From Pseudovirgaria hyperparasitica (lineage: Eukaryota), in NCBI GenBank assembly GCA_010093815.1, contig ML996588.1: a stretch of DNA of 64,000 bases; one strand, 5' to 3'. Below are positions 1-64,000 of this stretch, piece after piece (within the stretch, counting starts at the first letter, position 1; every line of letters begins with the position of its first letter). A program made the translations under genes and the position numbers. The notes under the pieces were generated by a model, which was not told the DNA's origin, made no database searches, and worked only from the letters and a program-made list of their open reading frames with translations.

Positions 1-279
1 GTGCGCGAACGCACGCATCGCAACACGGCCGAGAGCACAAACGCTCGCGTCAAATACTGGAGTATCTTTCAACTGGTCATCCTGTTCGGCGAGGCCTTGT
101 TTCAGGTCTGGTGGCTTAAGCGGTTTTTCGAGGTACGTGGCATATGACACACATACATATTTGATAAACACTATTGTGGAGAAGAGGCCTGCGATGGAAT
201 ACAGCAGATGAGGACATGGAAAATTCTAGAGAGCGACAGAGAGCTGATGAGGGACTCGCAGGTCAAGCGCGTTGTTTAA
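1..279 (+). CDS. EMP24: 3' end of p24/EMP24-family (GOLD domain) COPII cargo receptor; partial
   Basis: Frame from base 1 reads VRERTHRNTAESTNARVKYWSIFQLVILFGEALFQVWWLKRFFE. A GTACGT..CTGAT..CAG intron (133-261) follows, then VKRVV* (262-279). This is the typical p24-beta TM plus FFEVKRVV tail. Confidence 0.92.
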
Positions 280-788
280 AAGAGTACATTTTTGGAAAGG
301 CTGGCTGGACGGAAGGGCGGGACAAAGAAGGAGATCCATGACTATAGGGTAGGTATCTGGTCACGAAAATGAGGAGAATGGCGTGCAGTCATTGTAGTCG
401 ATGGATGCAGGTTCTTGTGAATCTGTATCCACCAAGGGGCACAACAGCACTTTAGGAAGTGATGACGCAAACGAGGAGGGCAATTTATCAGCACACTGAC
501 GAGTCTGGCAGGTGTGACCGTCTGTACATTCATCATTTGTACTGCCACAAGACACAACGGTGGGAGGTGTAAAGGGTCGTCTGCGATGGAGAAATAAGAA
601 TTACATGTATACCATACACAAACGAAAAGCTATACCAGGGTATCCAGCAACGACAAATTAACATATACACAGAACGAAGGATCCTTCTAGCCTCCCTCGT
701 CTCATCACAAGCTCTCCCTATTACTCGCAAATGCAACCCATGCATCCATCGTTCAGTTCTCGATCGATTCTCAGCCCTGTCCCTCCAA

Positions 789-3046
789 TTACCAGTGCGT
801 CCCCTGCTGCGCATGTCCCTTAGCATCCAGCGCAGGCACTGAGAATCCATATCCCTCAGTCTTGCCTTCACGGTCCTTGGGCGAGATCTCTACTCGCAAC
901 GTAACATCGAGTCCGTATGTGCCGCACAGACCCGTGCGATGCAGTCCAGATGCCGCAGGGTGCTTCGTGCCAGCATCTTTCTCACCGTTATGAATCGCAT
1001 GTCGTGTGTTTGCCTTCTTCTCCAACGTGTTGGACACGTCTGCAGTAGCTCCATTTGTAGCAGGAGCCACAGTGCCATCGGCAGGTGCGAGGGTGGATGC
1101 GGCGAGCTGGCCTGGCTCATGCGACTCGTCGATAATGGCGTAGTTACGGGACGGCATCGTCGCGTTATTCGCATCCGCAGTCTTCTTAGCCGGGGCATCG
1201 CCGTTTGCATGGTCAGCACGACCCGGATCGCGGTCAAAAATCTCGAGCAGAGTCTCATCAGTCTCGTGATCGAGATGGTGGATCTTGTTGCGGCGAGCAA
1301 GTAGATTGGCGACTGCCTGTGGTGGTGGCTTGTTCGTGATGGCCGAGGAGATGATGTTGGGCATGTAGCGGTAGTCGCGTTCGGCTGGGATCTGTTGTTT
1401 AGGGTTGGAGAAGAAGCGGCCGATGGCAGCGAGATGAACATCGCCACCAAGAATGGAGACGCGGACGGAGTGTTGTTTAGAGAGCTCTTGCAGGCGGTGT
1501 ATGAGTTCCTTGCGCTCGTGCTTGTGCTGATGGGCGGTGTAGTGGTCGTCGAGGTCGTCGAGGAGATCGACGTTGCCGTCGAACTTGTTAAAGAGTCCAC
1601 CAGCAATACCAAAGCGCTTGTTCAACAAACGGATTGGCGCGATCACCGGGGAAGAAAGGATGTTCTCGAGCCACTGGAGTCGTGGGTATGCAATGGGCAC
1701 ACCGAGTAGAAGAACTAGATGCTTGACATCAGGTGCGGCAGATAGCTCTCTTGAGATCGTGTCGAAGATCATTTTGTAAGTCTCCGGATAGTTGATTTGG
1801 TGACGCGTTCGCTCAATACGGGCATCAAGCCCAGCGAATGCAATTCTGGCACCGAGTTGGCAATAGATAGACCGACTCTTCTCGGCTACATACGGACCGG
1901 GCTTGCCACCAATTATGTAGGATGGATCCTCCTCAGTCTCTTCCAGTACGAAAGTGTCCTTCAGCTGTACAGCATCAGTACCAACAACACCTTCAGTATC
2001 GCCTTTGACGGTCTTGGGTGCGTCTGTTGTAAATGTACTCTTGGGAGGGGCAACGTGATGCTGGAAGAGTAGGTAGTATCTGTGTGACAGTCAGGAAGGT
2101 TACGAGGATAGTGAAAACACCAATCTTACTTATGAGCTACACCACCAATGCCTCGAAAGACAGGGGCCTTCATGAAATGGTCCGTGTAGGAACCGAATCC
2201 GTCAATGATATCATGGTCGTCCCATATGTTCAATTGAGGAATCTTGCCATTGGCCGTAGAGAATGGAGCAGTTCCATACCACCTTATGTAGTTCTGGAAG
2301 TAGTACTCGTCGCACTCTTCGCGGAGCTTTTCAGTAAATGGGTAATCGCGTCGTTTCCTGGGATTGTGGATGTCTGTCCATGGCTTCAACGGTCCATCTA
2401 CTCGCACCCCATCGTTGTAGATTTGATCTCCTCCTCCGATCATAACGTGGAACGGCCTCTGAGCGTGCATGCGCAGGACATCGTTCCAGAGAGCTGGACC
2501 GGACCAAGCATCAACATCAGTACCGACGGAGAAACCGTTACACGAGTGGAACATGATTCTCATGGACTGGCTAATCGCAGGGACCATAAATATTTGCGGC
2601 TCCAGGGAGGCTATAGTGTACTCCCATTGCGCCTCGTATGCCTGAAAAGGCACGTCGATAACGAAGCGAAAGAATGCCTTGCCTGGGTCCTCATACAGCT
2701 TGACTCCCTCGTAGGTGCGCGAGCCTGAGCTGGAATCAGATGTGTTGCTGGCCCCGATACCACCAGGTACAGCACCTAGACAGTGCAAGCTTAAGCTCGG
2801 CGTAGGTGTACCAGGCTTCGTAACGATGAGAACGCTGCCGTGCCAGGTCGGATTCGCGGTTCCCGTACCACTCATATGCTTGTAATTGATCAATGGCCCG
2901 CAAAGAACGTCAACCTGACCAGATGTGCTAATGATTTGAGGACCCTGACCGGCTCCTTGGACACCATTGTGCTGACCAGAGGCTATCGGAGCGGTAGTCT
3001 CAGCAGGGTCTACAGACGGCTGCGCCGGGGGCTGATGATCAGCCAT
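789..3046 (-). CDS. PhoD-like metallophosphatase domain protein (fungal PhoD_2 type), no signal peptide
   Basis: Exons 3046-2130 and 2079-789 are joined by a GTAAG..CAG intron (AHK|YYLLFQHH). Metallophosphoesterase-like motifs: FHSCNGF, MIGGGDQIYND, IWDDHDIIDGFGSY, DARIER, GGDVHLAA. Confidence 0.82.
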
Positions 3047-3526
3047 GACTATGTGGATTTTGAGGAGGTATTCGGAAGAATGTTTCGCAACGGAGGTCGG
3101 TCGGAAAGCTGTAACGGAAGCTTGTTTATGCAAGTCAGGGACGAGGCGAGCACAATGAGATTCGTCGAGTAACCAAGGCTAGGATGAAGAGAGCCTGGCG
3201 CTATCGACGATGTAGGTGGAGGAAGAGGAAGTAGAATGGAAGCACAAAAGAGTCGCAGCGAGGACAGTGAAGTAAGTGATTGAAGACGGGCACTTGGGGA
3301 AAGCTGAGTGCTGAGCAGAACAACAACTGGAATCCTGGTCAGCGTTCGCGTCGAGGTAAGTAATTAGGTGGGTCATTCGGTGCAATTTGGGTTACACGAG
3401 CTGAAATGCTGGGGCTGTGAGTGGCTGATGCTGCTTGTCGGGGGGCTGGGTATGTAGCTGTTGTTGGCTAGTCAGCGCCCGCTCAGTCGGGGGTGCAATT
3501 GGAATGAAAGTGCATGACGTCTCTAT

Positions 3527-3599
3527 CCAGATCTAGGTAAGATGCAGAGCCAGATCCAGATCCAGATCTAGATTCAGATCCAGATTCAGAGCAGATCTA
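3527..3599. repeat. Degenerate (CAGATC/CAGATT)n hexamer tandem repeat, intergenic
   Basis: ccagatccagatccagatctagattcagatccagattcagagcagatcta is directly visible. Confidence 0.75.
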
Positions 3600-4028
3600 T
3601 CCCCGAGTGTATATATGCCATCAAGGAAAGTCTGTATATGTGTTGTGAACCCATAACGTCAGCGCGCTCGTCGTCGGCATATTCCTGTTGTGGCCTTCAT
3701 CACACTAAAACATCAAGAAATCATGCCTAGCTGCACTAAAAGCTTGCTTTCCTATATGCCAAGATGTCCCACGAAAAAGCACGGGGAACATTGCGGACTG
3801 TGATATGCCGTGTATGCGTACAAGGGGTGTGTATGTCGTAGTCCTCATTCTGGGGGCGCCTAATAGAACTCCATTGCCATATACGTATAGTAGTAGATAG
3901 AACCATACTCTTCCTAATGCCGTCCTTGTACTCCGCAAATGCTATAGATACCCACAAGGCATCTCCCAACAAAACACCAGTGACATGCGTTCTCGTCCCA
4001 AAATTCCCGAGTTGTACAAAACTAGGCC

Positions 4029-5080
4029 TCATCGTCTTGATATCTCCTGCACCACATTCTGCACAACGCTATTCAATGCCTTGCAAGCTGGACTGTCAGG
4101 AAAACTGTCCAGAAAGCTTTCCCCATAGTCGCAGGCCATGCCAATCCTAGGATCCAGTGGCACCGCTCCAAGGAAGGGAATACCCTCTTTCTCGGCCAAC
4201 TTCCTTGCCCCGCCCGTCGTGGCTCTGAATATTTGGCTCTCATGCTTACAGCCCGGACAAACAAACCCGCTCATGTTTTCCACAATGCCCAGTATCCGTA
4301 TCCCAGCCTTCCTACAAAAATCCACCTCTTTCCTCACGTCCAGCAGACTGACCTCTTGCGGCGTTGTCACCAGAACCGCGCCATCCACACCCGCCTCTTT
4401 CAGAAAGCTATTTACACTCAGGTGTTCATCCGAAGTTCCTGGCGGCGTGTCCACAATGAGATAGTCCAGCTCGCCCCAGTCCACGTCTTTCAAAAATTGT
4501 TTGATCAGCCCATTCTTCTTCGGTCCGCGCCAAATCACTGCATCGTCGCGGTTAGGCAGCATGAATTGCACACTCATCACCCCCAGGTTGTCTGCGACCC
4601 ACACAGGACTCCAGCCATCACTACTGACGTGTATAGTTTCGTCTTCGACACCCATCATCTTCGGGATAGAAGGTCCTGTGATGTCGGCATCCATGAGCCC
4701 TACTTGCGTGTCTTGGTCTATGGCAAAGCCGTGTGCGAGCATCGTTGAAAAGGTCGATTTGCCGACGCCGCCTTTTCCACTGAGAATGAGGACTTTGTGC
4801 TGTACGCCTGCCAGGCGGGCGGTTATGATGGGAATGTCTGGGTCCGGGCCTTTCGGTGCAGACGCGCATATTTGTTGATTAGGGCAACCGGCGCAGGCTT
4901 CGCCTTGACCGGCTTGTTCGGATTCTGGACCGGGGCAGTGCTCTACGGATCATCGGTCAGAAGAGTAGGCTATGGTATTCTTATTTGTTGCGTACCTGGT
5001 TCGGGCGCGACAAGCTTCGGTACCGCCTTAAGAGGACCGGCGATATTGTCTTGCGCCGGCTCTTCGAGCGATGGAGCCAT
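4029..5080 (-). CDS. NBP35: Cytosolic Fe-S cluster assembly factor NBP35 (Mrp/NBP35 P-loop ATPase)
   Basis: Exons 5080-4996 and 4942-4029. N-terminal [18 protein letters not shown] ferredoxin-like motif, deviant Walker [37 protein letters not shown]. Confidence 0.96.
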
Positions 5081-5369
5081 GACGGGAGTATTTATTGGAA
5101 TGGACTGATGCTGTAGGTGTCTAGCACATTTTAATCTGAGGGGGGACTTCCGCCACAATGTTTGAATGAGAGGGGAATTATGTCCGACATATAGCCGATG
5201 GATATCTTCTCGGAATTATCCGCATAATCATGTTTAGTCAGGTTTTACCATAATCACAAGTATTCATGTCTATTCTAGAACTGTTTAAGCTTGCTAGTCC
5301 TCCTGTCAAAGCTACCCCCGGGCTCCAAGCTCACCATCGCTACCTCTCATAGTGTCGTCGGCACGTCTT

Positions 5370-8300
5370 CTAACGATATCGGAAAGCGTCGTCGGAAAAG
5401 ACATCGATCTCTTGATCCTGCACCGTCAAGTATCGCGGCTCCTTCGACTCATTCGGCTGCTTTTTTTCTTGTTCGGGTTCTAGCATGAGTCGTTTCACAA
5501 TTTTTTTGGACACGGGCACGGCGTCTTCGGTAACTTTGACCATTACATAAGGAATGTCGAAATCATCTGGAGGCTCCCCTGAGCTTTCCTCTACTGTTTC
5601 AAGTAGAAACGGGTTGAATCGAGGAGCGCGCTCAGGCAGTTCTGTATGAGGCGGTTTTGGTACCTGCGGTACCTGCCGTGGCGCATTTGGGAGTGCATCG
5701 ATAATGACATTCTTTTGGTGGTCGGGTACTTTTTCCTTGGTCCCCTTTTCAACCAGCTTAAGCAACCTGTAAATGCATCAGCTACTGCTTACTTTATATT
5801 GCTAGAAAGTACTAACGTCAAATCCATAATATCGGCGGCATCTTTTCTTATATCGAAGTAGAGGAGGCTACGGCCCGAGGTCATCATTGAGATTGTCATG
5901 CCTGTCTTATCTTCGAACAAATCTAAGAATTGTCTTAGCGTCATGTTTTTGACTTCGAAGCGACCCCAAAATCTATCGAATGTGTGGACAAATTCGACTT
6001 TGTCCTTCTTTTGTTCATTTCGAACGATATATGTATACTTTTGACTTGGCATCGGCTCGCTGAATCCGAAAAAGGGTAGCGCAAGATTTACAAATCCATT
6101 CTTGTACTGCTCAATGTCGGTCTTGCCATCAATGATCTTGTAGATTTCCAAGTTGGCGAGACCAGTCACAAGGGCTGTCGTTGTTGCAATTGCGGGAATA
6201 ATCTTTCCAGCAATGAGTTTTATTTGGTGACGTTTAGCTTGCGTGATATTGTAGTTCTCCGCGCGGAGATTTGCAGCGGCAGCGATAAAGTCAATATGAT
6301 AATTGGTATCATCGTCTTTCTCGAACACGACTGGTTCAAGTTGAAATCCAGCCAGAGATTTTGGAGGAGGTACCGAGTTTGCCAGTACAGACAGATCATC
6401 CTGGTCCAAATCTGAATTGCGAGCGTTGGGATCGGGATCCTTGTCGCTCGCTTGAATCTTAACACCCGGGTCAGGCTTGAAGTCCGGAATGATCAAATTA
6501 TCCAGTATCTTCATATAGTGGTCCTTAGCAACACCTCTCGAATTGATGTTGTAGTTGAAGGCGTGCAAGTTAGCGGCAGATTCAACGAAGGCGAAATGTG
6601 TGGCATTGTTTGCATCAAATTTAAGCGGATCTGGAGCCCGTTTCGAGCCGGTCCAAAACAACTCACCCTTGGATGTCCTCGAGTCCTTGGGGAAGTTATG
6701 GAGTAGCTGCGAGATTCCATTGTTGAAATGCTTCTCAAATTGATATCGTGCCCAGGCGATGCAATCGTCGAAAGTGAGAGGCTTCTCTGTAACCAAGAAA
6801 TCCCGTAGCGTCTCCAGTACCTGGGTTTGGTTACCATTCTCCCGAAATGTCTTACTGTTCAGGTAATTCGGCATAGTGAGATAGAGATTAACCATTTCAG
6901 CTGGGCCAGTAAAGTACGTGTGAAACATCTCCTTGGCCCAAGCAATAGTGTGTTCAATACGGTGCGGGAATGATTTAAGTGTACACATTGGAAAGGTCTT
7001 CTCCGGAGGGTCTTGAGAGCTGCTGTAAGTCTGGGTAAGGTTTGGAAGCACGACCTGCGTGTTGCCCTTGGTTCCAAGCGTTCCGCTGTCAACAAGAGGT
7101 TTGTAATGGAAGACACATTTTTGGTCGACGTATGTTCTGGCCTCTATATTGTCGAGAGCGTTTGTTACGGCATCTAGTGAATCCCAAAATGCCTCGTGGA
7201 ATATTTTCTCAGTGCCTGAACCGACGGGATCATTGAGTGCCGTCATTTTACCCTTCAGGTCGGGATTCATGACTTGTACAGCCTCCGTAGCGCAAGTGCT
7301 TTTTTCCTTTCCAACATCATTGGCTCGAAATAGGAATTGACGATTGAGATTGCTTCTTTCAATTTGATCATTGTCCGTAACAAAAATATGGCCATTGCCG
7401 GACGCAAGACCCATCATGGCCCAATTCTTCAACATCTCACAGCCAATGGCACCAGCGCCGACGAGGAACTCTTTGACGTTGGCAAGTTTTTGTTGATATT
7501 CGGTCCCAAAGACAGCGATTTGACCGTCGTAGCGACTACCCTGGGGCGCGCAAAGAGATTCGGATCGTTGGACTGATGTAGGGAGTGACTCCAAGGAATC
7601 GAAGTATACCCATTGCTTGACAGGATGGAACTTCCCTGAAACGGATTTCAGTACCTCTTGAGCTGCGAGACCACCAAAGAAAGCCGCTATCGGGCTCAGA
7701 TCTCCCTGTGCCTGGTAGCTCAGCTCTCTGATGAGCTTCTCGTCCAATTCGATAAGTTCTTCACCCTCTTTGGCCAGGCCCGAAGCAATCTTGAAAACCT
7801 CAGCGGCATCAGCATCGTTATGCGGCCGGGGGTAGGACCCGCCACGACTTTCAGCAAACGCGTGCAGTGCTTGGAATCCTACATGTAGCTGAGCTGGTCG
7901 ATCAAATTTTGCAAAATCGGAAATGATGATCTCTGGTCTGCGGAGCTGCTTTCGGAGTGGCTCAAAGTCAATGAATTTCGGCATCGTGACTTGTTGAAAC
8001 AAACCACCCCGCGTGTACTGTCCTAATCCGGATACATCGCCAATCGAGAAGGTGTAAGGACCCGACACAGTGATCTTGCGAGGCGCAGAGTTATTAAGAC
8101 CCTCCATGCCGTCTATCTCCGAGAAAGTAACAAAATCACCGTCTTCTAGACCATGTCTAGTCTCATCCGACACGGAGACGAGGCCATCCGTACCAATCCA
8201 TGCAACGATACCACTCTGAGGATTCTCACCAGTGGGATCGCCGCAGGTAAAATTCTTCCCAAAATCTGTGAAGATCGACCCGAACAGACCGAAGGTGTCA

Positions 8301-8930
8301 GCTATTACAATATATATACCATTGGCATGACAGAAATCGGATATGGTCAACTGGTCCCTGAGCGGAGTGTCTGTCAGAACAACCACCTGATATTGCTTCA
8401 ACGAGCCCAAATCATCCAGCAGATCCGCTGATTGGTGTTCCTGTACTGGAGTATAAGGATTGAGCTCTGCAACGCGCGGTACCGTGACGGAGGCGCGGGG
8501 ATTTCCAACGTCTTCGGGGCGGAGAAAGAATTGGGAAGAAAGGTCAGCCAAAGTAGCAGGGCGAGGGTCGTAAAGAGTAAGAGACTTGACACCAGCTAGT
8601 GCGATGTTCTTGGCGATCTCAACACCCAGACCTCTGAGACCAACGATGAGCACATTGGACAAGCCCATACGTTTCATAGCCTCGTGGCCCAGAACATAGA
8701 GCTGTCTACTGTAGAGGGACTCGTCAATTTCTCCATCGGTAGAGCGTATCTGCTCGGCAACAGCCGCTGGACTGTCCACCTGCATCTTTATATCCTGTAT
8801 TGAGTCCAGTATGTTAGACGCGAATGTGTGTGTGTGGGAGGAATTGCGATTTGTGGGCAGAAGCGGCGAGCGACAGCTTAAGAAGTGATTCGCAGAAGAG
8901 CGAGCCGTTGGTGAATGGACTCACTGTCAT
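5370..8930 (-). CDS. UBA1: Ubiquitin-activating enzyme E1 with atypical extended C-terminus
   Basis: Predicted exons: 6-nt first exon ATGACA (8930-8925, GTGAGT donor), 8794-5817, 5766-5370. Motifs: IDESLYSRQLYVLG, GAGAIGCE, SNLNRQFLFR, active-site PMCTLKSFP, FEKDDDTN, IIPAIATTT. Confidence 0.95.
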
Positions 8931-9681
8931 AGTTCGCTTGTTCGGACTAGCAAGGTCCTCGTTAGTGATCCTTCTTTTCCCCAGTTTGGCTATGATGACC
9001 AGACCTCACCGTCGTGGTGAAAGGTAGTCGCAGGGAGCGTTGGTGGGGGTTTATAGTGACGAGCGGGGGCAGTGTTGCAATGAAGGTATAGATATGTATC
9101 GTTCACACTGTACAATATGAAGTGAAGGAGGGTATGAGCAGAGCAGCTGAGGATACTGCGTGTAGTGTCTGGTCAGTATAGTTCAACAGACCCAGACGAA
9201 GACAGATGTTGAAATGGAAGTTTGAAGTGTCAGGTCGCCGCTCACCTTGACTTGTTAGGTGCACGGCGCACCTCACGGACAACGCTCCGCCCACGAGCAT
9301 GATGTCAGGTAAACAATTTGTCAGCTCCGTAATTGCGGCCGAGTAACATGGCATGCCCCAGGCAACAACGCACTTCCTCCCAATTCGTACACCGTTCATA
9401 GATCGAGTCATAATCCGCGCGACTGTCGTTGCCTGTGACCGTGTTTTCAAACGTATATAAACATTGAATTAATCGGCGAACGCAGCTTTGCTAGTATTTG
9501 CCCATTCCACTTCCTTCTGAAGTCCTACTCTGACCACATTGGGACTGCCTTTTCGATCGGGTTTGTACGACGCCAAAATTAGCGAGTTCAATCGTGTGCT
9601 TCATCTGCATTCACGAAGCTGTTCCATTCCACTGTACCTGAGGCTCGAGTCGCACCTCCCCGAGCCGCATTGGAAGGTATC

Positions 9682-10398
9682 ATGGCGGACTCGAAGGAAG
9701 GTTCCAATATTATTGCAAGCACTGACGACGACCGTCCCGTGAACGGAGAACAGAACAATGAGGCTGAAGCTATGGGCGGGACGCCTGGTAACGATCATGA
9801 TGCAGGTGATGATGACAATGATGACGATAATGATGATGCTGATGATAACGACGACGAAGATGACGGAGGTTCATTCGTCGTACAATTTGAGCCTTTGCTT
9901 GCAGAGCTGAAGGAGCGGATGAACGAAGCTGGTGCTCACCAACCAAAGCTCCAAGACAAGATTGTTCCCGGCGTCCGAAAGTTATTCCAGGAATACTGGC
10001 AGGCCGTTATGAAAGACGTTGAGAACCTGATAGCGTCCAACGAAGCCATACCAGACCAACTCACGAACCCGGCAGCGAAGACGTTCAGGATATGGGTCTT
10101 TAAACAAGACGAGGATAGTCTTAATAGTTGTCCCTGTTGCTTACCCATATGTGGCGACGACATCGTACTCAAAAATAACCAAGGAGTCACCAAAGTGGAT
10201 CTTATACGTGGCATATCTCAATACTTGTATGCAGATGTCGACAAGTTCCCCGCACTGCACTGCATGGACGATGGCTCTACTGATGCTCTCCCGGTTGCGT
10301 CTGTAGAGTTCAACTATATGACGAACGGAGGTCAAGATGAGACGTGTGTACTTGCAAGCCATGAACCAGGAATCTGGATGTATTGCACACCACCTTAG
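9682..10398 (+). CDS. Hypothetical protein (~238 aa) with Asp-rich tract and SCPCC motif
   Basis: Single long ORF (first ATG 9682) with globular-looking C-terminal half. TATA-like tatataaa at ~9454. No recognised family. Confidence 0.65.
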   Translation: MADSKEGSNIIASTDDDRPVNGEQNNEAEAMGGTPGNDHDAGDDDNDDDNDDADDNDDEDDGGSFVVQFEPLLAELKERMNEAGAHQPKLQDKIVPGVRKLFQEYWQAVMKDVENLIASNEAIPDQLTNPAAKTFRIWVFKQDEDSLNSCPCCLPICGDDIVLKNNQGVTKVDLIRGISQYLYADVDKFPALHCMDDGSTDALPVASVEFNYMTNGGQDETCVLASHEPGIWMYCTPP

Positions 10399-10884
10399 TT
10401 TGATTCACTACTTGAGCTATTACAACGTCAAATAAGTGGATTCATGAGGCGTAGAAGATGCACACCTCTTCAAAGAGAGACCCGGGACCCCAGTTGATGG
10501 GGTCTAACTCCACATTCAAGAACCGCAGCTACGCCTTCAAAGAGCCGAGTACTTTGTTCCGCCATGGCTGTAAGCCAACGTTACCAACACTATATGATCG
10601 CTGTCGCAAGGTTCCGATGGTTCCCCTTGCGATTATGTCAACGTAGGAGGCTGGGTGGGTTTGTCAGTGTTTCTCTAAATTCTGATAACGTACAGGTCCT
10701 CCTGTCGGGTATGTTAGCACACGTGTCACCAGCTTTGGTAGAAGCGTGGCGAAATGGATGTTATGTATAAATAGCAGCTTGACCGTCCAATTTCGACTTA
10801 GCCTGAATATATAAGAACTGACTTCATTGCTCTTATATTACCCTTACGTAGTTTGCGCTCTGGATTCAGTCGCACTTGCTCATC

Positions 10885-12656
10885 ATGGATCCACAGCATG
10901 ATTCAACCACATCCAGCGAGATAAGCAGTCAAAATGACAAAGAGGTAGAAGAAGGTGGCTCAAACGTGAACACTGAAATTGATCCGGAAGCGGAGAAAAA
11001 GCTATTACGAAAATTGGACTACACAGTGCTACCTATTCTCTGTTGGCTCTACGTACTTACCTTCCTCGATCGCATCAATCTTGGTGAGCTTACCAGTCTC
11101 CTGACAAAACGTCGCAATTGATGATGACTAGGCAATGCACGTATCGCAGGGCTGGAGGCTAGTCTGGGCAGTAAGTCGGCCTCAAATCACGAACTGTGTT
11201 CACTGACAAAAGACCAGTGTCTGGGAATGACTATAATGTCGCTACATGCGTATTCTTCGTCACATATTGCATCTTCGAGCTTCCAAGCAACATCGTTATG
11301 AAGTATGTTGCACCTTCAACTTGGATGGCTCTACTGGCCTTCCTCTGGGGTAAAGCAGTGGTCCACTACCCTCATGACCACACTCGACTAACAGATAACC
11401 CAGGGACGGTGACGGTCTTGACAGGTATAGTCCAGAACTACTCTGGCCTCATCGCATGCAGAATCTTTCTCGGCCTATTTGATGCAGGTTTTATGCCTGG
11501 TAGGTTCGTCAATTCTAAGACGGAGGCACGACTAACATACAGGTTAGGCGCGGCGTATCTGATGTCGATGTACTACAAACGGCACGAACTCTCGATCCGT
11601 TTCAACACGTTCTTTGCCGCGAGCGTGTTTGCGGGTGCCTTCGGAGGGCTTCTTGCGTATGGCCTCACGCAATTAGATGGTCGTGCAGGTCTCGAAGGAT
11701 GGCGCTGGCACGTTCTTCGACGTCACATCCTGATCAAACGCTAATTGAACAACATAGGATCTTCATTGTAGAAGGACTTATAACGGTGGTTACCGCTTTC
11801 GTTGCCAAATATTTCGTCGCCGACTGGCCGCAACAGAACCGTTTTCTCTCCGCCGAGGAAAAAGCTTTGCTCGCTGCGCGACTAGCTCAGGATAACAAGG
11901 GCGCTGGAATGGAGCGTCTTGATAAAAAGGCTGTCAAGCGCATATTCACAGATTGGAAGATTCCAGTCGCGTAAGTCGATGCCATCTCATCACGTTACCT
12001 ATTCTAACAACTTTAGCATTTGCATGTACATTCCGTTCTCAAGCAACAACTACTCTCTCGCCATCTTCATACCTACCATACTAAACAGCATGGGATACCA
12101 CCAGACGAGAGCACAAGTCCTCTCAATTCCAATCTATGTCGCAGCATGTACAGTGTGCATTATTGTTGCGTTCTGCTCTGACAAAACTCGACATCGCTAC
12201 GCATATATCATGGGAGGGCTCATGTTCTCTGTGATCGGGTTTGCCATTCTATTAGCTCAGAGCACGTCGCTGGGGGTGCAGTATATGGCTATCGTCTTCG
12301 CTGCCTGCGGTGGCTACACAGCTCACCCGCTAGTTGTGACGTGGCTGACGAACAATATGGGAGGGCGCTACAAGAGATCGTTTGGCACAGGGCTTCTGCT
12401 TGGGTTTGGAAATGCTGGTGGTATCATTGCAAGCAACATCTTTATTGAGAGTGAGAGGCCTCGGTATCTTGTAGGGTATGGTGTGTGTCTGGCTGTTGCA
12501 ATATTTTCCGCTGTGATGAGTTCTGTATTCATTGTAGGTCTGAGGAGGGAAAATAGGAAAAGGGATGCCGGAGGGAGAGACTACAGGTTTGAGTTTGTGA
12601 AAGAGGAGCTGGAGAATCTTGGTGACTCGCATCCGGAGTTCAGGTTTGTCTACTGA
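10885..12656 (+). CDS. MFS transporter, anion:cation symporter (allantoate/nicotinate permease, DAL5/TNA1-like) family
   Basis: Multi-exon (first intron 11084-11131). Motifs: EKKLLRKLD..ILP..LTFLDRINLGNARIAG, FELPSN, LEGWRWIFIVEG, SDKTRHR, RRENRKRD, LGDSHPEFRFVY. Confidence 0.92.
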
Positions 12657-12844
12657 GTGACTTGGCCTGTTATGGTTTTTTGAAAATTAAATCCGTTACC
12701 AAATCCAAGAATTGATATTGGACCGTGCCTATTCTTCAAGAGTCCGAGAAAAGGACCAGTTATGTATTGCTCCTACCGTGACTGATTATCTCTGTCGGCC
12801 GTCGTCGCTACGCAGATCTATCTTTCTGGATTTTTATATCCATG

Positions 12845-14952
12845 TTATGATGCGCCCGGTGGTTGTCCCTTGTTGCTCACATCCAATTTCCTTCCCTCAA
12901 AAGCCTCCTCTCTCGCCTTCTGTATTCTGTCGTCGCTGATGAGAAACTCCCTCGGGAACCACTGTGGTATCGCAGCATCGCCGCTTTGCATCAGATCTGC
13001 GAGAGCCTCAGCACACTTGAGCGCAAGTGCCATACCATGTCCATTGAAGCCAGCTGCAATGAACAACCCGGAGGATCCATTTCTACTTCGCTCTCCTACC
13101 TGATTCTGCGCTGCGCCTTCGAAGACCAGGGGCATGGGGACTTCTCCGATAAATGGCATATCATCCGGCGTGACCCCCATAATACCTGTCCACTCTCTTA
13201 CGACGTCTCTTCCTTTTACCGACTGTCCAGCATCATCACCATCACCATCATCACCATCACTATCATCACCATCACTATCATCACCATCACTATCATCACC
13301 ATCACCATCATCACCACCACCCCTATACCCCGTCCAGTGCTTTCCGAAATAAGCCCTGCCTATATCAGCCAAATACTCCGAAGTCGCCGGGTTCAGTTCG
13401 CTATCATCCACCGTGCCGTACTCGCTCGCTCCACTAGATGGCAAACGGCCCAGTCCTCCACCAATGATAATGTGTTGTTCTTCTCTCCCGGTCCCGTCGG
13501 AGTTACTACTCGTGCTGAGCCGTGGTATCATATAATCATAACCACCATCGTACATGAAACTGTACGTACTAGGCAGCAGTGTCGGAAGAGTGCTGCCCTG
13601 TGGCACTTTCAACGCAGCTATCTGACCTCGCAACGGTACGATGATGCTTTGCAGACTCGGCAACAAATTTGCCGTATAACCATTTGTTGCGAGCACGACG
13701 CGGCGTGCGTTTATGGTGCCTTGGGCAGTAGGTACGGCATATCTGAAATCCTGAGCTGGAGACGGCCAGGATGCGATAACACCAGTTACGGGCGTGTGGG
13801 TATACAGAGTCATGCCACGCGAAATACAGAGGCTCAATACGCCAGAAGTGAAGGCATATGCATTTATGGACCCTGCTTCGTATGCAAACGCACCATCAAC
13901 CTTCTCAGGGGCATGAATTCCACCCGGGGCTTTCTCAGGTCCGACTAGAAATTTGGTTACCGTCTTTTCAGCGTCTAGGATCTTATATGAGGCAGCAGCA
14001 TCAGCTGCGCCAAGATTGGACTGCAGAGTATGAATCGCATCGATGCCTGATGTGTACGTCGCTGGGTCATAGATGATATCCGTGGTTTGGCATGGACGAG
14101 ACGTGCACGCAATCAAGTGGGTAGATGCAAAGGCATGAGTGTCGCGGATGTTGGCGAGCTCGAGGCGGGCTATCTTTGCGGCTGTGGATGGAGAATGCGA
14201 AAGAACATGAGAAGGATAAGTACGATATGATGCTGCCTTAGTGTGGCCGCCTAGAATGGGTTAGAAAATGATAGCTTCTGAAATAACCAAAGAATCCATT
14301 CCCACCCCGGACAATGCACTGTCATGCGGATAAGTTCGAGGCGCTCTATATGAACGAATACAGAGGTGCTGAAAAAAGAGGACAAGAAGGGACTGAAGTC
14401 TCTTGAGGGTAGAAATATATGAGCCCAATTGGTATAATTCGAACTCGTTTACGTGAAATCTTTACATCCACCACGATCCTGTTTAAGCAGATCTTCAATG
14501 TACACCCATATGGGCAAAATTCGGAAGAGAGAATAGCGAATACAACTTTTGGTCAGTGACAATTGTTTGAGAGTCTTTAAACACATTCTATATACGACTG
14601 ACATGTGCGGGTGAAAGCGACGAAATTGGAAAACCTCATGACATATAGAAAGCAATAAATATGAGACATACGAAACCTTTGACTTACCATTCCTGCCTGT
14701 CGCCCCACCGACAGCATCCCTCGCTTCCAACATGACAATATCCTTCACACCCTTTTCCAGTAGATTCCAGGCAACCATAGCACCTGTGATGCCACTCCCA
14801 ATGATGACGGTATCAGCAGTCCTGGGGAGTGATTCTGTCGAACGATGGCGAGCAAGTGGTGAGGGCGGATGGTGCCAGTACGATTTGATGGGGATGGGAT
14901 GTGGAGGCTGAACGGGAATTTGTGCACGCGAATGCAGTTCTGGGTACGACAT
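12845..14952 (-). CDS. FAD-dependent oxidoreductase, DAO/PuuB-like family
   Basis: Exon 14952-14688 has SYW, IIGSGITG, LEAR..GGATGRNG. A 437-nt intron follows, then exon 14250-12845 (GHTKAA, LATNGYT, PLRGQI, WTGIMGVTPD, GFNGHGM). Confidence 0.9.
13233..13320 (-). repeat. Coding 15-bp/3-bp tandem repeat encoding (GDDSD/GDDGD)n
   Basis: catcaccatcactat units on the + strand, inside the oxidoreductase ORF. Confidence 0.85.
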
Positions 14953-15642
14953 GCTGGATAGCCAAAGAACACTTGAAGTGTGAATCAGGAGAAGACTATG
15001 AGATGGGGTAGGTGAATGTAAGGATCGAGAGTGGCTGTCTCACGCGTAGATTCGGATGCTAGACTGGAGAAGACAAGGAGATACGGAAGCGACCTTCGGC
15101 ATATATACCTGCAGTATGAAGAAGATGTTGCCTGGAGCAGCGATTAGGAGTCTGAACTACAACTAGAATGTGAAAAGTATGGGTGTCTTACGTCTATGTA
15201 CAAATGTAGCTACACTGGACTGATAAGATGGGATGGACGAGCCAAAAAAGTGGGTCGCGCACTCGCTGGTGCCCACCAACGGGCTTTCTAGCGAAAACTG
15301 ACAACGTCACGTCCTGCTTCACCTATAGGACATCCATGGATGACAGTGAATAATCAGGATGAGGTTGGCGAACAACTAATGCCCTTACATGTATGCAATC
15401 ACGACGTAAGGCCCTGGTCAACATAAGTTTAATTTCATTGTTATACAGCCCATCGATCCGGCGATGCGCCTCCTCCCACGATGATACCTACGCGACAGAC
15501 GAGCCCGCATACGAACGTACCCGCACGCATTGCAGTAATGTCGGCACCCTTATCGACCACGTATTATACATAGCACGACCGGCACAATCGTTGCTTCGTA
15601 TGCATGACGGGAACAAGGACGAGGAGAGGGGCCAGTGGCAGT

Positions 15643-16541
15643 CTATGCCTCCTCTGCGTTCTTCTTGTTCTTCTTCTTGCCAGATGTCATGGGTGCCTCG
15701 CCTGTCTTCTTCTGATGTACGATGAAGCGCGTGTAGCACTCCTCTCTATCCCACTCGAAGCCAGCGAGATATGGTGCGTCGAGTTCGTCGTCGGCCTGTG
15801 AAATCGTTGTTAGTATCGATATAAGAGAGAGGAATTAGAGGATACATGGCAGGACAATCGCTACGGACATGGAAGGTATGACCTGTTGTGCAGAGCCGAA
15901 GTCGGCGAGGAAAAACACTGTTCATGGACAATCACGTACCTTTTTCTTGAACTGCTTGTGGATTGCATCTAGTGCATCCTTAATAGTAACACCTTTGAGG
16001 TTGCGAGCGGTGACCTCCAGGCCCAGTGGAAAATGTAGGTCGATCTTCTTCACCTTAGGCATCACCAGAGGCTTTTTCAGCACCTCAGGCTCGCCGATCG
16101 ACGTTGGTGATGTGTTCAGCTTCCTAGCCTAGGTTAGTACCGCTGACATACCAGTGCAAAAAAGCTACCTGCGTAATGACGAGAAGGTAAGGTAGTTGGA
16201 ACGACGACAATGAAGCAAATCTTAAAGAGGACGAGTATAAGTAGAGCGGCTTACCAGTTAAGCTTTTGTGTTTCTGGTGCAATGGCAAGCTCGACGCCGT
16301 CCTTCTCTGTCGGAAGGCAGTCAGTATGGAACCCCTCAATATGAACCCCTCACCTAGGAGTCCTTCTCGGCAAGAATAGGTGATCATCAGGTGTAGGGCA
16401 TCGACGGGATGGAGCTGCGGTAGCTGACTCACCTAGATCATTGATGTTGAAGACATCTGCCGCGGTGCTGCTCTGTCGTCGCTTTGCTGGAGCATGAGTC
16501 TCACCAGTGGCGGAATCGACTTTGGAGAGTTCAGCTGCCAT
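15643..16541 (-). CDS. Conserved small fungal hypothetical protein (~165 aa, 4 exons)
   Basis: Exons 16541-16433, 16306-16255, 16123-15940 and 15795-15643 splice in frame: MAAELSKVDSA..RRQSS..DL|EKDGVELAIAPETQKLNW|KLNTSP..HFPLGLEVTARNLKGVTIKDALDAIHKQFKKK|ADDELDAPYLAGFEWDREECYTRFIVHQKK..*. All splice sites are canonical. Confidence 0.85.
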
Positions 16542-16994
16542 GATGGTAGAAGCGGTAGAGTGATGTTTGGTCAAGCTACAGGGAGTAGCTTGTAAAAGGA
16601 GATGATGATGATTGGATTATGTGCCTGCGGCGCTGGGTTGGAGATGATGCTTTAATTGGAAGTTGATGGATGGAAGAGGAGGATAAGGAGAAGAAGAAGA
16701 GGAGGAGGAGAGTGAGTGGAAGATGGAATGGAGGACAAGGTCATTGATCTTGCTGCGGCGGCGAGCGGGGTTGCGTGATGGCCTCCTGATCTGGAGCTTG
16801 GACAGGCACCTCAATCTCACTCAGCTTCCCCCAGATACACGCAACCGGCCTCGTGAATCTGGGCTAAACTCCGATCTCTCTTGATTGGGCCGGGACAGCG
16901 ATTATGAAGCTCTTACAACCATAGCTATGCCTGGCTGACCTACCTTTGCTTTTGCTTACACGCACTCGACCCACAGTCCCCTCCAGAATAGCGA

Positions 16995-17024
16995 CTCTAG
17001 TGAACTCTAGTGAACTCTAGTGAG
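16995..17024. repeat. 10-bp tandem repeat (CTCTAGTGAA)x3 in upstream region
   Basis: ctctagtgaactctagtgaactctagtgag is directly visible. Confidence 0.8.
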
Positions 17025-17599
17025 TCCGGGGAAATGCGGGGTAGCGCCAAATATGCGTGCAGCCTCAGGTGATGGTCACGCGACCATACGCACGTGTGTT
17101 GTGTGTGTGCGTAATTGTCATGCACGGTTCAGTATGCCCGCTGTCATCATTACACAGTAGCTCATAATCAGTTCCTTACTTTGTCGCTGAGTGTACTCAG
17201 TGTGTAGTGTTGTACTGTGTTTGGTCTGTGGTCCGCGGAATACTTGGCTTGCCTGGAGTCACACTCATCTCAAAGCAGTACACAGCATAGTACATCATAG
17301 AGTCGATTATTGTCGCGTTGATCTCTAGGCGGTATAGATGAGTCTGTTAGCGCTATTGTTGAACTAATGTAGGAGCTGCCGATGTAGTGAGTGTCATACA
17401 GCTTTGGCAGCTTACCGACATCGATTGATTGTTTAAAAAGTCCAAGATATCTATAACGCAATGATAGTATGAATATTTGTGTTGATACCAGGAGGAGAGA
17501 CTTAAGAGAAAAGCTAGACAATGATAATCACTTGAGTATCTCTATCGCGATAATGTGTTCAACGCCATCGGCGCCAATCTTTAGTTTTCTCAACACAGC

Positions 17600-19260
17600 C
17601 CAAGTGCTTGCACATGAAGTCTGCTTCTACGGCTGGTTTGCAGTTGGTCGTTGCAAGACCGACTCAGCGGTAGACCTTCTCGGCGGTAGACTGAGCCATG
17701 GACTCTACGGAGCATCAGGGCTTAAATTCGTGGCATTGACCTCTTATGAGCCATTACTACCTCGAGAGGAAGTAAAGTGACTAGGCATTGTGGCTCGACT
17801 ACGAATGAAGCATCGTCCTCGTAGAGGCTCAATCCACATTCTATCAGTGCATCATCATCATCATCATCGACGTAGAAGTAATATTTTGATCCCTCCTCCG
17901 GTCGATTACCGGTGTGAAACCACCGTCATATTTGCTAGGGGGTAGCGATATCACATCAAAAGGGCCTCCCTGTAGCGTGATAGATGTGGAAGCCAAGGGA
18001 CCAAACTTATCAGATCCGTTCTCAGGCACAATTGTTATTTTCAGAATCTCTGCAAGAGCACGGTCATCCTGCAAATGTTCCTCCTCTGGGAAATCCAATT
18101 TGAGAAACGTGATTTCACCTTGGTAGGATGCCCATGACCACGAGGATACACGCCACTCCTTTGTATAGTGGAAGCCTTGTCGCAGAAAGGTCATCCCATC
18201 CCCAATGGCATCCTTCCGGCCGTCATTCTCGTACCTGATCACCCCATAGTACCATGCAAGTTGTGAAAATAATTCATTGTACCACAAGCCTGCGACATAG
18301 TCGCAGCCCATCAGTGGGCTGAACTCTCGGGCAATTGCCGAGATAGCTGTTACTTCGTCTTTCGCTTGAGTAAGGTTCCTGTGAGTTCGCCTGTGACCGG
18401 GTCGCGATCCAGCCGCATATAAACCTCAACTGTAGTAATCCAAATTCGAAGGCCTTCTAGAGATATGTTCCGCGACGCATTAGCGTCGCTCGAAGCACCA
18501 AGTCTCCCTAACTCAATGAAAGTGTCGAAGCGAGTCTTTGCGGCCCGTACGTAATTATCACGCCCCTGAAACCGACGAGCCATCTCTATCACTGTGGCCT
18601 GACCACATTTCCATCGCAATAGTGAATTTGTAAAGTTAAGGATTCTTGGAGCGAGCAATCTCTGGATTCTGAATAAACCTCGGTAGGTTATGCGATGATT
18701 CGAAGTGAAGATAGCATACCTCCTGAAATACCAACCTCGCTTATTCAGTGGCTGATAATCAAGGCTAGGAGGATCATACATGAGATCCTTCCTTCTTCCA
18801 TGGTGTATACCATGGACTTTTGCGCAAGGGCCTATTGCTTCCTCGGTCTTCCCTCGAGGCACAGAAGGTCTCGGTCCGACCGTATTGATAGCATCGATGA
18901 ATTTTGGAAACTGGTTCAGTGATGGTGGTTCCTTCTTCCACTGGTCCGAAACTTCAACACCGGAGAGACTAATTTGAGAGCCCTTTAGACCCCATCGATG
19001 GGATAAAGTAGCATAACATACGCCTTCTGGGATATCGTCCCCCGTGACCAGTGATATGGTGTCAGAGCCAGCATGCAGATATAGCAGTCGGCTAGGTCGA
19101 AATGCTCTCTCCAGAGAATTGCGACAAGGCGTCCACACTTTTCGTGCTTGTTACGACAAGGTATTGAGTCAATATTTTGCCAGTACCATACACTCCTCTG
19201 ATCCGGTGGAGCGATTCGTGTAATAGGGCGCTGGCCCACTTACATCACCTTAAAAAAACA
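17600..19260 (-). pseudogene. Degenerate heterokaryon-incompatibility (HET domain) gene
   Basis: HET-protein landmarks occur across several frames: CRNKHEKC, RPSRLL, YATLSHRWG, PLNKRGW..(Q)E|RLLAPRIL, AISAIA..YVAGLW, SWSWAS, VYR*VGL (stop at 17664-17666). The central LWIDSLCIIQ motif is absent and there are frameshifts. Confidence 0.8.
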
Positions 19261-20289
19261 TTAGCAATGGGGATTAAATGCTAGAATAGAAGTAGGCATA
19301 TATCTTGACTGGCTATAGTTTCCTAAAGTGGGAATACTTCCGTGTGAATGACTTCCGTTCTTACAGCATGAAACTTTACTCGAGCATTAACAAGCACCCC
19401 TTGGACAGACCAGCGCGTCTTCAACTGCAAACTGTCTATAGCATTTGTCTGTCTCATACAACATTGAGTAGCAAGGCGCAGCCTACTACCTACAGACCAA
19501 GAGTACAGATTTACAGTTCGTACATAAGAAGGCGTCATGTGAACAAAGGCACCACACATCTGTAGGCAGAACTTTGACCATTCTAAGCTGAAGGTTTAGC
19601 GCTCAGCCTGATGGATTCTCCATACAACTGATGGATCTTGTGCGAACCCACGAGGAAGGCGCACCGATTTGTGCCGTTACACTGTGGCGGCTCTGAACAC
19701 AAACTGCCATGTTCGACAAAGTGAAGGGCTCGCACTGCGTTTGTATTCAAGTAAGAGACACATATCCGACAGTTTATTGCATAAATAATGCCATAATCCA
19801 GTCTCGGAACCGCAGGAAGGAGGCAAATACAGGCCGCACTGTACTCATGCCTGTTGGGCTCCGTGTAGGAGACACATAACATTTATCATGATGAAGTCGT
19901 GCCATCACCGGCATTGATTGGTCGAACAGAACCAAAGGCTGTGCCGGGTTTGGAAAGCCTTACTCCACCCCGACTCAATCTTGGACATCCTTATGACAAG
20001 CTTGACATGAAGATGGTATCTGCGCATACGTATGTTGTAATACAGTCCCTGTAACCATCAGGATGTTCATTTTGTTGAAGGAGGAACTACTCTTATTTAT
20101 CAGCTTCTGTACTCATACAACACTCACTAATACAACCAACACATTTCGTTCAACACAGATTTTTCTCGTGAGGCTGTAGCGAGTAGCAGGGGCACGATAA
20201 TACATCTCTTTGTGTATGTGCAGAAGCAGCTGCGCGCCACGTTACACACTTCTACATTGAACCGGATACCACAGAGTTTTTAGTGGCAT

Positions 20290-20665
20290 TCCGTTCTTCG
20301 CGCAAATTCTAAGTGTTCCATAAGCTTGTCTTATGCTCCGGAACGAGACAATGCGACGTACTACTACTATACAGGGTTCGATGACGATTCTTCTAAGAGC
20401 TGACGCTTATGCATATTGATAAAATAGACTGAACTAGACTTCGGCGTATGCAATCAGATGTAATTAGTCACTTTAAAAGTATAGAGTAAACTTGTAATCT
20501 ATACTAAGGGATTCGAACACTATTAACATCAGAGAGTAAGAATACTTCTATTAAGACATGTAGTTTTCTAGGCAATCTCACTATAGTATATGCATGTATA
20601 TAATATATTAGTAGTAATTACTAGACATGCTTCTTATGCACCTCTACTCGACTATATTCTAATGA
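20290..20665. other. AT-rich, TpA-enriched RIP-like degenerate segment
   Basis: Abrupt drop in GC with dense TA/TAG/CTA (e.g. gtatataatatattagtagtaattactag). No ORF. Confidence 0.6.
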
Positions 20666-20814
20666 ACATCCAGGGGGTCGAGAAATTCACATGATTGATG
20701 CATATTCATGGACCAATGGGACCATCTACAAACACTGGTACGCCACAGCACCGTGTCCAACCTATACAGGTGGACATCTACAAACACGAGACCAAAGCTA
20801 TCTTTCCAACTCTA

Positions 20815-22997
20815 CTATGATCCATTCGCAATTTCCACAACCCGATCTGCAGCCTCATCAAACCGATCAAACGCCTCCAACTTCAACCCACTCTCAGCAA
20901 TTATCCGCTGCCCCTCCTGCTCGTTCGTCCCCTTGATGCGCACCACCACCGGAATGCCCTTTTCCTGCAATCCCAACTCTTTGAACGCAAGCAATATGCC
21001 ATTAGCAATCATGTCGCCCAGCGTCAGGCCGCCGAAGATATTGACAAAGATCACCTTGACGCGGTCGTCGCGCAGGATCAGGTTGAAGGACTGCTTGACC
21101 GTCTCGGAGGTGGCCTTGCCGCCGGTGTCGAGGAAGTTGGCACTCTTGCCGCCATGGCTGTACAGTGCGTCGACGGTGTTCATGGCGAGGCCGGCGCCGT
21201 TGACGAGCGTGCCGATGTTGTGGGTGCGGTCGGATGAGGCGCCGAGCTTAACGTAGACAATGCCGTCCTTTTCGGCTTCGAGCTCGGCGGGGTCGACGGC
21301 GTCTCTGTCTCGAAGTGCGTGTATCTCTTGTTGGCGCTTCGCAGACTTGGGGGCGGAGTCGTCGAACATGAAGGACGGGTTGAAGATTTTGAGGGTGTCG
21401 GATTGGGTGTCGACAGAAACTGAGACGGTCAGGTCGATGGCTTCGGTGGCGGTGTACATCGTAGACAGGGTTTTGATGAGCTTATATGCTTGGCTTTTGG
21501 CGGCAGGGGGTGCGGCGTCGAGCTGTAGATGGGCGATGGCTTCTTCGATTAGAGTTTTGGAGGGTCCCTGGTGGTAATTGTAGGGGAAGCGCTTAGAGCG
21601 CTTTTCGAAGGTTGACATATCGGTAGAAGGAGAGACGAGGATTGACGGGGAGCGAGCAGAACGATCGACTGTGATGGAGAGGAAGCGTGCATCAGAATCG
21701 GAAGGGGTCGAGGAAGTGTTGATACCTTGTTTATTGAGGAGGTCTGAGGCTTGTTGAGCAGAGATGTTAAGAGATCGGCGCTGTATTGTGTGATTCACGG
21801 AAGAACTCGGAGGAGTCATGCGTAGTCTATTAATCATACGTGAAGTATGATATCCTCGCTTTTGAGAAGGCGTTGCTTTATCGGTCTGTTGGTGTCAGAA
21901 GGGATCGTGATCGCACGTTGCTGATGCTTACTATGTATTGCTCTCGCCCGCTCTGCTTCATGAGAGTCTTCATGAGACTGCCGAGCTTTGTAGGATGGTC
22001 TACAACAGGCACGCCCACATTCTTCAATATCTCGACCTTCTCATGCGCTAGTTTGTCTCCTGGTAGTGCAAAGGCGCCCGCATGGCCCATGATCGTACCC
22101 TGCCTCGCATGTACACCACCAATCACAGCCGCGATGGGCTTAGGATTCTTCACACGCTTCTTGTAGTCTGCGATCCACTCTGCAGCATCAGTTTCGGTTC
22201 TACCCCCTATCTCACCACACATTATGATTGCATGCGTGTCCGGATCAGTCTCAAAAGCCGTCAAAGCTTCGACAAAGTTGGTGCCAGCAACGATGTCTCC
22301 ACCCATACCGATCACTGTGCTCTGTCCTAGTCCAGCACTTGTGAGAGCACCGACTGTCTCGTAGCTTAAAGTGCCAGACTTCGCGATGATACCCACGTGA
22401 CCAGGTGCGAAACACGGCAGAGGCTGGAACCCGATCCGGCATCGACCAATAGCCGAGATGATTCCAGGAGCATTTGCACCCACCAGTCTCGATTTGGATT
22501 GTGTTTGTAGGATCGAGGATATCTTAACGGTATATTAGAGAAGACGACTAGAGAGACAGACACTGCTACAAGCTTACTCTCAGAATGTCGTGAAGTGGGA
22601 TGTGTTCGGCTACAGCTACAATGAGGGGGATTTCGGCCTCGATGGCCTCCTCTATAGCAGGAGCGGCCTGTCCAGCGGCCACGTAGATGGCTGTGGCATC
22701 AGGATTGAGCTTCTCCTTCGCTGCTCTCACGCTTGGTAGCACGGGTAGACCCAAATGTTCACTTTCAGTGTTTGGTTTCACACCACCCACAATGTTGGTC
22801 CCCCACTCGATGGAGGCTTTCGCATTCATGGTAGCCTGCTTTCCTGTGAATCCCTGAAACATGACACGCGTGTGGGCGCCAATCTGGAGGTTCTTGATCG
22901 TGTCCGCATAGTTGTCACGTGAATAAGTCACAGAGAAGCTCCGCCGTGCCAGAGACTTGGGCACGACGGACTTTTGTGAAGCTCTCAAGAGTAACAT
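20815..22997 (-). CDS. Succinyl-CoA synthetase-like alpha-beta fusion protein (~693 aa), mitochondrial-type N-terminus
   Basis: Exons 22997-22578, 22522-21932 and 21885-20815 join in one frame. Alpha motifs: QGFTGKQAT, VGGV, SGTLSYE, GQS..IGMGGD, GEIGG, MGHAGA. Beta motifs: NIGTLVNGAGLAM, ANFLDTGG, VNIFGG, VVVRIKGTN. Confidence 0.88.
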
Positions 22998-23967
22998 TGC
23001 GATTGGTTACCACAAAGGCATTCGAGGACGTATAGTACGAACGAGAGCTCAATTGCGGGAGAGGGGATCTATGGAAGGCAACAGAAACTGTGGCAAAGGA
23101 ACAAAAAGGAATCTAAAGAGGTATGAAAGCTTTACATGCAATGGTGAAATCATTTCCATCATTGAAGCCGGACGCCACGCATTCTTGTAGTTCCAGCTCG
23201 GCCGGGAATACCAAGAGTTGGGCAGGGCTACGGGAATAAGCGCACAGAGCATTGCTCGAAGAGAAGGCCGACCTCGGAATGCAAAGGATATCCGTGACGG
23301 CTGCCGATACTGCGAATAAGTATGTTCCGTGTGCTATGCAAGACTATACCCGCCTCTGCTGGGACACAATGCATGGAATACTAATTATTATTGTCAAAGC
23401 CGAAATGACGTGTGCCGGAAATCGGCTGTTATGTCTAGCTGCCCCTCCGAAAACCACGGCATTCAGAGGCACAACGTTCTGACACATGCGCAAGAGCTCC
23501 TGGCTTCCAAGCTGTTGTTGTTAGTATAACCATGAAACACGCTACAAACAATTTATAAGATTATTGAACTTTAGTCTAGACGATGGTATATCGCTTTGAA
23601 TATAATCTTACTAATATTATACTAACATAGAGGTCAATTGGCACTCTAATAACGAGACATACTGTGTTGGTGGCTCCGAGGCTCAAGACATGGAAAAGAC
23701 CAGGCATCCAGGCCCCAATACCACCGCCAAGACCACGGCCCCACTTGCGGAAAGCTTAACCCCACAATCTCAAAGCTGACGTCGGAAAACAATACTGGTG
23801 CAGTCTAGTCCACAGGCTGTGAGCAATACGATCCTCACAACTTCCTCCCTCTCAGCAGTATCTCTACCCTCCTGCATCCTCCACAGCATCAACCACTACA
23901 CCTCTCTATTCCTTCACAACAAACAGAATAACCTCCCATTCCAACGCCATCCCTTCCACCTCCCACA

Positions 23968-24708
23968 ATGCCGTCGTCCACTCCACACCCATCTGGTAAT
24001 GAGTTCCACCTCCATCTCCACTCCTATTCCCATCCCAATTCCCCCCAAATATACTCCTCCCTCCCACTCATATACATCCACATTCCTAACCAAAAATCTC
24101 CTACAGAACTAACAACCTCCCTCTCCGCCCTCTCCATCACCACAAAACCCACCTCGCAAAAGACCGCCCTGGTGGCAGACTCCTGGGAAGACGAGGCCGA
24201 CGACGACGACGACAACGACGATGCCTCCTCCTCCTCCTCCTCACTGCCATCCACACCCACTGCATCCACAGCACCATCCAAATCCACATCCACAAACCCA
24301 ACAACGCGCCAAAAACCCACCCAACCCACTCCATCCGCCCCGCCACCAACCCCCTCCTCACCAAACCATCCCTCCTCATCACCATCCTCCTTCTCCTCCT
24401 CATTCCCAACTGCCCCCTTCTCCTCTTCAACCTACCAATACCCCCTCTCCCCTTCTCACACCGCCAGCAATACAACCCCGCAGGCACAACAACCACCAAC
24501 CCGCCGCCCAGACAAAACAACAAGCACAGCCTCACGCATGATTGCCGCAGGCCTGGGCATGCGCGCACCCGTGCGCACGGCCGAGCAAAAGGCATACGAC
24601 GATGCAGAGCGCAAGGTGTTACGCGAAAAGAGGGCTAGGGAGCGCGAGGAGGAGAAGAGGAAGGAGGCGGAGAGGGAGAGGGCGCGTGTGGCGGTTTGGG
24701 AGGATTGA
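23968..24708 (+). CDS. Low-complexity Ser/Pro/Thr-rich protein with SUZ-C-like motif and charged C-terminal coil
   Basis: VADSWEDE motif, RRPDKTTSTASRMIAAGLG (SUZ-C-like), E/R/K-rich tail ending VWED. The N-terminal start/splicing is uncertain. Confidence 0.7.
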   Translation: MPSSTPHPSGNEFHLHLHSYSHPNSPQIYSSLPLIYIHIPNQKSPTELTTSLSALSITTKPTSQKTALVADSWEDEADDDDDNDDASSSSSSLPSTPTASTAPSKSTSTNPTTRQKPTQPTPSAPPPTPSSPNHPSSSPSSFSSSFPTAPFSSSTYQYPLSPSHTASNTTPQAQQPPTRRPDKTTSTASRMIAAGLGMRAPVRTAEQKAYDDAERKVLREKRAREREEEKRKEAERERARVAVWED

Positions 24709-25685
24709 GAGGATTGAGGAGATTTTCATAAAAAGTTGTGCAGATAGTAGGATTGGAATTGAGTGGATATATGGCTACGCATGGAAATTTTGACTGGAGC
24801 TATGCGTGTGTTGGGTTTCTGATTTGGATAGAATGCTAAAGTGGAATACTGTATACTTGGGCCATTGGATTTCGTGCCGGTGCATGGTGTGATATTTACA
24901 ACCATGCTGTGCATGTACAGTCTCAGCACGACATCAAATGGTTCTACGAGTCTATCATCACACGAAAAGCCACGCAATCAAATACGAGCATTCAATGCCA
25001 CAAATCATACAGAATCAAACATCTTCATTTGAGCATGCGCAGTCCTATCACTACACAAGACAGACAATCCTACAAGTCGCATCATCATTATCATCATCAT
25101 CACTCTGAGAAACCATCGTCTCATCCGGTTCAACACCCTCCTCCAAACCAAGTAATAGTAGGGCGTTTTAGTTCTTACCCTAGAAAATTCCTGCCCTGCA
25201 GGGAGAGTAGTAGAACAGGTCTGTGACCATATCAAACCGTGCCCAGAACCCATGTGATGATGATATGAATACGGTATTTATTCCAAAACAGAAAAGAAAA
25301 AATGAACAAGAACAACAGAACACACGAGGCTGTTAGCTAGCCAAGGGGCAGAGGAAATAATGACCCAGCACGCTCCGCTTTGAACGCCGTTGCCGCATGC
25401 TCGCTATGCTATTGAAGGAGGAAAGAAAGAAAATGAGGACAAGCGGAGAAAAACTCTTGAGTGCGCGTGAGATACATAAGATTGTAAATAGCGAAGTGAA
25501 GTGACAGTAATGAGACGTAGGAATTTTTGAGTCTCATGCTCGGCCGAGGCAGTCGTAAGGTAGATGGTAGTGGCGTATGAAGAATTTAGGAGGTTCGATG
25601 ACTCTCTTAACAAGATTCCCAGCGTGATTTAGGAAGGGTCATGTACAGGTGTAACATGATCTTTAGACAACGCCAAGCAGTAGCT

Positions 25686-27182
25686 TTAGATGTCCATACT
25701 CCACCGATTCTGCACATGTTGCATGTCTCCTATCCATTCTCTGCTAACACCAAAGCCACTGCCACCCCATTCAATATCTCGAATGGGCTGCTTTTCATCG
25801 GGATACTGGGCTCCTGATATCGCGGATGATTTGATATGTGCAGGGGGTAGTAGCTCAAGAGATCGTTCTGTGGAACTCGAAGACTGTTTTTGAGTATTTG
25901 ATGCTGGTGTAAACCGATCTTGAAATGCGTTGAGCGAGTAATCGGAGAGGAACAATGGTAATCGCCGACCCATGCCAGGACTTCTTGAATCGGAAGAGCC
26001 AGTGTTTGTATGCTGTAATTTCTTTGGACGGACATGATTCTCGTCCCGAATCACGGACTTTGAAGTGGCATTCTCGAGACCATCGCTCTCGGTAACGGTA
26101 ATGTTCGGTCTTTGAGCGGTCGTAGAAATGCGAATGAAGCCAGACGAAGAAGTAGGGCGATTCGATTGCGGAGAAGCGTCCATAGTAAGAGTTTGGACCA
26201 TTGTCTCACTAGAGGATCCGGTATGATTGGTGGGAAGCATAAGACTGTCTGTCTTGGCTCTACGCGTCTTACGACTGGGCTTTGGAAGTGTATTCGTATA
26301 TGTGTTTGTGTCGTATGTTAGTCCGCGCGAGGGCGCTCGGCAGGATCCCCCCCTGGAACAAGTCGGCATCTCAGGTGTCTCACCTCTTTGCATCTTCTCG
26401 AACAATCGCTTTTCGCTAACTTGTCTTTGTAAGCTCAGCTCAACTTTACTGCTGGCGCCGCTACCACCACTACCACCACTACCGCTGCGACTTCTAGAAT
26501 TGGCACGGACTTTGCCGTTCATGACTTTGGCTTTCGGTGGTGGCTGCAGCATCCACTTGTTATCTCTTGCATATGACGATGGCATGCTGACGACAGGTGG
26601 GTGCATGTCATTGACAGGTGGACCTCGACCAAAGTAGCTGTCGGTGGAAGAGAAGGCGGTCCCAGGTCTACTTATGCGTGCAGCAATTGAACCCCCAAGT
26701 TTCGAGTGTTGCGATTGTATCTCGTCCGCATCCTCAAAACCCCAAAGCTCTTCGTCCTCGCGTTGATATCTCTTTCGGTTCCAGTTGTCTCCATCCAAAG
26801 TGTCATCACTCTTACGGCCATCGGGAATCGTGAAGGCCTTCAAGGGGACATCTAAGCTGCTCCCACCATGGCTGGTTATAGAGCCCTGTGTGCCTGCCCT
26901 ACTTGGTACATGGTCTCTTCTGCTCCCTTCGCGGCTCTTTTTGCCTTTTGTTCTTCTTGGGGGTGGGCCAGGCCCGAGAATTATTTCCTCACGCCAATGC
27001 TCGTTTGTATCGTTAGGATGGGGATGCCAGTAGAGCTCTGGCTGCTCTGTTTCCAACTTTTCCCTCTCAGCCTTATCACGCTTTGCGTCTCTCCGGAGTT
27101 TCTTGCGGTGAGCGGCTTGGGTACACGGTGCGCAAGATAGATAGTGAAATACGGCGGACTGAATTCCGCGCATCAACGACAT
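25686..27182 (-). CDS. Conserved fungal hypothetical protein, largely disordered
   Basis: Long single ORF with islands IQSAVFHYLSCAPC, YWHPHPNDTNEHWREEIILGPGPP, WNRKRYQREDEELWG, PPVNDMHPPVVS, WMLQPPP and C-terminal RWSMDI. Confidence 0.8.
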   Translation of the reverse strand: MSLMRGIQSAVFHYLSCAPCTQAAHRKKLRRDAKRDKAEREKLETEQPELYWHPHPNDTNEHWREEIILGPGPPPRRTKGKKSREGSRRDHVPSRAGTQGSITSHGGSSLDVPLKAFTIPDGRKSDDTLDGDNWNRKRYQREDEELWGFEDADEIQSQHSKLGGSIAARISRPGTAFSSTDSYFGRGPPVNDMHPPVVSMPSSYARDNKWMLQPPPKAKVMNGKVRANSRSRSGSGGSGGSGASSKVELSLQRQVSEKRLFEKMQRGETPEMPTCSRGGSCRAPSRGLTYDTNTYTNTLPKPSRKTRRAKTDSLMLPTNHTGSSSETMVQTLTMDASPQSNRPTSSSGFIRISTTAQRPNITVTESDGLENATSKSVIRDENHVRPKKLQHTNTGSSDSRSPGMGRRLPLFLSDYSLNAFQDRFTPASNTQKQSSSSTERSLELLPPAHIKSSAISGAQYPDEKQPIRDIEWGGSGFGVSREWIGDMQHVQNRWSMDI

Positions 27183-28532
27183 TGCGCAAGTGGATAGCGA
27201 CGCAACAGTCAGCGTACGATACGGGCAATTCGGGATGGACAGCAACGAAAGGAGGACACGTCGAGGTCGAGACGAGGAGAGATCACACTGTAATGACAGG
27301 AATGCGCCAGGAGAAAGATCGACAGTCTTGGTTTCACGTCGTCGAACGTGGCGCAGGAAGAGACCGACGGGCAGCGGGGACCTCAGGCTAAAGAAGAGAT
27401 GATGATCGTATAATTGCAGCGGTCCATTTCTGCAGTAGAAAGACAGGATGGTGTGATGCTAGGACCAACAATTGGATTGGATTGAAGACGTGACGAAGAA
27501 GTGTGATAGCGAAGGGTGAGGCAATGAGGGAGGACTAGGAGAGGACGTGAAAGTGGTGGAGGGAGAGAGGGAGGGGTTGTCGCGCAGTTGAGCGGCATTT
27601 TTGGGGGGGTTGGATGTACCTGCCTGCCTGCCCCTGCCCTGCCTATCTACAAACTAATACAGTATCTACAGTATACAGCCCACTGAGCCCAGCAGTGTCC
27701 AGCACAGTAACAGTGCAGTAGGATCCGCCTATTCCGAGGGGCTCGCTTCTTGCGGCAATGCGGCAAGAAGATCATGACAGCCCCTGGAATCCATAGGCTA
27801 GTCATGTCATCGGTAGCCCTCAGGAGTCTGGAGTCTGGAGGCGACGTGGGCAGATTGGCAGCCAGCACAGTAAAAAGGGAAAAGGGCAGCAAAGGGTCCG
27901 GGTCTCTATCTCGCCCTGCGTCTGACGTGCATAAATAGTAGTATTTGATATCCAATGATAATCCATGTGCAAGATGGCTCTAGCTCGCTAGATCATGACA
28001 TGCCATGCCATGCCTCGCCCACCCTTTGTCTATCTATTTCATCTAATTAATGTGAAGAACATCTATCCAACATAGACTCATGTCGAGAGAATATGCTATT
28101 CTGGACAGACTTGTAGCCAGAGATCCCCATGCCTGATGTTACTATGAGTATTTCATATTACCACATTATCCGTGTATACCTAGTACTATGGGTAGGGCTG
28201 ACCGGGAAGGAAGCCAGCACAGCCGCGGCCCACTACGGGAGAGAGATTGATGGATACAGGCGGGCCCGACCGGCTAATGCTGTGTAATCACTTTACTCCG
28301 TCCCAAACAACATTCCAGTAGACCACAGTTCAGTATTAAGCGGTCAGTAGCTATACTGTCCGTTACTATCGATGCTGCTACTTCTCTTATACTCTCGAGC
28401 CGGAAAGCAGGTTTCTTTGTACTAGTACAGCCTTCGTCTATTCCCTATTTTTTGCTTTATATACACAACATCTATTTCCCTGGCCTTGACATATTCACTA
28501 CGCACGCGTAGAGCTGTCTTTGACATTCGTTT

Positions 28533-28592
28533 CAGCTTCCTCAGCTTCCTCAGCTTCCTCAGCTTCATCAGCTTCATCAGCTTCATCAGGCT
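28533..28592 (-). repeat. 9-bp tandem repeat (GAAGCTGAG/GAAGCTGAT)n at the bioDA stop codon
   Basis: (cagcttcct)3(cagcttcat)3 on the + strand. Confidence 0.85.
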
Positions 28593-31483
28593 TCTCTGTT
28601 TAGCTCTTCTAGCTCCTTTAGCTCCCCTGGCTTCCCGTCGGCTGCAATATCCATTTCCCCCTCTTTATTGTCTGCGTCATGTCCGTCATTTTCTGTGTCC
28701 ACATCCGGGCTTACATCGTCCTTTGACTTCCCCTGCGTAGGAACCATCATCGATCGCACTTCTGATTCAATACCAAAAGCCCGCGCAATCGCTAACTGTA
28801 CATGATACATAGTACTTGTCTGGGTGGTAAGACTAGCCATGACGTAGAGGACGTTGCCAAGCACGCGGCAGTGAATTGGTTGTCTGATGGAGCGTTCAAG
28901 ATCATTCTGAAGCGTAACAGCTGCTCTAGATGAATACCCTGCCACTAATATTAGCTGCAATTCCACTCTGTTCTTTCCGACACATGATACTTACCAGATC
29001 CCTCGGGGTCAGTGATTTTTATTGCAAGCACAGTTCCCAAAGCCACTACACTTGAAACTCTTTCTTGTCGAGAGAGAAGCTTCACAAATTCAAGGTGCCA
29101 ATGACTCCAGACCCGTTCATATGGAAGACGACTGACGATTAAGTTATTGACTCTGTCTGGCTCCGACGGTATCGCACGTGCAGCTCGCGCCCAGGAGAGC
29201 TTGAATAACTTGGTGGCCCTTTGCTGCTGAATATCGTTCATCATCCACAAAGCCTTCTTAGCTACAGTGCATCCCATCGCATGTGCTGTGTAACTATGTC
29301 CGTGGAGGAGCGCATCGGACTTTTCGTCGCCCAAGAAAGCCTCAAAGATGCTATTGGATGCAAGCGTCAAGCAAAGCGGAAGAAGGCCACCGGTAAGCAA
29401 CTTGGCATGTACAGAAATGTCGGGTTTCACCCCCAGGAAACTTGCGGCGCTGAATCGTCCCAGACGGTACAGTCCTGTGAAAACCTCATCGAACACAACA
29501 GGCAAGCCCTGCCAGGCATATGGATCCCGGAAAGCCGATTGCAACTCTTGTTTCCCAAAGTTGCGTCGCCGCACTGCATTAACCAGGGCACTCTGAAATA
29601 GAGGATCTCTGTTACATGACTAGTTAGCATTTTACTTGACTTTAGTCTAAAGGCTGGGACAGGTCATTTCTTACGCGAATATCATTCCTCCAGCACCAAG
29701 CAAGACTGGTTCCATGACCAGGGCTCCGAACTTTCTTCCTTTTTCATTCACCTCCTCATCAAGCACTTTGTCAATGTATTTCTCATACACTGCTGGATCT
29801 CTTGATGCAAAAACTTGGTTTAAGTCGTCGAAAGTCTCTCCAGGCCCGAATTCAGCCTCCATACCCTTTGGTGGGCTGACTACCCATTTGCCGTCTTTCA
29901 TACCAACCGAAGGATAGTCGAACCAGTAGCCACGACCTCGATACCATTCAGTCTTTGTGTTGAAAACTGAGGGCTCTGAACAGTCCATTGCACCAATTGT
30001 ATCTCCATGGTAGGATCCTTTGAGTCCTATAATTTCAATGGAGTCTTGTTGTCCCGTAAACCCGTACCTCTTCACTGCTGCTTTCAGTGCCATCTTGATG
30101 CCTACTTCGATACCGGTGCTCCCGTTGTCTGTAAAGAATACCTTCTGCAGACGGGCATTCTCTAGTCTCTCCAAAAAGGTCTCCGCTAGTTCGAGTGCAG
30201 GCTCATGAATCGCACCAGCAAACATAACATGTCCATATCGACCAGCTGCATACGCCGCTGCTAGAGATAAAGCTGGATTGCTATAAAGCAATTAGTGCCA
30301 GGTCAGATACATGTTCACGGATCTTAACATACCCATGTCCAAGGCCTTGGGTCCACCAAGATGCTGAACCATCGAAAGTACGTGATACCTTTTCTGCTGG
30401 CTTTGTTAGAGTAAAGTAGTCGCCGTAAGCTGAGTCAATTGGAAGCAGGTCAGCGGCCTCAGACTCCTTGTGTTGCATGAAGGGATGCCATATGGAACTA
30501 GCAGCTCGTGACCTTAAAGATGATGCAGATGTTCTGAACGCGTCCTTATCACACAGAAGGAGCTCCGTAAAGATCTCATGAACATGGGTACCCTTTCTCA
30601 TTATCTGATTGTAATAGTCATCCATTATGGCAGCGTCGCGGCTTGTGTCTTGTTCCTGCGGCGGAATCGGCGGAAGTACAATGATGTTTCGAGCCAATTG
30701 AGAATATCCGTATAAATTCAGGTATGTCCTCACGTCTCGGTCGTTCTGGTGAGGTTCATTTCCGAAGAACACCAGCTGTTCGACATCGTATCCGCGCAAG
30801 GTCAGTGATTCAAACGCAGACACGGTGCTTGACACACCACCTAGTTTTGAATCACCCACAAGGACAATCGGCAATCGGAAAGAACGATAGAAGTCAGCCT
30901 GGGCTCTACCGCTTGGAAGAGGAGACATAACCCCTCCAAATGTTTCAACTATAGAGTAACTGCCAGGGCGATTCAGATCATCAGCAAGGATTTTCAACAT
31001 TTTGGAATCGTCCAGCTCCCTAAAGCCAGTACTGTAATCCTAGAGAAATGTTACCCAATTGTGTCCGATGTGACTGAGAACAGACGTACCGCATTTCGTG
31101 CCGCATTTCGCTCCCACTCTGCAGCACGGGTAGGGCTCCATGGCTGACTGTACTTCTGGTAGCACTTGACCATAACATTATTTGCGTGTCTTTTGATGTG
31201 GCTTGGGGCGGTTAGCATACTCCAATCAACAAATGACCGCTTAATTAGGGGAGACATACACGTGGTCTAACGTTTGTTCAGGACCGGTGGCAACAGGTTT
31301 GATGTACCGAATACTTGTGCCTTCCGGTGGGTCAACTTTGCAGAAGAGTGATGATACGATTGTTTTGCCGACGTCAGTATTGGCGCCAAATATCTGTATA
31401 GCTCTGCCATTGGGAGTGCGAATACTGGTCTTGAGAGGCAGTGTCCATTTTCGATTAAGCCCTTTGCGTATGACGGGCTTCAT
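28586..31483 (-). CDS. bioDA: Bifunctional dethiobiotin synthetase / DAPA aminotransferase (biotin synthesis)
   Basis: Multi-exon. BioD part: IFGANTDVGKT, YIKPVATG, VETFGGVMSP, GDSKLGGVS. BioA part: IWHPFMQH, FDGSASWWTQGLGH, DNGSTG, SYHGDTIGAMD, FDEVFTGLYRLG, PLP lysine AKLLTGG, LHGHSYTAH. Confidence 0.93.
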
Positions 31484-31945
31484 TGAGACCGCTCGCTTGT
31501 TCAACCTCCTAGAGGAGACTACTCAATGCTGCACTCACCTTTTCAGACGTGTGAGAGACACGTCGGACAAGGAATCGAATGAGAGTGTTTTGAGTCTCCC
31601 CCACAAAGTTACCTAGGTAGAACTAGCTCGCGCCAAGTCTCAGGTCCCAGTCCCGCCAAACACTTCTGTTACCATGACCGTCTTCAACACACCACTTTAC
31701 CCGGACGACTGTTCAGTCGAAGCAGCGCTTAAGGTCCAGCACATATCATATCTTTTGTCGCGCACAGGTAGGGCGCAGCCGTTCGCCAAGTCTACTGTCG
31801 CAGTGTCGATAGACACCCATAGTTCTTTGCCTCGATCGAGCTGTTTCGATTTGTTCAATTCGGCGGGAGCTTGAATTCTGACGTTAAGAAGAACCTCGCG
31901 GCCTTACATTGGTGCTGATTCTATCCAGAATTCAACGTATTCTCC

Positions 31946-34576
31946 ATGGCCTTCTTTGGCTTCAGTCAGCCGAATGACCCTTTCGCTGGTCTCTCTGGCA
32001 GACCCGATGGCGATGACGATGCGTAAGTTCGACAACATTCCAAATTTTCGATCTTGCTGAGATGGCTTCCAGATTGAACTTTGAGGATACATATGACGGC
32101 TTAGGCGATCAGCTTGACGAAACAGATGACGCCTTCAACGATGACACTTTCGGATCGGCTCCTGCCACGCAGCAGAATATTGGGAAGGACTTTGATTTCT
32201 CTGGGCAAACCGCAAAAATCTCAACAACCTTACAAGAGGAGCAAATGTTGTACACAGCTAGACAACCCCCACCTAAGGCGAAGCCAACAGTCGCTTCTAA
32301 AGGCCCTTCGCGAACTGGCTATGAACGATATGTCGACCCCGGATACATCCCTGCCCTTGAAGCAAACGCTAGCATCTGGGGGGTAGGCCCAAAAAAGCCA
32401 GAGGCTACTGTTCAGGAAAGGCCTGATCAATCCGCTGGTGCACATGGGTCTTCAAGGAAGATGATGAGCTTAGAAGAGGTGGAGGCTGCCATGCGTTCCC
32501 AAAGCAAGAAACCCGTCTCATTGCCCGACGCTCAAGTCTCCGGATCCAGCTCTCAGATGTATGAGCAGCAATGGCACCAGCAGATCCCAACGCCTCAACA
32601 GCAACTCGGAGTGGGCGAGCCTGCACAGATACTTCAACGTCCGCATCCACCAAACGTACCTATGCACCCTCAATTCCATCAGTCTCTCCCGCAACATGGC
32701 CAACCCGAGTTTGCAGCACGCTCACAGCCATCCCCTCAGACTCAGATTCTGCAACGACAGAAGCCAGTTGCTCAGGATAATTTCAATAGAGTACCAGCAC
32801 CACCACACACGATTACAAGAGCACAACCCCAATCCGTACAACAACAGCCGCAGCCTCGTCAAATCCTGCAGAATCCTCAGAGGCTGTCCGGTCAGGGTCA
32901 ACCATTATCTCAACATGGCCATGGGTTCCGACAAGCCGAGATGCACAGAGCCCCTCCAACAGGCCCCTCTCACGGCAGAGTTCCATCCCATCACGCCGTT
33001 GTCACCCATCCTGAACAGCTTCTTCAGCTCTCTGAAGAAGATAGAGCCGCGTTCCTTGTCGAAGACGCAAAAAGAGCCAAAAGGAACCACAAGATTCTCA
33101 TGTTGTCACGAGACAATGGACTCATGACGCCCCAGGACAAGAATTTTATTACGCGTATACAACTACAACAATTAGTCACGGCCACTGGCGGTGTCGATGA
33201 TCAGGGTCCCGAAGCTGCTTTGGCTGAAGACTTCTACTATCAGGTCTACAGTCAAATCCGTGGAGCGCCACGCCAGAATCCTCATCAACCTGCAAGTCAG
33301 TTCGCGCAAACTTATCTCTTTCAAACTGGTGGTAGGTACGGGCCCCAGGGTCGAAGACACCCACGTGGAGGGGACAACCACATTCAACGCATGGAACAAC
33401 AAGTTCAACGAGCTGTCGAGGCTGCAAAAGCGAAGCCCAAGAATAAACAGCTGGTAATAGAGGGCAGTCTTGGGAAGATCTCGTTCAGTAACTCCAAGAC
33501 ACCCAAGCCATTACTTAACATCAAGCGGCCTGACACGAGCGATATGCGTCAACAATTGACAGGTAGACAAGCAAGTCGACCCGAGAATTCGCCTATCGCA
33601 GACAGGCGACAAGTTCTGCGTAACATTGAAGGGGTCTACGCCACTCTGATGCGACTCGAGGATCATGAAAGGCATTCTCCGCCGCACCTTAATGATAGTA
33701 GCGATCCCTCCACTATCCAAGAGCACAAAGATTGGCAGCAGCGACTTCAGAGTCTGAATCAGAGTTTATGGCACCAGCTCAAGGTTATGGAGCCCATCAA
33801 TCCTAAGTAGGTCGATCCATCCCCCAGTGCTCTTACCTCTCCTAATCAATTACAGTTCCCCGACGGCCCATCCTTTCGTCGCCATGCTGTCTCATCCGAA
33901 GGGCAAGAAAGCTATACCTCGAGTTTTCAGGCATATCGACAATCAACAGCGCCTCACCATACTCACTATGATCGTCGTTCATATGGACTCGCTCGATGTG
34001 ATCGCCCAGGCCGTTCCCATTACGGAGGAGCCCGCTAGCCTTTCACGTATGGTCAAAGAAGAAGTTGAACTGTTCGCACAAACGGTCATACCCTCTGTCT
34101 TTGGACATATCAATGAATCACCTCTGGGAATAATAACTGGCCTCCTAGGACTGGTGCTAGAACGCACGAACATACCTCTTGTGGCTCGAACGAAGATAGG
34201 TCTTTCATTATTGACTATCCTCATCTCGAGAGCGGAGCTCTTAAAGCAGTCAAATCCAGAAATTGACCCTGCAGAGTGGAAACAATGGATGGTGGACTAT
34301 GACAGCTTATTCGATACATTGGAACCATACTTGTCATTGCTGTTCACAACTGCAATCAATGATGCAGAAGACGTGTATGTGTGGCAGTTCTTGGCTGCTA
34401 TGGGCGTCGGCGCGAGCCCTGAGCAACAGCAACGCCTGGTTATTGGCGTGAAAGATCGTGTTATGGAGACAGTCAAGGTCAGCAGGGCGCTTCCCCAGGA
34501 GATGGCAAGCGTCCGTCTTGGTCACGTTAACTTGTTCATGAGAGCAATTGGTCTAGACGTTGACTTGCTCGGTTAA
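31946..34576 (+). CDS. PAT1: mRNA decapping activator / P-body scaffold PAT1
   Basis: Exons 31946-32022 (MAFFGF), 32073-33806 and 33856-34576. Motifs: FNDDTFG, MSLEEVEA, NGLMTPQDKNFITRIQLQQL, EDFYYQV, GSLGKIS, KGKKAIPRVFRH, WQFLAA, NLFMRAIGLD. Confidence 0.95.
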
Positions 34577-34885
34577 AAGTAATGAAATGAAACGCGATGA
34601 AAACAAAATGGACTGTAGATCTAGCTTTTACTTTTCATGATGGACAGTTGGGCGGGTCCTTCTGGATTTAGCATTATCAGCACACTTGGAAGTGCGAAAT
34701 ATGGTATTGAGATTAAGCTGCACCTTTTTGCCTTTTTCTGCAACCCAGTGTCCAAGTTTTTTCAGTTCGTGGGCCTTTTTGCAGGTGCTGGCGGTCCTTT
34801 CTTCCAACGCCGGCATGAACTCTGTCCGCATAAAGTAATATGCTTGAACATGCAACGACATACCGAATCCCCATCGCATCGGTAC

Positions 34886-35899
34886 TCAATCGACCACTAT
34901 CCCAGGTGGTAACCGGCCTTCATTCAGCGCCTTCTCTAGTCTACTGATCTCACTCAGACTCTTTGCATTGCGAATAAGCTCCTCTACCTTCTTCTTCTCC
35001 TTGTCGCTTAGCCGCAGCGCAATGGCCTTCTCACCCCCAACACCATTCGCAACACCAAGACCAGACGGTACATCAAATGTTTTGGACTTGATACCGGAAA
35101 TCTTCTGTGCGAGCTCGGTCGGTGCGTCAGTGGTTCCAAACAGCGCGCGCGACTGTGCGCGTTCTGCGTCGCGCACCTTGCGGTAGTCGAGGAAGCGGAT
35201 ATGCGGATTGAGATAGAGGACATATAGCCGGTAATTCTAAAATCTCCACGTTAGCCCAACAATATTCTCTCTTTATTTTATTCGATATGCGCTTTGTGCT
35301 TGGCTGTCCTGGTGTGTGTGTGAGAGTCTGTGGGTGGGAAACAATATTTACCTCCTTCTGCGCCACCGGGTTCTCCATCAGCACCACGTGTGTCAACTTC
35401 GCAAGCCCGCTCAACGGCTCCAGGTCAGACAGTTCGGAGATCTGGTTGTGTGTCAGGACGAGCGTGGACAGGTTCGGTAGCGAGCGGGCGAGGGTGGGCT
35501 GGATATGCGCGATGCGATTGCGGGCGAGCAGCAGGGTGTGCAGACGTGGCGAGAGCGGGAAATTGCTGAGGGCAGCAATGTCGTTGTCGGTGAAGTCTAT
35601 GCAGTCTTGTTCCTGTTACAAACGCGAGAGAGAGAGCGAGTCAGTACAAGAAGATTTGGTTCTTACCTTGCGGGGTGGGATGGGTGTTGGAAAGGACGCA
35701 CTCTTGCTACGCCGAGGTTCTCGATCGCGGGTATCTTGTGGCCTGTATAGCGGGATTCGCCATTGTATCAACGCTGCTCTTTGACTTCAAAGTGTAGTAT
35801 CGGTTCTTTTCAGTACGCACCTCTGAGATCTAGCTCGCGTTCGGTCAGCGGGTTTATGTACGACAGAGAGCCCTGGATGAGCTCGGCCGTTAACCTCAT
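34886..35899 (-). CDS. LEA1: U2 snRNP protein A' (LRR)
   Basis: Multi-exon: MRLTAELIQGSLSYINPLTERELDLR|GHKIPAIENLG|..IDFTDNDIAALSNFP..LLLARNRI..NPV..|NYRLYVL..IRFLDYRKV..SLSEISRLEKALNEG. Confidence 0.93.
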
Positions 35900-36393
35900 G
35901 TTTGCGACGGTGGAGGGTATAGGGATAGGAGAAACGATATGCGAGATGCGAATTGGTTACGGTCGTCGTGGTGCAGAAGTAGCAGGCTGTCTGTCGTGTG
36001 CATGGAGAGCTATGAATGATATTCCAATCGATATCAAGATCTAAGGAGCGTTTTTTGATAATTCTAAGGAGCGGTTCTGTTAGCGGCCAAGATCCTGAAG
36101 ACGTTTCTCTAATATTATCTGTGAGAGCAGTAGGTGCTATGATAACTCAAGCTTGATATATATCTATCAGTTCAGTTATTTTCTAAATGCAAATCCTAAA
36201 TGTCAGGAACGTTATGACATACGATTTCGCAATTAGAGCCACCCAAATATGAATGCCAGCACTGACTGTGATCTGACCATGTTTCATGGTTTTGCACTAC
36301 CTAAACTACCTATCTAAGAACCTCATTTTTCTGTATAAAAATTCGTTACTCATGCAAAGGCCCAATGGCTCAATATACATATACATGTCATTT

Positions 36394-48796: not shown

Positions 48797-50557
48797 TTTG
48801 AATGATGATGGGTTTGTTGAATGTGTGTTTGTGAGGAGTATGATATGATTGTTGATGTGAGAGTGAGATCGTAGAGGCAGTTAACGAAGGAAATGCTCTT
48901 GATATAATGACCCCTCGGTCATCGTAACCTGTATCGTGCGCTTGCACGCAACGACGTCACCACGCGTATTATGACCTACACATCTCCCCGCTCTATTGTT
49001 TATTCCGGCATCCAGAATCATGGAGCTCAGATGTAAAGCACTCATTTGCTGAGGCTACACACTAGGAACGACCGGAAGGTTTGGTGACCATTCTGTTGCG
49101 GGGCACTGTATTGGACTGGATGATGTCGATCTTCTTGCCAATAGGGCAACTGTTTGTTTGGAGCCTGTGCTTGGCTGGACAAGGATGAGGATTTGTGGCT
49201 CCTAGGGCTGGACCAGCCGATACAGTACCAAGATCGAGCATCGCAAATGCCAACACAGTGCAAGAGCTATGAAGGATTGTATCCTGGTTGTATATACTGG
49301 GCTAGCAGACTGGTGCCGTGTGTGGATGTCATTGGGGCAGCGTTCCTGAGGTTTCCGCCCATGAAGATCTTCATCTCGGGCGTCGTCTATAGTAAGAGAG
49401 TCGATTTCTAGCCCAACAACATGAAACCTGTTTTCGACAAGCATTAAATCGAAGATTTGCCTACGCCATCTGTGCACTAAGGTGTTGATTGGAAGTCATA
49501 GAGAGGCAGAAAACAAGCCACAGCCTGCAAGCCACAGATCCCGCAACTTCAAAGCTCGCTTGGATAGCATTATTACCTGATTAGGCCTAGAGCAAGAGAT
49601 CATACACAAATGTGACGATCGGGCCCGCCACACGTAGCTTTAAAAGTGGGGCATGTCATCATGGATCTGGCAAGCTATCAGTGAAAGCTTGAGCCTCAAT
49701 GTTGTTGTTGTGTTGTGTGGTGTTGTGTGTAGTGTAATGTGGTCGTGTCTCCGCATCTCATTGCTACGGCCGGTCCTTTTGCTGTTGAGGAAGACAAGTA
49801 TTGTTTCTGATTCTGGTTCCAAGGGTTGTAATGCTTCTTACCGCTTGGAGAACAGCCCGTTTCATTGCTTTTGCGCGAAGAATATCCCGAGCCGCATCAC
49901 CATACATTGCCTTTCGCTGAAAAGGGCATTTTGAATCGAATTCCATAGTAATCAGCATTGCCAATGACGCAGGGAACACAGTCCTCTGTTGGTAGCCGTT
50001 CCATATGCATGTCTGTGCCAGGATCTTGCGCCCGGGAAGCGTCAATCACCCGCTTTCGACTAGTATTGACGACATGCAACGCGTACAGCGCATCTTTCTG
50101 CCGGCTGGGTGATGCCTCCGTCATAACCATAAACCATCTCCCAATGCTCGGATCCATGGGCGAAACGTGTCTCAAGACTACCAGAGCACGAGATCTGCAT
50201 GTCGCGGATGCGCATGGAGATGCCATCAAGACACGACCTACGAACCAAATCGTTTTCTCTGGAGCAATCCAGGGCCGCTCGTAGATTTGGCGCTCCAGAA
50301 CGCAAGCTCGGTCCAGCAGAACGCCTTTCTACAGTAGTCTGCTGGTCTGCAGCTACGTCGGCCAGGCGATTTGCTGCGAAGGTGGGGTTACGCCTATTCA
50401 TTTACAAATCTTGACGTATTTTGTGCCGTGACAAAGTAGTTGTTCGAGGGCGGCCACGTCGTCAACTACGGCTGCCACCCATACTCCATGGAAGCCATCA
50501 TCCCGACAATCTCTGCGCCGAGGACGCTGTAATAGATGATGCAGTAAATCATCTCAA

Positions 50558-51578
50558 ATGGCTACTGTTCCTGAAGGTAGCGACTCTAATTGGCCTCTGG
50601 TCGACCGCAGTCGCGACGTATCCCATCTTCATCCCGAAGTCCACAATCTTGTTGATCTGTCAAACACCGTTGACACGACTGTTCACACTCGTGAGCTTCC
50701 AGGTTGGTCTGATGAGTATTATCTGGACGAACTGGACTAATGGTAGAATAGCCGTTGTCCACGAACGCGTCACGCCGCATGTGCATAATGTTCGAGAGGA
50801 GGTAGTGACTCGCGAGACTCATACATATGACGTGATCCATCGGGTACAGCCAGTTGTGGATGTAGAGGTACTACCCACGAAGCACTTCGTGCACAACCTT
50901 GATGGAACATTGAGAGAAATTTCAGAGGCTGAAATCCCTGGAAGAGTAGGCAATTGGCATGTAGCTGCGGGTCCAGCACCTGCGCCTGTTGATCACAGTT
51001 CGACAGCATCCAAGTCAGCAGTACCCTTACGATCGTCGAGTCTCGCAGCCACGCAGTCTATAGCTCCAGTCCAAGTGTCCTATGTGGAAGAGACCTCAGC
51101 TGACGGCGTGCTGCGATCGGTAACGACATGGAAGCATCCTCCACAGTATGACCAGCGCGATGCTGGGAGCTGGTCAAAAACTGCGTACGAACAGCCGGTG
51201 ACTGCTACGACCATTGCAGATCAGCACACGGAAGCTGCTACAAAAGTAGTCCCGGTAAGAGCCCCGGAAACAGAGCCAGAAAGCGACTCCTCCGAGCATG
51301 ATTACCATGATGCGCGGGATCAGGTCGAATCTCCAGTACGACACTCCGTCAATTATGACCGCTTGAGCAGCGAATCCACTACCTCGAACCCTACCTTTCA
51401 CGATACGTCTCATGGTTCGCAAAGCTCTGGTATATCAAAAGTCATGGGCCGTGCGAAAGACGTAGGCAGGAAGGCCAAGGATCGGCTCAGTGGTCGACTC
51501 GGCCATTCTCGTGAGAGCAGCGGAGGCATCGATGCCAGGATGAAGGAGCTCAACATTCAAGAATATTCGGGTACGTGA
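50558..51578 (+). CDS. Paralog of the allergen-like protein (shared DTTVH..PAVVHE..VQPV.D.EVLP domain)
   Basis: Exon 50558-50702, intron 50703-50751 (GTTGGT..CTAAT..TAG), exon 50752-51578. Start is uncertain. Confidence 0.75.
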
Positions 51579-52243
51579 CTGGGCAACGATCCTTGGACTG
51601 GCGCTGAAATCCCTCAGGCAAGCTGTCCATCGAAAAGACTCCTCATGGAACGCGTGTCACGTCACAGCCGCAGTCTGGGAGCCCTCATGGATAGTCTATG
51701 TTAGCGACTGCCGGCATGAAGTTCCCATGGGAATCGACCTTTGATATGTGTGGTTGAAGATGGGACGCGTCAAGAGTAATATGCTGCAAGATCGTGAAGC
51801 CAAGTCTGTGACGAAGCAGCTTGGCGGGCCTTTCTTGGGGAAGAATAACATCCGCACGGCTTACAGTAGGAGTACTTGAAGAAGTTCAATAATGAGACAC
51901 ATAGAGCGATCGAAGAAGTCGACCAAGAACAAAAGATAAAACTGAAGTGAAAAAGATGGCTTAGAGCTCCAGGTGGGCACGGACCTGTGACAAATCCATC
52001 CGATGTCATTTATGGAACCTTGGGCGACCTAGTCAGGCTTAATTCAACTGCAACACTTGAAGACTCATATATTCCCTCTAGATCTCTCAGTGGATATGAT
52101 TACAATGAACAACGATACGCTGTATTATATCCATAAAGGAATGACATGTCCCATATGACGCATCCACGCTATGCAATTCTCAATTTCAAGATATTCGTGC
52201 TCTCTATCATTCTTTCGATCATCCTTCACATAGCCATCTGGCC

Positions 52244-53942
52244 CTACATTCTGGTAAAGACCTTTCTAGTCTCACTCGCCCTTGCTGCAATGAAGAGGCA
52301 ACCGCCGACAAATAGAGTGAGCCCACAGAAGACTTGGAGATATAGGAAGCCGCCGTTGTTAGCAGTGATCAATGCTCCGGAGATCGGATTGCCTGTCAAG
52401 GCCGCCAGACTGACGACCATCATGTTCGTCCCTAGACGAACACCAATCTCGGATACATCGCTGATCTGGGCTACTAGTGCTGGAATCATAGCAACGAATG
52501 CGCCAGAGCTGAAGCCGTACAGGCAAGCAAACGCTACAATAGGGTCCGTTCCATTTGCCGGAATCCAGAGAGCAAAGGCAAAGATGACGCACAGAAATGT
52601 TGTGGTAATCATCGCGTTGAAACGCCCGAACTTGTCGCCCAAGTAAGCGGGTAGTATGCGACCAACAACACTGGTTGCGTTGAGGATGCTGATGATGTTT
52701 TCCGAGATGTTGCTAGGTAACCTTAAAGCTCTGGCTTGCACAAGCAGGAAGTTGTATGGCACGAATACTCCGAGGAAGAAGAAGAAGGATGCCGAAGCAA
52801 CAAGCGCTGGAGTTCGTAAAGCAAGGGGGCGGAAGAACTCCATGACTCGGAACGGCTTTGGGGTGTGATTGAGTCTAGAACGGACTGTGAGGTTGGCAAT
52901 ACATAGCAGAAATAGGTAGATGAACCCGACGGTCCTCATCGTCCATGGAAACCCGACACGACCGATGATGTTCTGGATGATGACCCTGGTATGCGTCAGC
53001 TTGGTTTGGATGTAAATATCGAAATGCAACAACGTACGGGATTATCACTCCTCCAACCGAGCTGCCTGAGCTCACGATACCTAGTGCGAGAGCCCTACGC
53101 TTGAGGAACCAGGTACCGGCTGAATTGTTGCCGGCATAAAACAGAGCACTCGCACCCAGGCCACTTACCACACTCTGGGCTAGGAAGACCTGGTAGTACT
53201 GGGTACTAAGGCTGGTCATCATGATACCAAAGACATGAAAGAATGTACCCCCAATGAGTAGTGGCCTGGGTCCATAAGAATCAAAGATCTTCCCGAAGAA
53301 CGGTGCTCCAAAGAACATCATGAATGACTGCGTCGAGGGGATCCATGCAATTGTGCTGGAGTCGTACTGGGACAGCAAGGTGGTCGAGTAGTAGTCTTGG
53401 AAGACACCGATGCATATCATCCATCCGAACGAGCAGAACAGGCAAAGGAAGCCACCAGCAACGACAGTCCATGCCGCACGACCACCGTCCGGAAAATCGC
53501 TTGCCGCTGCGATTTCCTTTGCATCGGGAGGTTGTTCTTCGAGTGCACTGCTTTCTAGGAAATTGCCGTCCCAGTTGATGTGGTTTGGAAGGACCTGTGA
53601 GAACCGTATCGATTGAGACAGTCGTAGTGCTTGAGAAGTCCGCTCGAGCGGGTACTCGGCGTACGGATGAGGAAGTTCGAGGCTCAGGGTCTTGTCTCTA
53701 CGAAGAGAGAATCGTTTGTCGATCTCGGAGGCGAGACTATCTGCCACAGACGATCTATCAGACGTTGACTTCTGTGATGATCTCAGTGTTGTAGCATTTC
53801 GCCTGCTCGTTCGGCGGCGTGGTCGCGCAGGAGGACTGAGGGTCGGTCTCTCAGCTTTCTCTTGCCATTCGGCCCAATTGTGCATCTCCTCTGCAAGCGT
53901 AGACGCCTCCGAACTGTGGGAGGCTGAATGTGGACTCGACAT
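52244..53942 (-). CDS. MFS monocarboxylate-porter (MCH/MCT-like) transporter
   Basis: FPDGGRAAWTVVAGG, IGVFQDYY, FDSYGPR, WFLKRRALALG, GFPWTMR, GDKFGRFN, IGVRLG. Intron 52986-53037. Confidence 0.92.
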
Positions 53943-54821
53943 AGTGGTGAGGAGATGAAAGCAATGCAACCTCCAAATGCTAGAACGACGTTAAAGGTCC
54001 TTTCCGGGATGGCTTCCAGAGAACTCTATATCCAGGGTTAACATCCTACATCATAATTCCAATAGTCAGCCATCTCGTCATTTGGTAACACCTGCGTTCG
54101 TATGTGCTGTCAAGGGCCCCAACCAGGCAACTGGGCCTCGTACTCGGGGCCAGAGGGCGTGAAACATTGTTTCGTCGGCGGCGCAACCTGGGACCCACGC
54201 GATTGACAGGCCTGTTGATCGCTCAGAATTATCAACCTTGCTGCCTAGCTGCATAAGCCAGTGCATGGATGAATGCACATCTCTCGTGAGCTGCAGTGAT
54301 CGATCATGCATGGTGATGATGCTTGAAGAGTGCATTGCTGCCTCAGGCCATACATAGATAAGCTAGCCGAATTTGTAACACGCGTCAAAAGTTTCAGAAC
54401 TAATTCTACATCTTCTCTATGAGGATCAGAGATTAGATTGGAGGTGTACCCCTTTACTATCTCACCCAGAGGAGAGATATACCTCAACTCAATGACACGC
54501 CTTGACCCTATTAGCAGTCTTCCCGGGCGTAGCGGAAACTTCGGAAAAACAAGTGAACGACACACTATGAAGTTATGAACACCCTGCCAGCTATATCACT
54601 AAGCGCAGCAGAAATCTTGGAACGGCCAATTACATGTAGATTATTGAACTGTGGAAATGTAAGACCAATCGTAGTTGGGCTTTCAGCTAAGAAGTTTCCC
54701 TCAAGGCTCTGTAAACCTTGAGGAAGATGAGTATCATGTCTCTCAAAACTCCGGATCAACTGTATTCGTACAAAGTCTATCTATCTAAACAGCCCCCTGT
54801 GGCACAAAGTACATGGAAGTT

Positions 54822-56498
54822 CTACGTCTCGACCAGCTTCTCGCTAGCAACACTCGCACGCTTCTTCATCCGGACAAAGAAGTCGAATTGTGGCACAAAC
54901 CAGCGATTCTCCAAGCGCCATTCATTCTTCGCGTTCGGACAGTCTAGCTCCAGCTCGTATGTCTTCAGTAGTGTCGGGACCAGCTTATACACTTCTAGAT
55001 ATGAGATGTTCTTGCCGATGCAGGAACGGTGCCCGTGACCGAACTGTACACGTTAGCATCACACAGGGGTAGGTAGGGAGGTTTGGTGTTTCCTTGAACT
55101 TACTGTGAGAAGAGAGTTCTCCATCTTCTTCCTCTGCTCGGCGTCACAGTCCAGCCAGCGCTCTGGCCGCCATGTATCGACTTCGGCGCCAAAGACTTCC
55201 TCGTTCCGATGCACGACCCATGCACTGCATCCTACGACAGTACCTCCCTTGAACCATTCTCCTGAGATGCGAGCGCCTTCTTTTGGAACAACCCGCTCGT
55301 ACGGAAGGCCGAACGGGGGGTGGATGCGGCCAGCCTCCTTGATGCACGCATCAAGATACGGCAGTGTCAAGGACTGCTTCCATGTGACTAGCTCCGACAG
55401 ATCTGCCTGGTCGAGCTCCTGCAGCAGCCTCTCCATGGTATGTGGATGCTTGAGCAGGTTGTAGATGATGGTCCTCAGCGTGATAGCGGTGGTGTCCGAT
55501 CCAGCAGTGATGTTGGACTGCGTCCAAGCCTGTAGCGCCCACGGAGGAATGCTCTTGTCCTTCTTCATCTGCTCGATGAAGCGGGACAAGAAGTCTCGAC
55601 TGTTCAGATCCCCCTTGTTGTTCTCCACATCCTCCTCCGCCCTGAGCCGTTCGGTCTGGCGCTTGACCGCAAACTCACCCATCGCATTCCACCCGGCCGG
55701 TCGCAGCATCGAAACAATCGGATTCTTAACCCAAAGCCTGTCAATCCACGGCATCATCCCCACCTACTCATGTCAGCCCCACCCACATACCATCGGCACA
55801 ACAACAAGACCAGCACTCACCGGCGCAGTATACTCAAAATACCGCCAAATATCGCCCATGATATTATCCACATCACGGCCCTCCTCCAAGAACCCCAACC
55901 TCTTGCTAAACGTAATCTCGCCAATCACATCAAACGCATACATCTGCAACCAGGCCCCCAAATCACACAGCTCGCCCGTGCTCACAAACCGCCGATCGAC
56001 CTGCTCGAAAAACACCCGCATCGTCGAGTCGACATACGGCTCAAACGACACCAGATTGCTCATACTGTACGTCTGCGCAATCGGCCGCTTCAGCATCCGG
56101 TGCACGCCCTCGTCCTGCGTCGCAAACAGGCCCGGCAGGATCCGCCCCTTGGACATGGGCAAGATGACGTGGTAAAAGTCCGATTTGGCATATGTCCCGC
56201 TGAAGCCGTAGATTTGTGCGATCGCGCCCGGGTCGCCGACCGAGACCATGTTGGGCCCCATGCGTACGAGCGGGCCGTAGCGTCGGTGCAGCGCGATGTG
56301 CTCCTCGTGGGCGCGTCGTCGCCATACCCAGAGGAAGCGTGGGATGTTGCTGATGCGTGCCCAGAACGGGCCTGGGATGTGTGCGAGCGTCTGGTAGGTG
56401 TAGAGTGTGTAGGAGAGGAATGCAAAGGAGGCGGCCAGGAGGATGTATAGCGGGCTCAGGGCGCGGGCGGCGGAGACGACGTCGGTCGTGAGAGCCAT
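54822..56498 (-). CDS. Cytochrome P450 (pisatin demethylase/CYP57-like group)
   Basis: N-terminal anchor, IPGPFWAR, AGSDTT (I-helix), KEAGR (ExxR), PERW, heme motif FGHGHRSCIG in the last exon. Three exons, stop at 54822. Confidence 0.94.
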
Positions 56499-56528
56499 GG
56501 TGGTGATGGTGTGGTTGTAGTCAGGAGT

Positions 56529-56580
56529 GTGTCCGTGAGTGTACTCGTGAGTGTCTTCGTGAGTGTATCCGTGAGTGAAT
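56529..56580. repeat. 12-bp imperfect tandem repeat x4 in P450 5' region
   Basis: gtgtccgtgagtgtactcgtgagtgtcttcgtgagtgtatccgtgagtg is directly visible. Confidence 0.7.
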
Positions 56581-57593
56581 GCGTGCGTACGTTATCTATC
56601 CGTTAGTATATCCGTAAATTTCGCCAGGCAAACAGCACAACTACGATCATCCAAAGCAGTCAGTCAATCTTTATCAAAATCAACCGTGCAAACAGCAAAA
56701 CTTCCGCGCCGCACGTGCGTCCTACTCACATCTATATTCCCCCTTATCCAAACACATATCCCCACTCAGCAGACCCTCCCTATACCCAACTCCTACGTAG
56801 GTACCTACATGCCCAGCCCCAAGCTACCCCGGACCCGCGTACATCACAACCCATAGAGCTGTCCCCGGTCCGTATTTCTCATGCTACCCAGGTACCCTAC
56901 ACCATCCCCGGAGCCCGCGTATACCTTATTCAGCTCCCTCGAGTCCAAACACACAATGCACGAAACCCAGCACGGCGTACACGCATCATACGTTGCGTGC
57001 AGCGCCGTTGTCAGCGCGCCTCTTACATATCCAACCATTCTTTGTATCGTGGATGTACATAGTATCGTCTTACAGATTACATGCTACAAAGCGGCTGCGG
57101 CGTAGATGGATTGGATTGTTTGTGGGTTGGGTGTGTGAGATGACATCATTGTGCGCCGGTACGCTGGGTCGTTCCGTAAGGTAAGACAAAGGAAGGAAGT
57201 TCAGCTGAGATTCCTGTGCGAGCATGGACGTAGCTTTTGGAGGGTGGCTATGAAAGACTATAGAGCTGTAAAACTGGGTATACAGGGGTGATGGTAGGTA
57301 CAGTAGAGCATCGAAGAGAATGTACATACATACACAGCATATAGACAGCACATGCCATACCATCTAATAAAATGTACATTACTGAGACTATGATAGACTC
57401 CCATGCATTACATATTCCAATTCCGACATCCTCTCTCTTTCACTTGCCTTCCGTATACAGTAACCATGTCTTAGGTTACAAGACCGTGTTCTAGACAATT
57501 CTTGTGTCTACGGAAAAGCGCTATTTGTTCCGTTTTCCACATTCGATTCGTTATCAAACGAGAGGAAAAGAGGCACAGTGCAAAGTTTGTCTT

Positions 57594-57662
57594 TGTCGTG
57601 GTGTGTGGTGTAGTGTAGTGTAGTGTAGTTTTGTGTCGTGTGATATTGTGCCGTGTCCGTGG
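57594..57662. repeat. (GTGTA/GTGTC/GTGTG)n pentamer microsatellite
   Basis: gtggtgtagtgtagtgtagtgtagttttgtgtcgtgtg is directly visible. Confidence 0.7.
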
Positions 57663-58057
57663 CTTTGCTGTGCCGCAATTGTGTTCCATTGATTTTGGTG
57701 TTTTGTGGAATGTGGATCTGTTAGGACGCTACATGGCGTGGTACTGGCATTGGAATGATTTGATAGATGGATGTTTGGCGTGCGGGGTTGAGAGGGGCCG
57801 GATTGTGGTGTGGTGATATGGCAGCAAAGAGAAAAGACAAATGTTGCGAGCGATAGAATGAAGAAGTCACAGCACAAGATAGCAGGAAGTAGTGAATCAA
57901 AGGATTAGTTTGGTGTCTATAGTACATGCGCGCGTTTAACATTGATGCTCCCAGGATCCTTCCGAGCAACACGGCCATCGCTAGCTTCCGAGACAGGCGG
58001 GAAGGAGACTCGTCATGGGTGAAATTCGTGTATGCGTGAGCTGTTTTCTGCTGCCAC

Positions 58058-58930
58058 TTAGACGGCACCGCCGTTGATGCGTAGGGTCTGGCCCGTGATC
58101 CAGCGGGAGTCGTTGCCAGACAGGAATGCCATGGTGTCGGCAATTTCGTCTGGCTTTCCGAGACGGTTGTAAGGGCTGGCGGCGGCGAGCTTCTCGATGA
58201 TGGCGTCGGGCTTGCCCTTGAGGAAGAGGTCGGTGCCGGTCGGGCCAGGAGCGACGGCGTTGACGTTGATGCCCTTGCTGGCGAGGTCCTTTGCCATGAC
58301 ACGCGCCATCTGCTCAATGGAGCCCTTGGTGCTGACGTATAGGAGGTAGTTGGGGGTGATGGGCGAGAGACCGGTCAGGGTGGTGGAGACGAGGATGATT
58401 CTGCCGCCGGGGTTCATGAAAGGGACGGCCTTTTGCACCAGGAAGTAGGGGCCCTTGACGTTGAGGCCGAAGGTGTTGTCGAAGTCTTGCTCGGTGGTTT
58501 GCTCGAGAGTCTTCATGGGCAAGATACCGGCGTTGGGGATGAGGATATCGATCTTTCCAAACTTGGCGACGGTTTGCTTGACGAGACCCTCAATTTCAGT
58601 CACATTGGCGGCGTTGGCCTTGACTGCGAGTGCATTACCACCACCAATCTGGTTGACAATGTCGTCGGCGGCCTTGGAGTCGCTGGAGTAGTTGACAACG
58701 ACCTTGGCACCGTCTCTTGCGAGGCGGAGAGCTGCCTGAGCACCGATGCCCTTGGAGCCACCAGTGATGAGAGCGACCTTGCCGGCGAGAGGAAGAGACA
58801 TGGTTGTGTTGGAGTGGGCGGGAATGCTACGGTCTACGAGAGTCTTTTCGGCGGTCGAGGTGGAAGCGGCGTCGTCTTTTGGACAGTTCTTGGAATGCGG
58901 CAGGTGGAGGATGTTTGAGAGAGAAGGCAT
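58058..58930 (-). CDS. Classical short-chain dehydrogenase/reductase (NADPH-dependent ketoreductase-like)
   Basis: TGGSKGIG, PNAG, NVKGPYF, catalytic YVSTK, VAPGPTGT, WITGQTLRINGG. Intronless. Second in-frame ATG at 58801. Confidence 0.93.
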   Translation of the reverse strand: MPSLSNILHLPHSKNCPKDDAASTSTAEKTLVDRSIPAHSNTTMSLPLAGKVALITGGSKGIGAQAALRLARDGAKVVVNYSSDSKAADDIVNQIGGGNALAVKANAANVTEIEGLVKQTVAKFGKIDILIPNAGILPMKTLEQTTEQDFDNTFGLNVKGPYFLVQKAVPFMNPGGRIILVSTTLTGLSPITPNYLLYVSTKGSIEQMARVMAKDLASKGINVNAVAPGPTGTDLFLKGKPDAIIEKLAAASPYNRLGKPDEIADTMAFLSGNDSRWITGQTLRINGGAV

Positions 58931-59503
58931 ATGATGTTGTAGACAGTCAGATTGTCTGTTGCTGAGCTGGACTGGGTGTTGTGGTAGTAGGTGAGATGAT
59001 GAGTGAGATTGTTGTGATGAGGTAGGACATGTCAGGACGGGAGGATGGTTGTCTTATAAACAATGGCATGGGGGCAGACCGGAGTTGGGGTTACACAGCT
59101 GAGTGAACGCAGGTGCCTGGATATTGAAGCTTACCTCCGACTCACTCTGGCCATCCGCAGCCTCGTTCTTGGGCAACACATCACTCTCCCGGGGTTTGGA
59201 GGCATGGCGCTGCACCGATGAGCACATTCGCGGGCAGAACAGAGTGTTTTGATGCAAGGAATACACGGGTCTGGCGCAGGATGGAGATGGTGAATGGATC
59301 GATCGACCCAGGATGCAGCCACCTGGGCAGACTTGGACAAACTTGACTATGCGAGGCCCAGCAAAGCAACAACGCCATCAATCAGGAATCAATATGACAA
59401 TTAGTAGCCACATCGGGTCCAGCTTCGAAGCATTGATTGCACCCAGGAAGCGCCTCGATTGCGGCACAGTCAACAGAGTGAATCAGCATTGAAACCAACA
59501 ACC

Positions 59504-59538
59504 AGAACAACAACAACAACAACAATAACAACAGTAAC
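59504..59538. repeat. (AAC)n microsatellite
   Basis: aacaacaacaacaacaacaataacaacagtaac is directly visible. Confidence 0.8.
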
Positions 59539-60991
59539 ATGACATAATCTGACAATGACGTACTTAGAGAACAAAGGAAGGTGCGTTCAGTCGTGTCGGC
59601 CCCCACTGCGCATCCTACGTCATACCTGTCGCTATTTCCATACCAGCCACTAGCTATATCAGGTTAGTTTGTCTTTCCCGACGTCTCCGCGCTCGGAATC
59701 GCTTCCGGATTTTCCTCAACACCAAAGCCCTATATCCGTCGTGTGTCTTTGTCATCCTTCCATTCAATCTTACATTCTTACATCCTACCATGATCCCATC
59801 TCTGTCCAGGTCTCATTTCAACATCTCGAAAACACACTCATCATTACCAGCTTGCAGCATACATCGACCTCTTGTCGCAGAACCACCTTGGCGGTGGACG
59901 ATGGGCATTCATCTCTAGCCCACATTCCATCTATCTCCAGCCCGCCATCATGTCTGCTCATCGCTAGTCTCCCTTTTCAGTACTTTCACTCAAGTCTCGA
60001 GCATCTGCGTGTAGCTAGTTTGCTGCCTCTGGATCTGGCATCGCCTACTTCTGTTCGTTTAACATGTCGTCCAGCTGAGGCCAATATGGACCTCAGTAAC
60101 CCAACTTGCACGCCTTTTCTCTGCAATTTGAGCTGTAGTCGATTATGTCGTTGTTGAGTGTCCAATGGACAACACAAAATTCAGCCTTTCGAAGACAAGC
60201 TTCTGCCATGTCTTGGAGCTCCTCCTTCTCATTGGTAGATAGTCCACATCAGATCTATTCGGCTATCGAACATCGCTGATTTTCATTCTAATGCAATTTC
60301 CCTCCCGTCATTATGCATTTACCATCAGAGCTGACTTCATGCGCCACACACGGCCGGCCTCACGCACGGTGACGTTCGCACAGGACCCGAGTACAAAGGA
60401 GCTGTCACTTTACGATGCTGCTCCCTCCACTTATCTACCCTCTTCCACGGTCGACTTCGCCCAACACCTTCTATTCTTATCCACGACCGTAACTGGTTCT
60501 GATCGACCCGAAATGGAACTTTTGGTCTCGTGTGTTTCGCCATGCCCTGACGCCTTGACATCTCGTTTCATGCGAAAAGGATCTGCTGCAAGGCACATCT
60601 GACGCCACACGTGGCCAGCCCCGGCCTGTTTCAGAGCCTCCAATCTGGAGGATCCGAACATCTCTCGTGAACATGATTCAGTTCAGCCTTCTTATGGCTC
60701 ACAATGCGCCACACGTGTTGGTGGAAAGCGACTCCCGCGCGCCCTGTGCAGCCACGAGGTGCTCTGATCAGCGCCTCCGCCTCGTGCAACGCCTCCATTC
60801 ATTGACCGGATTCAAGATCATGTTCCAATAAAAGATATCAGCCCCATAGATGGGCCATAGCGACACATGCAACGGTTCGGTACGAGATCTAGCATACTCG
60901 GTGTATTGTACGGACAGAGCATCTGGACGAAACTGTGGATAAACGATACGAGATGATGAGTCTAGAAACTCAGCCTCGGGGAGTGGAATCT

Positions 60992-60998
60992 ATATAAG
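60992..60998 (+). promoter_or_regulatory. Putative TATA box of GMC oxidoreductase
   Basis: TATATAA about 125 nt upstream of ATG 61120. Confidence 0.5.
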
Positions 60999-61119
60999 AC
61001 GATGCCACGGTCAAGCCAAAGACCGGAATATCATCATCTCAACATTCTAACGGATAGGGCATTCGCAAGGCTCGTGGTTTTTGCGTGTTCGTTGTTATAG
61101 TATAAGAGTTCTAGCCGCC

Positions 61120-64000: not shown

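What the first reader, a model, noticed from the sequence alone, without database searches (positions are those of the whole stretch)
20815..22997. Succinyl-CoA synthetase alpha-beta polyprotein with an internal mitochondrial presequence-like linker
Seen: a 46-nt intron (21931-21886, GTAAGC..CTGAC..CAG) removes the alpha stop and joins alpha in frame to the beta-like ORF (16 codons before ATG 21837). The linker KATPSQKRGYHTSRMINRLRMTPPSSSVNHTIQRRSL is Arg/Ser/Thr-rich and acid-free, with R-2/R-3-type sites (KRGY|HTS, RRSL). It is followed by NISAQQASDLLNKQGI, which resembles the mature beta N-terminus. The protein N-terminus (MLLLRASQKSVVPKSLARRSFS) also looks like a presequence. Established: MPP cleaves tandem precursors such as Arg5,6/ARG-6 internally. 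Inference: one precursor is imported and cut into stoichiometric alpha and beta chains. Intron retention would give alpha alone.
Basis: partly seen in the sequence, partly recalled or inferred. Interest (0 to 1): 0.72.

Follow-up and report, generated by a model that had tools for sequence, protein, structure and literature searches.

The report
Nucleotide-free SCS-like mitochondrial polyprotein
A gene found across filamentous fungi joins the two subunits of a spare, succinyl-CoA-synthetase-like enzyme through a leftover mitochondrial signal that is probably cut out after import, and the enzyme has lost its ATP/GTP site, so it must do different chemistry from the Krebs-cycle enzyme.

Summary
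Observation confirmed. The 46-nt intron and a second 55-nt intron are skipped exactly in transcript-like contigs (one sample), giving one 693-aa alpha-beta chain identical to an NCBI model. The fusion is widespread in filamentous ascomycetes. Its linker has two MPP-type sites, R-x|[YFM]-H-T and R-x|L-x-[LI], around a variable, Arg-rich, acid-poor, disordered spacer. Site 1 is in 118 of 119 orthologs and 115 of 118 in a second set (shuffles about 8). Site 2 matches the cleavage-site motif of stand-alone beta precursors. This is the Atp25 design, so internal cleavage is likely (about 0.85) but not shown. (1) It is not the Krebs-cycle SCS: canonical alpha and beta genes exist elsewhere in the genome, and this beta half lacks about 85 residues of the ATP-grasp fold and the nucleotide-site ligands, while the phospho-His site is intact. 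Best guess: a nucleotide-free phosphohistidine CoA transferase or hydrolase. (2) An 'alpha alone by intron retention' switch is not supported. Nine literature searches found no description. The scan noted the same gene in two other genomes.

The parts
20641..23168 (-). Extent of the spliced transcript-like contig (UTRs included)
   Evidence: run X1 (X2: 20669-23103)
22578..22997 (-). Exon 1: N-terminal presequence and alpha CoA-binding domain
   Evidence: (PF02629)
22914..22997 (-). Predicted N-terminal presequence, aa 1-20 (R19-S20|F21-S22); possible further octapeptide removal to about aa 28
   Evidence: F21 in 105 and S22 in 99 of 119 orthologs; pLDDT <50 for aa 1-26; cleavage inferred
22523..22577 (-).
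21932..22522 (-). Exon 2: alpha domain 2 with E244 (E208-alpha equivalent) and the phospho-His loop
22082..22084 (-). Codon of catalytic His287 (GHAG motif)
   Evidence: H in 117 of 119 and 118 of 118 orthologs; position
21886..21931 (-). Intron 2 (46 nt, phase 0) at the alpha/linker junction
20815..21885 (-). Exon 3: linker, truncated beta subunit, stop codon (20817-20815)
21844..21858 (-). Predicted MPP site 1, R347-G348|Y349-H350-T351
   Evidence: 118 of 119 and 115 of 118 orthologs match the pattern; shuffled linkers about 8
21772..21852 (-). Internal presequence-like peptide (aa 349-375), predicted to be excised
   Evidence: In orthologs Arg 19-22%, Asp+Glu 1.4-2.2%, variable length and sequence; pLDDT <50 for aa 343-373
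21763..21777 (-). Predicted MPP site 2, R374-S375|L376, the ancestral beta-precursor site
   Evidence: R374 in 117 of 119 and 118 of 118; same motif at the presequence end of stand-alone betas P0402, P0382, P0377 and of this genome's canonical beta
21690..21726 (-). Approximate place of the ~85-residue deletion of the ATP-grasp lid in the beta half
   Evidence: L376 to R412 spans 33-50 aa in 237 orthologs against 122-127 aa in full-length betas P0377 and P0402; PDB betas align only from about residue 83-113 on
20818..21771 (-). Predicted mature beta' chain (aa 376-693, about 34 kDa): ATP-grasp remnant plus intact C-terminal CoA-ligase domain

Best explanation
The gene encodes a second, fungal SCS-like enzyme made as one mitochondrial precursor: presequence - alpha' - internal presequence - beta'. 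SHOWN: one spliced 693-aa frame, conserved domain order, two conserved R-2-type motifs around a disordered basic spacer, loss of the beta nucleotide site, retention of the alpha His287/Glu244 site and the beta NGAGL loop. INFERRED (about 0.85): after import MPP cuts at the N-terminus, at R347-G348|Y349 and at R374-S375|L376, dropping a ~27-residue peptide and releasing two ~34-kDa chains that assemble 1:1. The linker is the retained presequence of an ancestral stand-alone beta gene. INFERRED (about 0.8): the dimer cannot make or use ATP/GTP by itself and runs only the half-reactions at the alpha-beta interface (acyl-CoA + Pi to acyl-phosphate to phospho-His + acid). The most likely net activity (about 0.4 on its own) is CoA transfer between two carboxylic acids through phospho-His. 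The second acid is probably not succinate, given family-invariant changes in pocket motifs (beta DTGGKA and GGLT against canonical DVGGGA and GGIV; alpha AEHIP, FQP, AKSG against TEGIP, IMP, SRSG).
For: Splicing. Motif conservation in two sets, with shuffles and an unalignable spacer between the sites as controls. The site-1 pattern occurs 6 times in 67,801 aa of the folded parts. Spacer composition matches the N-terminal 25 aa (Arg 19% vs 15%, Asp+Glu 1.4% vs 1.1%; folded parts 11.7%). AlphaFold disorder falls on aa 1-26 and 343-373 only. P0247 has shrunk the spacer to a few residues but keeps both motifs. Two distinct reverse-order beta-alpha fusions (P0254, P0262) group apart from the alpha-beta family in the beta tree and carry R-x|F-S motifs before alpha. 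This genome's Arg5,6 ortholog has a linker of the same design. Atp25 loses an internal MTS by two MPP cuts (PMC5063612, section read). Separate alpha' and beta' chains are predicted to dock: score 0.92, best control 0.00, runs agree in at least 96% of contacts, partner pLDDT at least 91; the mark was reached by 51 of 78 solved and 2 of 108 mismatched pairs, and solved SCS structures make a pass by likeness expected. Loss of the nucleotide site. PF08442 is found only at the canonical beta locus in this genome. Distinct paralog clades.
Against: No protein-level evidence of cleavage, import or activity. The uncut chain also models well (pTM 0.86), so cutting is not sterically required. The spacer is no more amphipathic than its shuffles (moment 0.51 vs 0.54-0.55), so it may be only a cleavage signal, not an import signal. 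Orthologs are related, so shuffle counts are not probabilities. Some divergent members lack the motifs (P0252, P0246, and the beta-alpha fusion P0393 with an acidic linker). The E197-beta column is still Glu in 31 of 119 and 58 of 118 orthologs. No substrate clue came from neighbouring genes. Trees are quick trees with modest support.
Confidence: 0.7

Rival explanations
1. The precursor loses only its N-terminal presequence and works as one ~72-kDa chain; the linker is a relic of the beta presequence.
For: The single chain models with pTM 0.86. The spacer is not amphipathic beyond chance. Fused forms without such motifs exist (P0393, P0252).
Against: A relic would decay, yet R347, H350, T351 and R374 stay almost invariant while the residues between them are unalignable. 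They lie outside both folded domains. Both motifs survive loss of the spacer in P0247.
Confidence: 0.12
2. It is cleaved as proposed, but the net reaction is phosphate-dependent acyl-CoA hydrolysis or acyl-phosphate release: an uncoupled succinyl-CoA drain or CoA-recycling valve.
For: Same anatomy: intact His site, no nucleotide site. Without an acceptor, phospho-His or acyl-phosphate could discharge to water (inference from established SCS chemistry).
Against: Simple thioesterases would do this without keeping the whole phospho-His apparatus invariant. Family-specific pocket residues suggest a defined second substrate.
Confidence: 0.25
3. Cleavage frees the chains to act with other proteins: alpha' pairs with the canonical beta (restoring a ligase of altered specificity), phospho-His is passed to an outside acceptor such as nucleoside-diphosphate kinase, or beta' sequesters canonical alpha as a regulator.
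For: Cleavage makes exchange possible, and canonical subunits are encoded in the same genome. An SCS-NDPK link is discussed in PMC10342173 (passages).
Against: The beta' C-terminal domain has many invariant family-specific residues matched by family-specific alpha' residues, which fits a dedicated pair. 1:1 synthesis favours the cognate dimer.
Confidence: 0.15
4. It is an ordinary nucleotide-using succinyl-CoA synthetase isoform made as a polyprotein, with intron retention giving alpha alone.
For: Both halves are closest to SCS by sequence and fold. Retention does end the frame at 354 aa.
Against: The lid with the GRGK loop is deleted and the N199 and D213 equivalents are lost. No retained form was laid. 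The junction is one open frame in many orthologs.
Confidence: 0.05

Closest known systems
S. cerevisiae Arg5,6 / N. crassa arg-6 composite precursor (PMC8734313)
   Same: One mitochondrial precursor for two proteins that form a complex; internal presequence-like linker with R-2 motifs; conserved across fungi.
   Different: Unrelated enzymes; cleavage there is shown, here inferred. This family was seen in filamentous ascomycetes and Mycena, and is not in that paper's list of composite precursors.
S. cerevisiae Atp25 (PMC5063612)
   Same: An internal MTS is removed by two MPP cuts, three cuts in all.
   Different: Atp25's products are functionally unrelated; here they are the two subunits of one enzyme. 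Import activity of this linker is untested and it is not detectably amphipathic.
Canonical succinyl-CoA synthetase (E. coli SucCD, PDB 1JKJ; human SUCLG1-SUCLA2, PDB 6G4Q; this genome's L001 and L002)
   Same: Fold (alpha rmsd about 1.6 A), CoA-binding domain, phospho-His, E208-alpha equivalent, beta NGAGL loop, predicted alpha-beta interface.
   Different: Single gene; about 85 residues of the beta ATP-grasp deleted; E197/N199/D213 equivalents not conserved; changed pocket motifs; separate clades.
Stand-alone second fungal beta paralogs (P0377 Rhizodiscina, P0382 Aspergillus sclerotioniger, P0402 Saitoella; uncharacterised database proteins)
   Same: Group with the fusion's beta against canonical and bacterial betas; own presequence ends in the site-2 motif.
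   Different: Not fused; ATP-grasp complete (P0377) or partly eroded (P0402 has lost the GRGK motif; P0382 is shortened).
ATP-citrate lyase and other fused SCS-superfamily ligases
   Same: SCS-type domains, phospho-His; fused forms exist.
   Different: They keep the ATP-grasp domain; ACL-type fusions have alpha after beta and are not known to be cut by MPP (recalled).

Membership tests
MPP-cleaved composite mitochondrial precursors (Arg5,6/Atp25 type) | Two proteins encoded in one open frame on one mRNA | tested here: met
MPP-cleaved composite mitochondrial precursors (Arg5,6/Atp25 type) | N-terminal presequence (basic, acid-free, disordered, R-x|F-S end) | tested here: met
   Composition; columns; disorder. 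No TargetP or MitoFates available.
MPP-cleaved composite mitochondrial precursors (Arg5,6/Atp25 type) | Conserved internal R-2 motif(s) with hydrophobic P1' in a presequence-like linker | tested here: met
   118 of 119 and 115 of 118 for site 1; 117 of 119 and 118 of 118 for site 2
MPP-cleaved composite mitochondrial precursors (Arg5,6/Atp25 type) | Linker forms an amphipathic helix able to drive import | tested here: inconclusive
   Hydrophobic moment not above shuffles (0.51 vs 0.54-0.55); the N-terminal presequences are only slightly above theirs (0.56-0.62 vs 0.53-0.55), so the measure is weak
MPP-cleaved composite mitochondrial precursors (Arg5,6/Atp25 type) | Matrix import and internal cleavage by MPP shown at protein level | not testable with these tools
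   Needs import assay, purified MPP or N-terminomics
Succinyl-CoA synthetase (NDP-forming) | Alpha subunit with CoA-binding domain, phospho-His and E208 equivalent | tested here: met
Succinyl-CoA synthetase (NDP-forming) | Beta C-terminal domain with NGAGL loop | tested here: met
   N566, G567, G569, L570 invariant in 237 of 237
Succinyl-CoA synthetase (NDP-forming) | Complete beta ATP-grasp fold with GRGK loop and E197/N199/D213 ligands | tested here: not met
   About 85-aa deletion; columns 490, 492, 506 variable; no PF08442 match at this locus
Succinyl-CoA synthetase (NDP-forming) | Succinate specificity | not testable with these tools
   Pocket-lining motifs differ from canonical; their role in acyl binding is recalled, not from a paper read here

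The most novel reading that the evidence does not exclude
Filamentous fungi have an undescribed mitochondrial enzyme built from the SCS scaffold that has dropped nucleotide coupling and uses phosphohistidine to move CoA between acids (a CoA-transferase mechanism unlike the known classes). It is made as a triple-cut MPP polyprotein, and the polyprotein design arose at least twice, once in each subunit order.
Probability: 0.3. Interest if true: 0.85.

Novelty: new variant of a known kind. Interest (0 to 1): 0.64.

Why it matters
Friedl et al. call Arg5,6 the only widely conserved fusion of two functionally related mitochondrial proteins known to them (PMC8734313 Discussion). This family would be a second one, with hundreds of natural variants (minimal linkers, lost motifs, reversed order, unfused relatives) that make the question 'why keep a polyprotein?' directly testable. 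Separately, hundreds of database entries named 'succinyl-CoA ligase alpha' are probably not Krebs-cycle enzymes but an orphan matrix enzyme with a conserved phospho-His site and no nucleotide site. That affects fungal metabolic models and organic-acid engineering, and could be new CoA chemistry.

Tried and rejected
Intron-retention switch: rejected as a conserved feature; rare retention cannot be excluded from contigs. Independent beta translation from ATG 21837: the Met354 column is not conserved (Arg in 81 of 119) and the contigs are continuous. Naturally split alpha'/beta' genes: the 196-627 aa search returned mostly partial metagenome gene calls, so it cannot show split forms. No run is on record as RNA; RNA status of X1/X2 is inferred from exact intron skipping. 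The metagenome scan gave one near-full family locus (L006) and one partial candidate (L008, not examined) among 80; the rest look like canonical bacterial betas, so synteny could not be studied. Neighbouring genes gave no pathway clue (22 ORFs scanned). Amphipathicity test was negative. E. coli AllF/FdrA was considered as a nucleotide-free precedent, but the passages seen in PMC11326118 do not link it to SCS, so it was not used. The careful tree did not finish; quick trees were used. A paper giving the succinate-pocket residues was not found.

Full report
1. Observation. The gene lies on the minus strand in three exons: 22997-22578, 22522-21932 and 21885-20815. Splicing both gives 693 aa; retaining the second ends the frame at 354 aa. 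Two public runs hold the stretch, neither on record as RNA. In both, one contig skips exactly these two introns and ends at UTR-like limits; no unspliced form was laid (2 of 2 runs, one sample, contigs only). The model is identical to P0001, an NCBI protein named 'succinyl-CoA ligase-like protein subunit alpha' of Pseudovirgaria hyperparasitica. So the fused gene model is already in databases, under a name that hides its beta half.

2. Distribution. The beta frame found 789 proteins of 628 aa or more among 8000 scored candidates; the best 120 were listed, nearly all about 640-760 aa with alpha and beta domains. Source names cover Dothideomycetes, Leotiomycetes, Sordariomycetes, Eurotiomycetes, Geopyxis and several Mycena species; class assignments are from my own knowledge. 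The genome also has canonical alpha (L001), canonical beta (L002) and an ATP-citrate-lyase-like gene (L005). In quick trees the fusion's alpha and beta halves fall outside the groups holding the canonical fungal, animal and bacterial subunits (SH-aLRT 95 and 100). It is a separate paralog.

3. The linker. I aligned 119 of the 120 proteins (P0020, 1548 aa, left out) and, as a second set, 118 of the 120 (the query and one repeat left out). Patterns were set on the first set; the site-2 pattern was slightly widened before the second. Site 1 (R-x|[YFLMIV]-[HQ]-small) occurs in 118 of 119 and 115 of 118, site 2 in 117 of 119 and 118 of 118, both in 116 and 115. Shuffling each linker gives site 1 in about 8 sequences (max 20 and 16). 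The pattern occurs 6 times in 67,801 aa of the folded parts. The sequences are related, so these are not probabilities. The better control is internal: R347, H350, T351, R374 and L376 are almost invariant while the residues between them vary in length (17-36 in the first set) and do not align. The spacer has 19-22% Arg and 1.4-2.2% Asp+Glu, like the N-terminal 25 residues (15%, 1.1%) and unlike the folded parts (4.8%, 11.7%). AlphaFold (mean pLDDT 87, pTM 0.86) is below 50 only at aa 1-26 and 343-373. Both sites fit the R-2 rule, Arg at -2 with a hydrophobic or aromatic residue at +1; RSY and RGY were the candidate internal sites in Arg5,6 and RSY was the one used (PMC8734313, passages).

4. 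Origin of the linker and natural experiments. Stand-alone relatives of the beta half exist (P0377, P0382, P0402). Their own presequences end in the site-2 motif (RRLHIH in P0402, RWLSIQ in P0382, RQLSIH in P0377), as does this genome's canonical beta (RNLSIH). So the linker is the retained presequence of an ancestral beta gene, and site 1 is a second site at its upstream end. This is the Atp25 design, in which an internal MTS is removed by two MPP cuts (PMC5063612, section 9). This genome's Arg5,6 ortholog shows a similar basic linker with two motif-like ends (judged by eye). P0247 (Mycena indigotica) keeps both motifs almost adjacent, without a spacer. Two distinct unnamed proteins in the reverse order (P0254 with two near-identical copies, and P0262) also have shortened ATP-grasp regions and carry R-x|F-S motifs just before alpha; they group with P0377/P0382 in the beta tree (support 90-92), which suggests an independent fusion, though the alpha tree places P0254 next to the alpha-beta family (support 80). 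Against: P0252, P0246 and the Trichosporon beta-alpha fusion P0393 show no clear motifs; the spacer is not more amphipathic than its shuffles; and the uncut chain folds well in the model. I put internal cleavage at about 0.85.

5. Intron retention. At least 72 of 120 shorter database gene calls, mostly from metagenomes, run in one open frame from the end of alpha into beta (the pattern misses some, and 48 were not scored). Locus L006 has no stop or frame change at the junction. A few calls read through what looks like an in-frame intron at the same place (P0108; P0137). An alpha-only product is therefore not a conserved feature.

6. Profiles of the family align to solved beta chains only from about residue 83-113 onward. 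From L376 to R412 there are 33-50 residues in 237 orthologs, against 122-127 in full-length P0377 and P0402: about 85 residues, including the GRGK loop, are gone. The columns matching E. coli E197, N199 and D213 are T490, S492 and N506 here and are variable across the family; Glu persists at the first in 31 of 119 and 58 of 118. E197-beta marks the nucleotide site to which phospho-His swings (PMC10342173, passages); the roles of N199, D213 and the lid are recalled. PF08442 matches only the canonical beta locus in this genome (first-look search, a lower bound). By contrast H287 (117 of 119, 118 of 118), E244 (237 of 237), S189/T191 and the beta NGAGL loop are kept. Folded as two chains with CoA, alpha' and beta' dock with the His loop (283-288) and the NGAGL loop in the interface: score 0.92, best of 3 controls 0.00, contacts agree at least 96%, partner pLDDT at least 91; 51 of 78 solved and 2 of 108 mismatched pairs reach the mark, and solved SCS structures make this pass expected by likeness.

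7. Mechanism. In SCS, acyl-CoA plus phosphate gives acyl-phosphate and then phospho-His at the alpha-beta interface; only the last step needs the ATP-grasp site (established chemistry, recalled). With that site gone, phospho-His can be discharged by a second acid plus CoA (net CoA transferase, about 0.4), by water (hydrolase, about 0.25), or by an outside acceptor or a canonical beta (about 0.15); a non-catalytic role or hidden nucleotide use makes up the rest. Invariant family-specific motifs near the pocket (beta T591-G-G-K594 and G-L624-T625; alpha E131-H132, F172-Q-P, K188) differ from canonical SCS and suggest a different acyl partner. The substrate is not identified; 22 long ORFs in the window show no cluster.

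8. Novelty. Nine searches of the paper library returned no paper on this fusion; most were seen as listings only, subscription journals are not covered, and I did not open supplements. I read passages and the Discussion of PMC8734313 (the word 'succinyl' does not occur in its main text), passages and section 9 of PMC5063612, and passages of PMC10342173 and PMC11326118. The scan's own notes report the same gene and the same reading in two other genomes; I had reached the reading before seeing them and count them as no evidence. Verdict: it works like Arg5,6/Atp25 and meets every sequence criterion testable here. It is not a member of the NDP-forming SCS family, since a defining feature was tested and not met. 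New variant of a known kind; interest 0.64.

Noticed in passing
Proteins P0254, P0391, P0392, P0262 (unnamed Logan records); P0393 (Trichosporon asahii): Reverse-order beta-alpha fusions that also have a shortened ATP-grasp region. P0254 and P0262 have MPP-like motifs before alpha; P0393 has an acidic linker without one.
   Followed up: partly
Proteins P0377, P0402, P0382: A second, stand-alone fungal SCS-beta clade showing graded erosion of the ATP-grasp: complete, GRGK motif lost, shortened.
   Followed up: partly
Proteins P0034, P0057, P0074, P0079, P0082, P0091, P0092, P0099, P0242, P0247: Several Mycena (basidiomycete) species carry the ascomycete-type alpha-beta fusion; P0034 nests among Dothideomycetes in quick trees (support 81-95). 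Possible horizontal transfer; contamination not excluded. Entries labelled Quercus and Carpinus (P0011, P0017, P0072) are probably fungal contamination.
   Followed up: partly
L088:1-2466 (-), G000:C20: Arg5,6/arg-6 ortholog with a basic, acid-free internal linker bounded by motif-like ends; used as an in-genome comparison.
   Followed up: partly
window 17844-19150 (-): Two ORFs that look by eye like a broken HET-domain gene (recalled motif); no Pfam match for either at E 0.001, nor for the 18353-19150 frame at 0.01.
   Followed up: no
window 23932-24708 (+): Low-complexity ORF facing away from the fusion gene, about 0.9 kb upstream; its C-terminus resembles a SUZ-C domain (recalled); no Pfam match.
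   Followed up: no
window 30281-31039 (-): AAA_26 match, probably part of a dethiobiotin-synthetase-type gene (label recalled).
   Followed up: no
Proteins P0401, P0277 and other ~700-aa hits: Prokaryote-type beta-alpha SCS fusions; P0401 has an intact ATP-grasp and no presequence-like linker.
   Followed up: no
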